Below are positions 1 to 64,000 of a DNA stretch of 64,000 bases, one piece after another. Location of the stretch: the NCBI GenBank assembly GCA_049512075.1, contig JBEKXL010000006.1, positions 32,001 to 96,000 on the forward strand, read 5' to 3'. A model generated the notes under the pieces. The model worked only from the letters and a program-made list of their open reading frames with translations. It was not told the origin of the DNA and ran no database searches. The position numbers and the translations under genes are program-made. Position 1 is the stretch's first letter. Every line of letters starts with the position of its first letter. The DNA is from Candidatus Bathyarchaeia archaeon (GTDB lineage Archaea; Thermoproteota; Bathyarchaeia; Bathyarchaeales; Bathycorpusculaceae).

Positions 1-1306
1 TGCCCCCGCCGACATCCACCGTCTCAACGAGCAGGAACATGACGATCTGCGTCATCCAACTTCTCGTCCTGCTTATGAAATCCATCATCACTTTTTTCAG
101 CGGTATTCCCCAAGATATTTCTGAACTGATTTTGCGCAGCTCCTTGCTGAACACGCCGTATTCGCGGTGTGAAAGGCTTTCAATGCACTTTTCGGGAGAG
201 AGTCCTGTTTTTCTGACTTCCGTCAAGTCTCTCAGAAAACTGTTCACGCCCTGCTCTGTGCTTGTTTTCTTGCTTGAGAGTTTGCCGTGCACAACAGCTG
301 CCGGTGCAGCTGATACGAACAATGCCAACGCAAGTGCTACGGGCATTTGGCTTAGTATGCCAAAACTGCCACCGAGAAAGAGGAAGAGGAACAATGCTAT
401 TCCCGCTATAGTACACACCGCAAACACTTTGTACGGGCGCATTTCAACAACCGGTGTCTTGGGCTGCATGCTATGCGCCAGGTAAACAAACATTATTGAC
501 AGCATTGGACTTAGGACGAATGTGTAGAGAATGATGGTTGAAACGTCGCCGCCAGATCCGCCGCCGACGCCAATGTTTTGTACGCTGAACATTATGTAGA
601 AGCAGAGGGACATCATGACGTTGACTATTATGAAAGTTTCCAGAAGCATTCCGAGCCGCTCAGCTGCAGCTCTTACGCGCAGTGCTCTGGCCTTGAAAAT
701 GTCTTCTGCCTTCCTTTCCAAGAAGTGTCCGATGTCTCCGCCGATGATTACGGTTGATGAGTACCCTGCGAGAAAGTCTTTGAAGATGTCTAACGGGTTT
801 TTCTTTGCCGCGTTCTGAATCGCGGTTAACGGGTCTATTCCAAATATCTCCACGTCTTTTAATATTTCTCTTGCTTCCACCTTCATCGCTGGCATGAGTT
901 CGACCTGTGCGAGTCGTTTAAAACTGGTGTATGGCGCTATGCCTCCTGAAGCCATGACGCTGATGTAAGCTGTGGCAAACGGCATTTCTCTTTCCAGATT
1001 GCTTGCCCTCTCGCCGGATCTGGACATGGGAACAACTAGGAATCCTATCATCACATAGAACGGAGCGGGTATCAAGAAAATAACTGGCATGAAACCGTAG
1101 AGAAGCACGATCACCACCGAGATTATCGACAATGGAAGTGTCATCGCAGCCGCTAAGAACATTAGTGAGACGTAGGTTTCTGGGTAAATCTTGATTTTTG
1201 CGCGTTCCAGGTAATCCTTGAATTCGAAGACATTTTTCAGAAAGGAGGGTGCGATGGGTCCGAAGAGACGGAATGACCATGCCTCAAGGGTTTTTAGAAG
1301 TGGCAA
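1..1306 (-). CDS. Type II secretion system F / TadB-TadC-like pilus membrane platform protein (3' end runs off the window)
   Basis: Not in the ORF track. Manual translation from TTG at 1306 (GGAGG upstream, overlapping the ATPase stop) gives LPLLKTLEAWSFRLFGP...EREMPFATAYISVMASGG...FGIDPLTAI...ERLGMLLETF, then a second F-like domain (YGVFSKELRKISSEISWG...VETVDVGGG) and several TM segments. Confidence 0.85.
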   Translation of the reverse strand, partial: MPLLKTLEAWSFRLFGPIAPSFLKNVFEFKDYLERAKIKIYPETYVSLMFLAAAMTLPLSIISVVIVLLYGFMPVIFLIPAPFYVMIGFLVVPMSRSGERASNLEREMPFATAYISVMASGGIAPYTSFKRLAQVELMPAMKVEAREILKDVEIFGIDPLTAIQNAAKKNPLDIFKDFLAGYSSTVIIGGDIGHFLERKAEDIFKARALRVRAAAERLGMLLETFIIVNVMMSLCFYIMFSVQNIGVGGGSGGDVSTIILYTFVLSPMLSIMFVYLAHSMQPKTPVVEMRPYKVFAVCTIAGIALFLFLFLGGSFGILSQMPVALALALFVSAAPAAVVHGKLSSKKTSTEQGVNSFLRDLTEVRKTGLSPEKCIESLSHREYGVFSKELRKISSEISWGIPLKKVMMDFISRTRSWMTQIVMFLLVETVDVGGG

Positions 1307-2930
1307 TCACTTTTACCTCCTCCCCGGCTAGGACTTTTTCGTAAAATTGCTTCGGTCTTGCATAATACTCTGCAATTATCGCGGCTACGTCTTTGTAGCT
1401 TCTGATCTTGCGTTCTATCATCCAGTGCAAGACGTTCTTGCGCCTTTCAATCTCATCGAGCAGCTCTTTTCTGCTCCAACCTATTCGTTCAGAAATGCCC
1501 GACAGCATGACACTCTTGTCAAAAGATGATGTGTGTTCATCCGCAGGCGGTTGCCATTTGAAGATTGCTCTGTAGTCCTGATAATCCGCGATTTCATTAA
1601 CGTTGAGCACGCGTCTGAAGGCTTTTCTTTCATTGTTTTTCACAAGGTGAACTCTCTGAATTGACAGTATTATGTTCATCAGCGGAAGATAGGCTGGCGA
1701 GATGTCCATGGGTTTCTGCGTCAGACGTTTGAGTGCTGAGTCTAGGTTTTCAGCGTGCATTGTGCACATTCCACCGTGGCCCGTGGCCAGCGCCTGGAAC
1801 AGCACGTAAGCTTCTTGGCCTCGGACCTCGCCTACGATTAGTATGTCTGGGCGATGTCTCATCGAAGTTTTTACAAGGTCGAAGAGTGCAACTTCACCTA
1901 TGCTGTTTCCGCCTAAACCGTAGCTTTGTCTGGCAATCAGTGAAATCCAGTTTTCATGAGACAGGTTCAGTTCTGCCGTTTCTTCGATGGTGATTATCTT
2001 GCTTCCGGGCTTAATCAGACAGGCTAGGGCGTTTAGGGCTGTGGTTTTTCCAGCGGCCGTTCCACCCAGAACCATGATTGACGATCTGTTTTCAAGGCAC
2101 AGCCAGAAATAGGCGGCCATTTCCTCTGAGAAAGTGCCTATGTTGATCAGGTCTATTATCGAGTACGGATCTTCTCTGAATTTTCTGATGGTGAAGGCGG
2201 TTCCGAAGGGTGTGACCTCACGTCTGTAACAGACTGCCAGTCTGTGCTTTCCTGGTAATGAGGCGTCCACTATTGGAAAGGCTGAGCTCACGTGCTTTCC
2301 AGCCATGTGAACAAGCTTGACAACCATGTTGTCGAGTTCTTCGTCGTTTTCGAACTGGATGTTCGTTTCGATGCTCTCGTAGTTTCTGTGCCAAATGTAA
2401 ACCGACCTCTGAACTCCATCACATGAGATGTCTTCAATGTTCGGGTCTCGCATTAGCGGATCAATTGAACTGAAACCTACGAGGTCTCTCTCAGCGTGGT
2501 AGAGAATCTTGTACCACGAAACGTCCGGCAGCCAACCTAAGCTTATCCGGTATTTGCCGACAATTTTCTTGGCTTCATCAGCGAAAAACCTTCTCGGATC
2601 AGCAATCTCTTCTTTCGGCGATTCTATCTCGGCGAGTAATATATCCAAGATTCGCTGGTAAACGCTTCTCTCAAGCGGATCAAGCTGAAGCTCGTCCAGA
2701 ATGTACTTGAACTCTCCAGTTTTAGGGTTCTGTGCAATGGCCACGTGTGCGAAGGGCTCGTAGAGCGGATACTTCTCAGCTATCTTGAACCCTCTGGGCA
2801 CAGCCTTCGGAGTGGCCAGTGCGGGCGCGGGCTGTTCATGTTTCTTGAAGTTCAGCTTAATCTGCACTTTCTTGAGTTTCGCTAATGTCCCTTTGAGGCG
2901 TACTTGTGTCATTGTTCTTCTCCTGTACAT
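1284..2930 (-). CDS. Type II/IV secretion (VirB11/ArlI/TadA family) pilus assembly ATPase; likely start ATG 2912
   Basis: Walker A GGTAAGKTT, Asp box ITIEETAEL, MRHRPDILIVGEVRG, His box TGHGGMCTMHA. Confidence 0.93.
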   Translation of the reverse strand: MYRRRTMTQVRLKGTLAKLKKVQIKLNFKKHEQPAPALATPKAVPRGFKIAEKYPLYEPFAHVAIAQNPKTGEFKYILDELQLDPLERSVYQRILDILLAEIESPKEEIADPRRFFADEAKKIVGKYRISLGWLPDVSWYKILYHAERDLVGFSSIDPLMRDPNIEDISCDGVQRSVYIWHRNYESIETNIQFENDEELDNMVVKLVHMAGKHVSSAFPIVDASLPGKHRLAVCYRREVTPFGTAFTIRKFREDPYSIIDLINIGTFSEEMAAYFWLCLENRSSIMVLGGTAAGKTTALNALACLIKPGSKIITIEETAELNLSHENWISLIARQSYGLGGNSIGEVALFDLVKTSMRHRPDILIVGEVRGQEAYVLFQALATGHGGMCTMHAENLDSALKRLTQKPMDISPAYLPLMNIILSIQRVHLVKNNERKAFRRVLNVNEIADYQDYRAIFKWQPPADEHTSSFDKSVMLSGISERIGWSRKELLDEIERRKNVLHWMIERKIRSYKDVAAIIAEYYARPKQFYEKVLAGEEVKVIATSKNP

Positions 2931-2978
2931 GTATTTAATGGCGGGAAGAGTCTATTAAATATTGCGTCTCACGAGACC

Positions 2979-5900
2979 TTACTCGGCCCCGCTCTCTTGT
3001 CCGGTGGAAACGACAATCACTTTTGACTTGATCAGAACGACAACTATGACAGCAATGATAACAGGGATGATTATCAGGAGCATGGTCAGCACCGGCAAGC
3101 CTCCCTCATTGTGAGTGACCGTTACTGGAATCACGTCTATCGTTGTTTGGCTCCCGTTTCCGATGTATCCGTTCTTGGTGACGTTAGCGACTATGACGAC
3201 AGGCAGCTGCGCGTTCGTCGATGGAGCATTAAACACGAATGAACACGTTCCGTTTGCATTCGTGAGACTGGTCGTGCTGGAAAAGTTTCCAAAATTGGTT
3301 GAAATGATGACTTGGGCGCCTGCAACGGGTCTCGAGTCGGCTGTAGCGCTTACAGTCAGAACAACGCTGCTGTCCGGCATAGTTGCGTATGTGCTGGCGG
3401 TGACTTGAGCGCTAATGTTTCCAGGGTTGACCGTTAGCGTTAGGGAGTCCTTTCCGTCGGCGTATCCTGTTTTTGAGCATTCAGCCGTGAGGGTGATGCT
3501 TGTGGGCTCATTGACTTGGGGTGCCGTGAAAAAGAAGGTGGCGAATCCGTGAGCGTCGGTTGTTCCTGTAGGCTGCGAAAAGTTTCCTCCGTTCCCGGAT
3601 GCTACAGTGATGTTGACGTCTTGAACTGGAGCAACGTTGTAGGTTACGTGGACAGTTATAGATGCGTTCGCTTCTGAAATCGTCGTGTAGTTTTGAGTTG
3701 TCAAATACACGGTCAGCACTTTTGATATTACGCTTACGATCGTTTGGCCTGCCCCGTCTATGTAGTGGCTCTTTGTTGCTGTCGCTGTTATTGTAGCGTT
3801 AAGGGGTGACGTTGTTTGGGGCGCTGTGAAAAGAAAGTTGGCGAGACCATTTGGATCGGTAATTCCGGTGATTGAAGTGAAATTGCCCACGTTGCCCGAT
3901 GATACAGTAACGTTTGCGTTTGGTATTGGACTCGTGTCACATGTTACGAGGGCGGTTACGCTTGTGTTTCCTTCAGAAATGATTGTAGCGAGGTTAGGAG
4001 TTAATTCCACAGCGAGCACGTTTGGAAACACTGTGATTGTTTCTTGGTCGTATCCGTCCGTGAACCCTTGCTCCTGGGCTGCTGCCGTGAACGTGAAATT
4101 AGCTGGGCTAAGCGTGTAGGGAGCCGTGAAATTGAATGCTACGGTGCCGTCTGCGGTGGTTATTCCTGTATTTGTTAAGAATGTTCCGTTGTCTGCTCCT
4201 GCTGTGAGCGAGGCGTTAGCGATAGGTTGACCAAAGCCGCCACTAACGTAGAAAGTTACAGCTACCGTCTCCTCAGATTTGACTGTTGCTGGTTCGGTGG
4301 TCAGGTGAATGTGCAACAGAGGAAGAACCTTCAAGTATGTCTGGCCGGAGCCGTCCGCGTATCCGGTCTCAGAAGCCATCGCAATTAGTCTCACATAAGT
4401 AGTGTCTGTGACGTTCGGTGCTGTGAATGTTGTTTCAAATTGGCCTGTTGAGTTTGTCACCCCTGATGTCGGCGAGAAACTTCCACCTCTCAATGAGAGA
4501 AGCGTGACGGCTGCATTCGCTACTGTTGCTCCAGATTGATCTGACACGTAAACTGTGACTATTATGTTCGCGTTGTAATCGGCGACTGAACTGCTCAGCG
4601 CCATTGAAACGTTTAAGGGTGTCAGATCCTGGACCGCTATGGTTGTTGTCGTGGGGTTTTGGCTCATGCTGCTGAAGTCGTCCATGACCGTAAGAGTTGC
4701 ATTATAGGCTCCAACGCCGGTGTAGGTGTGGTTGAAGAGGGATAATGTTGTCCATCCACTGTTGGCTCCGTCTCCGAAGTCGTAGAAGTATTGGTCGACG
4801 CGTCCATTGTCGTATGAGTTTGTACCGATGAACGTAACGTTCTCGTTCTGTGCAACAAGGGTTTTGTCAGTTTGAAGGACGGCTGTGGGCAGCGTGTTGT
4901 TGTAGTCGAAGGGCTCTGACAAAAAGAATATGAAGTCAAGGCCTACTCCGTCGCCGCCCACCATGTTTCCTTTTCCGTATGGATTCAGCGAGCTGTGGAA
5001 CGGGCCGCTTTCGTCACCCCAGTAATTGTAGGTTGCATTTACGCTGGCTGTGGGCGAAACGTCCATGCCCATGGTGTTGTTGTAGATGTCGTTGAAGTGG
5101 GCTTCGTGGCCGTTTCCGGCTTCGTAGAAGATTCCCTCTGTGTTGTTTGAAATGTAGTTACGGGTGATGATCGTGCTCGTGTTGGTTGTCACGTGAAATC
5201 CATAGTTGTTTAATGAAACGTTGTTTTGAATGATGGCCATATTATCGTATGCGTCAGCCTCAAGCAGTATCCCGCTTTGGCCGTTTAGTAAGATGTTGTT
5301 TTGTGCTATGTTTACGTTTCCTGTCAAATCTCCTGTTAGATCAATGCCGTTTCCATTTGAACTTACGACATTGTTTTGTGCGGTAACTTGAGTGTCTCCG
5401 GCTATGTTGATGCCGTCTTTGGTGTTGTTGATTATCTGGTCGTTTTCAATGATTATGCTGCCGCCGTTCAATACGGTGCCGTTCAAATTGTATCTAACAA
5501 GGTCGTTTTGAAGGTTTAGGGAGCCGCCTTCTAGCGTTACGCCGGTTTGCCCGTATTCAACTATGCAGTTTGTGATCGAGGACTGTTGGGTGCTGCTAAT
5601 CTGGATTGTTCCCCAGTCTCCTGTGCTGGCATTCACATCGTTAGATGTAAACAATATCGTTCTGTCCTCCGTGCCATCTGCAATGATTCTCCCGTCTACC
5701 GTAATCCAGAAGTTTCCTCCGAACCTTACCTGAACGCCAGGCTCTATCGTTAACTTCGCGGCTGGGTTGACCGTGATATTATCAGAAACTATGAATGGGC
5801 TGTCAACCAGAGTCCAATCTGTATCTTGTGTTATGGTTCCTTTAACGTATGTTGCCCTGGCTGTGGGCACAAGTCTGTAAGCGCTGGTGAATACGCTGAA

Positions 5901-6014
5901 AACAAGAAACGTGGCAAGCAGAACAAACAACGGATGATACTTTCTTTTCATAAACATGCATCCATTTTGCATTCTGGTTTGCTTTATCCCTCTGGCTGGG
6001 CTCAGCTTAAGCAT
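2979..6014 (-). CDS. Large cell-surface protein: signal peptide, right-handed beta-helix, PKD domain, about 5 Ig-like (Big-1-type) repeats, C-terminal TM anchor; likely start ATG 5951
   Basis: MKRKYH plus hydrophobic signal; Asn-rich parallel beta-helix repeats ending NATYNYWG; PKD motif YDFGDG...NHTY...YNATLTV; repeated GxTxxxG..FxFTAP units; many N-x-S/T sequons; hydrophobic C-terminus. Confidence 0.85.
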   Translation of the reverse strand: MLKLSPARGIKQTRMQNGCMFMKRKYHPLFVLLATFLVFSVFTSAYRLVPTARATYVKGTITQDTDWTLVDSPFIVSDNITVNPAAKLTIEPGVQVRFGGNFWITVDGRIIADGTEDRTILFTSNDVNASTGDWGTIQISSTQQSSITNCIVEYGQTGVTLEGGSLNLQNDLVRYNLNGTVLNGGSIIIENDQIINNTKDGINIAGDTQVTAQNNVVSSNGNGIDLTGDLTGNVNIAQNNILLNGQSGILLEADAYDNMAIIQNNVSLNNYGFHVTTNTSTIITRNYISNNTEGIFYEAGNGHEAHFNDIYNNTMGMDVSPTASVNATYNYWGDESGPFHSSLNPYGKGNMVGGDGVGLDFIFFLSEPFDYNNTLPTAVLQTDKTLVAQNENVTFIGTNSYDNGRVDQYFYDFGDGANSGWTTLSLFNHTYTGVGAYNATLTVMDDFSSMSQNPTTTTIAVQDLTPLNVSMALSSSVADYNANIIVTVYVSDQSGATVANAAVTLLSLRGGSFSPTSGVTNSTGQFETTFTAPNVTDTTYVRLIAMASETGYADGSGQTYLKVLPLLHIHLTTEPATVKSEETVAVTFYVSGGFGQPIANASLTAGADNGTFLTNTGITTADGTVAFNFTAPYTLSPANFTFTAAAQEQGFTDGYDQETITVFPNVLAVELTPNLATIISEGNTSVTALVTCDTSPIPNANVTVSSGNVGNFTSITGITDPNGLANFLFTAPQTTSPLNATITATATKSHYIDGAGQTIVSVISKVLTVYLTTQNYTTISEANASITVHVTYNVAPVQDVNITVASGNGGNFSQPTGTTDAHGFATFFFTAPQVNEPTSITLTAECSKTGYADGKDSLTLTVNPGNISAQVTASTYATMPDSSVVLTVSATADSRPVAGAQVIISTNFGNFSSTTSLTNANGTCSFVFNAPSTNAQLPVVIVANVTKNGYIGNGSQTTIDVIPVTVTHNEGGLPVLTMLLIIIPVIIAVIVVVLIKSKVIVVSTGQESGAE

Positions 6015-6125
6015 TATGAATTCGCAATCAAACTTGGAAATCTTGAGCGCCGCGCAATGTTAGAATGAGCAAAGAGATTTAACAGAGTGTAAGGGCATTG
6101 TAGAATTCGGTGAGGAGGAAATCCG

Positions 6126-6899
6126 GTGAAAAGTTTCGCGGCGTTTGCTCTTGAAGGCTTCCCTTTGATAGGCTCAGGTGATGACTTGGCTAAAATCATT
6201 GTTGAAACGGCAAGGGAGAATGGTTTGGAGTTTGAAGATGGGGATGTGATAGTGGCTGCACAGAAGATTTTTTCCAAGGCTGAAGGGAGGGTGGTAAAGC
6301 TGAGAGATGTTGTGGCTTCGAGAAGGGCTCAAAGACTGGCGAAGACGGTTAGGAAAGATCCGAGGTTCGTAGAACTGGTCCTGAGGGAAACGAAGAAGGT
6401 GCTGAAGGCTTCTGGTGAAATACTGCTCGTCGAAGACGTTCGCGGCTTGGTGTGCATAAACGCCGGAATCGACAAGTCAAACGTGCAGGGAAGAGGCGAG
6501 TTCGCACTCTTGCCCGAGAATCCTGACAGGTCGGCAGAAGAGTGCCGCAAGAGAATCCACCAGCTAACCGGAAGAGATGTTTCTGTGGTAGTTTGTGACA
6601 CTTACAGTCGCCCTTTCAGGCGGGGACAAGTAAATTTCGCCATAGGCATCGCAGGGATCAACCCGTTCAGAGACTATAGGGGGACAAAAGATCTTTTCGG
6701 ACAAGTTCTCAAGGTTAAAAACGTTGCAGTGGTTGATGAGATTGCGGCAGCGGCCGAACTCGTCATGGGCCAGGCAAAAGAGGGAAGGCCAGTTGTCATC
6801 TTCAAGGGACTAGACAGGTCTGTAGTCTCACATGAAAAATGCAACATCGAAGAAGTGTCTATTTCGAGAAAGGAAGATCTTTTCCGAAACGTACTGTGA
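6126..6899 (+). CDS. cofE: Coenzyme F420-0:L-glutamate ligase
   Basis: GDDLA, QKIFSKAEGR, NAGIDKSN, LLPENPD, DTYSRPFRRG and DEIAAAA motifs. Confidence 0.93.
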   Translation: MKSFAAFALEGFPLIGSGDDLAKIIVETARENGLEFEDGDVIVAAQKIFSKAEGRVVKLRDVVASRRAQRLAKTVRKDPRFVELVLRETKKVLKASGEILLVEDVRGLVCINAGIDKSNVQGRGEFALLPENPDRSAEECRKRIHQLTGRDVSVVVCDTYSRPFRRGQVNFAIGIAGINPFRDYRGTKDLFGQVLKVKNVAVVDEIAAAAELVMGQAKEGRPVVIFKGLDRSVVSHEKCNIEEVSISRKEDLFRNVL

Positions 6900-7109
6900 C
6901 CGCGACGGTGGGAAGCTTGTCTTCACAACGCTGTCCCAGCTGCGTTTCGAATGCGTTTCGATTTTTTGTTTTTCTTCAGGCTTCTGAACAAGCAAGGTCA
7001 GAGCCGTGCAAGCGCATGCGGCGTATTCTCTTTTCCTCGGGGGAAAGACTTTTAAACGGATTAGCTAAGACTATAGAAGGACGAAATTAAATATGAGAGG
7101 AATGAAAAA

Positions 7110-9575
7110 TTGAAAATAGTGAATCATACTAAGACTATTGTTGCGATACTTACAGCTTTAGTGATACTGTGTTCAGCAATAATGATACCATCGCTGGCTT
7201 TTCGAAGTGGACAATCAGGCGCAGGAGCGGATTACGCCGTTTTCGAGGGCACCGCAGGTAACGACTACTATGACAGCATGCAGTATTCGTACATGGTAAA
7301 TCAATGGGCAACCAGTAATGGCCTATATAGTGCCAGAACCCCTGCACAGGATTATTTCAGTGCGGACAAGAGCCTCAGAGTTGGTTTAACGGAATACGGT
7401 GAAATGGCGACCCCAGCAAACGCTGGCATCGCATACGGAGCAGGCAACACCGAGTGGAATCTCACAGAATCTTGGTCTAGTACTAATCCTGAAATCCCTC
7501 CGCAACTCTGGATCCAAGGCTGGACTTTCTACCTAAACTACACCACACAAGGAGTGTTCAGAGCAGTAGAAGCTTGGGCGATGTACAGCAACATTTCAAC
7601 GACGGAAGGTGCAAGATCAGCCTACAGCTGGAATAGCCTTTACGACCCAAGCAGTCCCTCCGCTAATTTGACCGAAGGTACATTGACGCCTACAGGCGTG
7701 GAAATACTGTATGACAGTGCAAGGCTCGTTATTGGAAGAACAGGAACCGTAATTCATGACACGTTTTACAATGAAGATGTCGCAGAAGTTTTCATAACGG
7801 TCAACTTTTTCAAGGACGCCAAGTATGCTATAGTCTACAAGGATGTTAAGATACTGCTTCAACCGAAGATATTGGACATGATAAATGACTTCGCCTTCAG
7901 CGAAAGATACGAGCTTGACATTGCCGCGAACCTGAACCCCTCAAACGCAGCTTACATACACTACTACCATAACTCGAACAGCACTGTTTACCAGAATCCA
8001 TTAACGGGAGCAAGCAGCTATGACACATTGCAGGCTTACGATGTAGGCAAAAATTACATATTCTTTGCAGGCTATTGGCCAAACACTACCGAGTACACTG
8101 TGTACTACCCTCTGCTTCCAAATCCGGCGAGTGGCAGCCTTGATCTCCTTCCTTTCGGCACCGCTATCGCGGATATGCCCGGACCAAGCGGGACACCATC
8201 AAGTCCCAAGGAGCCTAGCACCCCATGGGTGATTGCTCAATGGCGATACAACAGCACAGCATATCCTGACCTTACTACTTGGCTTGCCAAGGGAGCACAG
8301 AGGCAATTCAGGGCCGTTGAGATCGTGGGCATGACCGACTTCAATAGTACTGATCCGCGTCCAGCTGTGGACTTCAACGAAACTGGAGCAGCGAATCAAA
8401 TTGAAACTGAAGTCAGTTACACGCTAAACCAAGTGTTCAACCCTACGGATCTTAATTCATTGAAGACTTCACCAAACCCGTTCATGTGGACTGGCCTGGG
8501 ACAAAGCGCAGCTACAACCGACAGCGCGGGCTCAAGCCTTCTTGGGGGAGCCTACGGCGCAAATGAGACGGCACTCGGACTGTTCGACAGAAACGACACA
8601 ATGTTCCCGTGGACCGGAGGAATAGGCATGCTTGGAAGCATACCCTACGGGCTAGACTCGTTCGGAGGCAACTACTACGAGACTTTCAGCAACAGCGGCA
8701 AAGCAACTGGCACGGACACGACGACGTACAAGCGAACAGGGCTTTTAGGCTTCGTCCCCGGAACCGCTGAAGAGATAGAAACCGGGGTAACGTTTCCGCC
8801 TCAACCGGTGGCAGGAGGCTTTGACTATGACAACGACACATGGTACCCATCGATAGATCCGCTAAACCTAACATGGAGCTATTCTCCCTATGTACTGGCT
8901 CCAACCGTAAGTTACCATCCAAATGGCATACTCAGCTTGGGCGGTCCGAAGGCCAACGGCTTGACAAGATATTTCAACGACTTCGGCTTCGCGATTTCCC
9001 GAGAAGGCACAAGTGGCAGTTACTACGCTCTGGTAAATGGAGGCACAGTTGCAGGAACAGCACCGACAAGTGATCCTAGCTTGTTGTCACTCGACTATTT
9101 CCCCGTCTCAACGTGGAACGTGGGCACTACGCACTTCGGCTACGGTGCAAACTATGCCGTCATCAGCTTGGTCAAAGATGTCAACGGAACACGCGGCTTA
9201 TCCATATACGGCTGGAATGGAAGAGACACCTACTGGGCTGCGACCTGGGCTTCTCAATACCTTCTCGGAAACACCACATTATCGAGTGCGGGCCTACCAT
9301 CAGGAACAGTTGCTCTGATACTTCAAATGACATACGGAGGACCAAACATGGAACCGTCAGCGTTCACGGTGGTCAAAGCCTTAGGAACAATCACAGAATT
9401 CGGCACTAATGCTTACGTCACCTTCAGCGGCAGCCAACCATTTGATCAGAACCACGCATTGACATGGACCAATGAGTTGGTTACGCCAGCATCGCTGCCA
9501 ATAATCGGTCCAGTGCACGTTTGGTGGTATCAGAAGCTTCCGACGATATCCACAGCAAAGGTAGACTTCAACTAA
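7110..9575 (+). CDS. Large secreted glycoprotein, candidate major S-layer protein
   Basis: N-terminal signal peptide; T/S/G/N/Y-rich; many sequons; own TATA box (TTTTAAA about 7050) and a long pyrimidine terminator. Confidence 0.6.
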   Translation: MKIVNHTKTIVAILTALVILCSAIMIPSLAFRSGQSGAGADYAVFEGTAGNDYYDSMQYSYMVNQWATSNGLYSARTPAQDYFSADKSLRVGLTEYGEMATPANAGIAYGAGNTEWNLTESWSSTNPEIPPQLWIQGWTFYLNYTTQGVFRAVEAWAMYSNISTTEGARSAYSWNSLYDPSSPSANLTEGTLTPTGVEILYDSARLVIGRTGTVIHDTFYNEDVAEVFITVNFFKDAKYAIVYKDVKILLQPKILDMINDFAFSERYELDIAANLNPSNAAYIHYYHNSNSTVYQNPLTGASSYDTLQAYDVGKNYIFFAGYWPNTTEYTVYYPLLPNPASGSLDLLPFGTAIADMPGPSGTPSSPKEPSTPWVIAQWRYNSTAYPDLTTWLAKGAQRQFRAVEIVGMTDFNSTDPRPAVDFNETGAANQIETEVSYTLNQVFNPTDLNSLKTSPNPFMWTGLGQSAATTDSAGSSLLGGAYGANETALGLFDRNDTMFPWTGGIGMLGSIPYGLDSFGGNYYETFSNSGKATGTDTTTYKRTGLLGFVPGTAEEIETGVTFPPQPVAGGFDYDNDTWYPSIDPLNLTWSYSPYVLAPTVSYHPNGILSLGGPKANGLTRYFNDFGFAISREGTSGSYYALVNGGTVAGTAPTSDPSLLSLDYFPVSTWNVGTTHFGYGANYAVISLVKDVNGTRGLSIYGWNGRDTYWAATWASQYLLGNTTLSSAGLPSGTVALILQMTYGGPNMEPSAFTVVKALGTITEFGTNAYVTFSGSQPFDQNHALTWTNELVTPASLPIIGPVHVWWYQKLPTISTAKVDFN

Positions 9576-9582
9576 ACGCAAA

Positions 9583-9613
9583 TCCTCTTTTCTTTCTTTT
9601 TTCCATATTTTTT
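9583..9613 (+). terminator. Archaeal oligo-T/pyrimidine terminator
   Basis: tcctcttttctttcttttttccatatttttt directly after the stop codon. Confidence 0.6.
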
Positions 9614-9641
9614 GTGAAACCTAACAGATTGGTGTGAACTT

Positions 9642-10820
9642 TTGAAAATCAGGTTCTATCTTGTCGCAATATCGTTACTGTTGGCTCTCTGCCTCGTGCT
9701 ACCAGTATACGCAAACGCGTTCAGGATGATGGAAGGTGACGTGCTGCAATACGAGTATGAGAGAGTAGGCTCAACGGGCGGAGGCCAGACTGGTAACGTA
9801 ACATTCACCGTCACGAGTCTCAACCAGACAATGGTTACTCTACAAGTCAACGGAACAAGTGGCCCTGAGGAAGGTCCTCTTCACATAAAATACGATGGCG
9901 GAATTCCAGTATATGCCGACCTCCTGGAAGCACTTGTATACCTGCCTTCAGAATGCTTGGCCAGAAGCTTGCAAGGCAAGCTGGACTGGATAATGCATTT
10001 GGAATTTGGCACCTTGGCAACTGTGGCCAACGAAACAAGCCAGACTCAGAGCTTCACGGTCGCGGCAGGCTCCTTCAAAACCATCAATCTGACCCTGAGC
10101 TTGGTAGGCTGGGAATACGGGACTTTAGACCTCATCTACAGCGTAGACTCGGGCATACTAGTGTATGAAAGTTGGGTCCCGAGCCCGTATGGAGACATGA
10201 TCGTACAAGAATTAACCTCACTGACCTATCCTTTCTCCGCAAAGCGAACATTGCTTGACATTGCACTGCCAACAGCAACCCTTGTCCTTCCAGCAGGCAC
10301 CGCAATTGACGGGACACGCAGGGCTTTGCACAAGCTGAGATTGCGAAAACATAGGGCATCGATGAGGAATGAACAGTCTCAGAACAGCCCTCAAAAAACC
10401 TCGTTCTACATGAGTCTCACAGGGGCGTTATTGATTCTGGCGTCTGTCTTATTGCCGTGGTCTCAACTCATGGAATCTCAAGTATACCTGCCATCGAGTC
10501 TTCCAGTGTTACTAGGAGCATCATCATTGTTTTCAATATCAACGTTTACTTTTGTTATGACAAGTCTACTGGCTCATGCGACTGCCATTCTGGTTTGGCT
10601 GGGGATTGTTTTGGAAATTTACGCTAAGAGAAAACCTGTGTTGCAGCTGGTAATAGTGGCTTCTGCCTTGGTTGGATTCGCCTCGGCCCTGGTTTTGGTT
10701 CAGGCGGGATGGTCCTTGTCGTGGGGATCGTTAATTGTCATAGCAGGGGGAGTCTTGGTGCTTGTAAGTGCATTTGCTGGGTGGGACAAAAGGAACATAA
10801 CGAGGCTAAAAAGGTCGTAG
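9642..10820 (+). CDS. Hypothetical membrane protein (exported N-terminal domain plus multi-TM C-terminus)
   Basis: Signal peptide, beta-rich domain, then about 5 hydrophobic segments. Confidence 0.65.
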   Translation: MKIRFYLVAISLLLALCLVLPVYANAFRMMEGDVLQYEYERVGSTGGGQTGNVTFTVTSLNQTMVTLQVNGTSGPEEGPLHIKYDGGIPVYADLLEALVYLPSECLARSLQGKLDWIMHLEFGTLATVANETSQTQSFTVAAGSFKTINLTLSLVGWEYGTLDLIYSVDSGILVYESWVPSPYGDMIVQELTSLTYPFSAKRTLLDIALPTATLVLPAGTAIDGTRRALHKLRLRKHRASMRNEQSQNSPQKTSFYMSLTGALLILASVLLPWSQLMESQVYLPSSLPVLLGASSLFSISTFTFVMTSLLAHATAILVWLGIVLEIYAKRKPVLQLVIVASALVGFASALVLVQAGWSLSWGSLIVIAGGVLVLVSAFAGWDKRNITRLKRS

Positions 10821-11338
10821 GCACGGTTTCATACCCGTATTAGGTCCTCTTACTATATTGTTCAGAGTGGGGGACACAAGAGGGACAGAATATTAGTAGC
10901 GCGCATGCTTGTTCCTAAATTGGTGTAAAATGGTTTTTGTTCTTCTTTTGCCTATCTGCGTTTGATTTGGACTGCTTGATAGTGGGTCTTGGCTGTGTTG
11001 AGACGGACAGTGCAAGAAGGTCAAAGACAGATGTGCGCCTCAAAACTGCCTCCAAAGCCCTAAAAAGAATAAATACCATTTTTAACCATTTTAGGAACAC
11101 GCATGCGCGTTAATTTTCGCGCAGACAGGATGGGCAGTATTATTAGGGCAGTCAGTTACGGCCTCATGTGGGGCTATTATGACAGCCGGTATTGCTCCTC
11201 TAGCATACTGGCGGTTTGCCCTGAAGGACTGGCTCTTAAACAACAAGGTAAAGGCGCTTTCAATAGAGGGCGTGCTCAAGATCGCAAAGATTTAATTTAA
11301 GAACAATGAGATAAGACCACGTCCTAAGGAGGGAATTA

Positions 11339-12643
11339 GTGAGAGCGAAAGAAGCACCTGCGTGTTGCCTCCTTCTCCTACTTGTCTTTACATCATCCGC
11401 TGTGCGAGTGAGCGCCAGTTTTCACCCTAAGTTTGTGAGTCTCTTAATAATTCTCGATCAGCCTGGATATTTTGAAGAATTGAAATCGTGGCTAGATGAT
11501 GTTAATTTTCATAATTTCACTTTTGCAGTGTGGACGGAATCTTGGTACGGAACGAACCTCAGTGATTACTGGCTACTAAACTCTACAAGGCTTAATACTC
11601 TAAAAGAGTATGGAATACTAATCCCCGAGACTTTCTGGGTGCAGCAACATGAACCCTCAGAACGCCGCACCATAATAGACAAGTTGATCGATAATTGGAA
11701 GAATATCGTGGGTTACGCTCCGAAGGGGATATTTGATTTTCAGCCAGATACGTACACAGTGAATTACTGTGAGACAAAAGGCATAGAGTATGTAGTTGGA
11801 TATTGCTTTGACCAGTATGCAGTGGACTGGATGACGGAAAGGGGGGGATGGCAATTACCCTATTATGCCTCTCAGGACCATGTCCTGATACCAAACGACC
11901 AGGGTCCGCAGGGAATTGTTGTTCTCCCTCATCAAGTGTGGGATTGGGCTAGCAGTTTTACGGTAACACATAATTTAGACACTCATCCACTGTCCCTCAT
12001 ATCGTTTTTTGAAGGAAATACAAGTCTAGCTGAAGATTATTTCCTTAATCTCATTGACAGGTCTCTTGAAGCTGAACCTTTTGGATTCGCGTCCGTGCAA
12101 TTCGAATGGGTTTTGCATTGCAAGCATAACGTGCAGAACTACGTTAAAGACTGGATTAAGACACTGCTTTCCACAAGAAACTACGATTTCTGGACCTGCG
12201 AAGATTTCAGCAGATGGTTCAAGAGTGAATATGAGACTACTCCCAGCTACTCGCTCAATTTCAAGTCGCCCTACGACGGCCAAGAAATCGAGTGGTACTA
12301 TTGTCAAGGTTTTCGAATAGCGAGGATTGGCGACAAAGTGGTAAGCTACATTGAATACAACAAACAGAAACCTGACAAGTTTCTGGCCACCACGTTTGCC
12401 CCGAACTCCACTTTGTCTCCACACTTGGTGGACAACTGTATTGATGACAGTTTAACTTTCGAGATAGATGGCTTAGGAGGTGGACAGTACCGAAGTCCAA
12501 TACATGACAGCGGAGTTACGTATACCGGTGAGCTACGCGAATTCCCACTTCATTACATACCTGAAATACCCTCTCCGATTCCGTTAATCGCAGTTCTTCT
12601 ATTAATCTGGATCACGTTGTTGTTCCGTCTCTTGAAAGGATAA
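11339..12643 (+). CDS. Secreted glycoside hydrolase/polysaccharide deacetylase-like (NodB/GH57-like barrel) protein with PEF-CTERM-like tail
   Basis: Signal peptide; WKNIVGYAPKG, YVVGYCFDQ and GGWQLPYY segments; C-terminal IPEIPSP + TM + basic residues. Confidence 0.55.
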   Translation: MRAKEAPACCLLLLLVFTSSAVRVSASFHPKFVSLLIILDQPGYFEELKSWLDDVNFHNFTFAVWTESWYGTNLSDYWLLNSTRLNTLKEYGILIPETFWVQQHEPSERRTIIDKLIDNWKNIVGYAPKGIFDFQPDTYTVNYCETKGIEYVVGYCFDQYAVDWMTERGGWQLPYYASQDHVLIPNDQGPQGIVVLPHQVWDWASSFTVTHNLDTHPLSLISFFEGNTSLAEDYFLNLIDRSLEAEPFGFASVQFEWVLHCKHNVQNYVKDWIKTLLSTRNYDFWTCEDFSRWFKSEYETTPSYSLNFKSPYDGQEIEWYYCQGFRIARIGDKVVSYIEYNKQKPDKFLATTFAPNSTLSPHLVDNCIDDSLTFEIDGLGGGQYRSPIHDSGVTYTGELREFPLHYIPEIPSPIPLIAVLLLIWITLLFRLLKG

Positions 12644-12970
12644 ATGAGCACTAAACCTCGCTAGGCTAACGTACTATTTCGCCAACCAACCAAAGATTAC
12701 CAGACACTAGAATTTCCAACAAACCTTACAACCTAGTCAGGTTTATTGCAAAATGGAGCCTCTGCCAAGTGTCCTTGGAAAACCTTATGTTCCACGTAGT
12801 AACATATGCCAAGATTCTTTCGCAGTTTCTGGGAATGCTCAGCATCAGATACCTTATCTGGAAAAGAGCATCATGTCGCGTGCTTAGCGTCAGTGCTTAT
12901 GCGCGAGACAAAAACAACATTGCGCCCAAAAAACCTTGCGCGCACTCCAGTTTCCGTCAGATAGCACGGT

Positions 12971-13711
12971 TTACTCGTTCTTCTTTATGAGTTCCAAAAC
13001 GTTCCAGACTACTTTTCTAGGCTGCGTTCTCGGCGTCTTCAGATGTTTTTTGCATACAACGACTATTTTTTCTGCTAGTCGAGGAAAACATTTCGCTAGC
13101 CATTGCGAAATTCTATCTTCGGATGGATAGATGTACGTTCCTGTAACGCCTGACATTTCAAATCCGAAATTCACCAGAATGTTCTTAATTATTCGAAGAG
13201 TGTAGTCCCTTACGTGAGGAGACTTATAACGAGCGGAATACCTTGGTGGCAGGTCAAATAGGATTTGCATTAGCCAAGAAACGGGCTGGTTCACGTTTGG
13301 GAACGTCAGAATGAAAGTTCCCCCCAATCTCAATATTCTGTGTATTTCTTGCAAGAGATTGTCTGCATCAAGCAAGTGCTCAATAGTTTCAGAGCAGATT
13401 ACCAAATCAAAGAAATCATTCGCGAATGGCAGCCTTTCGCTTTCTAGGTCTATGCGCCAGGTTCTTATTCCTTTTGTTCGTGCTTTCTTCAGCTGGGGTT
13501 CAGAGATGTCCACCCCATAGCACTGTTGAGACTTACAGAATGGTTCGAGTAGGCTTCCATCACCACATCCCACGTCCAAGACTTTGCATCTATTGTCGCT
13601 TAACAATACCTTTGCGATTTCTCTGACTCTTAGATCTTTCAGTTCAACTGTTCTTCGAGGCACGCCTTTGCCGTAGATGTTCTCTTGAAAAGTGGGCGAA
13701 GGCCTCTTCAT
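12971..13711 (-). CDS. Class I SAM-dependent methyltransferase
   Basis: VLDVGCGDG, GVDIS, FDLVICSETIEHL, RILRLGG motifs. Confidence 0.9.
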   Translation of the reverse strand: MKRPSPTFQENIYGKGVPRRTVELKDLRVREIAKVLLSDNRCKVLDVGCGDGSLLEPFCKSQQCYGVDISEPQLKKARTKGIRTWRIDLESERLPFANDFFDLVICSETIEHLLDADNLLQEIHRILRLGGTFILTFPNVNQPVSWLMQILFDLPPRYSARYKSPHVRDYTLRIIKNILVNFGFEMSGVTGTYIYPSEDRISQWLAKCFPRLAEKIVVVCKKHLKTPRTQPRKVVWNVLELIKKNE

Positions 13712-13857
13712 AACTCAACCACGCATTCGTGCATATTGCCACATCGCTGGCATTTAATATATAGCTTGTACTGAATGGTAAAATGGGTTAAATAAGCTTC
13801 GAGAATAAGCAAAAAAGCACGCACGACAAAAGTCAGTAGATCATCGATGCCTAAGAG

Positions 13858-16191
13858 ATGGTAGTTAAAGGTGTTAGATTGGGGAAATTGAAGAAAGCAC
13901 TGTGTTCGAGACGAGCTGAAATAGTGATACTTGTCTTTTTGTTCTTGTTCAGTTTGCGTGTGATTAATTGGTTTGAGTATCCATACGTAATGGTTACCGG
14001 GGATCTTCGTCCACCGCTAGTTCAAGAAGCATTTAACAAGCGTATCATCTATACTTGGGATGAGACGGACTTTGGAATGCCCTCAGTCTATCCGCCCAGA
14101 ATTCTCATTCCGTCCTACTTCTTTGTTACGGTCTTCCAGAATCTTGGCATGGATTTGTTTTCATCACAATTGACAGCAGTTTTCTTGATGTACTTTGTCG
14201 CATGCATACTGATGTATGTCTACGTTAAACAACTCACTGATGGCGACATCATAGCAGCTTTCATCGCAGCACTTTTTCTAACTTCAAACATTTATCTAGT
14301 ATCAGATAGAGAGCAAACAGCGATAGGATTCATCGATACGATATTGATGATTTTGCCCTTCCTCGTCGCTTTCACAGAGGGCATCAAGAAAAAATCGTAT
14401 GCTATGTTAACGCTTTCTGGGGTATTGTTCGTTTTAAGCTATGGGGCATTTCCCAACTATCGCACAACGTTCTTATGTTTTGTTACCGCAATACTCACGC
14501 TTCTTTTCATCTATATGCAAAATGGGTTGAATGTCAATCATGAAAAGAATAGGATTTCAGGGTTCTTGAATATCTCTCTCAATACGGACTTAATGCGCGA
14601 TTATCTGAAGTACTTAATAGTATCCGTCTTGGCCGTTCTTCTCGCCTCAATATGGATTATCGTTATGGTCTCAGCAAATTTCCACTATCTTATCCTAAGT
14701 TATGGCCAAATGGCGTCAACGGTTTCTGTTCTTAAATACATTCAAATCCATGATATATTAAGGCTCATTGGAAAATGGGGGTTCTACTCGGGTGCCTTTG
14801 GGAGTCCCTATGTTCCTTATGCAGATGTCTACTTGCATAATCCTTTGTTGATAGTGTTGTCGTATCTCCCCCCAATCCTAGCGTTTGCAAGCGTGCTTGC
14901 CCCCAAATCACGTAGACTAACTGTCTATTTCAGTGCAATAGCGTTTCTCTCTTTGATTCTGGTAAGCGCCGCCATACCTGAGCTGTATTCTGCATTTGTG
15001 TCTTACTTCCCTTTGATGATAGCGTTCAGAGAGTCTGCTCAATGGCTGTTTTTCACTATACTCTCTTATAGCATTTTGATTGGCGTTGTCTCCTCCCTCT
15101 TGTATCACAGATTTAGAAAAAAGGTATTCCAGATAATCACACTGAGTTTAGTAGTAATACTTCTGTTTTCTTCGTCGTATCCTTTGGCAACAGGCGATGT
15201 GACAAGAAATTGGCTAGACCCCAATATTAAAGGTTCATTTTTCCCAAATTCCTATGCTGAACTCAATGATGCACTTTCTAACAAATACTGGACACTTTTG
15301 CTCCCCCAACGGGCTACCTATGTCGTCTACAACTTCACCGAGGGCCCGCTTGCTTGTGGAAATCCTTACCCACTTATTTTTTCAAAACCCATAGTAACCG
15401 GAACCGGAACGGAATACGTGTCACCTTCGAACTTGGATCTGATAGGTGAAATTTATGGATTGATACAAACAAATATCGAAGGTTCTGATGGGGTTCCCAA
15501 ATTCTTAGGCATGGTTGGAATCGAGCATCTTGTACTGGAGAAGGATATGATATTTGGCAACGCAAGTTCAGTGAATGAAGTTGAGCTGACGCAGAACGAG
15601 CGACTCATCTTGGCAAAAGAATGGGATGAGATTGCACTGATTAATAACACACATGCATTGGAGAGATTCTACGTAGCCGACAACATCCTGAACTACTCGA
15701 CTCTCGATGAGATGTATCAAGTCACAAAAAACACCGAGTGGACGACATTGCAACGTTCAGTGTTCTTCAATTCAACTTCTGCCTACTACTTGGCAGACAA
15801 AGCGTTAACACTGCCGGAAAATTTTGTCTGGGAAGAACCATCTCCAACGAACTATGAAGTACATGTTAAATCGGCCGGTGCCTTTCTTCTGGCATTTCTA
15901 GAAAGCTATGATGAACACTGGAAGGTATTCGTGAACGGGAATCCCGTGTCTGAAAAAAACCATCAAGAAGTGAACGCTTTTGCCAACTGCTGGCTAATAG
16001 ATCAGACAGGAGACCTTGCAATATCGATCCAATATGAAACACAAAACCTTTTTTTGGTATCCGTAGTTGCTTCTCTAGTTCTTCCTGCACTGTTATTAGC
16101 ATTCTTGAGCAGAAAAGAGCTAAAGAGAATCCGTTGCCTGCTCTGTCACAAACTCAGATCAATTAAAGTGAATTCGAAACAGAAAATGTGA
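13858..16191 (+). CDS. Polytopic membrane glycosyltransferase, GT-C-like (AftD/YfhO-like)
   Basis: About 12 TM helices, N-terminal GDLRPP...YTWD loop, C-terminal FLESYDEHWK...VNAFANCW domain, last TM helix. Confidence 0.65.
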   Translation: MVVKGVRLGKLKKALCSRRAEIVILVFLFLFSLRVINWFEYPYVMVTGDLRPPLVQEAFNKRIIYTWDETDFGMPSVYPPRILIPSYFFVTVFQNLGMDLFSSQLTAVFLMYFVACILMYVYVKQLTDGDIIAAFIAALFLTSNIYLVSDREQTAIGFIDTILMILPFLVAFTEGIKKKSYAMLTLSGVLFVLSYGAFPNYRTTFLCFVTAILTLLFIYMQNGLNVNHEKNRISGFLNISLNTDLMRDYLKYLIVSVLAVLLASIWIIVMVSANFHYLILSYGQMASTVSVLKYIQIHDILRLIGKWGFYSGAFGSPYVPYADVYLHNPLLIVLSYLPPILAFASVLAPKSRRLTVYFSAIAFLSLILVSAAIPELYSAFVSYFPLMIAFRESAQWLFFTILSYSILIGVVSSLLYHRFRKKVFQIITLSLVVILLFSSSYPLATGDVTRNWLDPNIKGSFFPNSYAELNDALSNKYWTLLLPQRATYVVYNFTEGPLACGNPYPLIFSKPIVTGTGTEYVSPSNLDLIGEIYGLIQTNIEGSDGVPKFLGMVGIEHLVLEKDMIFGNASSVNEVELTQNERLILAKEWDEIALINNTHALERFYVADNILNYSTLDEMYQVTKNTEWTTLQRSVFFNSTSAYYLADKALTLPENFVWEEPSPTNYEVHVKSAGAFLLAFLESYDEHWKVFVNGNPVSEKNHQEVNAFANCWLIDQTGDLAISIQYETQNLFLVSVVASLVLPALLLAFLSRKELKRIRCLLCHKLRSIKVNSKQKM

Positions 16192-16217
16192 AAGGTTTCC
16201 AAGCACAGCTTTCGTGG

Positions 16218-17057
16218 TTACAACTCCAGTTTGGAATAAATCAGACCCGAAGTTGTCGCAAAATATTCTAGATTTTTCAAGAGAGTTACACCGAATGCTA
16301 GCTTCGGCCTACTTAAAAAGTTTCTCCAGTTTTTCAAGAAAAGTGAAGACCTGAACCATACACTTGTTTGCACGGCTGAATAATCATTGTACTTTTGCCT
16401 GTACAAATGACTGGTCTTGCCATAGTAGAACTTCTTCCTAAGCCACGTCGCAAGCAGGAAATCTTCTTCATGATGAAGTATCGCCGATTTAATGCGTGGA
16501 AATGTACCCTGCTTTTTTCTTTGAATCTTATAAGGTAAAGTGGATTCCTCAAAGAAAATCAGTCCTTCTTCGAACCCTCCAACTTCTTTGGCAAGCCTTG
16601 CCGGAAAGAACCTTGCAGATTCAACGATAGATCCACAGTAAAAGCTTCTCTCAAAGTCCCGGACCTTCACCCAAAAGCTGTTCCCGACAGAGCGTTCAGG
16701 TATTACGATTCCTACCGCGTGCGGATCCTCCATAACAAGCTCAACGCACTCACTTATCACGTTGCGCGTAAGTTCCATATCCGAGTCAGCAAAGAGCAAG
16801 TATTGTCCTGACGAATGTTTTATTCCTTCGTTCTTTGCCTCGGCTCTCCCTCTTCTGGGGTTTTTTATCACATTGCATTTGTATTTCTTGGCAGTTTGAA
16901 GAGTGTTGTCCGTGGAGCCATCATCGGTAATGATGACTTCTACGTTTTTCCATGTTTGGTTTTTTAATGATTCAAGGCATTTTACCAGAAATCTGTCAGA
17001 GTTATAGGTTGGAATTATAACAGAAACGAGTGGTTGTTCTGTGCCGTTTTTCTGCAT
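16218..17057 (-). CDS. Glycosyltransferase family 2
   Basis: VSVIIPTYN, DDGSTD, FADSD. Confidence 0.9.
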   Translation of the reverse strand: MQKNGTEQPLVSVIIPTYNSDRFLVKCLESLKNQTWKNVEVIITDDGSTDNTLQTAKKYKCNVIKNPRRGRAEAKNEGIKHSSGQYLLFADSDMELTRNVISECVELVMEDPHAVGIVIPERSVGNSFWVKVRDFERSFYCGSIVESARFFPARLAKEVGGFEEGLIFFEESTLPYKIQRKKQGTFPRIKSAILHHEEDFLLATWLRKKFYYGKTSHLYRQKYNDYSAVQTSVWFRSSLFLKNWRNFLSRPKLAFGVTLLKNLEYFATTSGLIYSKLEL

Positions 17058-17068
17058 TCGAATTCACG

Positions 17069-18160
17069 TCAAGCGGCTTTAATGACATTCAGGAACTCGT
17101 CAGCTACTTTATCCCAACTGAAACTCCTAGAATATGCCAAGGCATTTTCCGAAAGCTTGACCCTCAAAGCCTTACTCGTCAAAACCTGAGAGATCGCTTC
17201 TTCCAAAGCCTCTATGTCGCCTGATTTAACCAGAAGCCCCGTTTCGTTATTAATAACTGCGTCTCTGAGGCCAGCAACATCATAAGCAACGCATGGTACG
17301 CCCAAAGCGTTGGCCTCAATCACGTTCAAACCGAAGCCTTCCCTGACACTTGGATTAACCAAGACCCAAGCCTTCTTGATAAGCTCCCTCCTTTCTTCAT
17401 TCGGGACAGACCCAAAAAACCTAACGCCTTCAACGGAAGTTCTCATCAACTTTTCGCTGAAGCTACCATCTCCAATCATCCAAAGCTCTGCTTCAGGAAT
17501 CTTGTTCTTAACAATCTTAAACGCCTTGATTGCATGATCAGGCCGTTTTGCTCTCTTCAGGCGGCCTGCAAAAACCACGACAGGATGAGCATCTTTCTCA
17601 TCCACTTTTTCCAATGGCTTGAAATTTAAGCCCTCGCCGACTACAAAAACTCTGCTGAACCCTAAGTCAACCAAATCTTTCCTGCTGCTCTCCGAGACAG
17701 TCACCGTCGGAATCGTCCTATAATTCTTCAACCATCTCTCCTCGAGAAAATAATAGCCCAAGTAGCCTATTGGAAACGGAGTCTCATAAAACCAATATTC
17801 TCTAGCTAGTTGGTGTATCAAAGCTGTGATTCTCTCTCCTTTCTTAACGAATTTTGGGGTCATGAAAGGCTCTGTGTTGATTTCGTCGATAACGACGTCA
17901 TATTGCTCTTTTGAAAAGAACCTGTTGTAATATTCTCTTGCTTTCCAATAGACAGAATATCTTCCACCATTCCGGATGATGTCAACTCCGTCATCAGCTT
18001 CATTTCCCTTGCTACCTCTAAACTTGGCAGTAAACAAAGTGACTTTGTGCCCAGCCGCAGCCCACCTCTTGAGGACCTCACGGGTGAAAACCTCTGCTCC
18101 GCCCATCTCAGGGTTCATCCAGCATCGCCAATTGAAAACTAAAATTTTGAGTCTCTGCAT
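17069..18160 (-). CDS. Glycosyltransferase family 4
   Basis: GGAE, FAGRL, EGFGLNVIEANALGVP, NETGLLV. Confidence 0.92.
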   Translation of the reverse strand: MQRLKILVFNWRCWMNPEMGGAEVFTREVLKRWAAAGHKVTLFTAKFRGSKGNEADDGVDIIRNGGRYSVYWKAREYYNRFFSKEQYDVVIDEINTEPFMTPKFVKKGERITALIHQLAREYWFYETPFPIGYLGYYFLEERWLKNYRTIPTVTVSESSRKDLVDLGFSRVFVVGEGLNFKPLEKVDEKDAHPVVVFAGRLKRAKRPDHAIKAFKIVKNKIPEAELWMIGDGSFSEKLMRTSVEGVRFFGSVPNEERRELIKKAWVLVNPSVREGFGLNVIEANALGVPCVAYDVAGLRDAVINNETGLLVKSGDIEALEEAISQVLTSKALRVKLSENALAYSRSFSWDKVADEFLNVIKAA

Positions 18161-18193
18161 CCATTCTCAGACCGCAATATACGCTGAACTGAA

Positions 18194-18922
18194 CTAGCTG
18201 CGCTGGTAATATTTCTTAACCCTTAGTCTGTATGCGACTTCAACCATGTCTCTACTCATTCTGAGGATTTCCTTAAAGCCTACCATGCTTTCAACATGAA
18301 CATTAACGGGCAACTCGACGATCTTGAAACCAGCGTGATTGCACGCGGACATCATTTCCAAGTCAAAGGCATAACGTTCCACCAGAAACTTGGGTGCCAT
18401 TCTTTCAAACACTGTCCGCCTGAACGCTTTCAATCCAGTCTGAGTGTCTCTCAGTTTTATTCCTGTGAGCAATCTGGAAAGTGCGTTGAATCCGAAACTC
18501 AGAACTTTCCGTTTGGACGTCATCACCGTGCGTGACTTGGGGTTCCACTTTGAGGCAACAGCAATGTCATTCGTCTTTAAGGCTTCAACGTAGTTGGGAA
18601 TCAACTGAGGGTCAACGTCCAAGTCACTGTCTATCGCCACGACGAATTTGCCTTGTGTGTGTGCAAAACCCGTCCTTATGGCGGCGCCCTTGCCGGCATT
18701 CTTCTTGTAGCCGACGACTTTCAGATGAACATTGTTGTTCTCACGTCTGCACTTGAGAGCTCTCTCCCTGGTGTCGTCTAAACTGCCGTCGTCAACGACT
18801 ACGATTTCATAGTTCCAACCGGTTTTCATCATCACACTATCAACTTTGCCAATGGAGTCCTCTATGACGTCCCCTTCATTATACGCACACAAAATTACAG
18901 ATACATCAATAACATCTTCCAT
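18194..18922 (-). CDS. GT2 polyprenyl/dolichyl-phosphate glycosyltransferase (Dpm1/Alg5-like)
   Basis: CAYNE, VDDGSLD, NAGKGAA, IDSDL, DTQTGLKAF, YAFDLE; start moved to ATG 18922. Confidence 0.88.
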   Translation of the reverse strand: MEDVIDVSVILCAYNEGDVIEDSIGKVDSVMMKTGWNYEIVVVDDGSLDDTRERALKCRRENNNVHLKVVGYKKNAGKGAAIRTGFAHTQGKFVVAIDSDLDVDPQLIPNYVEALKTNDIAVASKWNPKSRTVMTSKRKVLSFGFNALSRLLTGIKLRDTQTGLKAFRRTVFERMAPKFLVERYAFDLEMMSACNHAGFKIVELPVNVHVESMVGFKEILRMSRDMVEVAYRLRVKKYYQRS

Positions 18923-18923
18923 T

Positions 18924-19151
18924 TTACACTCGCTCTCCCAGAGCCTTAGCTCTGATGAAACCCACTGTCTGCAAGACAATGCCGACAGCTAGAAAAGAAT
19001 ACGCAACAATGGCCACGGAGTCAATGATTGGATTGTCTGGGTTTCCTTGAATTAGCAGATAAGCACACGTGAGAACAAGCGCGGCAAAGAGGACTATGAA
19101 CACTGCTCCGGGGTTTACAGCAAGGAACGTTTTGATCTTGGCTAATCTCAT
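18924..19151 (-). CDS. Small two-TM membrane protein
   Basis: Two hydrophobic helices; abuts the GT2 start. Confidence 0.6.
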   Translation of the reverse strand: MRLAKIKTFLAVNPGAVFIVLFAALVLTCAYLLIQGNPDNPIIDSVAIVAYSFLAVGIVLQTVGFIRAKALGERV

Positions 19152-19443
19152 GTGCTCTTTTGCCTCTTATGAACAACGGTCAATCATTTGACCAACAGAT
19201 TTGGTATCCACATAATATAAAACTTACTTAATGTCTATCGCCATTTTGAGCAGTAAGCCGCAATAGATGAATCGAACAACACTCATAAAGCACTTCTGAC
19301 GTAAGCTATGCACGCAAAATCTGGCCTTGACGTGCGTTCCTTAAACTGTCTGCACAGTCTCGGGTCACAATGAGTGTGAGCGTGTGGTTCCAATAAACTT
19401 TTGTATCACTGATGACTCTAGTGCAGCAAAAAGGACAATCATC

Positions 19444-20511
19444 ATGAGCGCATTGCCCAACGAAAACGTTGAAGTCTCTTCCACGCAGGTTAGTTTTGAG
19501 CAAGTAACCGGCGTGGTCTCGTCTGAGTTTCGGGTCCAAGAAGCTCTGATGGACAATGGCATTCCCACATATTTTCTCGCTCAGCCACAAGAAACAAAAC
19601 AGGCTTTCCTCAGGCTCCTGAGGAAATTGCAACCGATGAATCTGATTGCTCTTCTCCGAAGAATCGATGGAAGAGTGGTTCTGAGAGTTGTCTCACGGCC
19701 AGCTGTCAAACAAAGCAACATCCTGATAAACTGGGCGTTGCTCTTCGCAACCGTAGCGACGACTTTCGTCACAGGCTACCTTCTTTCCTCTGACGTCATC
19801 AACCCTTACGTTGGCGGAGTAGCCTTCACAGCAGCCATGCTGGCAGTGCTTGGGACTCATGAAATGGGCCATAAGATAACTGCTAACAAGAAGGGCATTG
19901 ATGCTACGCCGCCATATTTCATTCCTGGCCCACCCCCATTTGGAACTTTCGGCGCAGTAATCATGCAGAAGTCACTTCCTCCAAACAAAGATGCACTTTT
20001 CGACGTTGGAGCGGACGGCCCTATCGCAGGTTTCTTAGTAGCAATTATCGTCAGCATTTTTGGATTAATGTTGAGCACTCCTTCCCCTCCTTCGGCAAAT
20101 ACGATAGGCGTGCCGGTAGTATGGAATATTCTTGAAGGACTCATGCGAAGTTTGAGCATTTTTCCCAAGGGCCCTGTAGGTTGGGATCTGCTTCTGCACC
20201 CTGTGGCGTTTGCTGGCTGGGTGGGAATGCTCGTCACAACGCTTAACCTGCTGCCTGCAGCCATGCTGGACGGCGGTCACGTGGCACGATCTGTGTTTGG
20301 TGAAAGACTCGGCCTGAGACTTGTCCTTGCCGCCCTGTCAATCGTGTACTTGGCAGTTGAGGGGTTGATTCCGATGGCCTTTTTGGTGCTCCTTATGTTG
20401 TTCTTCAGGCATCCGGGGCCGCTGGATGACGTTTCTGGCCTGTCTGCGGGTAGAAAATTGGTGGCGCTTGGTCTGGTGGGCATATTCATTTTGTGCTTCG
20501 TGCCGCTTTAG
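19444..20511 (+). CDS. Site-2 protease (peptidase M50)
   Basis: HEMGH zinc motif, GPIAG, NLLPAAMLDGGH; start moved to ATG 19444. Confidence 0.93.
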   Translation: MSALPNENVEVSSTQVSFEQVTGVVSSEFRVQEALMDNGIPTYFLAQPQETKQAFLRLLRKLQPMNLIALLRRIDGRVVLRVVSRPAVKQSNILINWALLFATVATTFVTGYLLSSDVINPYVGGVAFTAAMLAVLGTHEMGHKITANKKGIDATPPYFIPGPPPFGTFGAVIMQKSLPPNKDALFDVGADGPIAGFLVAIIVSIFGLMLSTPSPPSANTIGVPVVWNILEGLMRSLSIFPKGPVGWDLLLHPVAFAGWVGMLVTTLNLLPAAMLDGGHVARSVFGERLGLRLVLAALSIVYLAVEGLIPMAFLVLLMLFFRHPGPLDDVSGLSAGRKLVALGLVGIFILCFVPL

Positions 20512-20641
20512 CCGATTTTTTAGGTATTTGTAATCTGTATTTTTGTTGCACATGCAGACAAAAACGTTTATTAAATCTTACGAGACCCTTGTATTCAGTC
20601 CGTCAAAAACAAACGTTCAAAACCTTTGAGGTATATCGACA

Positions 20642-20866
20642 ATGAGAGGGACGCCGATTCTGATTATTTTCTTCTTGATGTTTACTACTGCGTCTTTGTT
20701 GGCTCCCTTTCCCATGTTTCCGGGAAACTTTCTATGTTTCAAGATAGGACCAGCTATAAGCGAATACACTCTGTATTTGAGTGCCGCTTTCAACGGTCTT
20801 TTCTACGGTGCTCTAGTATGGGCGGTCTTTGCTGGAATAAGTAGGAAACTTGAACAAGAGGGTTAG
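20642..20866 (+). CDS. Small two-TM membrane protein
   Basis: GAGGT RBS, two hydrophobic segments, PFPMFPG loop. Confidence 0.6.
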   Translation: MRGTPILIIFFLMFTTASLLAPFPMFPGNFLCFKIGPAISEYTLYLSAAFNGLFYGALVWAVFAGISRKLEQEG

Positions 20867-20882
20867 ACGGAAGCTATCGAGG

Positions 20883-21167
20883 TCAAGCTGGTGGTTGTGA
20901 CATGAAGCCCACAAGCTTAATAGTGGTTCTGCATTTCTTGCAGGTCAGCACCAGCTCTTCCAGATCGTCGCCCTTGACTCTGGTCTCAACGATCTCGTAT
21001 GTCGTATCAGTTCCGTCGTCTGGAGATATTACAGACCCACATTTCGGGCATGGAAAAGCTCCGTCTCCATCAATCTTCGTCAAGTCAATCGTGTAAACCA
21101 TGTTTTTATTAACAGCGGCTTTCTTCATCATATCGTCAAGCACACCTTTTTTGATTCTTGTGTCCAT
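20883..21167 (-). CDS. Small zinc-ribbon protein (CPxCG)
   Basis: CPKCG...CKKC with an acidic linker. Confidence 0.75.
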   Translation of the reverse strand: MDTRIKKGVLDDMMKKAAVNKNMVYTIDLTKIDGDGAFPCPKCGSVISPDDGTDTTYEIVETRVKGDDLEELVLTCKKCRTTIKLVGFMSQPPA

Positions 21168-21433
21168 GGTTGCTCTTGAGTATATTAACGATTATGAACC
21201 ACTAATCTGTATTAGAACTACATATTGCCTATAAATAGACTCTCATTTCTGCGTCCTTCAAGCAGGCACTCTGCTACTTGATGTACTATAACAAATAGAT
21301 TGCTAACGTGCCTAGGCCTGCGAGAATTGCTCGATGTTGAGGGAGGCAAATGGCAAGTAAGCATAAGAAGATTCAGCAAAAGTTATGAGCCGCGATGGGC
21401 GAACTAGAATAGAACTGTTGAGCGTGTGTTGGC

Positions 21434-22795
21434 TTGGAAGAATTCGATGTGATAGTTGTTGGTGCTGGAACCGCTGGATGCTTGGCAGCAAAAACCACGG
21501 CTGACGCAGGCTTGAAGGTCTGCATGGTAGAGAGAAAGAAGAGCGAGGAGATTGGAGAGAAAGTCTGCGGCGACGCGTTGGGCGAGCATCATCTGAAAGC
21601 CTTGGGTTTGGAGAAGCCGCAGGGCGGTGAACTGGAGAAGCGAATCGAGGGCATCAAGATATATTCACCCGATTTGCGGACGGTCTTCACTATTGAACAT
21701 GAAGATTTTGTCGGTTACTTGCTGAACAGACACCTCTTCGGACAATGGCTGTTGAGAAAAGCGCTGGATGAAGGTTCAAGTCTTCTGGATTCAACACAAT
21801 GTCTGAAACCGATGGTTGAGAAACATTACGTAACAGGCGTCGTGGTCAAAAACCTGAGGACCGGCAAAGATGTCCGATTGAAGAGCAAAATAGTCGTGGA
21901 TGCGAGTGGGTTTATGGCCGTGGTCAGAAAAAAGCTCCCAGAAGAATTGGGAATCGAAAACGACGTTGCAAACGAGGATGTTGAAGCGTGCTATCGCGAA
22001 ATACGGCAGCTCAAGCAGGAAACTGAAAACACAAAGTACTGCGAAATCTATCTGAATCAGAGGGTTAGTCCCGGAGGCTACACTTGGATTTTTCCAAAAG
22101 GCGGAGCGAGAGTCAACGCTGGCCTCGGGATTTGCATGCGAGGCGAGTTTCCGAACCCCAAAAACCAGTTTTACAACCATGTTCTGGCCAGACCCATGTT
22201 TGAGGGATCATTACTCCTAACTGGAGGCGCGTGGTACGACCCCACGCGCAGGCCTCTTGATAACATGGTGGGCAATGGGGTGGCCATAATCGGCGACGCA
22301 GCCTGCCTGGTCAACCCGATTCACGGCGGGGGCATAGGCCCATCAATGCTGAGTGGTCACCTTGTCGGCAAAACCGTCGTCGAGGCCTTCAACAAAGATG
22401 ATTTCAGCAAGAAAGCACTGTGGCCTTACAATTGCAGGTACAAAGAAATGTATGGGGCAAAACAGGCCGGCCTAGACATTTTCCGTTTGCTCCTCCTGAA
22501 GAGTCGCGACGAAGACCTCAACTATGGAATGAACTATCAGCTTCTGAAAGAGGAAGACGTCCTGAAGGCTGGTATGGGCGAAGACTTCCATCTGAACGTT
22601 TCGGAAACTGCAAAACGCGTTTTCAAAGGGCTGAAGAGAATACGGTTCCTGAACAGGCTGCGCCTCACGGTGAACATGATGAGGCAAGTCAAAGCTCACT
22701 ACAAAACGTATCCCGTAATTCCGGAAGGCTTTGAAAAGTGGCGGTTACAGACCGTAACCATGTTTGAAGAAGCCAATTCAAAAATCGTAAAATAG
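21434..22795 (+). CDS. Digeranylgeranylglycerophospholipid (geranylgeranyl) reductase
   Basis: GAGTAG FAD motif, KVCGD, PGGYTWIFPKG, GDAA, NPIHGGGI. Confidence 0.92.
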   Translation: MEEFDVIVVGAGTAGCLAAKTTADAGLKVCMVERKKSEEIGEKVCGDALGEHHLKALGLEKPQGGELEKRIEGIKIYSPDLRTVFTIEHEDFVGYLLNRHLFGQWLLRKALDEGSSLLDSTQCLKPMVEKHYVTGVVVKNLRTGKDVRLKSKIVVDASGFMAVVRKKLPEELGIENDVANEDVEACYREIRQLKQETENTKYCEIYLNQRVSPGGYTWIFPKGGARVNAGLGICMRGEFPNPKNQFYNHVLARPMFEGSLLLTGGAWYDPTRRPLDNMVGNGVAIIGDAACLVNPIHGGGIGPSMLSGHLVGKTVVEAFNKDDFSKKALWPYNCRYKEMYGAKQAGLDIFRLLLLKSRDEDLNYGMNYQLLKEEDVLKAGMGEDFHLNVSETAKRVFKGLKRIRFLNRLRLTVNMMRQVKAHYKTYPVIPEGFEKWRLQTVTMFEEANSKIVK

Positions 22796-22886
22796 GCCTT
22801 TCTCGCGTCGCGAGTTCTGGCCACTCTCAGTGCTGAGCAGTCAATTCCCGTGCACTCTGGAAAGGTTTATTTTGTTGCTTGATGCT

Positions 22887-22947
22887 ATGATTCAAAGCTG
22901 CTGGCGGATAGACGTCCGCAGGGATGTGGCCGTGAAGGCTGAACCAT
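22887..22947 (+). promoter_or_regulatory. Structured 5' leader of rpl15e (candidate eL15 ribosomal leader)
   Basis: TATA-like TTTATTT at about 22866; closing stem ATGaTTCA/TGAAcCAT enclosing hairpins GCGGA-tagacg-TCCGC and GCC-gtgaa-GGC. Confidence 0.45.
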
Positions 22948-22971
22948 AAACTAGTGTTAAGGTGGAAACGA

Positions 22972-23550
22972 TTGGCGTACAAATACATTGCTGAGGCATG
23001 GGCTAAGCATGAGAACTCCTATGTTTACGAGCTGATGCGTCAGAGACTGATTGAATGGCGCAGGCAGTCGGTAATAACCCGCATAGAGAAACCGACACGC
23101 TTGGACAAAGCGAGAAAACTGGGTTACAAGGCGAAGCAAGGCTTCGTTTTGGCGCGCGTCCGCATTAGAAGAGGAGGAATGAGGAAGCAGAGGCCTAAAG
23201 CGGGAAGAAGGCCGAAACGGATGGGTGTCAATAAGTTCAAGCCCTCAAAAAGCCTAAGGCTGATCGCCGAAGAAAGAGTTGCAAGGAAGTTTCCCAACCT
23301 TGAGGTTCTGAACTCTTACTGGGTTGGGGAAGACGGCGTTTCAAAATGGTTTGAAGTGATAATGGTTGACCCTCATCATCCAGTGATAAAGGCTGACGAG
23401 AACATCAACTGGATAGGCCAGAAGCAACACCGCAGAAGAGTGTTTAGAAGCCTAACCAGCGCGGGCAAGAAGGTTAGGGCTCTGAGAAGAAGAGGACGCG
23501 GAGCGGAAAAGTTTAGGCCCAGCTTGAAAGCGGGCGCAGGAGGAAAATAG
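22972..23550 (+). CDS. rpl15e: 50S ribosomal protein L15e
   Basis: [51 protein letters not shown]; TTG start after AGGTGG. Confidence 0.97.
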
Positions 23551-23554
23551 TCTC

Positions 23555-23797
23555 ATGACGACAACAAGGCCGAAAGTATTCAAGAACGATGGAAAACAAC
23601 GGTTCGGAAGGGGTTTCAGCCGAGAAGAACTGAAAAAGGCTGGATCAAGCCTGAAAGAAGCCGTAAAGCTCGGCCTACTAGTGGATGATAAGAGAAAAAC
23701 AGGTCACGACGAGAACGTTGAAGCTGCTAAGACCTTTCTGCAGGAGAGGAGACCCGCTTCTAAACCAAAGAAGCCGAGAAGAAAACCTAAAAGCTGA
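23555..23797 (+). CDS. rpl13e: 50S ribosomal protein L13e (short archaeal form)
   Basis: RFGRGFSREELKKAG...LGLLVDDKRKTGHDENV. Confidence 0.88.
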   Translation: MTTTRPKVFKNDGKQRFGRGFSREELKKAGSSLKEAVKLGLLVDDKRKTGHDENVEAAKTFLQERRPASKPKKPRRKPKS

Positions 23798-23821
23798 TAC
23801 GCGTCAATAGATTCTAGTGAT

Positions 23822-24274
23822 GTGTTTTTGTCTTCCGTGGTTCCGATTGTGTACATTGACTTGCGAGTTTTTGCCCACGCAACGGAGGATTTGGACAGAG
23901 TCCTGAGAGCTGTTCGCAACACTCTGCCACCGGAATCGGCAGATACCGTTACCTTCAAGAAGACGACTTTGACGGGGCATCATGGAAACCCCATAACACT
24001 GTTCGAAGCGCGAATCAAGAACAAAAAGGTGGCTCGGGCCTTTCCTGAGAAGCTGGCTTCAGGCTTAAGCATGGTGGACAAGGAAGCTTTGAACAGCGAA
24101 ATCACGCAGCACTTGGAAAACGGGAACCTGTACATCCGCCTCGACAAGCAATCTGCTTACCTAGGCGAATTTAGGCTTGGCTCCACTGATCCCATCCATC
24201 TGCGAATGCACTTCAGGAAACCCAGTGCAGAAGAAGTGATAGACATCTGTAGAAAATTCGGGTTGCTACCATGA
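23822..24274 (+). CDS. RNA-binding protein, DUF54/UPF0201 (exosome-superoperon associated)
   Basis: HATEDLDRV, GHHGNPI, LYIRLDKQ. Confidence 0.88.
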   Translation: MFLSSVVPIVYIDLRVFAHATEDLDRVLRAVRNTLPPESADTVTFKKTTLTGHHGNPITLFEARIKNKKVARAFPEKLASGLSMVDKEALNSEITQHLENGNLYIRLDKQSAYLGEFRLGSTDPIHLRMHFRKPSAEEVIDICRKFGLLP

Positions 24275-25002
24275 AACGGGTTTACGCGGATCTACATCTA
24301 TGCATAGATTGTGACAGGATGGAGCACTTTTCACGTGTCGTGAGCAAGGCATCGAAACTCGGTTACACCTTAATTGCTGTTCCGTTCCGAAAGTTCTCCG
24401 AAGAACAGATTCGGCAGGTACGGGAAACCTGTGAGAGAAGCGACGTGGACTTTGCGTCCCGCGTGGATCTGAGGCCGCGTACGCCGGAAGAGCTCATCAG
24501 CTTCTTGCGCAAACTCAGACGAAGATTTGAGATAGTTGCTGTAATGTGCGAATCAAAAAGTGTTGCGAGGCAAGCGGCAAAAGACCGTCGCGTGGACCTT
24601 CTAAACTTTCCTCAACCCGACTTTCGCAGGGGTTTCTTCGATGCGGCTGAAGCTGAATTGGCCTCAAACTGTCTGGCTTCTCTTGAAATAGACGTGAAAC
24701 CGTTGCTAACGTTGGAAGGACCGGCGAGGATTAGGCTTCTGTCGAGCCTACGCCGAGAAGTGGCCACAGCTCGAGAATTTCATGTTCCAGTCGTCATCTC
24801 GAGCGGAGTCTCAGACGAAATGCTGATGCGCAGACCAAGAGAGCTTGCGGCACTAGCCTCACTTTTCGACTTGAGCGGAGTCCAGGCTCGTGAAGCGGTT
24901 TCCAAGAATCCCGCTGCGATAGTCAAAAGGAACAGGGAGAAGCTGGGGTCAAAGTTTGTGGCGCCTGGAATACGAATAATCAGAAGAGGGAAAAACCGTT
25001 GA
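24271..25002 (+). CDS. rnp3: Ribonuclease P protein component 3 (Rpp30)
   Basis: YADLH N-terminus, ARQAAKDRRVDLL, PVVISSG...MRRPRE; position in the conserved block. Confidence 0.9.
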   Translation: MKRVYADLHLCIDCDRMEHFSRVVSKASKLGYTLIAVPFRKFSEEQIRQVRETCERSDVDFASRVDLRPRTPEELISFLRKLRRRFEIVAVMCESKSVARQAAKDRRVDLLNFPQPDFRRGFFDAAEAELASNCLASLEIDVKPLLTLEGPARIRLLSSLRREVATAREFHVPVVISSGVSDEMLMRRPRELAALASLFDLSGVQAREAVSKNPAAIVKRNREKLGSKFVAPGIRIIRRGKNR

Positions 25003-25328
25003 AAGTACTGAAACGTCGTTATCTGGCCGTGTCGATGGACTCTCATGAAACGTTAGGTTCCCGCGATTTCATGGATGCTGTCTGGGGTGCTGTTTCGAGG
25101 CTTTTCGGAGAGTACGGTGCAAGCCAAGCTGGCTTAAGCCTGATTGATTATGATGAGACAAAAAAGTTGGCGATTGTTCGCACGGGGCACAAGACGCTTG
25201 AAATGGTTCGAACTGCATTGGCATCAATAAGCCAAATCGGAAAAAAGCCTGTCGCCCTGCACGTTTTGGCGGTTTCAGGGACGATAAAGGCACTTCACAA
25301 GAGACTGGAAGAACATTCAGTTTCCTAG
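24999..25328 (+). CDS. rnp2: Ribonuclease P protein component 2 (Pop5/Rpp14)
   Basis: KRRYL, LFGEYGAS, VSGTIKAL. Confidence 0.92.
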   Translation: MKVLKRRYLAVSMDSHETLGSRDFMDAVWGAVSRLFGEYGASQAGLSLIDYDETKKLAIVRTGHKTLEMVRTALASISQIGKKPVALHVLAVSGTIKALHKRLEEHSVS

Positions 25329-25470
25329 CTGCTTTTTCATGTCTTGGATAGCACTCAGCTTTCATTCCCACGCTAGCACACGCTGATCGATGTTTAGCAC
25401 CGATTGACTCGGTTTTTTGGTGCTGGACAATGAAGGGAAAGACTTTATTTGTGGGAGGGTCATCCGATCC

Positions 25471-25539
25471 TCTGGGGGATGATGTAGCCGTCCCAGTCTG
25501 ATTTATGAGATGAAGAACTTATGACGGACAGACCCCGGA
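25471..25539 (+). ncRNA. Box C/D-type sRNA candidate
   Basis: Upstream BRE/TATA (gaaagactttattt); terminal stem TCTGGGG/CCCCGGA; C ATGATGT 25479, D' CTGA 25498, C' ATGAAGA 25510, D CAGA 25529; two 12-nt guide segments. Confidence 0.7.
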
Positions 25540-25764
25540 TAAAATTTAGTTGTGAAGGTCGGTCATCGCTTTCAGCACTTCCTCTGTCTTGATCGAGAGG
25601 CGAAGGCCGAGGCCATGCCTGTCAGGAAGATGCCGTTTTGTGCTTCTAACATGCGGTGTAAACCTGGACTCGGCAAAGTCCTTGCGCCGGCCGCAATAGA
25701 CAGCACAATGCTCATCAAAGGTGTCTGCTCCTCAACGGCTCTGTCGAATGCGCTGCAGTTGCGC

Positions 25765-26145
25765 TTAGTGGCGCATGCATTCAACCATTCTTGCGCATGT
25801 TAGACAGTCGTCGGGAAAAGGCGTGTTCTTTTGATGTTTGTTTAGGTAACCGACGAAATGTCCGCATTTGACAGCGCCTTCTGGCTCTGTCTTCAGCTTC
25901 CCCAGTCCCATGGGCAAAATTGGGGCTTTTTCTTCATTCTCTTTCGATGACACTCTGAAGCTTTGGACCTTGGTCATGCATCGTGGACATGCGTAGTAGG
26001 TTTGTGTTTGGCCTCCTGTTGAGACTGTTGCCAAGATTGGTCTCTGGAATGTTCTTCCGCACTCGTCGCACGTGAAGTCTTTTTCGCGAGTTTTTTTGGG
26101 GCAGTCTTCTTCGTCAGATTTCCATAGGTCTTGTTCTCTCTGCAT
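25765..26145 (-). CDS. Cys-rich double zinc-finger hypothetical protein
   Basis: CDECG...CPRC and CGHFVGYL...CLTC...C motifs; AT-rich promoter upstream. Confidence 0.75.
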   Translation of the reverse strand: MQREQDLWKSDEEDCPKKTREKDFTCDECGRTFQRPILATVSTGGQTQTYYACPRCMTKVQSFRVSSKENEEKAPILPMGLGKLKTEPEGAVKCGHFVGYLNKHQKNTPFPDDCLTCARMVECMRH

Positions 26146-26225
26146 TCTGTGTAGCCCCTGAATTCATATATTAAATGTTAATATTTAATAAACCTTGTTG
26201 TTTACGCGTTCAACAAAAAAACACT

Positions 26226-26323
26226 TGGTGGGCCCGCCCGGATTCGAACCGGGGATCTTCGCCGCTTCCTCCAGCATTTGAACTGCGTGAGGGCGACGTC
26301 CTAGCCAGCTAGACTACGAGCCC
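26226..26323 (-). tRNA. tRNA-Val(CAC) with a 21-nt intron (about 26266-26286); CCA encoded
   Basis: Reverse complement GGGCTCG...TCGCC-CTCAC-[intron]-GC-GGCGA...TTCGAAT...CGGGCCCACCA forms a cloverleaf. Confidence 0.93.
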
Positions 26324-26435
26324 TCCTAGACTTTCTATGAGGCACCTAAACCCTGCGGATTCAGGTTCTGAAATAAGTATTCCAGCTTCATAAAACCTTT
26401 CCTTAAGAGCTTTGAACAGGAGAGATGTGAGCAAC

Positions 26436-26561
26436 ATGAGCCTTTTTTACAGTGATAGAAAATTTGACGAGGAGCAGAGGATTGACAAGGTTTTTTTGAC
26501 TTTGTTCTTTTTGGTGTCAGCTGTCGTTGGCTATGGGATAATTCATTTTCTGCATTTCTAG
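26436..26561 (+). CDS. 41-aa single-TM microprotein (below ORF-track cutoff)
   Basis: MSLFYSDRKFDEEQRIDKVFLTLFFLVSAVVGYGIIHFLHF; AGGAGA and a TATA-like element upstream. Confidence 0.5.
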   Translation: MSLFYSDRKFDEEQRIDKVFLTLFFLVSAVVGYGIIHFLHF

Positions 26562-26749
26562 TCGTTTCTCAAAATCCTTGTCGACTGCTCTCTGGCATTT
26601 TTGAGTCACAGAATCGGAATCACGTATTCCCAAAATCGGTCTAATGGTCCCCCACCTTCAGCCTACACTGTAAACAAAAAAGGTTGGTGAAACTTGTGAA
26701 ACAATGTGTCATAAACCTTTTAAGTGGTCATGTTCACTCTGATTTAATC

Positions 26750-26829
26750 AGAGGTGCAAGTAGAACACTTATAAGGTGATTCTTTCCCCTTCTCCCTCGT
26801 ATAGAAAGAGGAAACAAGCTTGCACCTCT
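26750..26829 (+). ncRNA. Structured small RNA candidate (three-way junction with CU-rich loop)
   Basis: Perfect 11-bp inverted repeat AGAGGTGCAAG/CTTGCACCTCT enclosing two small hairpins; TTTTAA TATA box about 30 nt upstream; no ORF. Strand assigned from the promoter only. Confidence 0.45.
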
Positions 26830-26895
26830 CTCTTCTAGTAATTCAATTCAGAAAACTTAAAAGCACACTTGCCTTTCTTTTGAACTACTACCGTT

Positions 26896-27001
26896 GCCGA
26901 GGTAGCTCAGCCTGGGAGAGCGCTCGACTCAACGCATCCGTGCTTTGGGGGCGAAGCTGAAGACCGAGTCGTCGCCGGTTCAAACCCGGCCCTCGGCACC
27001 A
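26896..27001 (+). tRNA. tRNA-Phe(GAA) with a 29-nt intron at non-canonical position 30/31 (26927-26955); CCA encoded
   Basis: Acceptor stem GCCGAGG/CCTCGGC; spliced anticodon arm CTCGG-CTGAAGA-CCGAG; bulge-helix-bulge AG-CGCT-CGA-CTCAA / TTGGG-GGCG-AAG-CT. Confidence 0.93.
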
Positions 27002-27137
27002 ATGAGCCCAATTTATTCTTGATGTGTGAGAACAAGCTCATTTTGTTCTAATCGCTGAAATTCGATGTTATGAAATCCTTTGGTCATACGTTGAGAAGAA
27101 ACAGCGAGAGCATGAAGGAGAAATTCTTGAATGAAGG

Positions 27138-27512
27138 CTAACGTGTTGGAATGTCAGTTGCTCCAATCTTGCCCTTGAACTTTTCGATAAGGCGTTCGGC
27201 CCTTTGCTTCCGTTCCTCTTCTTGTTTGTAGAATTCAGTGAGATTCTCATTGTCTTGTGGAATCTCTCTTGCATAAGGCCATTTGACGTGAACCTCCGTA
27301 CCATTTTGTCTTTCCTTGAATACGAACTCTATCTCTAATGCTTTCCCAACCCATCCGGGACTGTATGCTACTAGCAAATAATGCGGTGGGACTTCCTTTT
27401 TTATCATCACGTTTTCCAAGCCCACCTCATTCAACGTCTTCTGCACCAGAGAAGAACACTCTTCGATAGGTGTGCTGACCAAGTATTTGCTCTCGAGGAA
27501 TTTCAGCAGCAT
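27138..27512 (-). CDS. Hypothetical protein
   Basis: 124-aa ORF with AGGAGG RBS and a natural globular composition. Confidence 0.7.
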   Translation of the reverse strand: MLLKFLESKYLVSTPIEECSSLVQKTLNEVGLENVMIKKEVPPHYLLVAYSPGWVGKALEIEFVFKERQNGTEVHVKWPYAREIPQDNENLTEFYKQEEERKQRAERLIEKFKGKIGATDIPTR

Positions 27513-27766
27513 TCTAATCCTCCTACTTATGTGTCAAACTTTCTTCTCATAAGCCTTGTTCCACGTTATTCCACTAATGTTTAGAAAGCATGGCACTATG
27601 TATCAAGTCTGCGAAGTGTTGGAGCCAATCTGCTTGTGTTTTGGTCTGTTTTTTGGTTTTCTGAGCAGTTTGGCGTCTTCAATTTACCTCCTGTTGCTGT
27701 CTTTGAATATGGATTTGGGCTTCGTAATTCTTTTACCTTAGGCGTGACAGGAACGACATAGCCTTA

Positions 27767-29668
27767 ATGGTTTGCATTGGTGGGAACGGTATATCTAGAA
27801 TTGGGCACGATTCGAAGGGTCTCAGCAACGTAGTAGTGGTTATGCTAAGCCTAATCATAGTGGTCACCATCGTTGTCAATGTGATCCTGTGGAGCTATCA
27901 GATGAACCAGTTCGACCTGGAAAGAATGCATGAAGACGTCAAGATTACTGACGTTGCCCACGTCAACGGCTCCTCTTCTTGGTTTCCAACCCAGGAGGAA
28001 TTCACCGTAGACGCTGGCAACAAAGTGTCGGGCACCTACATGGACACGCAGAGCATCGACGGTTCATACGAGAGCTTTTCAGAGAGCATGACGCGTGCGG
28101 GAGGTCTGAATTGGTGGGATACGGACTATGTCTATCGCAGAAGGGTGACTATAATGAACAACGCCTCGTCAACTCTCATCATGAACTATTCGGTTTCTGT
28201 AACGTTGGACACTGCTTCGCTGGTTTCTTCCGGCAAGCTCATGCCTAGTGGCCATGACCTTAGAGTAGCCTATCAGGTGGGAAGCAGCTGGGTTGAACTT
28301 GACAGGGAAGTCGACGGCATGGACACCTCTTCAACCCAAGTCTGGTTCAAAACTCAAGCATCAATCCCGGCAAACGGCTCGGACAGCAACTACTATATGT
28401 ACTATGGAAACCCGAACGCTGGAACTCCACCCACGAACGAGAGCAACGTTTACCTATGGTTCGACGATTTCAACAGAGCAGATAAATCGGATATTACCAC
28501 AGAAGCTGCCTATCAAGTCAAGACCGGCGGCGGTACCTGGTCCATTGAAAATGGCGCACTCAAGAATGTTGGGGCTGACGGAGACCCGAACAAGTTGATA
28601 ATCACCACGCTGGGCAATGTCACTGCTGCCGTCGATATGCTCGTGAAAATCGATGTGATTTCCTTTGCCGGCGGTGACCTTAGCAGGATGGGACTATCCT
28701 CTTGCATGGACGGGAGTCCCCCTGAGGGTAGTGGATACTGCGGCTTGTTTCACAACGACAGAAACAGTCTAAATCTTCTGAATGATCTGCGCTCTTGGGG
28801 CACGCATGGAACCTACAGCTGGTCGTTGAACACCTGGTACTACATGCGATTCAGGGTTATCAACCCGTCAAGCGGGCTTGGTGAAGCTAAAGTATGGCCC
28901 GTTGGAACGATTGAACCTGACACGTGGACAGTGAATGGAAGTTTCGGAGGTGGGAGTTCCAGAGGTTACGGCGAAGTTGGGTTTGCAGGTTCGAGAACAT
29001 CCGACACGACATACTTTGACAACATACTCATCCGTTACATCGCTAGTCCAGAGCCTTCAGCCTCTCTAGGAGCAGAGGAGAGCCAATTGAACAACAAGCT
29101 TGAAATCGACGGCACTTTTCCTGTAGATGTCTCGGCATATCCTCTCAATCGCATCCAAACCTTTGAAATACTGATGACCTACAGATCCAGCGACGCAGGC
29201 GAGAAGTGGTATCTAGAAGCCTACAACTGGACATCATCAGCCTTCAGCGACGTTGGCTTCAACTCAACATCCGGCAGCCTTCCCACAACAGGATGGGACA
29301 ATTACGCCGTGAACCTGACCGACCAATGGAACAGCTACATGAGCAGCAACGGAACAGTATGGATAAAGGTGTTTGACCAAGGAACCGATGCAAACCATAC
29401 AACCATTGACATGGATTTCATAGCGGTGAGAGTGGCAACAGACGTGACAAGCTTCACCTTCGAAAACGACGGCTCCTTCACATCCCACCTCATCGCCTTG
29501 TGGATAGATAACTCGACGTTACATCAAAGATATGACATAAGCGTATACATCAATTCCGGGGACACAGTCTCAATCTCTCGTGCTGACGTAAACCTACCCG
29601 AAAAGCCCTACTCTGTCAAGGTCATCTCGGAAAGAGGAAACATCGCCGTATATTCGCCAGCTAAGTGA
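27767..29668 (+). CDS. Pilin/archaellin-like secreted protein with class III signal peptide and DUF2341-like domain
   Basis: SKG|LSNVVVVMLSLIIVV prepilin-type site; WWDTDYVYRRRVTI...DLRV...VWFK...YYMYYGNP...FDDF (DUF2341-like); C-terminal VKVISERGN. Confidence 0.75.
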   Translation: MVCIGGNGISRIGHDSKGLSNVVVVMLSLIIVVTIVVNVILWSYQMNQFDLERMHEDVKITDVAHVNGSSSWFPTQEEFTVDAGNKVSGTYMDTQSIDGSYESFSESMTRAGGLNWWDTDYVYRRRVTIMNNASSTLIMNYSVSVTLDTASLVSSGKLMPSGHDLRVAYQVGSSWVELDREVDGMDTSSTQVWFKTQASIPANGSDSNYYMYYGNPNAGTPPTNESNVYLWFDDFNRADKSDITTEAAYQVKTGGGTWSIENGALKNVGADGDPNKLIITTLGNVTAAVDMLVKIDVISFAGGDLSRMGLSSCMDGSPPEGSGYCGLFHNDRNSLNLLNDLRSWGTHGTYSWSLNTWYYMRFRVINPSSGLGEAKVWPVGTIEPDTWTVNGSFGGGSSRGYGEVGFAGSRTSDTTYFDNILIRYIASPEPSASLGAEESQLNNKLEIDGTFPVDVSAYPLNRIQTFEILMTYRSSDAGEKWYLEAYNWTSSAFSDVGFNSTSGSLPTTGWDNYAVNLTDQWNSYMSSNGTVWIKVFDQGTDANHTTIDMDFIAVRVATDVTSFTFENDGSFTSHLIALWIDNSTLHQRYDISVYINSGDTVSISRADVNLPEKPYSVKVISERGNIAVYSPAK

Positions 29669-29858
29669 GCCCGCGCACAGGCATTATTGAAAGTCCAAGC
29701 CCTTCGACAAGATTTCACTTAAGCCTTGTCATCAATAGGATCTAGAGCCTTGAGTCTGCCCTCAAGCCAGAATCATGACGCAGAACCGAAGCTAACGCGT
29801 TAACGCAGAAAAGGAAAATAGGAACCTCTGCAGAATGTCCTTTACCGATGGATAATGG

Positions 29859-29936
29859 GCGGTCGTAGTCTAGTTTGGTCTAGGACATCAGCCTGCCACG
29901 CTGACGACCCGGGTTCAAATCTCGGCGACCGCACCA
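29859..29936 (+). tRNA. tRNA-Gly(GCC), intronless, CCA encoded
   Basis: Acceptor stem GCGGTCG/CGACCGC, anticodon arm TCAGC-CTGCCAC-GCTGA, T loop TTCAAAT. Confidence 0.96.
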
Positions 29937-30126
29937 AGGATTCTCTGTTAAGAATAAGGCGAGCTACTACATGAATTTCAATGTTCCGTGGGATGTCAGG
30001 ACTACTACCATCATGACGGAGCTTTGATTCTCAACTTATTCTAAATAAATATTTGTCGTTAGTAATTCTTATAATTCTGGAATGGGATGATTGTTTGTAA
30101 TTTGATGCACGCGAAGATACGGAGTA

Positions 30127-30627
30127 ATGGATGAATTGAGTGTCGGAAACTCTGGTGCCGGCAGGCCTTCGGTGCTGATAGTAGATGATGAAGCTGGGAT
30201 ACGGAAGCTGTTGACAACAGCGCTGAATGAAAACGGCTTCACTTCAGACTCTGCTGAAAATGGGGCTGAGGCGATCAAGAAGGCAAATGAACGGTACTAC
30301 AACCTTGCACTGATTGACATAATGTTGCCCGATATAAACGGAGTCGAACTGCTGGCTAAATTCAAGCCGACGCGTCCGCGAACCAGAAAAATCATTATGA
30401 CGGGCAATCCGTCGCTTCAAAACGCAGTTGAAGCTCTGAACAAGGGAGCGGACGCTTACATAATGAAACCGCTGGACATCGCGAAGGTCTTGGCAACTCT
30501 TGAAGAACAGCTGGACAAACAAAAGGAGCAGAAAGATACAATGTTAAAGCTGCTTGAGACTGGACGCATACGCGCACGCATTGAGCTGATAGGCAGAGAT
30601 GCTACTGAAACTCCTGACGTACGTTGA
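30127..30627 (+). CDS. Stand-alone response regulator receiver (REC) protein with short C-terminal tail
   Basis: VLIVDDE, phosphoacceptor LIDIMLPD, IIMTG, YIMKP. Confidence 0.9.
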   Translation: MDELSVGNSGAGRPSVLIVDDEAGIRKLLTTALNENGFTSDSAENGAEAIKKANERYYNLALIDIMLPDINGVELLAKFKPTRPRTRKIIMTGNPSLQNAVEALNKGADAYIMKPLDIAKVLATLEEQLDKQKEQKDTMLKLLETGRIRARIELIGRDATETPDVR

Positions 30628-30716
30628 ATGGCAACAGATTTGTCTCGTCGAAGGATCGCAAGATGTTTCTTTCATAACAGACGTGAAAATCCGCCCTAGA
30701 AAAGAGCTCTTACTCC

Positions 30717-31274
30717 TCACACACTTGGTGCCGACTGCTGTATGAAATTCGTGATGATTTCTGGGTTCAAGACTTCTGGATGAAACAAGCAACCGTAGAA
30801 TCTTCTACGCTTGTGCCTGATCATACACTTCAAGTCACCAGATTTACCCAGTGTTTCGAAGTCTTCACTTGGCTCCACGGCTTTAGAATTCAGGAAATAT
30901 GAATAGAATTCATGCTTGGATGAAAGAGTGTTCTTTTGAACAGTCCTAACCTTGTATCTGCCGATTCTTGTTCTTTCAACGATGTCGCCATCGGAGAGTC
31001 CCACGAGAATCTGCATTCCAGCGCAGATGCCGAGGATCGGCGTATGCGTTTCATTTATCCATTCGAATCTGTCAACGTTGTCCAAGTATTTGAAATCCTT
31101 CAAGGCTGTTCCGCATATGATGACTTTTTCCGCTCTTTTGATGTCCTTGTGATCCAAACTCTGGAAGTTTATGGGAAAAAAGTCTATCTTGGCCTTTTTG
31201 AGGATGTCTTCAACCGGCTTAACAAACTCGAAATAGCTGAGCTTGTCTGAACAGACGTTAACTATCAGAATCAT
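30717..31274 (-). CDS. Class I glutamine amidotransferase (stand-alone)
   Basis: PILGICAGMQ nucleophile elbow and FHPE catalytic His-Glu. Confidence 0.88.
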   Translation of the reverse strand: MILIVNVCSDKLSYFEFVKPVEDILKKAKIDFFPINFQSLDHKDIKRAEKVIICGTALKDFKYLDNVDRFEWINETHTPILGICAGMQILVGLSDGDIVERTRIGRYKVRTVQKNTLSSKHEFYSYFLNSKAVEPSEDFETLGKSGDLKCMIRHKRRRFYGCLFHPEVLNPEIITNFIQQSAPSV

Positions 31275-31951
31275 TTGTCGACCATCCTAACATCCTTTAT
31301 CCTGAATACTCCAGAGTAATCTTTGTAAGAGACATCATAATCCAAGATTTCTAGTCTTTTTTTGAAAAAGGGGGCGTCTATGACGGTTGTCTCTATTTCC
31401 CCACCCTCTCCAGCAGGGCTCAAGCCGTATTCGTCCCTCAATCTTTCGAGCTTCTGTATCATTTCACTATCCAGCTTTCTGCCAAGGAATTTCTCGTCCA
31501 ATGGATAAGCAAAAACACCTGATATGACCACCTCGTATTTGCCCTTCACGAGTTCGTTCAAAAGCTCTATTTCATCCTTCAACCAGAGTGGGTTGAAACA
31601 CCATAAACCGAGTCGTTTACAAATTCTCTGCACCCGCGTTGACTGATACATCGATTTCACAGCGCCTGTCACTATTCCTTCCAAGTCAAAATCGGCCTTG
31701 GCCGTACCAATGGCTTTTTCCAAATCCTCAAGCTCCCTCTCTTTCTTGCCCTTCGTCCTTCTTTGAACGATCGGCAATCCGATGGCTTCAGCTTGTCTTC
31801 CGGTTACTTCTATGTTGGGAACATGAAACATGTAGCTCTCCTGACTTTCAGATATCAAGCTGATCAGACAAGTCACATCATGGAAACTCCTCGATTTGTC
31901 CAACGCTAAACAGGAGTCTTTTCCACCTGAGAACAGCACTCCAACTCTCAT
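31271..31951 (-). CDS. Diphthine--ammonia ligase / DUF71 PP-loop ATPase (Dph6-like)
   Basis: LFSGGKDS PP-loop, SYMFH, FNPLW, PAGEGGEIETTVIDAPFF. Confidence 0.88.
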   Translation of the reverse strand: MRVGVLFSGGKDSCLALDKSRSFHDVTCLISLISESQESYMFHVPNIEVTGRQAEAIGLPIVQRRTKGKKERELEDLEKAIGTAKADFDLEGIVTGAVKSMYQSTRVQRICKRLGLWCFNPLWLKDEIELLNELVKGKYEVVISGVFAYPLDEKFLGRKLDSEMIQKLERLRDEYGLSPAGEGGEIETTVIDAPFFKKRLEILDYDVSYKDYSGVFRIKDVRMVDK

Positions 31952-32147
31952 GAAAAGTGACTAGAACACCTTGGTTTATAAAGACATTTTTCCGTTTTTG
32001 ACACATCTTCACCGCAAAACCGACCAAGGATCGCATTACGGCGACTTAACCATGTGCAGTGATGACACGTGCCTTATTCTTAAAAAAAGGCTAAAACGTA
32101 TATGGAGCTAGTCTGATAGATTGCCTCGAATTGGAAGATCGTAGACG

Positions 32148-33842
32148 GTGGATGGCGTTGCATTGAAGGAGAAGAGTGTCTTTGCTTCTTCGCTTACGTT
32201 TCTTTTGATACTTGGGGCTTTTTCACTTTTCATGGCGTGGTATGGCCCGTCGAGCTCCTGGAAATTCTTGCTTGCCTTTTTTCCGCTGGTTGTGATTCTG
32301 TTCGGCGTCGCTTTTCTGCGTCGAAGCGGTTTGTTCATGGCCGTGGTTGGCTTAGTGCTTGTAATTGCATTGGCAATTCTGCAGTTCAGCACACCGTTTG
32401 AGGTGGCTCTCGGTGCTTCATTGCATGGTTTTGTGAGCAGTTTTGGAGTTTCAATTTCGGTTGCGGCAACCATGCTGATGATTTACTTGATGAAGGAAGC
32501 AGGCGCGTTGCAGACTGTTTCAAAAGTGATCAAGCAGCAATTGATAGGCGACGAGGTCCGAGCGTTGTACATTGGGATCGGCTTCGGCTCTTTTCTCACT
32601 TCCTTGGGTGTAGTGACTCCTGCACTGTTTCCTCCTCTGCTTCTCGCGATGGGTTTCAGCCCTATGTCTTCCATTGCGATCGCTGTTCTCGGCTACAATC
32701 CTACTACGAGTTTTTCGTTGCTTTCCATTCCGATAACTCTCCCAGCTTCCAATTTTGGTTTCAACCCGATGGCGTTAGCTTTCAAGGTTGCTATTTTCTT
32801 ACCCGTCATTTCACCGGGTTTTGCTTTTGCTCTCCTTGGGCTAGTGGGCGGGAAGAAGTCGATGCGTGAAGGCGCTGTTCCTGCATTGGTTTGTGGTTTA
32901 GTCTTGGCTTTTGCGTGCGTTGCAACCACCAGCCTCGACTATTTCACCGGAGTGCAATACGTTCCTCTCACACTTGTCGGGGTCATAGCAGGACTCTCCG
33001 CAATGCTTTCGCTTCATGTGTATCAGAGACTCAAGCGGACAGCTAGAGGAGTGGCCAAAGACGCTGACTATCCGTCGAAAGGCGAGATTTGGCGCTCTTT
33101 TTCTCCATGGATACTCCTTTCAGTGCTGGCAGGGTTAACGAGTATAAGTCAGATTAATGATTGGCTTTTGCATCTTCCCGGAGACATTCAAGTGATTAGA
33201 GTTTTCTCCAACGAACCGATTAATCTGAAATTTCTCACTCAGCCTTACACTTGGATATTCATCACCATTCTCTTGTCACTATTCACCCTCAAGCCGACAA
33301 GAAGACAGATGCAAACTGCTACAAGTGTCTGGCTCAAACGTTTCTTTGGGCCATTCTTGACGTACAGCCTGTACTTCTCAATATCTTTTGTGATGGCATT
33401 CTCGGCAATGCAGATCGCAAACGGTGTCTTGAACACTAATCCAGCGGGGTTCAACCAGTTCAACATGAATGTGATTCTCGGCACCACACTTGCTTCAGTA
33501 TTCGGTGCGGACTACGTTTTCGTGGCTGCCTCGCTTGGCTTGTTCGGTGCAATAGTTGCTGGTTCTGAGACTAGTTCAAACGTTCTTTTCTACAGCATTC
33601 AGAAGACCGCGACTCACAATCTCGGGTTAGATTCCGAGTTCATGACAGTCTATAGCAGTCACGCTGTTGCGGGGGGCGTAGCAAGCGCTGTCACTCCTGC
33701 CAAAATCAATAATGCCGTAGTCACGATTGACGAGTCGCACGAGACTGAATCGTTGATGATGAGAAAAAACCTCGTCATCGCACTAACGCTGACAATCGCA
33801 ACGGGCATACTCACAGGTATACTGGTCAGCCTGGGAATCTAG
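32148..33842 (+). CDS. L-lactate/glycolate permease (LctP) family transporter
   Basis: About 14 TM helices; C-terminal GAIVAGSETSSNVLF..Q and HAVAGGVASAVTPAKI motifs. Confidence 0.8.
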   Translation: MDGVALKEKSVFASSLTFLLILGAFSLFMAWYGPSSSWKFLLAFFPLVVILFGVAFLRRSGLFMAVVGLVLVIALAILQFSTPFEVALGASLHGFVSSFGVSISVAATMLMIYLMKEAGALQTVSKVIKQQLIGDEVRALYIGIGFGSFLTSLGVVTPALFPPLLLAMGFSPMSSIAIAVLGYNPTTSFSLLSIPITLPASNFGFNPMALAFKVAIFLPVISPGFAFALLGLVGGKKSMREGAVPALVCGLVLAFACVATTSLDYFTGVQYVPLTLVGVIAGLSAMLSLHVYQRLKRTARGVAKDADYPSKGEIWRSFSPWILLSVLAGLTSISQINDWLLHLPGDIQVIRVFSNEPINLKFLTQPYTWIFITILLSLFTLKPTRRQMQTATSVWLKRFFGPFLTYSLYFSISFVMAFSAMQIANGVLNTNPAGFNQFNMNVILGTTLASVFGADYVFVAASLGLFGAIVAGSETSSNVLFYSIQKTATHNLGLDSEFMTVYSSHAVAGGVASAVTPAKINNAVVTIDESHETESLMMRKNLVIALTLTIATGILTGILVSLGI

Positions 33843-33940
33843 CCAGAACGTTGCAGTGTGTCATCTCCTCATTTGGCGAAACCCTGTCCCACTTTTCCTT
33901 CATAAAGTCTTTTTTCACAGACTCGTTTGACTGGCTACTG

Positions 33941-34663
33941 TCAGATTTTTAACGCTAGTTGTTTCACTTTTTCGGCAAAAGCAGTGTCCAGCAGTTTATC
34001 AGTTTTCCCTATGGTCTCCTCTATCCCTGTGTCAAAGGGAATTTCTCCAATGAATGCTAAACCCAACGTCTTGGTCTCCCGCTGTATAGTATCAGAATGA
34101 GCAAATTTCATGTTTTCCACGACGCCTATAACCCGTATTCTCATTGTTTGCAATAGTCCAGCCAGTCTTTTTACAGTTTCAAAGGCCAATTGTGAGGGTG
34201 TCGTCACTATCAGAAATTCTATTCTTTCTACGAGTCTTATCAGGTCAAGAGTTGCATCGCCTATTCCAGGTGGCATGTCGAGGATGAGATAATCCAGTTT
34301 CCCCCATCTGACAATCGACAAAAGTTCTATCAGCGCGTTTGAGACATCTGCTCCTCTCAGTGGAGTTGCGTGGTCGCCTGAATAATAGATTATTGACATG
34401 TACTCAAAACCTTGGAACTGTGGCGGGATTATGCCCTTTTCTTCCCTCGGCTGCAGGTCTTGGACGCCTAGGATCGTGTGTGTGGATGGGCTTGTAAAAT
34501 CCAGGTCGAACAATCCGACTCTGAAGCCTTTCCTCGCAAGAATTAAGGCAAACGTTGAAGCAAACAGGCTCTTGCCGACTCCGCCTTTGCCGCCTGAAAC
34601 AGCTATGATGCGGCGTATCCCCTTCAACCTTTCATTTACTATGCTGGTTCGAGGATCAACCAC
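33941..34663 (-). CDS. hypB: Mrp/MinD-family ATPase-type HypB (nickel insertion partner of HypA)
   Basis: MVDPR start, GKGGVGKS, DLDF, DMPPG, VVENM without the following CPxC of Nbp35/Mrp; directly downstream of hypA, as in the Thermococcales ATPase-type HypB. Confidence 0.8.
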   Translation of the reverse strand: MVDPRTSIVNERLKGIRRIIAVSGGKGGVGKSLFASTFALILARKGFRVGLFDLDFTSPSTHTILGVQDLQPREEKGIIPPQFQGFEYMSIIYYSGDHATPLRGADVSNALIELLSIVRWGKLDYLILDMPPGIGDATLDLIRLVERIEFLIVTTPSQLAFETVKRLAGLLQTMRIRVIGVVENMKFAHSDTIQRETKTLGLAFIGEIPFDTGIEETIGKTDKLLDTAFAEKVKQLALKI

Positions 34664-34665
34664 GC

Positions 34666-35064
34666 CTATTTCACTCCTTTCACGCTAAGAAGCCAAACCC
34701 CACGTCCTTCGACTACCTCAAAATCCGGGCTGCCACATTTTGGACACTTAACATATGCGTGTGCCACCTCTGGAACAAAATGGATAGCCTCAACCACGCT
34801 TTCATCCAGCTTCTTCTTGTTGAAAATCCACGTGTGACCGCAGGCGCGGCACTTCATTCTTGCCCTTGCCTCTTCTATCTTGAACTCTGCACTTTCGAGC
34901 TTGGCCTTCTTGATCTGTTGGAGCGCAAACATCAACACATCCTGCTCTATTTGCTGAAGCTCACCCACTCTTATCCTCACTTCTGTGACTTCCCTAAAAC
35001 CCTCTTTCTCAGCTGCTCCAGAGGCCGCGGAGATCACTGCTTCAGCCAAGGCCCATTCGTGCAT
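34666..35064 (-). CDS. hypA: Hydrogenase nickel incorporation protein HypA
   Basis: MHEWALA Ni-binding N-terminus, CRACG and CPKCGS zinc pairs, EAIHFVPE insert. Confidence 0.95.
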   Translation of the reverse strand: MHEWALAEAVISAASGAAEKEGFREVTEVRIRVGELQQIEQDVLMFALQQIKKAKLESAEFKIEEARARMKCRACGHTWIFNKKKLDESVVEAIHFVPEVAHAYVKCPKCGSPDFEVVEGRGVWLLSVKGVK

Positions 35065-35161
35065 ACAAGAGCCTACAGGCAAGCCTAACTTAAAAATATC
35101 GCAGAAAGACGATGAGCCGTTAAAAACATCTCGCGTTTATTAAAGCCGTACTCCATACTAA

Positions 35162-35776
35162 TTGAAGAAAACGAAACCAGGCTGGAATGGGTTGGCATTC
35201 GGCGCTGAACTCCTGAGCGTTCTGTTCGGTTCTTTTCTCTTGAACCTCATTCCATTTGCCGGCCCGTCGAATCTTCTGATAGCCTCGAACGCAGCGTTAC
35301 TTGTCCACACAGATCCGTTTACTTTGGGCCTTCTGGTGGCCTTGGGCTCAGCCTCAGCGAAGTTCATACATTACCTGGTCACCTTCTTTGTCGGAGGCTT
35401 TCTAAGTAAAGAACGCAGAGAACAATTGGGCAAGGTAAACTCAAGAGTAGGAAAATGGGCTTTTGCAGCCCTGTTCATCGCGGCTGCCACCCCAATACCT
35501 GACGAGCCCGTCATAATCCCACTGGGACTCATGAAATACAACCCAGCAAAATTCTGTTTGGCAATGTTCCTCGGAAAAATCTCGATCACCGTACCGGGGG
35601 CATACCTCGGGCAACTCGGCCAAAGTGCCTTGTCATCTCTCATAACTCAGGAAGCTCTAATAGTCCTTTCACTAATCCTAACCATCGCCATAACAATCAT
35701 ACTGCTAAGAATCGACATCACAAAAACCTTGCGAAAGACCAAACGCAACAACCGAACAAAAACAGCAAACCCCTGA
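35162..35776 (+). CDS. DedA/VTT-family membrane protein
   Basis: NLIPFAGPS, AATPIPDE..IIPLG, FLGK motifs. Confidence 0.8.
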   Translation: MKKTKPGWNGLAFGAELLSVLFGSFLLNLIPFAGPSNLLIASNAALLVHTDPFTLGLLVALGSASAKFIHYLVTFFVGGFLSKERREQLGKVNSRVGKWAFAALFIAAATPIPDEPVIIPLGLMKYNPAKFCLAMFLGKISITVPGAYLGQLGQSALSSLITQEALIVLSLILTIAITIILLRIDITKTLRKTKRNNRTKTANP

Positions 35777-36003
35777 GAACGTCCACAGACGGCAAGTAGG
35801 AAAAACAGGCAGAAGATTGAGTCCCAAAGAACACAGCTAAAGTACTCTAAAGTAGGGGCTCGAATCAACCCGCCACGGCAACAAACCTGCCAGCAATTCT
35901 GCGCGCAACAGTTCAAACGGCGTGACACACACAGAGAGTCTCAACAAGCAGGAACCTAAAGCTAAATAAAGTCATAATCAACAACTAAGCATAACCTGCA
36001 AAG

Positions 36004-36768
36004 GTGACATTCATGTTCAAACTCAAAGTCGCTGACGCTAAACAACTGAGAGACATGATTACATCCATCTCCATACTCGTAGACGAAGCCACGTTCAAGC
36101 TTGACGCTGAAGGCATGAAACTCCGAGCAATGGACCCGTCACGCGTCGCCATGATAGACTTCGAATGGCCTAAAACAATCTTCGAAGAATACATGTGCAC
36201 AGAACCGACAAAAATGTGCATAAACATAACCGAACTGCTCAAACTTCTAAAAAGAGCGGGCAAAGGCGAAACACTTGAGCTTTCCATAGACGAAAAAACC
36301 GGTAAATTACAGGTCGCAATCGCCGGAAAATACGCGCGCAACTTTACCATGCCCACTCTTGAAGCCTCAGAAGAGGAAGTTCCAACCCCGAAAATCACCT
36401 TCAACGTCAAAATAAAAGCCACGACGGAAGGCCTGAGCCAAGCAATCGAAGATGCCCAGCTCGTGAGCGATCATGTGAGAATCGAGGCAGACCCTGAAAA
36501 AGTGGTCTTCAACGCCGCGGGAGACCTGATGGGCGCAACGATAACCCTTCAAAAAGGAAGCGACACACTGCTCGAACTGGACGCCAAAGAACCTCAAAAA
36601 GCAACCTTCAGCCTCAGCTATCTGACAGAGATAATAAAAACAGCATCCGCAACCTCAGACATAGCAACGCTCGAGTTCTCATCAGACATGCCGATAAAAC
36701 TCGACTTCCAACAGGCAAAAGAAGGAAAACTAACCTTCTACCTCGCACCCAGAATCGAAAGCGAATAA
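36004..36768 (+). CDS. pcn: PCNA sliding clamp (likely start ATG 36013)
   Basis: LRAMDPSRVAMID, FSLSYL, DMPIKL, FYLAPRIE. Confidence 0.97.
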   Translation: MTFMFKLKVADAKQLRDMITSISILVDEATFKLDAEGMKLRAMDPSRVAMIDFEWPKTIFEEYMCTEPTKMCINITELLKLLKRAGKGETLELSIDEKTGKLQVAIAGKYARNFTMPTLEASEEEVPTPKITFNVKIKATTEGLSQAIEDAQLVSDHVRIEADPEKVVFNAAGDLMGATITLQKGSDTLLELDAKEPQKATFSLSYLTEIIKTASATSDIATLEFSSDMPIKLDFQQAKEGKLTFYLAPRIESE

Positions 36769-36781
36769 CGAGAAAAATAAG

Positions 36782-37822
36782 ATGCAAACCGTTTTCTCAA
36801 AATTCGCCAAGAACGACTACACCAAATACCCCTTTCTAAGAGAAGCAGCGAAATATCTGAAGCTGCCGGACCTGCACATTGAAGACTTGGCAAACAGCGA
36901 GCTCGAACAGATTCTCAACCGAGCAGAAGAAAGAGTTGAAGAAGCGATACTATACACCCGAGTCACCCGAAACCCGCACCACGACGAAGACCTGGAAATC
37001 CTCTCCTTCACAGTTGCCATCGTCCTTGCGATGGCAACCCAAAACTCCTTCATCCAGAAGAGATACGCGCTGGCGGAAGCAAAACAGGCATACGAGGACT
37101 TCAAACTCGAACCCAAAGAAAAACTAACGAAAATCGCACAGAACTTCGAATGGAAACTGGCACTCAATAACGACCTGAAAATACCATACGAGTTCGCACT
37201 TGACTTCACCGATTACCTCAGGAACACAACCCACCTGCGAGAAAAAAAATGGAAGCTCATCAACCGCACTTTGACAAACGGGAAAGTCTACCTAACAGGG
37301 AGTGAGGCGGCCAGACTGCTCGCGGAAGAAGTTCGCAGATACGTTGAAAAGCGAACAGAAGCAAGAGACCTGCCGAAGTTTCCAACCAAAATCTTGGAGA
37401 CAGCCGAGAGGATTAAGAAACTGTCGATAGAGAAAATAGGCAAAACCGAGATGGAAGGCTTTCCGAAGGCTATAACGCAAACAGCCTTCCCGCCCTGCAT
37501 ACAAACACTGTACCAAGCCTTCTCATCCGGACGCCACCTCTCACACATCGGCAGGTTCACCCTGACTTCATTCCTCATAAACATCGGAATGCCTTCGGAG
37601 AAGGTCATAGAACTCTTCAAAAACATCTCCGACTTCAACGAAAGAATGACCCGCTACCAAGTTGAACACATAGCAGGAGAAAGAGGCTCCAGAACCCACT
37701 ACACCACTCCGAAATGTGACACGCTGAAAACCCATGGGGTCTGCACTAATCCTGATAGCCTGTGCAGAAGGATACATCATCCCCTGGGCTATTATAGAAG
37801 AAAGGTTACATACCCGCACTAG
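36782..37822 (+). CDS. priL: DNA primase large subunit
   Basis: KYPFL, FPPCI, LSHIGRF, YQVEHIAG, C-terminal Fe-S cysteines, HPLGYY. Confidence 0.95.
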   Translation: MQTVFSKFAKNDYTKYPFLREAAKYLKLPDLHIEDLANSELEQILNRAEERVEEAILYTRVTRNPHHDEDLEILSFTVAIVLAMATQNSFIQKRYALAEAKQAYEDFKLEPKEKLTKIAQNFEWKLALNNDLKIPYEFALDFTDYLRNTTHLREKKWKLINRTLTNGKVYLTGSEAARLLAEEVRRYVEKRTEARDLPKFPTKILETAERIKKLSIEKIGKTEMEGFPKAITQTAFPPCIQTLYQAFSSGRHLSHIGRFTLTSFLINIGMPSEKVIELFKNISDFNERMTRYQVEHIAGERGSRTHYTTPKCDTLKTHGVCTNPDSLCRRIHHPLGYYRRKVTYPH

Positions 37823-37916
37823 AAAGAGTTAAAGCCGCGATGCTTGTATGCTAGAACAGTCAAAAGTTTAATATTGACATTGCTACAAATCAGTTCGTCT
37901 TACAGGAACGGGAAAG

Positions 37917-38690
37917 ATGAATCGAACAAGAACAGCAAACCTCACGCACATCGAAGGAGACCTAAGTGCAAAATCGGAGATAGGACTGATCCTCCCAACA
38001 TATTGTGAAGTCTCAAACATTGAAAAGCTGATAGGCGACATCGAGAACCTGGATATTGATGTTCGCGTGCTAGTTATAGACGATTCCAGCCCAGATGGGA
38101 CGGCAAATGCAGTTCGAAGACTGCAGAAAAAGTACAGGAACATTCTCCTCCTTGTGAGACCGAGGAAATCTGGGCTTGGAACAGCCATAACAGATGGTTT
38201 CAAGACGCTCATATCGTTGAAAAACCCTCCAAGCTACATAGTCACCATGGACGCTGACTACTCACACAATCCCAAAGAAGTTCCACGCGCAATCTCAACC
38301 GCAAAAGAAGGAAAAGGCCTGGCAATAGGCAGCAGATATTGCAAGGGAGGCGGAGTAGTGAAATGGAGCATATTTCGACGCTTAACAAGTCGCGTGGCAA
38401 ACGTACTTGCCTACGTCCTAGTGAGAGCAAAAATCCATGACTACACTAGCGGTTTACGCTGCTATTCGACAAGGCTTGTCAAAGAAATGGTCCCAGACCT
38501 GCACAGTCAAACCTACGAAATACAAATAGAAACTATACGGCAAGCCTGCAAAAGAGGATTTGACGTAAGGGAGTTTCCAATGACCTTTGTCAACAGAAAG
38601 AATGGGAAATCAAAACTCTCTGCGAACGAAATCATGGAGTTCACTTCATACATTTTCAAAATCAAAAGGCTTAAAGGCTCGGCTAACTAG
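37917..38690 (+). CDS. Polyprenol-phosphate mannose synthase-like GT2
   Basis: IDDSSPDGT, KSGLGTA, MDADYSHNP, GSRY, DYTSGLRCY. Confidence 0.9.
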   Translation: MNRTRTANLTHIEGDLSAKSEIGLILPTYCEVSNIEKLIGDIENLDIDVRVLVIDDSSPDGTANAVRRLQKKYRNILLLVRPRKSGLGTAITDGFKTLISLKNPPSYIVTMDADYSHNPKEVPRAISTAKEGKGLAIGSRYCKGGGVVKWSIFRRLTSRVANVLAYVLVRAKIHDYTSGLRCYSTRLVKEMVPDLHSQTYEIQIETIRQACKRGFDVREFPMTFVNRKNGKSKLSANEIMEFTSYIFKIKRLKGSAN

Positions 38691-38696
38691 CCTTTC

Positions 38697-39593
38697 GTGA
38701 ACCGAATGTCCCTGAACAGAATTATGATTGGAGTATGCGCTTACAACGAAGAAAACAACATAGCGCGTCTTCTTCAAAATCTAATTTCAGAACAGAACAT
38801 ACCGAAAGAAAGTAAGATTCTGGTAGTATGCTCTGGGTGCACCGATAGAACACCCCAAATTGTCGCGAGTTTCCAGAACAAAGATCCTAGAATAGAGCCG
38901 TTAATTGAAGATGCTCGCAAAGGAAAATCAAGTGCACTCAACGAAATCTTCAGAGCAGCGAGAGCTGAAGCTGACATATTAATCCTCGTCAACGCCGATG
39001 CACTGCCCGAGAAAGGCAGCATAAACCGGCTCGTCACAAAGTTTACCACGCCAGACATCGGGGCGGTCTTTGCACAGCCAGTTCCGCTGAAAAACTGTAA
39101 CAGCTCCTGTTACGGGGTCACACGACTGATATGGCGTTTACATCACATAATTTCAATGCTTGACACGCCCAAGCTGTCAGGAGAACTCTGCGCGCTGCGC
39201 GCAGCATATCTCCAAGAGATCCCAGAAAACACCGCAACCGACGAGCCCTACATCGAAGGCGCGATTCAAAAGCGACACAAGAACACACTTTACACACCTG
39301 AAGCCCTAGTGTACATAAGATGTCCAACAAACGTCGTCGATATAATAAAACAGCGCAAGCGAATATGGATCGGCCACATGCAACTGCAAAACACAACCGG
39401 GTACAAGGTCTCAACGTCGAGCTTCAAAAACATGTTACGCGCAATCTTCAAACTGAAAAGAAACGAAGCCATTTATGTGTTGCCCGGAGGGTTTCTAGAA
39501 ATCGTCGCCTACTTGGAAGCCAGAATCCTTTTCAGCAAAGGCACTATTCCCTTCGCTTGGGAACCAATAAAAAGCACAAAAGCCTCAATCTGA
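38697..39593 (+). CDS. Glycosyltransferase family 2
   Basis: CAYNEE, GCTDRT, RKGKSSALN, NAD, QRKRIW (QxxRW-like). Confidence 0.88.
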   Translation: MNRMSLNRIMIGVCAYNEENNIARLLQNLISEQNIPKESKILVVCSGCTDRTPQIVASFQNKDPRIEPLIEDARKGKSSALNEIFRAARAEADILILVNADALPEKGSINRLVTKFTTPDIGAVFAQPVPLKNCNSSCYGVTRLIWRLHHIISMLDTPKLSGELCALRAAYLQEIPENTATDEPYIEGAIQKRHKNTLYTPEALVYIRCPTNVVDIIKQRKRIWIGHMQLQNTTGYKVSTSSFKNMLRAIFKLKRNEAIYVLPGGFLEIVAYLEARILFSKGTIPFAWEPIKSTKASI

Positions 39594-39627
39594 ACGCAGC
39601 AACGTCTCGTTGATGGAGAACTAGCAA

Positions 39628-40731
39628 ATGCACGTGCTCCAAGTGACTCCCAAGTATTTTCCGAGCATCGGAGGTGTCGAAACGGTAGTGAAGAAAATCA
39701 GCGAGACACTTGTCGAAAACGGCATTGACGTTACCGTCTATTCGGTTGACTTGAATCGACAACTCCCGAGGCAGCAAAGAATCAATCAAGTCTTCGTTAA
39801 GCGTTTCCGCCCCGTGTTAGATGATCCGCTTTTTCTTCCTGAACCCAGATTCCTGATTGACTTGCTGCATGAAAAAGCCGAAATAATCCATGTTCACAAT
39901 GTTCACACTCTTCCGCCCTTTCTTGCAGCACTAACCAAAAACGCGAAACAAAAATTGTTGCTGCAACCGCATTATCATCGGTTTGGCCAGTCCGTGTTTC
40001 GGCATTCACTGTTTGAACTCTACAAATATGCTCTTAAGAACATCGTTTTTCCAAGAGCAGATCTTGCCATAGCCAATTCATCTTACGAAGAAAGGGCACT
40101 TCGCGAAGATTTCCCAGAGTTCAGGAACATCAAATTGCTTCCAGAGGGGATGGATGCGAACGAGGTTAGACACATAAAACGTCACCCTGAAAAGTCGAAT
40201 CGGATTCTTTACGTGGGGGTCCTGAAACGTTACAAGAATGTTGACAAAATTCTTGAAGGCTTTTCATGTTTTTTGAGAAGAGAAAGTGACCAATCGAAAC
40301 TCGTCATAGTAGGTGATGGTCCGGAATTCGAGTTCTTGGTCGCCCACGCTCGCAGTTTGGGGCTTGACTTATTCGTAGAATGGAAGCATGGATTGTCAAG
40401 GGAGCAGCTGCTGGATGAATACGCGAGAGCGAGTGTTTTCATTCTCCTTTCACATTTAGAAAGTTTCAGCAGAGTCGTTTATGACGCGTTATTGATTGGA
40501 GTGCCTGCTGTCGTGTTGAATTTCGGAGCTTTGAAGGATTTGGTCAGGACCGGGTTGGCGATAGGCGTCGACTCGCTAAACCCCCCGGAAATTGCACGCG
40601 CGCTTTCGGAAGCTTTAAGGAGAAATCCGCCCAGATTTTCAAAAGATGACAATATCTTCCTTGAGTGGCCAGAGTATTCAAGGCGGATCATAAGTGCCTA
40701 TCATGAATTGTTGGGGGAAAGAATGCTATAA
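39628..40731 (+). CDS. Glycosyltransferase family 4
   Basis: IGGVE, YVGVL..YKN, VGDGP, ESFSRVVYDALLIGVP. Confidence 0.88.
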   Translation: MHVLQVTPKYFPSIGGVETVVKKISETLVENGIDVTVYSVDLNRQLPRQQRINQVFVKRFRPVLDDPLFLPEPRFLIDLLHEKAEIIHVHNVHTLPPFLAALTKNAKQKLLLQPHYHRFGQSVFRHSLFELYKYALKNIVFPRADLAIANSSYEERALREDFPEFRNIKLLPEGMDANEVRHIKRHPEKSNRILYVGVLKRYKNVDKILEGFSCFLRRESDQSKLVIVGDGPEFEFLVAHARSLGLDLFVEWKHGLSREQLLDEYARASVFILLSHLESFSRVVYDALLIGVPAVVLNFGALKDLVRTGLAIGVDSLNPPEIARALSEALRRNPPRFSKDDNIFLEWPEYSRRIISAYHELLGERML

Positions 40732-40965
40732 CCTTTTAATGCAGGTTAAAATAGGAGAAATACGAGTGAAAACAACTTTGCGCTCAAGGCGAAATCTGCG
40801 TGTTCGGGGACATGCGCTAATTGCAGAACTTCAGTTCAACATCGCCGAATGACTTTCGTCTGGGATTTGCAGATCATGGTTTTGGCGCTATCAAGAATAT
40901 GGCCTGTGTCGTGATATCGTCATTAATACTTGAGCAGTTGACTGTCTGCTGGAAGGAATGAACCT

Positions 40966-41799
40966 ATGGATAGGTCTAAAGTATCAGTAATAATTCCGAC
41001 GTACAACGCCGGCGATACGATCACGCGTTGTCTCAAAAGCATACACAATCAGAGTTACTCTCGCGTTGAGGTTATTGTTGTTGACAACTTCAGCAATGAC
41101 ACAACAATGAATGTTGCAAGAGCCTTTGGGGCGAAAGTCGTGCAACAAAAATCAACCCCTGCATCGGCCAGGAACACAGGCATTGTCAACTCCGCAGGAA
41201 AATATGTCTTTTTTGTTGATTCAGATCAGGTCTTATCTCGGTGTGTAGTTGAAGAGTGTGTCATAAAATGCGAGGAAGAAAAGGCAGGAATGGTTAGGGT
41301 TCCAGAACTTTTCATCGGAGAGGGATTCTGGGGCTCCTGTTCAGCGGAATGGAAGAATTATTATGGGAAGGTCGAACAGAGGTACGGGACGCGGGGAAAG
41401 ATTCTTTCGGGGAAACCACGCTTTTTTGCAAAGGAACAGTTGATTCGCGTGGGAATGTTCGATGCTTCTCTGCTTTGGGGTGAGGATTATGACCTTTATC
41501 AAAGATTAAAAGAAAGGAACACCAAGGAAGTCTCCTGTCAATCCATGCTGTACCACTGTGAACCAGTTTCAGTCAAAGGAATAATGACCAGAAACCTTCG
41601 CTATGGAGAATCCATGCCGACCTTTATGAATCGCTCCGAGAAGCAAGTCTTTTCGCGCGTTGTCAGACATTCCTTACTAGCTTGGGTGGAGAGTCTTTCC
41701 GAGCTGGTTGAGAAACCTGACATAGCTTTCGGATGCACGATTCTTCTCGGAATGAAAGGATTTGCGATGTTAGCGGGCTTACTGGCGAATTTGGCCTAG
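40966..41799 (+). CDS. Glycosyltransferase family 2
   Basis: VSVIIPTYN, VDNFSND, FVDSD, GEDYDL. Confidence 0.9.
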   Translation: MDRSKVSVIIPTYNAGDTITRCLKSIHNQSYSRVEVIVVDNFSNDTTMNVARAFGAKVVQQKSTPASARNTGIVNSAGKYVFFVDSDQVLSRCVVEECVIKCEEEKAGMVRVPELFIGEGFWGSCSAEWKNYYGKVEQRYGTRGKILSGKPRFFAKEQLIRVGMFDASLLWGEDYDLYQRLKERNTKEVSCQSMLYHCEPVSVKGIMTRNLRYGESMPTFMNRSEKQVFSRVVRHSLLAWVESLSELVEKPDIAFGCTILLGMKGFAMLAGLLANLA

Positions 41800-41845
41800 A
41801 ACGAAATGCTTTTTATCCCTGCATCAAATTTAGAGTTGAGCATAC

Positions 41846-43060
41846 TTGAAGTCAATTGCTTTTGTACAGCAAGCGTTCAGAGAACACTATACGAAAGAGT
41901 TCTCTTTCAGTGAAAACCTATCAATGATTGAGAGACGCGAATTCGGCTTCGCCACGTTTGAAGGATGGATGCTCCGCCACAAGAGCTTTGACGCCAAAAA
42001 CGAGTTAATCTCCTTCCTAGGCGATTCCGTGCCCAGAGATGCCTATTTCTCATGCGCTTATTATGAAGACCCACTGGCTGAGATGGAAAGGAAGGGATGG
42101 TTGGGTGCGGACTTGATTTTCGATATCGATGCTGACCATATCCCCACGTCCTGCGACAAGGTTCACGACCAGTGGACCTGCGGCAAGTGCGGTTTCGCAG
42201 GAAGGGGAGTCGTACCCGAGAATTGTCCGGTCTGCGGTAGTGAAAAGTTCGACGAAAGCACTTGGCCCTGCGAAGTCTGTCTGGCTTCTGCAAAGTATGA
42301 AACTGTGAAGCTTCTGGACATACTGATGAAGGATTTCGGCTTCTCTGACAAGGAACTCCGTGTATTCTTCTCAGGACATAGAGGTTATCACGTGCACGTG
42401 GAACATGAAGCTGTAATGAATCTTGATAGTATCGCTCGCAAGGAAATCGTTGATTATGTCTGCGGCTTAGGTTTAGACACTGCCTTCTACGGGCTGATTG
42501 AGAGAGGCCCGAAAATGTTCAATGTGACTGATCCTGGCTGGCGAGGACGAATCGCAAGAGGGATCCACGAGTTCGTCGCCGAAGCCAAAGCAGAGGATTA
42601 CAGAGACATAGGGCTGAAAGGAAATGTTGCTGAGACCATGGTCAAGAACAGAACAGCAGTTCTGAGGAACCTGAACGAATCAAAGCCCTGGGAAGCAGTC
42701 AAAGGAGTGGGTCCCGAAACGTGGAAGAAGATTGTTGAACACTTCGTAATATCACAATCAGCCAGCGTGGATACGGTGGTCACAACGGACACTCACCGTC
42801 TGATCAGACTTGGAAGTACATTGCACGGCAAAACGGGACTAAAAAAAACCGAGTTTCCAGTTCCGACGATAGAGAGCTTTGACCCTTTCAAGAGCGCGAT
42901 AGCCTTTAAAAAGGGCACAGCCACAGTTCTCGTCTCTAATGCACCTGAGTTTAGGCTGGGGGATCAAACGTTCGGCCCTTACACAAATCAGAAAATTGAG
43001 TTGCCGACCGCAGCGGCTGTACTCCTCATCTGCAGGAAAAGAGCGGAAGTGATAGACTAG
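41846..43060 (+). CDS. priS: DNA primase small (catalytic) subunit
   Basis: REFGF, DLIFDIDAD, FSGHRGYHVH, DTVVTTDTHRLIRLGSTLHGKTG. Confidence 0.96.
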   Translation: MKSIAFVQQAFREHYTKEFSFSENLSMIERREFGFATFEGWMLRHKSFDAKNELISFLGDSVPRDAYFSCAYYEDPLAEMERKGWLGADLIFDIDADHIPTSCDKVHDQWTCGKCGFAGRGVVPENCPVCGSEKFDESTWPCEVCLASAKYETVKLLDILMKDFGFSDKELRVFFSGHRGYHVHVEHEAVMNLDSIARKEIVDYVCGLGLDTAFYGLIERGPKMFNVTDPGWRGRIARGIHEFVAEAKAEDYRDIGLKGNVAETMVKNRTAVLRNLNESKPWEAVKGVGPETWKKIVEHFVISQSASVDTVVTTDTHRLIRLGSTLHGKTGLKKTEFPVPTIESFDPFKSAIAFKKGTATVLVSNAPEFRLGDQTFGPYTNQKIELPTAAAVLLICRKRAEVID

Positions 43061-43062
43061 AA

Positions 43063-43611
43063 ATGTACAGTCAATTGTATGAGATTTGGAAACAGGAACT
43101 CGAAGACCCTGAACTGGTCCGGCTCCCACCGGACTTCTACGCGGGAATCGTTGAATACGCGAAGAAGCTCAAAGAAGAAAGCCGAATGCTGGACAAGAGA
43201 ACGGTCAAGGCGAATCTTCTGAAAAAAGAAATGCAGAACATGAAACGCATGGTAAGGGAACTGATACGGGCAAGATATAGGAAAATCCTTAACAGAGCAG
43301 CGAGGGGAGAAGAGGTCTCTCGGGACGTATTGACGGTTGAGGACGAACAGATCTATGGAAAGATTTCACCGCTGGCTGAGATAGTGTCGAATTTTGCATC
43401 GGAAATCCTGCATGGGCATGAACCCAAAACCATGAGCGACTTGAAGCACAAGAGGATTATCATGCGCATGTTGAAAGAAATTCCAGCCATTATCGGCGCA
43501 GACATGAAAACCTACGGGCCGTTCAAAACCGAGGACGTTGCATCCCTGCCTGCCGAAAATGCAAGGATTCTGGCCAAGCAGAATCTGGCTGAAAAAGTTG
43601 AAATCAACTAG
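43063..43611 (+). CDS. GINS subunit Gins15 (Gins51)
   Basis: LPPDFY, RARYRKI, C-terminal B domain IIGADMKTYGPF..EDVASLP; follows priS. Confidence 0.88.
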   Translation: MYSQLYEIWKQELEDPELVRLPPDFYAGIVEYAKKLKEESRMLDKRTVKANLLKKEMQNMKRMVRELIRARYRKILNRAARGEEVSRDVLTVEDEQIYGKISPLAEIVSNFASEILHGHEPKTMSDLKHKRIIMRMLKEIPAIIGADMKTYGPFKTEDVASLPAENARILAKQNLAEKVEIN

Positions 43612-44669
43612 TCGGCACCATCCTTAACGGCTGCAGTGTCAATGTCCCCAGTTTTCCCCCAAAATGCGCGGCTGCCCATAATCAGCAACGGAAAGAAAAC
43701 TATCCATGCAATGGAGAACAATTGACCGTAATAATCATGGAAGGTGTTAGCAGCAGTGGCACCGCTGTCGGCTCCAATCATGAAGATAGTCACTATCCTC
43801 AGGACGTTTATGAAATACGTGACGGCACCACCGGTCACGAAATAGACTGTTCTTTGCTTCCAAGGAATAGCACTATTTCTCAAAAACAACAGAATTGTGA
43901 CAGCGTAAATCAAAAGACTCTCGATGCCCGAGCAAGGCCAAGCTATAGTGGCAGGGTAACTTCCATGGGAACCGATAGCAATCAATTCGGGCATACCATT
44001 ATTTATGCCCGCCCATATTGTCCGATACCCTAAGAAATTCAAGAAATTGGCTGCAAACGAGGCCGTGGTTGGCACAAAAATCTGGAAAGGGGTGAAGCTC
44101 CCGTAGGGAAAGAAGTTGTCTATACTGTATATCACTCCGATGAGCCCTAAGAAAAGCGCAGATATTGAATGCACCTTTAAACCGCGAACTCCGTATTCCA
44201 GCAGGATTATCAGCGCAAAAAGAGCTGCAAACACCATGTACTCGGTTGAGAGAGGCACCACATCCGCCCAAGGGTGCAAAATGCCTCTTCCAAGTGCAAG
44301 ATTCTCGATTAGGGTATTTAGTCCGTAAAAGTTGGAAACCACAACGTATGCGATGGGCAACAAAAGGGATAAAAAGAAGGCACCAGTTTGTATAGACCTC
44401 GTCTTCTTGATTTTTCCTGTTTGGAGTTCTTCCCAGCTCAGGATTATCTCCAACGAAACTAGCCACAAGAAGAAAGTGTAGAATATTCTGCCCTTCCATG
44501 TTTTCTCGAAAACGACAGGATCCAGAAAATACAACACGGTGATGGGTATAACGAAAGCGAGCAGTGGTAAGATCTTCATTAATATGTTGGCTATTGTACG
44601 AGACCTGGACATGTCGTTCAGCATGCTGAAATCCCCACATTGCCCTCTTCGCTGCCATAGTTTTAACAT
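43608..44669 (-). CDS. Exosortase/archaeosortase-family transpeptidase (thaumarchaeosortase-like)
   Basis: Multi-TM; catalytic triad Cys (IAWPCSG), Arg (INVLRI), His (FHDYYG); N-terminal WKGR. Confidence 0.85.
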   Translation of the reverse strand: MLKLWQRRGQCGDFSMLNDMSRSRTIANILMKILPLLAFVIPITVLYFLDPVVFEKTWKGRIFYTFFLWLVSLEIILSWEELQTGKIKKTRSIQTGAFFLSLLLPIAYVVVSNFYGLNTLIENLALGRGILHPWADVVPLSTEYMVFAALFALIILLEYGVRGLKVHSISALFLGLIGVIYSIDNFFPYGSFTPFQIFVPTTASFAANFLNFLGYRTIWAGINNGMPELIAIGSHGSYPATIAWPCSGIESLLIYAVTILLFLRNSAIPWKQRTVYFVTGGAVTYFINVLRIVTIFMIGADSGATAANTFHDYYGQLFSIAWIVFFPLLIMGSRAFWGKTGDIDTAAVKDGAD

Positions 44670-44785
44670 TCAGCAACTAATAAACCGATTTCTGCAAAGA
44701 ACTGGAAACTATTCGTGATTGGCCCGCCTCGATAAGAGGCGAAAAAGTATAAGAGGATCTGTCGTTTCTTTATGCAAAGCCGGTC

Positions 44786-45070
44786 GTGCCTAACGTGAAC
44801 GTTCCTAAGGAAATAAAAACATACTGTCCAAAGTGTAAACACCATCAGGCTCATTCTGTCACTCTTTACAAGGCTGGCAAGCGGAGAGCCTTGGCCAAGG
44901 GTGAGCGTCAACACGCGCGAGAAAAGAGGGGTTACGGTGGGCAGAAGTATCCGCTTCAGAGAGAGTTTGCGAAGACAACGAAGAAGCAGACTTTGAAGTT
45001 GAAGTGCAGGGTCTGCGGTTTCATGAGGCACAAGGACGGTATACGGCTTAGAAAATTGGCTATTGTATGA
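44786..45070 (+). CDS. rpl44e: 50S ribosomal protein L44e (eL42)
   Basis: TYCPKCKHH, GYGGQK, KTTKK..LKLKC..CG. Confidence 0.97.
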   Translation: MPNVNVPKEIKTYCPKCKHHQAHSVTLYKAGKRRALAKGERQHAREKRGYGGQKYPLQREFAKTTKKQTLKLKCRVCGFMRHKDGIRLRKLAIV

Positions 45071-45089
45071 TTGTTTAGGGAGGATGTGT

Positions 45090-45287
45090 ATGTCTGATTG
45101 GGAAAGACTCATTCCGAGACCGAGAAGTAGTTTCGTCCGTGTGAAGTGTCTGAAATGCGGGAACGAACAAATAGTTTTCAGCAGCGCCGTGAACAAAGTG
45201 AACTGCAACGTTTGTGGAATCGAGCTTGCCACACCGTCAAGCGGGAAAGCAAGGATTAAGGGCGAAATAGTCGCGGTTTTCGAGTAG
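45090..45287 (+). CDS. rps27e: 30S ribosomal protein S27e
   Basis: PRSSFVRVKCLKCGNEQIVF...CNVCG..LATPSSGKA; start moved to ATG 45090. Confidence 0.96.
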   Translation: MSDWERLIPRPRSSFVRVKCLKCGNEQIVFSSAVNKVNCNVCGIELATPSSGKARIKGEIVAVFE

Positions 45288-45302
45288 GGATGAAGGTTCA
45301 CA

Positions 45303-46091
45303 ATGTCGCTAAAAAAGTTGGAGTGGCCCGAGACAGGCGACCTGGTAATGGCCACTGTGGAAACTGTCACCGATTTCGGTGCTTACGTGAAATTAGATGA
45401 GTATAGCAAGAGAGGGTTGCTGCACCGTTCAGAAATCTCTTCATCGTGGATTCGTAACATTCGCGATTTTGTCCGAGAGGGACAGAAGCTTGTTTTGAAG
45501 GTTCTGCGTGTCGACCCTGAAAAGGGGCACGTGGACTTGTCCCTAAGGCGAGTTACGAAGAGGGAAAAAATCGAGAAGACAATGGCTTGGAAAAAGGAGA
45601 GGAAAGCCGAAGCTCTGATTCGAGGCGTCGCCGACAAAACAGGTTTGCCCTTGCAGGAAATCTATGACAAAGCAGGAGGGCTCATGGAGAACGAGTACGG
45701 GCTGTACGAAGGCTTCGAAAAGGCCGTAAAAGAAGGCGCTGAATCTCTGACGAAAATCGGCGTACCTGAAGAAATTGCCAAAGCAATTTTCGAGGTCGGT
45801 CAAGAAAGGATACACGTGCCAATGGTCAGAGTGAAAGGAACGATCGAGCTTCGATGCATGAAGCCGAACGGAGTGAAAATCATAAGGGAAGCTTTTTCGA
45901 ATGCCAAGAAGGCAGAAAAACTTGGCAGCACGAAGCTTCGTTTCTATGTTATTGCTGCTCCGAAATACAGCATTGAAGTCTTGGCTGAGGACTACAAACA
46001 CGCCGAAGACACATTTCAAACGGTAGCTCAGAACATAGTGACAAACGTCACCAAAGCCGGCGGACAGGGCAGTTTCAAGAGGGAAAAGTGA
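45303..46091 (+). CDS. eif2a: Translation initiation factor 2 alpha subunit
   Basis: S1 domain GAYVKLDEY...SEISSSWIRNI...KGHVDLSLRRV; AAPKY. Confidence 0.96.
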   Translation: MSLKKLEWPETGDLVMATVETVTDFGAYVKLDEYSKRGLLHRSEISSSWIRNIRDFVREGQKLVLKVLRVDPEKGHVDLSLRRVTKREKIEKTMAWKKERKAEALIRGVADKTGLPLQEIYDKAGGLMENEYGLYEGFEKAVKEGAESLTKIGVPEEIAKAIFEVGQERIHVPMVRVKGTIELRCMKPNGVKIIREAFSNAKKAEKLGSTKLRFYVIAAPKYSIEVLAEDYKHAEDTFQTVAQNIVTNVTKAGGQGSFKREK

Positions 46092-46261
46092 TGGTTTGGC
46101 TGCTGAGGAAATGTGAGCAATGTGGAAGCTACACACTGAAGAAGGGTGTATGTCCATATTGCGGCGGAGGGCTTAGAGTGCCTCACCCGCCAAAATTCTC
46201 ACCTGACGACAAATACCTCAGGTATCGAATGGCCTTGAAAATGGAGAGTTCAAACGAGTGA
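46091..46261 (+). CDS. nop10: H/ACA RNP protein Nop10 (56 aa, absent from ORF track)
   Basis: MVWLLRKCEQCGSYTLKKGVCPYCGG..HPPKFSPDDKYLRYR; overlaps both neighbours. Confidence 0.95.
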   Translation: MVWLLRKCEQCGSYTLKKGVCPYCGGGLRVPHPPKFSPDDKYLRYRMALKMESSNE

Positions 46262-47031
46262 AAGAGACGGTCATCAAAGAACTCAAGAAGGTCGATTTGA
46301 ACAACCCCATTTTAGTCGAGGGATTGCCGGGTTTAGGACTTGTCGGCAAAATCGCTATACGATATTTAGTAAAGTGGCTGAAAGCAGAAAAGCTTGCATA
46401 TATTTATTCACCGCACTTTCCATACTTCGTGCTTGTGAACAAAAAGGGAAACGTGAGGCTCTTGCGTGGAACGTTCTATTTCTGGAAGAACAAAAACAGA
46501 AAGAACGACCTCGTGCTCTTCACGGGTGACAGTCAGGCGCAGACGATTGAAGGGCAATACGAGATTTCTAACAGCATACTGAACTTTGCCCGCAAATGCA
46601 ACGTGAAGACCATCATAACGATAGGTGGCTACCGAATGGAAGCCACGGACAAGCCCAAGGTTGTCGCCGCTGCCACGAGCCAGGAATTGCTGAACAAAGC
46701 ACAACAGGCAGGTGCGGAGATCAGTCCAACAGGAAGCCCTATCGTGGGTACCGCTGGACTAATCTTAGGCCTCTCGCATTTCAAGAAGATCGATGCTCTC
46801 TGCCTCTTAGGGGAGACGCGAGGATACCTGCCAGATCCGAAGTCAGCCAAGAGCGTCTTGGAAGTGTTGCAGTCACTCCTCGGTTTTGAGGTAAGCTTGT
46901 CTGGACTTGATGAGGAAATCGCCAAAGCGGACAAGATGGTTACGCGTTTGCAGAGCATCGAAGAAAAAAGAACGTTGGAAGCTGAGGAAACACGGAAAGA
47001 AGAAGACAAGAAAGTTACCTACATTTCCTAA
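46258..47031 (+). CDS. Proteasome assembly chaperone PAC2-family protein
   Basis: EGLPGLGLVGKIA, YSPHFP, GDSQ, LLGETRGY..DPKSAK. Confidence 0.9.
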   Translation: MKETVIKELKKVDLNNPILVEGLPGLGLVGKIAIRYLVKWLKAEKLAYIYSPHFPYFVLVNKKGNVRLLRGTFYFWKNKNRKNDLVLFTGDSQAQTIEGQYEISNSILNFARKCNVKTIITIGGYRMEATDKPKVVAAATSQELLNKAQQAGAEISPTGSPIVGTAGLILGLSHFKKIDALCLLGETRGYLPDPKSAKSVLEVLQSLLGFEVSLSGLDEEIAKADKMVTRLQSIEEKRTLEAEETRKEEDKKVTYIS

Positions 47032-47037
47032 ACACCA

Positions 47038-47238
47038 TTAAGATAACATGTCTTCCTTGATTATCCTCACGATTCTTTCGGCAGCGTTGCCATCTCCATA
47101 AAGAGATGTCTTCGGCAGGGTTCTGGGCCGTTCCAATGCGGTCTTCATTTCTTCTGGTATTGTTTCTTTTTCTGTGCCAACGACTTGCGCGCGCTGCGCC
47201 AAGTATGCTGAAACACCTTTTGCATCATGGTCCAGCAA
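47038..47238 (-). pseudogene. C-terminal remnant of UDP-N-acetylglucosamine 2-epimerase (WecB-like)
   Basis: VVGTEKETI...SLYGDGNAAERIVRII matches the characteristic C-terminus; the roughly 300 N-terminal residues are missing. Confidence 0.7.
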
Positions 47239-47257
47239 AGTCGCTCCCCTTTTTCAC

Positions 47258-47374
47258 TTGTAAGGTCAGATGTAATGTGTACTGTTACAAACCATGAAGA
47301 AAAACAGGCTGAAAGGCTGTTCAGAGTTGACTCGCCCTTTTATTTGTAATGTCAGATGTAATTTTCAATGTAAT
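47258..47374. repeat. Two arrays of 12-bp-spaced TGTAAT-like hexamers with a 19-bp direct repeat and a central palindrome
   Basis: TTGTAA(G/T)GTCAGATGTAAT at 47258 and 47344; hexamers at 47259/47271/47283 and 47345/47357/47369; GAGTTGACTC at 47324. Confidence 0.7.
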
Positions 47375-47584
47375 AGACAGGGACGGTAGTGTTGCCCGCG
47401 GTGCAAAGCCAGAACGGCGGGTTCAGGCAGGCTCAGTTCGCCGTTGCCGTCTACGTCGCGCGCGCTAGCAGTGGCATGATGACGGCAGGTATGTTAATAT
47501 CGTGGCCTGTGTTTTCGCTGGCTTGGTTTCTGTCTTGATGCCTGCTAGGAAATTGAGGTCGATTCGTCGGGCAGCTAGCATTGT

Positions 47585-49621
47585 TTACGTCTTTTTCAGG
47601 TAGCCTTCTCTGGGCTCGTAAATCGTTCCTTCGCGCAGCAGTTGTCCTATGAGACGATCTGACTCTCCTCTTGGAATCTTGTATTTCGTTTCAAGTTCGT
47701 TGAACAGTGCCGCTCTTTCGACCATTCCCGTTTCTTTCTCCATTTCCATCAGCGCCGAGAGAATTATTTGCAGCCGGTCTCTCATGCTTTTGGGTTTTCC
47801 TGTCATGATTATGTCTATGTCTATTTTGTACGAGGATAGGTCTATGCCGACTTCTTCGAGTGATCTTTTCATGATTGCCACTGCAGCTTCTGCATCTTCG
47901 GCTGTTACTTCTTTTCTGAGAGCCACGCGGGCTCTTGCTTCGGCTGTGCGTACAAGGGACTCCAGCTGCCGTGCCGTGATCGCTACGGGTGAACCTTCTG
48001 CTTCGCTGGCTGAACGCATCGCCAAGTAGAAATCGCCGAGACGTTTAAGAGCTTCTTGGCCTAGAACAGGCTTTACTCCCTTGGCGTAGCCGATGTATTT
48101 CCGCAGGAGTTCCACCGGTATCGGGGGTTCAACAGGGCTAGAACCTTTTCTGTGTATCTCGAGGATGTGTTCCGACATTTTGGTGTCTGATTCCTTGTTC
48201 GGCACGTCCCTCAACACAAAGATCAAGTCAAACCTTGAGAGTATTGTGACTGGCAGAGAGATGTTTTCAGCAACGGTGCGATGCGGTTCGTATCTTCCCA
48301 ATGCGGGATTTGCAGCCGCAAGTATGGCCGCTCTGGCGTTGAGTGTTGCAACAATGCCGCCCTTTGCAACTGAAACAGTGTGCTGTTCCATGGCTTCATG
48401 AATTGCCACTCTGTCTTCTGGGCGCATCTTATCCATTTCGTCTATGCAGCAAATTCCCTTGTCAGCCAGCACTAAGGCTCCGGCTTCAAGGCTCATTCCG
48501 CCCCCCTTTTCTCGGATTACTGCAGCCGTCAGGCCCGCGGCTGTGGTGCCCCTTCCAGACGTGTATAGGCCGCGTGGTGCGATTCGCGCTACGTACTGCA
48601 ATAATTGAGATTTTGCGGTTCCGGGGTCCCCGACTATAAGTGCGTTTAGCTCCCCCCTTATCGTGATGTCTGGGAGCGTCTTTGGCACACCTCCGAACAG
48701 GAGGTACATTATTGCCTCTTTGATGTGATCATAGCCATAGATTGACGGGGCAATCGAGCTTACGATTTTGCGATGCACCCAAGGATCCTTTGCCAGTTCG
48801 AGGATTTTTTCTTCTTCCTCCGGTGATGGCTGTGCTGTTTCTGGTTCTTTGCCCATAACCTCGATCGAGTTGGCATCCAAGTGAAGAATGAAGGTTCGAA
48901 GCTTTCCAACACCTGGCAGTGTTGGCGCTAAAGCGTGTACTTCTCCAACTGCGGAAACGTCGTCGCCAGGTCTTGCGATGTCAACGATTTCGCTTCCCAC
49001 CAGTTTGATGCTCAGCGTTCTAGGCAGTTGTCCCGGTGGCAAGTCTTCTGGTCTTTCTTGAACTCGTAAATCTTGAGAGTCTATGAAGGTCGATTCCTCT
49101 TGGACGAATTCAAATGGGCCTTTTGATCCGCAATCTGGGCTGCTGCATGCGAAAGGTGCTTTCAGGTACTGGCCTGTCTGGTTCACGGGGTTCAATGTTC
49201 CACATCTTTTGCATTTGAATGCCGCTTGCATGACCATGGGGCGGACTGGTGATGAACGAACTACGATTCCTTCAACCATTACAAGTCTGCCAATCTGCCG
49301 TGAACCGAGTTTGCGCAGCACCTCCGCCTCTAACAGCCGTACAATCCGGGCATTCACAGTTGCAGCTTTTTCGGCGTATTCTGGATCTTCTATTTGCAGT
49401 TGCGCATAAGCGGCGTTGTTGGCGTGCTTTAGATATTCTTCAGGTTTTTCCAGAAGCTCCTCCGCAAGCCTTTGATCAAAGGCCAGAAGATCTTCAAAGT
49501 CAACCGTCAATGATGTCGTGCCTGCCAATGCCATCTGTGAGATCCTTTGACGGTATCGTTCGGTCTTTAGGAAATCCTGGAATCGTTCTTGTGGGTCTAC
49601 TGCCTCCAGTTCTTCAGTCAT
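47585..49621 (-). CDS. mcm: Replicative helicase MCM
   Basis: Zinc finger CKRC..CSSPDC, GDPGTAKSQ, IDEMDKM, AAANP, SRFD, ITARQLES; no intein; start moved to ATG 49621. Confidence 0.98.
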   Translation of the reverse strand: MTEELEAVDPQERFQDFLKTERYRQRISQMALAGTTSLTVDFEDLLAFDQRLAEELLEKPEEYLKHANNAAYAQLQIEDPEYAEKAATVNARIVRLLEAEVLRKLGSRQIGRLVMVEGIVVRSSPVRPMVMQAAFKCKRCGTLNPVNQTGQYLKAPFACSSPDCGSKGPFEFVQEESTFIDSQDLRVQERPEDLPPGQLPRTLSIKLVGSEIVDIARPGDDVSAVGEVHALAPTLPGVGKLRTFILHLDANSIEVMGKEPETAQPSPEEEEKILELAKDPWVHRKIVSSIAPSIYGYDHIKEAIMYLLFGGVPKTLPDITIRGELNALIVGDPGTAKSQLLQYVARIAPRGLYTSGRGTTAAGLTAAVIREKGGGMSLEAGALVLADKGICCIDEMDKMRPEDRVAIHEAMEQHTVSVAKGGIVATLNARAAILAAANPALGRYEPHRTVAENISLPVTILSRFDLIFVLRDVPNKESDTKMSEHILEIHRKGSSPVEPPIPVELLRKYIGYAKGVKPVLGQEALKRLGDFYLAMRSASEAEGSPVAITARQLESLVRTAEARARVALRKEVTAEDAEAAVAIMKRSLEEVGIDLSSYKIDIDIIMTGKPKSMRDRLQIILSALMEMEKETGMVERAALFNELETKYKIPRGESDRLIGQLLREGTIYEPREGYLKKT

Positions 49622-50220
49622 CTGCGTCCCTCTTGCTGTTCGATTATTTGGGTCTTCCACTGACAGATAAGCTTGAACAGCTTCTCATAGAGAAACTTTT
49701 CCTCGTCTGCAAGATTTCTCAACGCATTTTCTGTTTGAGCGGGGGCAGAGGCGATTGAGATGATTTTCTTCAGTCTTGAATTTATGATATCCTGAGCCAA
49801 TTGTCTGACTCTTTCGTATTCGCGCACTTTTTCAGGATCTCGCACAATTTCTTGTTTCAATTTCGTAAGGTATCTTCGAACCTTCGGGTAGAAATTCTCA
49901 GGCAGTCTAGATATTTGGCCAGGGCTTTGTATGCGCTCAGTCCATTGAATCTTGTTAAGCTTGGCAGCATCAACTTGCTCTTCTTCATGAATATGGGCGA
50001 TTCCGGACTTTTCAAGCTCTAAAGCTGCCCAATAATAAACTTCATATTCGTTTCCTTCCTCAAGAGGGCCCACGCATAGGCCTCCGAGTTTGATTTCAGG
50101 GCAAGCTCTGTTTGCAATTATCCTAACTGACGAGTTCTCAAAGCAGAAATCTTGAAATTCGATCTTTGACGCGACAGTCCGTGGCAAATTCTTCTCCTTC
50201 CCAACCCTCGATACCAACAC
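49618..50220 (-). CDS. GINS subunit Gins23
   Basis: B-domain-first layout (YEVYYWAALEL), LPENFY, SRLKKI, NLADEE; stop overlaps the mcm start. Confidence 0.85.
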   Translation of the reverse strand: MLVSRVGKEKNLPRTVASKIEFQDFCFENSSVRIIANRACPEIKLGGLCVGPLEEGNEYEVYYWAALELEKSGIAHIHEEEQVDAAKLNKIQWTERIQSPGQISRLPENFYPKVRRYLTKLKQEIVRDPEKVREYERVRQLAQDIINSRLKKIISIASAPAQTENALRNLADEEKFLYEKLFKLICQWKTQIIEQQEGRR

Positions 50221-50345
50221 TCAGTGCAGGACAAGATGTGAAGACTGCTGCTTAAAAGTTTAGATTAGAGACTCTGACACGATCAAGATCCTGGGATTCC
50301 TTTCTTGGAATAGAAAATGGAAGAGAATCTTTTATCCTCATGTTG

Positions 50346-51596
50346 TCATGGCCATAGGCCCAGAGTCTTTATTGCTTCGGCAACTCTTCCCACACCGAGC
50401 ATCAGAGCGGCAGTGCGCAAATCGCTTTCTTCTTTCTTGGCTGTTCTGTGGACATCGTTGAATGCTTTGACCATCTTGTTCTCCAGTTTCCTGTTCACAT
50501 CTTCCAGCGACCAGTGCTCGCGTGTCAGATTTTGAACCCACTCAAAATAGCTTGTTGCGACTCCTCCCGAGTTTGCCAGTATGTCTGGAATCAGGACTGT
50601 TCCTTTTTCGTGAAGCGCCCTGTCGGCTTCGGGCGTCGTTGGCCCGTTTGCTCCCTCAGCTACTATCTTTGCCTCTATTTTGTCCACGTTTGTTCTAGTT
50701 ATCTGGTTTTCCAATGCTGCGGGTATGAGGATATCACATTTTGTCTCAAGTATCTCTTTGTTCGTGACGTTTTCGGTTCCTTTGAAGTCAAGGACAGAGC
50801 CAGTTTTAGACTTGTGCTCAAAGACTTCGTAGGGGTTCAAACCTTTGGAGGTGCAGATTCCTCCCGTTGAATCGCTCACTGCCAAGATCTTGCAGCCCAA
50901 GTCGTATGCTATTTTGGCAGCGTTCCAGCCCACGTTACCGAAGCCTTGAACGGCGGCTGTTGCTCCTTTTAGCTTCAGTCCCATTTGTTTCGCAGCCTCT
51001 CTTGCGCAAACGACGACGCCCAGTGAGGTTGCTTCCGATCTTCCTTCTGAGCCGCCTATGCTGAGGGGTTTTCCGGTAACGCACTCTGGGACGCTGTAGC
51101 CTCTTATCTGGCTGTAAGTGTCCATTATCCACGCCATGGTTTGCGAGTCTGTGTAGACGTCAGGAGCCGGCACATCGCGGTATGGACCGATGAAATCGTA
51201 GAGCAAGCTTGTGAAGCGTCTTGTCATTCTTTCCAGCTCGCCCTTTGACATTTTCTTCGGGTTGCAGCAGACTCCCCCTTTCGCTCCTCCATAGGGGATG
51301 TCTACGACGGCGCACTTCCATGTCATCCACATTGACAGCGCCGTCACCTCTTCCAAAGTGACATTCGGGTGGTATCTTATGCCGCCTTTGAATGGTCCTC
51401 TTGCATCCCAATGTTGCACGCGGCAACCACTGAAGACACGTATGTTCCCATCGTCCATTTTCACGGAAATGGAAACGATAAGTGACCGTTTTGGATTTGC
51501 TAACATTGCGCGTAATCCTGAGTCAAGTTTCAGTTTGTCCGCCGCTATTTTCAGCTGCTCTAGGGCGACAGCCAGTGCTGTTTGTGTTACTGCCAT
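50346..51596 (-). CDS. gdhA: Glutamate dehydrogenase
   Basis: GPFKGGIRYHP, MTWKCA, YGGAKGG, DVPAPDV, QGFGNVG, EGANGPT, NSGGV..SYFEW. Confidence 0.96.
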   Translation of the reverse strand: MAVTQTALAVALEQLKIAADKLKLDSGLRAMLANPKRSLIVSISVKMDDGNIRVFSGCRVQHWDARGPFKGGIRYHPNVTLEEVTALSMWMTWKCAVVDIPYGGAKGGVCCNPKKMSKGELERMTRRFTSLLYDFIGPYRDVPAPDVYTDSQTMAWIMDTYSQIRGYSVPECVTGKPLSIGGSEGRSEATSLGVVVCAREAAKQMGLKLKGATAAVQGFGNVGWNAAKIAYDLGCKILAVSDSTGGICTSKGLNPYEVFEHKSKTGSVLDFKGTENVTNKEILETKCDILIPAALENQITRTNVDKIEAKIVAEGANGPTTPEADRALHEKGTVLIPDILANSGGVATSYFEWVQNLTREHWSLEDVNRKLENKMVKAFNDVHRTAKKEESDLRTAALMLGVGRVAEAIKTLGLWP

Positions 51597-51634
51597 GGAT
51601 AATTCCTCCAGTTTCTATGGCTAGAGGACTTAAC

Positions 51635-51655
51635 GCATTTAAACGTTGCTTAGAA
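51635..51655 (-). promoter_or_regulatory. gdhA promoter element, shared with the upstream gene
   Basis: Minus strand TTCTAAGCAACGTTTAAATGC, containing the TATA box TTTAAAT. Confidence 0.65.
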
Positions 51656-51678
51656 AACTAAAAAAAAAGAGAGGTGTG

Positions 51679-53286
51679 TTATTCGAGGATTCTCTCGATT
51701 GCGTCTTTTTCTACGTCGTCGGCCATTGGTATGCCTGTGACTTTGGTGGCTCTTTCGGATAGGCTCATCAAGTCGTTTCTGTTAGCGAGTTCCAGTTTCC
51801 ATTTTCTGTTGCCGGCCAAGAGTTGTTTCAGTCCTACGCCTACTCGGTCGTTTAGATATGTATACATCCCTATGGCTTCCCAGGGTATTTCTTTGAAGCG
51901 TGTGCCGTATTTTGCCTTCAGTTCGGGAGTGGCGATGAAGAACTTTTCGGGTGTGGCGCCGAACTTGTCAGAGAAGGCTTTTGGCAGTTTGCCTTCGTCA
52001 GACAGTTGCTTGAAGTAGCTGGACTTCATGACGGCAGTTATTGGTGAACGTCCAAGCAGAACAGCTTTTATGAAGGGGCCGTTTCCGAAGTTGCTCATTG
52101 CTAAAGCCTTGAACATCGATGTTTCTTCTATGAATCCACCGGCCATTATCAGGTCCGGAACGTAGCGTCCTTTCTTTTTCAGTATCTGTGCGCATCTGAG
52201 GACTATGGATTCGAGATAGACAGTTGGGATGCTCATTTCGTCCATCATTGGTACCGGGCTCATGCCTGTTCCGCCCGCGGCGCCGTCGAAGGAAACATAA
52301 TCGATTTTGGCTTCCGAGGCCATTTTCATTGTCCAAGCGACGGCTGATGGTCTGTATGCTCCTGTTTTTAGTGTTACGTGTTTTGCTCCTTGCTTTCTCA
52401 GCCATTCTATGTCTTCTATGAAGCTCTTCTCTTTGGGTATGCCCACCCTACTGTGTCTCTCGAAGGATCTGAACACGCCTTCCTTGAATGCCTTTTGAAC
52501 ATTGGGATCTTCAGGGTCTGGGATGACTACGTAGCCTCTCTTTTTCAGCAGAATGGCTTTTTCCAGGTCTCTTACGCGCACTTCGCCTCCGATGGCCTTT
52601 GCGCCTTGTCCCCATTTTCTTTCGATGACGTTGACTTCGAGTTTGGAAATGGCGTAGACATCGACGCCCAGCTTCTGGTCTTCAACGTTCGTCTGTATGA
52701 CTATATCTCCGTTCTTTCCGTCCCAGAACTTTCGGAACAAGTCTACTCTTCGCTTCAGTTCTTTCGACTGTGTAATCTTGCCGCCAGTGATCTGTGCTTC
52801 TGCGTCCATGCCGCCAACGTTTTCCCCTACTATCACAGATGTGCCTGCGAGAGCTGCACCTATGGCTAGGCCTTCCCAGTTCAGTCTTGCAACGTCCGTT
52901 GAGCCGAACGCGCCGTTTAGAATCGGAAGTTTTAGCGGTATGCCTCCGACTTTAGTTTCTATTTTGACGTTTGGAAATATCATAACGTCGGAGATGGGTT
53001 CAGTGCCTTCTGCTTCGAAAAGACCTGCTTGTATGTTGAAGTGCGACCAGTCTAATCCGAAGTCTTTCAGAGCGCCTGCGGTGCTGGTGCCGAACTGAGC
53101 TGGTTCAGGGTAAAGTGCCTCTCTTCCTCTGAAAGCTGATAGGCTTATCTCGCACAGGAATGGGCAGTCACGGATGCATATGGGGCACATTCCGCTTGTC
53201 GGGCTTGTATCCTTGACACGTGTTTGGCTTCCGGTCGTTGATTTGCCGTTCAGGTAAGCGCTGTTTTTATGTGTACGTTCTGACAT
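51679..53286 (-). CDS. Stand-alone FMN-binding glutamate synthase family protein
   Basis: GENVGG, ERKWGQGAKAIGGE, LKTGAY, FDGAAGGTGMSP, MAGG, GRSP; N-terminal CPICIRDCPFLCE cluster; no glutaminase domain. Confidence 0.88.
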   Translation of the reverse strand: MSERTHKNSAYLNGKSTTGSQTRVKDTSPTSGMCPICIRDCPFLCEISLSAFRGREALYPEPAQFGTSTAGALKDFGLDWSHFNIQAGLFEAEGTEPISDVMIFPNVKIETKVGGIPLKLPILNGAFGSTDVARLNWEGLAIGAALAGTSVIVGENVGGMDAEAQITGGKITQSKELKRRVDLFRKFWDGKNGDIVIQTNVEDQKLGVDVYAISKLEVNVIERKWGQGAKAIGGEVRVRDLEKAILLKKRGYVVIPDPEDPNVQKAFKEGVFRSFERHSRVGIPKEKSFIEDIEWLRKQGAKHVTLKTGAYRPSAVAWTMKMASEAKIDYVSFDGAAGGTGMSPVPMMDEMSIPTVYLESIVLRCAQILKKKGRYVPDLIMAGGFIEETSMFKALAMSNFGNGPFIKAVLLGRSPITAVMKSSYFKQLSDEGKLPKAFSDKFGATPEKFFIATPELKAKYGTRFKEIPWEAIGMYTYLNDRVGVGLKQLLAGNRKWKLELANRNDLMSLSERATKVTGIPMADDVEKDAIERILE

Positions 53287-53343
53287 TTTTCTCTCTCCTT
53301 TACATTTGTAAACTTTTTGGAACTAGGATGTTTGACTCAATCA

Positions 53344-53365
53344 GCATTTAAACGTTGCCTTAGAA
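53344..53365 (-). promoter_or_regulatory. Promoter element of the glutamate-synthase-family gene
   Basis: Minus strand TTCTAAGGCAACGTTTAAATGC; identical to the gdhA element apart from one extra base. Confidence 0.65.
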
Positions 53366-53637
53366 GGGCGTAGAAATGAACATTTATGAACATGGACCCA
53401 CGGTGAGTGTATGTGTGAAACTCTGAACGTCTATCCCCCAGCTAAGCATCTGTCGTGCTTGAAAGTCTGCGATTCTCACGGTCTAACCTGATTCAAGTGC
53501 TGCTCTTCTAAGCAAGCAATCGACCGCTGTGTGGATTGCTCAGCGGATGGTCGGGGTCCGGAGGCACATTTTCTTCGATGCAAGTATAACTTTTATTAGT
53601 GCATGGAAATAACGTATAGACAGGAGGCTTATGTGGG

Positions 53638-54609
53638 TTGAGTTTCGAGATGTGGGCTGAAAAGTACAGGCCGAAGAAGCTGAGCGACATCGTTGACCAG
53701 AAAGACATTGTTGAGCGGTTGAAGAGTTTCACGAAATCGAGAAACGTGCCGCACTGCATTTTTGCGGGGCCGCCGGGCACTGGGAAGACCACTGCGGCTC
53801 TTTGTTTGGCAAGAGACCTTTACGGCGATGCTTATAGAGAGCACATGATGGAGTTGAATGCGAGCGACGAGAGAGGAATTGACGTCGTTAGGGAGACCGT
53901 GAAGACTTTTGCGAGGGTGAAATCGATTGGTGAAATTCCGTTTAAAATAATGATTCTGGATGAGGCGGACAACATGACCTCTGATGCTCAGCAGGCTCTT
54001 AGGCGGACGATGGAGCGTTACACGGAGACTTGCCGTTTCATTATGTGCGCTAACTATAGTGGGAGAATAATTGAGCCTATTCAATCTAGGTGTGCTCCTT
54101 TCCGTTTTACCTACTTGCCGAGAGAAGCTCACGATTCTTACTTGATAGAGATGGCTGAAAAAGAAAAGGTGAAGCTGTCAAGTGAGGGTTTGGACGCTAT
54201 TTTTGAGATTTGTGGTGGAGACCTGAGACGGGCCATTAACACTCTGCAATCCGCGGCTTCGTTGGGCAAACCTGTCGATGCAAAGGTAATCTATTCGATC
54301 ACCGGAAAAGCTAGCCCTGCAGACGTGCAAAAGATGATTAAAGTGGCTATGGGGGGTGACTTCATGGAAGCAAGAAAACAGTTGCGTGACATGATCCAGA
54401 AGTACGGTGTGGCTGGGAGCGACGTGATACGTCAGATTCACACAGAACTCTTCAAAGCTGAGCTTCCTGAGCAGTGGAAGATAAAACTGGCTGACATTGT
54501 GGGCGAGGCGGATTTCAGGCTTGTTGAAGGAGCTGATGAAGAGATTCAGTTAAGCGCGTTGCTGGCTAGGCTCGTTGAAGCTGGCTGCGATTTGAGAAGC
54601 GCAAGATAG
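53638..54609 (+). CDS. rfcS: Replication factor C small subunit
   Basis: WAEKYRP, GPPGTGKTT, ELNASDERG, LDEAD, SRC. Confidence 0.97.
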   Translation: MSFEMWAEKYRPKKLSDIVDQKDIVERLKSFTKSRNVPHCIFAGPPGTGKTTAALCLARDLYGDAYREHMMELNASDERGIDVVRETVKTFARVKSIGEIPFKIMILDEADNMTSDAQQALRRTMERYTETCRFIMCANYSGRIIEPIQSRCAPFRFTYLPREAHDSYLIEMAEKEKVKLSSEGLDAIFEICGGDLRRAINTLQSAASLGKPVDAKVIYSITGKASPADVQKMIKVAMGGDFMEARKQLRDMIQKYGVAGSDVIRQIHTELFKAELPEQWKIKLADIVGEADFRLVEGADEEIQLSALLARLVEAGCDLRSAR

Positions 54610-54619
54610 GTGCAGATTC

Positions 54620-55879
54620 TTGCACTTTGCTTGGACCGTTAAGCACACACCGAAGTCACTTGCTGACATCGTTGGGAACGCTGAGGCAATTGAAAAGCTC
54701 AGTGAATGGACAAAATCTTGGGAAAAAGGAATTCCCAAGAAGAGGGCCGCCTTTCTCTATGGGCCGCCGGGCGTTGGGAAAACGGTTACTGCGGAAGCTC
54801 TGGCTCATGATTATGGCATGGAGTTCGTAGAGAATAACGCGAGCGACTATCGAACTGAGGAGGCGATAAATCGGTTTGCAGGGCTGGCCTCGCAATACGG
54901 TTCGCTGTTCGGTGGAAAAAGGATAATTCTTCTTGATGAATTGGACGGGTTAACCGGGACTTCAGACAGAGGCGGGGTGAAGGCAATCACTGAGGTGGTC
55001 AAAGCTGCACAGTGCCCAATAGTCTTGATTGCTAACAGCGCATATGACCCTCGCTTCTCCAACCTCCGCAGCTACTGCCTCTTGATAGAGTTTAAGAAAC
55101 CGCCTGCAGGCGAAGTTGCGAAGCGTTTGAAGTTGATAAGTGAAGACGAGGGGATTCAAGCAGACGAGGCTTCGTTGAAGTTTATTGCCCAACGCTCAGG
55201 AGGGGATGTGCGTTCTGCAGTGAACGATCTTCAGGCGCTGGGCCAGGGTAAGAAAACGTTGACGTACGAGGACGTGTCTTGGCAGGGTTACCGAGATAGG
55301 CAAGACAGCATCTTCAACGTTCTAAGAATGATACTCTACGGAAAGACCTGCGCCAGCGCAAAGCAGGCTGCCAACATGGTGGACGTTGACACTGACATGC
55401 TTTTCGAGTGGATCTACGAGAATGTTCCAGCGCACTTGACGGACCCGCATGATCTGGCCGACGCGATGGATGCACTGTCTGTTGCAGATGTTTATCGCGG
55501 CAGAATCCGCGCGACGCAGGAGTGGGGTTTTTTGCGTTACGTGATAGACTACATGACGGCTGGTGTAGCCCTAGCTAGAAAGAACACCAGAACCTCAGGG
55601 TGGATCCAGTTCAAGTTCCCTGAACGAATACAGATGTTGTCTAGGTCCAGAGCCGAACGTGCCATGAAATTAAGCATAGGCGCCAAGATCAAGAAGAAGA
55701 ACCACATTTCAGCTAGAAGAGCCTCGAGGGAAGTCATTCCGTACCTGAAGATAATGTTCGACAATAATGCTGAGATGGCAGCTGGACTGGCAAAGTGGCT
55801 GGACTTGAACCAGGAAATGGTTGAGTATCTCGTCGAGAGCGAGGAAAAAGCTGAAGCGATCATCAAACTTATGGGTTAA
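54620..55879 (+). CDS. rfcL: Replication factor C large subunit
   Basis: GPPGVGKT, NASDYR, LDELDG, GDVRSAVNDLQ, WIYEN. Confidence 0.95.
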   Translation: MHFAWTVKHTPKSLADIVGNAEAIEKLSEWTKSWEKGIPKKRAAFLYGPPGVGKTVTAEALAHDYGMEFVENNASDYRTEEAINRFAGLASQYGSLFGGKRIILLDELDGLTGTSDRGGVKAITEVVKAAQCPIVLIANSAYDPRFSNLRSYCLLIEFKKPPAGEVAKRLKLISEDEGIQADEASLKFIAQRSGGDVRSAVNDLQALGQGKKTLTYEDVSWQGYRDRQDSIFNVLRMILYGKTCASAKQAANMVDVDTDMLFEWIYENVPAHLTDPHDLADAMDALSVADVYRGRIRATQEWGFLRYVIDYMTAGVALARKNTRTSGWIQFKFPERIQMLSRSRAERAMKLSIGAKIKKKNHISARRASREVIPYLKIMFDNNAEMAAGLAKWLDLNQEMVEYLVESEEKAEAIIKLMG

Positions 55880-55893
55880 CGACTGGTTGCCTG

Positions 55894-56220
55894 CTAGTGT
55901 ATTCTGCTTCCCGGTGCGATGTCCTTTTCTGGCTGCAAGACCACGACGTTGCCCTTTTCGTCCTCGGCGGCGAAGATCATGCACTGGGATTCGACGCCCA
56001 TCATTTTGCGTCTCTGAAGGTTGAGAATGAAGACGCATTTTTTGCCCACGAGATCCTCGGGTTTGTACCACTGCAAGAGTCCGGCAACGGCTTGTCTCTT
56101 TTCAGTTCCAAAATCAACTATCATTCTTATGAGGTTTCGTGACCCTGGGATTTGGTTAGCTTCCACTATTTTTCCAACACGAAGATCGAGTTTTTGAAAT
56201 TCATCAAAGGAGATTTCCAA
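55894..56220 (-). CDS. tRNA-binding OB-fold protein (Trbp111/CsaA/MetRS C-terminal-like)
   Basis: ISFDEFQKLDLRVGKI...NLQRRKMMGVESQCMIFAA...PGSRI. Confidence 0.92.
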   Translation of the reverse strand: MEISFDEFQKLDLRVGKIVEANQIPGSRNLIRMIVDFGTEKRQAVAGLLQWYKPEDLVGKKCVFILNLQRRKMMGVESQCMIFAAEDEKGNVVVLQPEKDIAPGSRIH

Positions 56221-56261
56221 TCTTAAGTCACTGTTTCTCAGTTTTCACGCGGGCTGAGCTA

Positions 56262-56984
56262 TTAAGTTTTGTGCGTTTTTCTTCTGCGACTTATTTTTTC
56301 GATGGTTTTTGCAACGCCTTCCCAGTCTTCGACGGACTTCGAACGGACTATTTCGAATGCTTCCTTCGAGTTCATCCTGGAAAGTTCTTGACCGACAGCT
56401 CTTCTTGAAAGGTATGCTGCTGCGTTCAAGATTTCGCTGTTCAAACGTGAATCTGTCGAGTCTGCCAGGTGGCAGATCAGGGCCTCAATGGTCTTCGGTC
56501 TTATCGGGCTCGCCTCGCCGTGGTGCGCTGACACTATGTGAACCAGTTCTAGCGGAAAGTCCCTGCGAACGAGTTCCGAAGTTGCGAGTGATAGGTGGTC
56601 CAAGTAGTCGGCTAAGCGTGCTGAGCTGTAGCTTCCGTTCTTGTTGATAGTGTATGTTGCTGGTTTGAATATGTCGTGCAACAGTACGCCGGATATGACA
56701 AGGTCGCGGTTTACACTGCCGTGGTATGTCTTCTCCACGGAGTCGCACATTGCCAGTGCGAGGTTTGTTGTTGAAGCGACGTGTTCAATGTATCCGCCCG
56801 AGTAGCTGTGGTGACGTGATATACCGGCGGGCGATGTTTCAAGAGGCAAGCCTGAGTATGTTTTGCCGTTGATTTCGATAGTGGGGTTTTTCAACAGTTC
56901 AATGACCTTCTGGCGAAGGGGTTCGTTGCGAATCTTTTTTGCTATCGCACTGAGTTTTGGGTCTAGCAATTCATTCACTATCAC
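56262..56984 (-). CDS. HD-domain phosphohydrolase, YhaM/Cbf1-like, lacking the N-terminal OB fold
   Basis: SPAG..HHSYSGGYIEH, LLHDIFK, HIVSAHHG, PKTIEA..CHLADSTDS. Confidence 0.85.
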   Translation of the reverse strand: MIVNELLDPKLSAIAKKIRNEPLRQKVIELLKNPTIEINGKTYSGLPLETSPAGISRHHSYSGGYIEHVASTTNLALAMCDSVEKTYHGSVNRDLVISGVLLHDIFKPATYTINKNGSYSSARLADYLDHLSLATSELVRRDFPLELVHIVSAHHGEASPIRPKTIEALICHLADSTDSRLNSEILNAAAYLSRRAVGQELSRMNSKEAFEIVRSKSVEDWEGVAKTIEKISRRRKTHKT

Positions 56985-57699
56985 GGTTCTTATTTGTTGA
57001 GAGGATATTGATTTTTCGTTTCTCGCCTGTTGCTATGCTGTGGGCCATGAGAACAGGTTCTGGCATTCGGTTAGTTGTGGCACAGTGCTTGACTATTTTG
57101 ATGGCGGTTTCTAGCGAAATCATGTGTCCAACGCTGACATAGACGGGTTTGCATCCGCTCTTGGTGGTGACAGCCGCGCCGATGGTCCTTTGGTCATACT
57201 CGATGAGGTTCGCATCGGCTTTGGATTTGGCAGTTTTGACTTCGCCGATCAATTTGCTTTTTGCAACACCGATTACCGGTTTTCTCAGAATGAGTCCCAG
57301 ATGGCTTGCAAATCCGCAGTGATAAGGGTGCGCAAATCCGTGGGCGTCGACTAGGAATAGGTCCGGTTGGGTGTGCAGTTTTCGAGTGCACAGGACCGCG
57401 GGTTCTGTTTCTCTGAAGGAAAGTAGGGTTGGAATGTAGGGAAAACGAGTCTTGCAGAAGGCTGTTTGCTTTTCCACGAGCTTGAAGGAGTCATAGTCAA
57501 GAACTGCTACGGCTCCTATAGACACGTCATCAGTATACGCGATGTCTACACCCGCCACTAAGCAGATTCTCTTGGGTAATCTGTCCTCGAAAGTAATCTT
57601 CTCTGACATGCGTAGCTGAGCTTCATGGGCTTTCTTGACAGAAAAGCGATGTTTGAAGTTATTCTCACCAGTGCTTCTTCGGCGCTGCATTGAGTTCAT
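56971..57699 (-). CDS. nfi: Endonuclease V
   Basis: AGVD, PYIP wedge, SFRE, LVDAHG..HP, IGVAK, PVYVSVGH, RMPEP..AH. Confidence 0.95.
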   Translation of the reverse strand: MNSMQRRRSTGENNFKHRFSVKKAHEAQLRMSEKITFEDRLPKRICLVAGVDIAYTDDVSIGAVAVLDYDSFKLVEKQTAFCKTRFPYIPTLLSFRETEPAVLCTRKLHTQPDLFLVDAHGFAHPYHCGFASHLGLILRKPVIGVAKSKLIGEVKTAKSKADANLIEYDQRTIGAAVTTKSGCKPVYVSVGHMISLETAIKIVKHCATTNRMPEPVLMAHSIATGEKRKINILSTNKNRDSE

Positions 57700-58334
57700 T
57701 TCTTGCTTCTTGCGTACTTTTCAAACTGTCTCAGATGTTTCTCAAGCTCGTTTCTCCGGATTTCTTGGGTTATATCTCCGCGAGTGATCTCGATGAGTTT
57801 TCTAGCAACGTCACATTTCCTCCTTAGGCCTGGCACAAGCATGTAAGATTCGTCCATAGCCATGAGTTCGATGTAGATTTGGTCCATCGTTTGCAGGTAA
57901 TTTTCCCCTTTTTTTGTGTCGCCTTCGCGTAGAGCGTCCAGCACAGCGCGTCTGCATTCGCCTATTACATCAGCCAGTCCGAGCACGTAATCATCCGAAG
58001 GAGCACCAATCTCCTTAGGTGTTATGAACCTCGATTCTTGGACTAGCTTCAGGAATATGTTTGCTTCCGAGTATTCTTGAAGCGCGGCGCTGTACAGGCC
58101 GCAATAAATGATGCTGGGATGCGAGGCTGACATGTCGTTGACTCTTGAAATAGTTTTGCGTGCTTTTTCAATGAATTTTTCTGCTTCTTTCAACCTTTTT
58201 TGATGAATGAGAAGTATTGCTTGCTTCGAAAGGCTCGTTGCTTCTCTCAGATCTCTGTAAGCTGTTTCACGCACTTTGTCCTTGCACATTAGCTCTTTTC
58301 TTGTTTCATCTAGAATAGTTTTCAGAGCGTCCAT
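57696..58334 (-). CDS. Archaeal translin/Trax (C3PO-like) protein
   Basis: QEYSEA, YVLGLADVIGECRR, GLRRKCDVARKLIE motifs. Confidence 0.88.
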   Translation of the reverse strand: MDALKTILDETRKELMCKDKVRETAYRDLREATSLSKQAILLIHQKRLKEAEKFIEKARKTISRVNDMSASHPSIIYCGLYSAALQEYSEANIFLKLVQESRFITPKEIGAPSDDYVLGLADVIGECRRAVLDALREGDTKKGENYLQTMDQIYIELMAMDESYMLVPGLRRKCDVARKLIEITRGDITQEIRRNELEKHLRQFEKYARSKK

Positions 58335-58437
58335 TACGTCAGCACCTTTTTCGGTTTGGAATATGTAGAATAAACGAGTATTTTATCGTATCCTCAAAAA
58401 TAGGGACGGGCGACCGTTGCCCTGTGCCGTGCCCTGC

Positions 58438-58635
58438 TCATTCCTCTGGTACTATTTCTTTCCATTCCTCTATCAGCAGTCTGCTGTCGCCGCTTGGTCT
58501 GAAGGACACCTTTACAAATACAGAGTCGGAGCCTTTGAACGGAAACATGCTGTCTTCGGCTAAATCTTTCGGCACGTAGATGAGGTATTTGCCGTCTTTC
58601 CTCCTGAATAGGCGCCCTCGTCCATCATTAACCAT
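58438..58635 (-). CDS. Small hypothetical protein, possibly AbrB/MazE-like swapped-hairpin
   Basis: GAGGTG RBS; KDGKYLIYVPKDLA...GSDSVFVKV pattern. Confidence 0.6.
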   Translation of the reverse strand: MVNDGRGRLFRRKDGKYLIYVPKDLAEDSMFPFKGSDSVFVKVSFRPSGDSRLLIEEWKEIVPEE

Positions 58636-58729
58636 CCATCAACACCTCGATTCAATCTTTGGTTCAAGAGCAAGGGTAATGCTCGAGGGAATATTTAAGC
58701 TTTGTTCTCATTTGATTCAAAAAGAACCT

Positions 58730-58761
58730 GCCAAGAGTCAACTCGGCCAAGAGTCAACTCG
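58730..58761. repeat. Tandem 16-bp direct repeat containing a palindrome
   Basis: GCCAAGAGTCAACTCG x2; core GAGT-CA-ACTC. Confidence 0.8.
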
Positions 58762-58944
58762 GCTTCAAAAGCTGACTTAATTGCAAAGAATATTACGCGC
58801 TGTCAAATCTCCTTGAACTCTCAAGTTTGCTTAACAGTACAACGCGGCTTTCTGCAGTGGGCGGGACGCATGTTTCCAACGTAACCACTTTCAGGCGTGT
58901 TGCGCAGATGTTTCAGAGGGTGAGGATGGAGAGATAATGCGGTG

Positions 58945-60126
58945 TTACGCGTCAAAGCAGTATTGGACTTTCTGGAACTCGGCGGCGAGTTTCGCCACGT
59001 TCTTTTTGATGGTCTCCGGGTTCTCCTTGTCGATGATTGTTCTTTTGACTAGTTCGGCTATTTTCAACATTTCTGTCTCTTTCATTCCGCGTCTTGTGAC
59101 CTCGCATGTGCCAAATCTAATCACGCAGTCTGTGATTATGTTTGCGCGTTGAAGCTCTTCTGCTACGGTTCTGCCTTTTTCGTAGTCTCCGTAGTCCACT
59201 ATGACTTGGTGGGACTGGGTGAAGCCTAGGTGTTGGCAAATCACTGGGCAGCCGCAGTCTTGCAGTGCTTTGGCCAAGGATTTTGAGTTGCGGACAATCT
59301 GTGTTGCGTACGCTTTGCCGAAGTCTTTCATTTCAGCCAAGGCTAACGTAAGCGCTGCGATACGGTTCCAATGGGCATTATCTACAAAAGTAGGATAGAT
59401 CTTCTCTTTCAGGGTTTCTCCGATTTCTTTATTTGCGAGAAGTATGCCTCCTTGAGGGCCGAATAAACTCTTGTGGGTTGAGCCGAACAGGACTTGTGCG
59501 CCTTCCCGCAGTGGATCCTGGAACTGCTCGCCGGCAATAAGCCCGAGGACGTGTGAGCCGTCGAATCCCACGATTGCGCCGTTTTCGCGGGCAACTTTCG
59601 CCAGTGTGCTGACTGGATACGGAAAAAGAATCAGGCTTGCACCGAAAATCACTATTCGAGGTTTGAGAAGTGATATGGCTTCTTTTGCTTCTTCAACTCT
59701 TATGTTCCAATCTTTCTTCGAGAACGAGAAGGGAACAGGTTTAAGATTAAACAGTCCGGCGAGGCCTTCGCTCCACATTCCGGGGTATCCTCCGTCTTGC
59801 GGGGAGATGCACATGAGCGTGTCGCCTGGTTTCGTGAGGTTTGCCAGGACAATTGTGTCGGCGATGTGCCCTGAGAGCGGTCGCAGATCTGCAGTTTCAG
59901 CTTTGAACACTTCTTTTGCCAGTTTTTCACCGTATTGTTCGATTTCATCCGTGAAACGTGTTCCCATGTAGAATCGATCTCTGGAAGTGTAACGATGTGC
60001 AAGTTCCGAGGAAAGAAGTCTGCGCGCGGTTGGGCTCATTATGTTCTCGGATGGGATGAGGTTCAAACATTGCTTGCCGCGCCACTCTTCATGCCTATTG
60101 ACTAGGCTTAGAATATCCTCAATCAT
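58945..60126 (-). CDS. glyA: Serine hydroxymethyltransferase (archaeal type)
   Basis: LNLIPSEN, FYMGT, DGSHVLGLIAG, PLP lysine STHKSLFGPQGG; start moved to ATG 60126. Confidence 0.95.
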   Translation of the reverse strand: MIEDILSLVNRHEEWRGKQCLNLIPSENIMSPTARRLLSSELAHRYTSRDRFYMGTRFTDEIEQYGEKLAKEVFKAETADLRPLSGHIADTIVLANLTKPGDTLMCISPQDGGYPGMWSEGLAGLFNLKPVPFSFSKKDWNIRVEEAKEAISLLKPRIVIFGASLILFPYPVSTLAKVARENGAIVGFDGSHVLGLIAGEQFQDPLREGAQVLFGSTHKSLFGPQGGILLANKEIGETLKEKIYPTFVDNAHWNRIAALTLALAEMKDFGKAYATQIVRNSKSLAKALQDCGCPVICQHLGFTQSHQVIVDYGDYEKGRTVAEELQRANIITDCVIRFGTCEVTRRGMKETEMLKIAELVKRTIIDKENPETIKKNVAKLAAEFQKVQYCFDA

Positions 60127-60295
60127 GCCTGCACGCCTCAGCTCTTCAATACTATCTACTTCGGGCTTAAGTTGCTTTTCATTTGACACACGTGCCAAGC
60201 GCGCGTCAGAGATTGCGGGGGAAAAGGTAAAGTTTAAAATGCACCCAGTATTAGAGATGTTCACAATCTTGGATGTATAGTTCGAGGGAAGACAG

Positions 60296-62404
60296 TTGGC
60301 AAAAATTCGGCTTAGGGCCAAACAGTTAATGTGTTTGTTCTTGATGTTAACATCTGTGCTGCTGGGTTTTTCATTCTTGCCTAGAGCTAGGGCTGTGATG
60401 CAGGTGTTCTCGATCAGTCCTGCCACGGGAAATGTTGGTACGAACGTTACGTTGACGGCAAACCTGACGACGACAAATGGGGCGTATAACGTTACTTTTG
60501 ATGGGGCGGTTCAAGTTGTTGGAAATGCTACTGGAAACAACGTGACCGCCTCGTTTTTAGTTCCAGAGACAACGTTTGGCAACCACACGGTGGCGGTGGT
60601 TGATGTGAGCAACCCCCTTGAGAACGCCACATATCCTTTCTATGTTTCAACGGCATATTACATGAATGTTACTGTGCCTCCAACCCCAACACAGTTGCAG
60701 GAAGGTGACTCAGTACCGATCTTTTTGAATGTAACTGGTGAGTTTGCCAACATGACGTACGGTGCTCAGTTTGATGTTCAAAACCCCGACAATTCGACAT
60801 ACTCTGAAAAGTTGGGCATTTCAACGTCCCCCCGTGGAAGCGGTAGCGTAACACTGACTTATCCTAGAGATTTTTCGACGGGCGCTAACACCAACTACGT
60901 TGGCAATTACGCGGTTTCTGCTAACTTGACAGTTGCCCCAACGAAGTTCATCGTGAGTTTGACGAATTCGACGGAATATCACAGGATGCAGACAGTTAAC
61001 ATCAAGGCAGTCTACGCGTCTAACGAAACCGTTACGCTTAACGTGTCCGGAAACAACATTCAATATTCCGTGAATATGACCGCTGATTCTGCCGGTGTAA
61101 TCAATTATTCGAGCTTTGCAGTGCCGTTGAATGCTTCAGTGGGCACCTATAATGTGAACATTGTTTCAGTAGCTGCATCTCCGACAGTGAAGACTCCTCA
61201 AGATACTCAGAACTTCGCAGTCCCAGGTTTTGCTCTCAATGTGACTGCAAGGAACTTGGCTGGAGACCTCGTGCCAAACGCCCCCGTTAGCGCCTTTGAA
61301 AACGGGACGTCTGTCAACAATCAAACAACCGATTCGAATGGTACGACAGTGTTGATGCTTGAAATTGGAAACTACACTTTGAAAGGATATTTCCAAGGTG
61401 TGGAGGTCGGAGAAGGCCATTTTGAGGTAAACAACACCGAAGCAAGTAATCTTGTACTCAATCTTACAGATCTGAACGTTAGAGTTGTTGCGATTGTGAA
61501 CGGTGCTGAAGTAGGCATCCCCGAAGCGGGAGTCTACCTGACACCGGAGAACGTGACCTTGACAACGGATGTCACTGGAAACGTGGTGGCACAATCACTG
61601 TTGCCAAATAGTACCTACACTCTGAACGCATCGCGGTACAACACGCCGTTTAACGTGACAACGATTATCGAGTCTTCTTCAAACAACACTGTCAACGGAA
61701 CGATTACAAGTCTACTGGTCGGTGGAAGCCCAGTGCCCTTCTTCAACGTAACCATTAGTTGCCCCTCGTACACATTGCAAGTCCAAGCCTTCAAGGCAGA
61801 TGGGCAGCCATTCAGTAATGCTGCGGTGGAGGCCAAAGAGCTGGTTGGCGGCATTAACTATGACGGAAACACTGATTCGAATGGCACTGTCGCTTTCCAA
61901 AATGCTACTCTTGGCGAGTACTATGTGGAGATTCTTGACAGTGCAGGAAAGGAGCTTAACAGCACGACAGTAAACCTGTTCCAAGATCAAAACGTGACCG
62001 TGAACTGTAATCTCTTCGGCTTGAACATTTCGGTCACGGTGACTGACTACTTTGGACAACCGTTTGCAAACACGAACGTAACGTTGCAGGAAAACGGCGT
62101 TGAACCGATTTCGAGTCGGACACAAGCCAATGGCATGGTTACGTTTGCCAATCTGGTAGGTGACAGTTACAGTGTCTCGGTCTACTTGTCAGATCAGGGT
62201 CCACCAACCATGATTGAGGGTCTTCTTGTTGATGGTTCAACAACGGTTTCGATTACAATGAACAGGTACGTGTTGTTGGCTGGGCTTCCAGTTGAAACAA
62301 GTCAACTGGCGGTAGTCATAATCATCGTGCTGAGTGTGCTTCTGGTTCTTTCATTGGAAGTCTACAGGAGAAGAAGAAACAAGAGTCAAAAAACAGACAG
62401 TTGA
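60296..62404 (+). CDS. Cell-surface glycoprotein with IPT/TIG-like and carboxypeptidase-regulatory-like beta-sandwich repeats, C-terminal TM anchor
   Basis: Signal peptide ending ARA; ISPATGNVGTNVT; repeated TDxNG..L..GxY units; dense sequons; TM + RRRRNK. Confidence 0.8.
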   Translation: MAKIRLRAKQLMCLFLMLTSVLLGFSFLPRARAVMQVFSISPATGNVGTNVTLTANLTTTNGAYNVTFDGAVQVVGNATGNNVTASFLVPETTFGNHTVAVVDVSNPLENATYPFYVSTAYYMNVTVPPTPTQLQEGDSVPIFLNVTGEFANMTYGAQFDVQNPDNSTYSEKLGISTSPRGSGSVTLTYPRDFSTGANTNYVGNYAVSANLTVAPTKFIVSLTNSTEYHRMQTVNIKAVYASNETVTLNVSGNNIQYSVNMTADSAGVINYSSFAVPLNASVGTYNVNIVSVAASPTVKTPQDTQNFAVPGFALNVTARNLAGDLVPNAPVSAFENGTSVNNQTTDSNGTTVLMLEIGNYTLKGYFQGVEVGEGHFEVNNTEASNLVLNLTDLNVRVVAIVNGAEVGIPEAGVYLTPENVTLTTDVTGNVVAQSLLPNSTYTLNASRYNTPFNVTTIIESSSNNTVNGTITSLLVGGSPVPFFNVTISCPSYTLQVQAFKADGQPFSNAAVEAKELVGGINYDGNTDSNGTVAFQNATLGEYYVEILDSAGKELNSTTVNLFQDQNVTVNCNLFGLNISVTVTDYFGQPFANTNVTLQENGVEPISSRTQANGMVTFANLVGDSYSVSVYLSDQGPPTMIEGLLVDGSTTVSITMNRYVLLAGLPVETSQLAVVIIIVLSVLLVLSLEVYRRRRNKSQKTDS

Positions 62405-62495
62405 GCCAGAATAAGGAGTTTTGAAGAAAAAAGTTTATATGATGTTTAAGGCAAGATATTGCTTAAGAGACTTAGCTAGCGACGTAATTTTGTAA

Positions 62496-62810
62496 ATGAA
62501 ATGGTCAAAGAGAGTGCATGCATTGGCACAGGTTAAAGCTTGTTCTCCAAAATGTCAATCCTTCAAATGTGTAAAAGAAGCAACTGTCCCCCGTGGGGAT
62601 GCCGCGTGGTGCAGATGGACAGAAGAGATGTGCGACATTCCAAACTGCACGTATGCCATGTGCATGAAAAGGCGACTGTTGCCGAAGGGAGTGTGTGGAG
62701 AAAGCATAAAAAGAAAAACTGTTGAGAAACAGCCGGACGAAGTCGTAGGTCCGGCGATAAAGCTTCGTGGCAGAGCGCTTCGCAGGATTGGAGAGAAGGA
62801 GATATTCTGA
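62496..62810 (+). CDS. Small Cys-rich hypothetical protein
   Basis: Eight cysteines (C..C..C, CRW...C...C.YAMC...GVCG); TATA upstream; true start may be the downstream TTG. Confidence 0.7.
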   Translation: MKWSKRVHALAQVKACSPKCQSFKCVKEATVPRGDAAWCRWTEEMCDIPNCTYAMCMKRRLLPKGVCGESIKRKTVEKQPDEVVGPAIKLRGRALRRIGEKEIF

Positions 62811-62876
62811 AGCAGAGCTTTCAACAGTGAGAGCGCTAGAGGTTCAGAAAAATCGTTTTCCCTTTATTTTTCTGCT

Positions 62877-63044
62877 TCACGTGGCTGGGATACGCTTGAC
62901 AACGGGCGGCTTCACCTTGCGCAGAACTCTGTAGCCGCAAACTATGCATTTAGTTTCCCCACCGCGCAGCTCTAGTTCTTCCGAAGGAACCTTCGCTCCG
63001 CACCTTACGCACTCATAAACTATGCCCGCTGGTGCCCTTTCCAT
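62877..63044 (-). CDS. rpoP: RNA polymerase subunit P (Rpo12)
   Basis: YECVRCG...KCIVCGYRVLRKVKPPVVKRI; start moved to ATG 63044. Confidence 0.92.
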   Translation of the reverse strand: MERAPAGIVYECVRCGAKVPSEELELRGGETKCIVCGYRVLRKVKPPVVKRIPAT

Positions 63045-63344
63045 GCTGTTTCCTCTTCCTAACAAGGAAATCCATTTTGCTTTTAAATGTTTCCAGAGGT
63101 TTCTGTATTCCTGGCGCGCGCTGGAGCAACGGGTCCAAACTGGCACCCAGTGGGCTTGGACATCGAAGTCTCCGAACGGGATAGAAGTGGTTGAAGCATG
63201 TGCAGGTGTTGCGATTAGTCGACTGTTGCAATAGGTGAGCTGATTGAGGAAGAGGAACAGTTCGCGCTCCTAGTGATGCTGAGCCCGTGGAAAAACCTTG
63301 AGTAAAGTGGTCCCTGGTTTGGGCGAACAATAAGTGCGGTTTTC

Positions 63345-63671
63345 GTGAAAGAGTTTTATAGTTGCAAAGCAAAAGGGAAATTGGAGGAATGGCTCATCAA
63401 GAAGAAATTGATGGAAATACTCGCGTGTCCAATTGACAAGGAATACCCCTTAGAACTGCTTGTCTTTGAGGAAAAAGAGGAGATTGTGGAAGGGTTGATC
63501 ATCTGTCCGAAATGTTCAAGGTGGTACCCGATACGCGACGAGATTCCTGAAATGCTGCCGGATGAGATGCGAACGGAAAAGGAGGACTTGCCTTTTTTGA
63601 AGAAGTGGAAGGCTAAAACTCCGGAGAAGATTCTGCGAGAGGGCAAGCCGTTCAACCTCGGGAAGCGCTGA
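63345..63671 (+). CDS. trm112: Trm112-family methyltransferase activator (start uncertain)
   Basis: LMEILACPIDK..PLEL...EGLIICPKCSRWYPIRDEIPEMLPD. Confidence 0.9.
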   Translation: MKEFYSCKAKGKLEEWLIKKKLMEILACPIDKEYPLELLVFEEKEEIVEGLIICPKCSRWYPIRDEIPEMLPDEMRTEKEDLPFLKKWKAKTPEKILREGKPFNLGKR

Positions 63672-63684
63672 GGATTTGCCGTGC

Positions 63685-64000
63685 CTATTTCAGTTTGACT
63701 ATTCTGTTTGTTGATGAGGATTTTATCGCTGATTCAGCTATTCTGAGCGCTTTCAGCCCGTCGAGGCCTGTTATCAGCGGTTTCTCTTTCTTCAGAATGC
63801 AATTTGCAAAGTGTTGAAGCTCAAGTTTTAAGGGTTCTTGAACTTGGTATCTCGGTTGCACTGTCTCCTTCGCGTCTTCAACCGTTAACTCTTGGGTGAT
63901 GTAGTCAAGCCTCATTATGGCTTCGCTGCCCGTAGCTATCAGAATTCGAGTCTTGTACGGTGTTAGCCAGTTAGATTCGATGAACGCGCTTTTTCCTCCT
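63685..64000 (-). CDS. Gfo/Idh/MocA oxidoreductase, C-terminal part (5' end outside the window)
   Basis: FIESNWLTPYKTR...DYITQ...EPLKLELQHF...ITGLDGLKALRIAE. Confidence 0.85.
   Translation of the reverse strand, partial: GGKSAFIESNWLTPYKTRILIATGSEAIMRLDYITQELTVEDAKETVQPRYQVQEPLKLELQHFANCILKKEKPLITGLDGLKALRIAESAIKSSSTNRIVKLK

Follow-up and report, generated by a model that had tools for sequence, protein, structure and literature searches.

A layered TRAX-endonuclease V gene cluster extended by an HD hydrolase and a detached MetRS domain in a Bathyarchaeia genome

Do four genes for a translin-family protein, an endonuclease V (EndoV), an HD hydrolase and a tRNA-binding OB protein, standing in a row in a Bathyarchaeia genome, encode a single machine? 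A preliminary description of the row proposed as much: a four-protein RNA or tRNA quality-control apparatus in which the free OB protein would supply the OB domain missing from the HD enzyme. We examined the locus within its window, the whole stretch of 64,000 nucleotides analyzed (contig JBEKXL010000006.1). Family profiles, alignments to solved structures and gene-neighborhood surveys establish the gene identities, the intact active sites, a layering of the gene order and a split of methionyl-tRNA synthetase (MetRS), each of which bears on the answer.

The row consists of four co-directional minus-strand open reading frames (ORFs), which the ORF list and family profiles assign in order to translin, EndoV, HD and OB (tRNA_bind) proteins (Table 1); arrangement and identities are as first described. 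The sequence ATGA at 57696-57699 holds both the translin stop and the EndoV start, an overlap that points to coupled translation. A 14-bp overlap had likewise been reported between the EndoV and HD genes, and this stands only if the HD gene starts at GTG 56984. Copies of the same HD protein in databases run to 238 and 235 aa, and the Atlas record begins at residue 3; by our reading of the sequence, the shorter forms would start at GTG 56978 or TTG 56969. The overlap would accordingly be 14 nt, 8 nt or none, with tight packing in every case. The OB gene follows 41 nt past the HD stop, as noted before. Ahead of translin, the spacer carries A/T-rich, TATA-like stretches, with GGTG 8 nt before the translin ATG, and is probably a promoter and ribosome-binding region. 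A 65-aa ORF upstream matched no Pfam family up to the permissive threshold of E <= 10. Convergent genes for the small and large subunits of replication factor C (RFC) adjoin the cluster, and a serine hydroxymethyltransferase (SHMT) gene lies 0.6 kb upstream.

Table 1. Positions of the four genes and of the spacer ahead of them, in window coordinates
Feature	Position	Strand	Description
Spacer upstream of translin	58335-58437	(-)	103 nt, read from sequence
Translin/TRAX-family gene, first in cluster	57696-58334	(-)	212 aa, PF01997 E 2.3e-12
Endonuclease V gene	56971-57699	(-)	242 aa, PF04493 E 7.9e-63
HD-only YhaM-like metal-dependent hydrolase gene	56262-56984	(-)	235-240 aa by start, PF01966 / HDIG
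Free-standing tRNA_bind OB gene	55894-56220	(-)	108 aa, TTG start, PF01588 E 2.7e-28

The first two proteins are readily placed. At 47.8 bits against PF01997 (cut-off 25.9), the translin protein belongs to that family; among solved structures, A. fulgidus TRAX comes closest to it (3zc1, E 6.8e-21), and N. equitans NEQ131 (5jr9) also matches (E 1.6e-9). Its motifs QEYSE and LADVIGE align to QELVE and FADAVGE in 3zc1, and the TRAX-type acidic residues E, E, D and E are present (the 3zc0 chain has A at the D position). Of these residues, E87, E90 and E126 show no variation among 42 relatives, and conservation of D122 is at least 90%. The window protein thus keeps the acidic catalytic residues of its family, which includes C3PO as well as the two archaeal proteins. 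EndoV scores 212 bits against PF04493, above the cut-off, and aligns over its full length with T. maritima EndoV (2w35, E 2.5e-36). The two have in common the motifs GVD, FPYIP..FRE, D-x-x-G and AH, and the window protein combines the profile match with the catalytic D/E/D/H set and the PYIP wedge; across 49 relatives, P87, Y88 and E97 never vary, and conservation of D52 is at least 90%. A complex prediction for two translin copies with EndoV scored 0.01 against a mark of 0.32 and weighs neither way.

To place this pair in a wider context, we sampled the EndoV loci of 40 genomes in the phylum, searching for translin within 2.5 kb. Translin was found in 28 of the 40: 17 have it immediately upstream in the same orientation, as in the window, 8 have it co-oriented but separated by a single gene, and 3 have it on the opposite strand. 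The remaining 12 EndoV loci had no translin nearby. The intervening gene encodes SepRS (TIGR00470 above cut-off in 7/7 tested, with tblastn in agreement), and SepRS adjoins EndoV in 10 of the 40 sampled genomes. Within the phylum, TRAX is linked to EndoV in at least 15 coded GTDB families, the surrounding genes differing among them. The two genes also occur separately in whole families: translin in 53/56 genomes and EndoV in 2/56 of one (f15), EndoV in 15/17 and 23/24 and translin in 0/17 and 0/24 of two others (f23 and f28). Each enzyme must therefore be able to work without the other.

The window lacks SepRS, as does its genome, where the best match (E 2.4e-7, residues 178-339, 30% identity) is best read as PheRS-alpha-like. 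SepRS has been lost here, and the TRAX-EndoV pair persists. The preliminary description knew of no account of this gene unit, but its TRAX-EndoV core, usually with SepRS, is already in print: the TRAX-SepRS-EndoV cluster is treated in PMC8762117 (Front Genet 2022, section 3.1.2) and PMC5424206 (Mukai et al. 2017). The passages of these papers that concern the cluster place it in Bathyarchaeota and other TACK lineages, with occasional members such as TYW1/Taw1, riboflavin kinase and DUF169; PMC8762117 extends the TRAX-EndoV linkage to Euryarchaeota and Asgard archaea. The published loci and the window agree in placing TRAX ahead of EndoV in the same orientation. The window differs in lacking SepRS and in having an HD hydrolase and a MetRS tail after EndoV, neither of which those passages name as members. 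The pair, then, is known, and its extension with these two genes is a lineage-specific variant of the published cluster. Our literature search found no paper joining C3PO, inosine and endonuclease V.

The HD protein had been described as YhaM-like without the OB domain, and here sequence and fold agree. B. subtilis YhaM (9h3f) matches it at E 2.3e-12 across just the HD part of YhaM, residues 117-283. A predicted structure of the window protein (pLDDT 95.2) has 9h3f_A as its best Foldseek match (E 1.8e-8, TM 0.60/0.67, rmsd 2.4 over 186 columns), which is also the sole match at <= 1e-3. The HD fold and the extended H..HD..HH..D metal site are common to the window protein and YhaM (9h3f; 9o7t), whereas YhaM has 313-321 aa with an N-terminal OB domain and the window protein 240 aa without one. 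Against the YhaM equivalog profile PRK13480 it scores 43.9 bits (cut-off 460), over profile positions 145-281 only, so that neither the N-terminal OB domain nor an equivalog-level score was found. H68, H103-D104 and D175 are invariant and H155 at least 90% conserved in 38 relatives; together with the alignments to 3zc1 and 2w35 and the conservation in the other two families, this supports the earlier view that the catalytic motifs of all three enzymes are intact. The family is compact: a limit of E <= 1e-30 gathers 49 representatives, one of E <= 1e-10 gathers 3725; among 150 matches listed of the wider set, most have 300-330 aa. Members whose names were looked up are archaeal.

We surveyed the best 80 HD loci by closeness, of which 78 have a detectable HD ORF and 2 have none under our ORF rule; contiguity was counted only over loci with enough flanking DNA. 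Translin, EndoV and HD are contiguous in 54/69 loci with room upstream, and all four genes in 33/68 with room on both sides. Contiguity beyond chance is confirmed, with the counts to be read descriptively, related genomes not being independent samples. Of 72 Bathyarchaeia loci with room, 65 have EndoV no more than 300 nt upstream of HD, and in the phylum sample the two are adjacent in 17 of the 19 same-order genomes with a strong HD orthologue. At the 18 HD loci fetched outside the order, neither EndoV nor translin adjoins HD on the same strand (0/18). HD behind EndoV is thus restricted to one order of Bathyarchaeia, and OB after HD to the window's own family, where HD itself is absent from 18/25 genomes, in which the row reads translin-EndoV-OB. 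The idea of a conserved four-gene unit does not survive these distributions.

Elsewhere, the HD family keeps other company. Class-I LysRS lies directly downstream of HD in 14/14 Methanomethylicia loci, Clp1 kinase is convergent with an HD orthologue in 5 loci, and in a Nanoarchaeota locus the gene immediately upstream encodes a class-I aminoacyl-tRNA synthetase. Single occurrences were recorded for the CCA enzyme, TrmO and fibrillarin. Neighbors without an RNA connection include UppS, a dCTP-deaminase-like protein, NurA, an SSB-like OB protein and Metallophos_2. The general RNA and tRNA flavor first ascribed to the neighborhood holds up.

The OB protein belongs to MetRS. It scores 129.3 bits against TIGR00399, the MetRS beta-subunit family (cut-off 116.65), and matches Trbp111 (1pyb, E 6.7e-26) and MetRS beta (8vtz). 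In the whole genome it is the single tRNA_bind match, and the genome's own MetRS, 565 aa long, is without that domain; in sister families, tRNA_bind forms the C-terminus of MetRS ORFs of 665-684 aa. A class survey of 61 genomes found a free tRNA_bind protein of ~110-150 aa in 4/4 genomes of family f1 (G000 included) and the domain at the end of frames of 668-690 aa in 5/5 f2 genomes and 1/1 f3 genome. All four fused ORFs tested (f2, f3, f9) align first to the window MetRS, at 46-60% identity, then to the OB protein, at 41-43%. Because it is the sole copy, the MetRS lacks the domain and sister families have the two fused, the OB protein is, on these comparisons, the MetRS C-terminal domain in detached form (MetRS beta/Trbp111-like), and most likely serves MetRS rather than the HD enzyme. 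It fits Trbp111, MetRS beta and the MetRS C-terminal domain (1pyb, 8vtz, 1mkh) in sequence family and length; its gene differs in sitting within a nuclease cluster and not beside metG, which is on another contig.

Taken together, we read the locus as a layered, probably co-transcribed cluster, and not as a four-subunit machine. The substrate of its three enzymes would be RNA, with tRNA or fragments of tRNA the most likely targets. We put the probability of this reading at roughly one half, with both co-transcription and the RNA substrate argued from gene context. The first layer is an ancient archaeal pair, TRAX followed by EndoV, which brackets SepRS in many relatives and has lost it here. 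The YhaM-like HD-only hydrolase joined behind EndoV in one Bathyarchaeia order, and the detached MetRS tRNA-binding domain took the last place in the row, in one family. As to mechanism, EndoV may cut on the 3' side of inosine or a comparable lesion, after which the HD enzyme may trim or repair the 3' end as a 3'-5' exonuclease or phosphoesterase, and the TRAX barrel may degrade the freed single-stranded pieces; the order of action is equally conjectural.

EndoV is classically a DNA repair enzyme, and a serious rival, if an unlikely one, is that the cluster repairs deaminated DNA. EndoV would nick the second bond 3' of deoxyinosine, the HD protein would remove the lesion-bearing end as a 3'-5' exonuclease, TRAX would bind or cleave single-stranded DNA, and the gap would be filled and sealed. 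The tight placement of HD behind EndoV in one order suits this scheme, as do the NurA and SSB-like OB genes beside HD in a few loci. In the relevant passages of PMC12107432, moreover, B. subtilis YhaM is reported as a hexameric ssDNA 3'-deoxyribonuclease whose ring is formed by the HD part without the OB domain. The adjacency of both RFC subunit genes also points toward DNA, but it is convergent and confined to close relatives. The wider context of the proteins argues for RNA: the core pair brackets an aminoacyl-tRNA synthetase in many lineages, and HD is coupled to LysRS throughout the sampled Methanomethylicia and, outside them, to Clp1, the CCA enzyme and another synthetase. Solved archaeal TRAX complexes, too, contain RNA.

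Somewhat less probable, in our estimate, is that the genes have no joint function and are housekeeping genes packed into a compact, slowly rearranging genome. In a 39-locus set that shares contigs with the 80-locus set, so that the two are not independent samples, OB and RFC adjacency fall off together with distance, as slow rearrangement would predict. The separate occurrence of translin and EndoV in whole families and the dispensability of HD within the window's family are also in keeping with this explanation. It accounts poorly for a TRAX-EndoV linkage that persists amid differing surroundings, in this phylum and in Euryarchaeota and Asgard archaea (PMC8762117), for the stop/start overlap with the coupled translation it suggests, and for the independent ties of the HD family to tRNA genes in other classes.

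Could the HD protein instead be MptB, unrelated in function to its nuclease neighbors? MptB, whose characterized representative is MJ0837, is the 7,8-dihydroneopterin 2',3'-cyclic-phosphate phosphodiesterase of pterin cofactor synthesis, a route where MptA, of the GCHY-1 family, acts upstream of it. We find this very unlikely. Names in the HD family are inconsistent (YhaM family, HDIG nucleotidyltransferase, MptB), and MptB is an automatic name only, given by JGI to some homologues and attached to the nearest Atlas clusters; NCBI calls the Methanopyrus member 'YhaM family'. SHMT, encoded nearby, is a pterin-dependent enzyme. However, a search of the window's genome (99.76% complete) for PF02649 (GCHY-1; MptA/FolE2) gave no match, with positive controls in M. 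jannaschii, H. volcanii and M. acetivorans, so that no MptA was found for the protein to work downstream of. Its closest matches in sequence and fold are YhaM, and the neighbors of its family are tRNA genes.

Completion of the HD enzyme in trans by the OB protein, the heart of the four-protein model, is scarcely credible: it draws on the spacing in the window and on an OB gene within 300 nt downstream of HD in 41/77 close loci, and against it stands the identity of the OB protein as the MetRS tail, the very outcome that the preliminary description had named in advance as fatal to its model. In addition, two sister-family genomes with HD (G045 and G101) have tRNA_bind solely fused to MetRS, HD-less genera of the window's family retain translin-EndoV-OB, and PF01588 is a different OB family from that at the YhaM N-terminus.

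The pairing of TRAX with EndoV is widespread in archaea, and the published cluster accounts present it only as a companion of SepRS. At this locus the pair outlives the loss of SepRS and recruits an HD enzyme whose orthologues adjoin tRNA enzymes elsewhere. EndoV, HD and TRAX thereby form a concrete three-enzyme set for comparing inosine-containing tRNA with DNA, and the MetRS-tail identity corrects a tempting over-reading of the neighboring OB protein. The locus also flags a compact archaeal HD family hidden under inconsistent database names. A bolder proposal, which we consider doubtful, is that these HD-only YhaM-like proteins make up a family in archaea that works on RNA 3' ends and is devoted to tRNA, and which in Bathyarchaeia would join EndoV and the TRAX barrel in recognizing, nicking, trimming and clearing inosine-bearing or damaged tRNA. 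If true, such a tRNA-directed pathway of EndoV, HD and TRAX would be a prokaryotic counterpart of the C3PO-linked processing of tRNA fragments in eukaryotes.

The four genes run head to tail in one direction (table), and the ORFs, their family matches, the ATGA shared by the translin stop and the EndoV start, and the 41-nt gap between the HD stop and the TTG start of the OB gene all agree with the identities and spacing claimed in the preliminary description. The gene row is confirmed, and the evidence bears out part of its earlier interpretation. How far EndoV and HD overlap varies with the start chosen; public HD copies are 240, 238 or 235 aa. Gene spacing suggests that the row is a single transcript. 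A second family match of the translin ORF, NCBIfam PRK14562, is named "haloacid dehalogenase superfamily," which looks like an inherited label. The source genome is 99.76% complete, and the nearest public relatives are all titled Bathyarchaeia.

Features of the cluster and its surroundings (window coordinates)
Feature	Position	Strand	Length	Family match
RFC small and large subunit genes	53638-55879	+		
OB protein	55894-56220	-	108 aa	tRNA_bind PF01588, E 2.7e-28
HD/HDIG protein	56262-56984	-	240 aa	HD/HDIG; also YhaM (HD part only), weakly
Endonuclease V (EndoV)	56971-57699	-	242 aa	PF04493, E 7.9e-63
Translin/TRAX	57696-58334	-	212 aa	PF01997, E 2.3e-12
Small ORF	58438-58635	-	65 aa	no Pfam match, even at E <= 10
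Serine hydroxymethyltransferase ORF	58945-60426	-	493 aa	Pfam match begins only at residue 110
Putative secreted or surface glycoprotein	60296-62404	+	702 aa	

Around the row, the small ORF is separated from translin by 103 nt, and 17 of 39 related loci keep it just upstream of that gene with 68-92% identity. For the serine hydroxymethyltransferase ORF, the true start probably lies downstream of the listed GTG. The 702-aa protein looks like a glycoprotein from its many N-x-S/T sequons and its C-terminal hydrophobic stretch followed by RRRRNK. On the other side, the RFC genes converge with the cluster, the large-subunit stop falling 14 nt from the OB stop, a layout retained in the closest relatives only.

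Alignments to solved relatives bear out two further claims of that description: the active sites of translin, EndoV and HD look intact, and HD is a YhaM-like protein lacking the OB domain. The best solved relative of translin is A. fulgidus TRAX (3zc1, E 6.8e-21), whose QELVE and FADAVGE align with QEYSE and LADVIGE; across 42 relatives, E87, E90 and E126 do not vary, and conservation of D122 is 90% or higher. EndoV aligns end to end with that of T. maritima (2w35, E 2.5e-36), taking in the GVD, FPYIP..FRE, D-x-x-G and AH stretches. The assignment of HD follows from its alignment to YhaM (9h3f) over YhaM residues 117-283 only (E 2.3e-12) and from Foldseek, where the predicted structure (built on 38 relatives, pLDDT 95.2) has the YhaM cryo-EM structure as its sole match at 1e-3 or better (E 1.8e-8, TM 0.60/0.67). 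Residues H58, H59, H68, H103, D104, K107, H130, D175 and D178 are invariant across those 38 relatives.

The four genes had been proposed as one unit; our survey instead resolves a conserved translin-EndoV core, HD beside EndoV in one order, and OB behind HD only in the window's own family. HMMs built from relatives were used to scan 40 EndoV loci from 40 genomes. Translin lay directly upstream of EndoV on the same strand in 17, on the same strand with one ~530-aa gene between them in 8, and on the opposite strand, adjacent or one gene away, in 3; it was absent within about 4 kb in 12, one of them at a contig end. The intervening gene encodes O-phosphoseryl-tRNA synthetase (SepRS), with TIGR00470 above its cut-off in all seven cases tested and tblastn in agreement. 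A SepRS search of the window's genome found none, and the translin-EndoV pair therefore survives SepRS loss. An ancestral TRAX-SepRS operon has been proposed (PMC5424206), and the published operon description counts Bathyarchaeota among the lineages whose operon is most complete (PMC5424206, PMC8762117). Co-occurrence of translin and EndoV is not obligatory: they are found, respectively, in 53/56 and 2/56 genomes of family f15, 0/17 and 15/17 of f23, and 0/24 and 23/24 of f28. Eight genomes of family f22 carry the two genes convergently, about 25-75 nt apart, so adjacency is retained there even with co-transcription impossible.

HD is linked to this core over a narrower range. Translin and EndoV lie beside it in 34 of 39 loci found with the HD protein, all close relatives (four of the other five are short or truncated contigs), and OB follows HD in 16, exactly the 16 closest (HD identity at least 57%). 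In a second, overlapping set, the best 80 HD loci, the HD ORF was found in 78; EndoV lay within 300 nt upstream in 65 of 72 loci with room, translin-EndoV-HD was contiguous in 54/69, OB lay within 300 nt downstream in 41/77, and the whole row was contiguous in 33/68. A phylum sample of 401 genomes gave HD matches at E <= 1e-8 in 97, EndoV in 311 and translin in 319. Coordinate comparison placed EndoV and HD side by side in 17 of 19 same-order genomes with a strong HD orthologue; the two exceptions (G053 and G264) have a 5-kb insertion encoding Yip1, an ABC permease and a CARDB protein. This adjacency was found in none of five genomes of the same-class families f7 and f9, and in none of 18 HD loci from outside the order did HD have a same-strand EndoV or translin neighbor; one has EndoV 2.3 kb off on the other strand. 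Translin-SepRS-EndoV-HD, whole or cut short by a contig end, is found in seven loci.

Two Bathyarchaeia contigs (L160/L241 and L171/L243) have translin-HD-OB without EndoV between; in the former, translin is broken into two ORFs, perhaps a sign of decay. The archaeal HD gene also occurs on two bacteria-titled contigs, Acidiferrales (74% identity, with the OB gene too) and Krumholzibacteriaceae (55%), both probably mis-binned archaeal contigs.

A profile search of 1.84 billion representatives returned 49 matches at E <= 1e-30, HD-only and about 190-250 aa where full-length. At E <= 1e-10 there were 3725, and of the 150 listed most are 300-330-aa YhaM-like proteins with ~110 extra N-terminal residues. 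Named members include a Methanopyrus kandleri "YhaM family" protein, a Desulfurococcales "phosphohydrolase" and a Diapherotrites "HDIG" protein. Eight f15 genomes have weaker HD matches only (E 1e-11 to 1e-18), in 309-333-aa frames of full-length YhaM-like size, not the HD-only form. In Methanomethylicia, HD is followed on the same strand, after a few bases to about 60 nt, by class-I LysRS (14 of 14 loci), and likewise in the five loci of another set. Clp1 polynucleotide kinase is convergent with HD in five loci, a 959-aa class-I aaRS lies directly upstream of it in a Nanoarchaeota locus, and single loci place it beside a CCA-adding enzyme, TrmO, or ribosomal P1 and fibrillarin. Unrelated neighbors occur too, including UppS, a dCTP-deaminase-like protein, NurA, an SSB-like OB protein and Metallophos_2.

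Because genes for aaRSs and tRNA enzymes accompany the core pair and the HD family alike, we infer that EndoV, HD and TRAX probably act on RNA, tRNA in particular: EndoV would nick RNA, HD would process the 3' end, and TRAX would degrade single-stranded products. We give this reading, a layered cluster with an RNA-directed module, a probability of about 0.5. DNA repair is a serious, if unlikely, rival. EndoV nicks 3' of a lesion, and such a nick would call next for a 3' exonuclease. B. subtilis YhaM is reported to be a 3'-deoxyribonuclease acting on single-stranded DNA, with an HD ring that needs no OB domain to assemble (PMC12107432). Somewhat less probable again is that the clustered genes have no joint function. 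The JGI label on one HD-family cluster would make HD an MptB, an improbable assignment given that the window's genome has no GCHY-1/MptA match, the control search being positive in three archaea.

The last gene of the row, OB, is the split-off tail of MetRS. TIGR00399 ("methionine-tRNA ligase subunit beta") scores it at 129.3 bits against a curated cut-off of 116.65, and among solved structures it is closest to Trbp111, MetRS beta and the MetRS C-terminal domain. Its genome has no other tRNA_bind match, and the 565-aa MetRS encoded there, on another contig, is without that domain. Among 61 sampled genomes of the class, 53 have a tRNA_bind match, mostly in single copy, either as a free frame of ~110-150 aa or as the last part of a 619-697-aa frame. 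The free form occurs in all four genomes of the window's family f1, this one included, and the MetRS-fused form in 5/5 and 1/1 genomes of sister families f2 and f3. Four fused ORFs tested (608-684 aa) align N-terminally with the window's MetRS (46-60% identity) and C-terminally with the OB protein (41-43%). The proposal that the free OB protein supplies HD's missing domain in trans is very improbable: a MetRS tail had been named beforehand as refuting it, two genomes (G045 and G101) have HD with the domain in fused form only, and HD-less f1 genera retain translin-EndoV-OB, contiguous in five of seven loci and 2.5 kb apart in the other two.

As a gene cluster the core was already known, and the impression that the unit had never been described does not hold for translin-EndoV, which PMC5424206 and PMC8762117 report. 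The new points are that the translin-EndoV pair persists where SepRS has been lost; that one order has recruited an HD-only YhaM-like enzyme, whose gene might already be drawn in figures of the published cluster papers; and that in other classes the same enzyme is coupled, independently, to tRNA genes.
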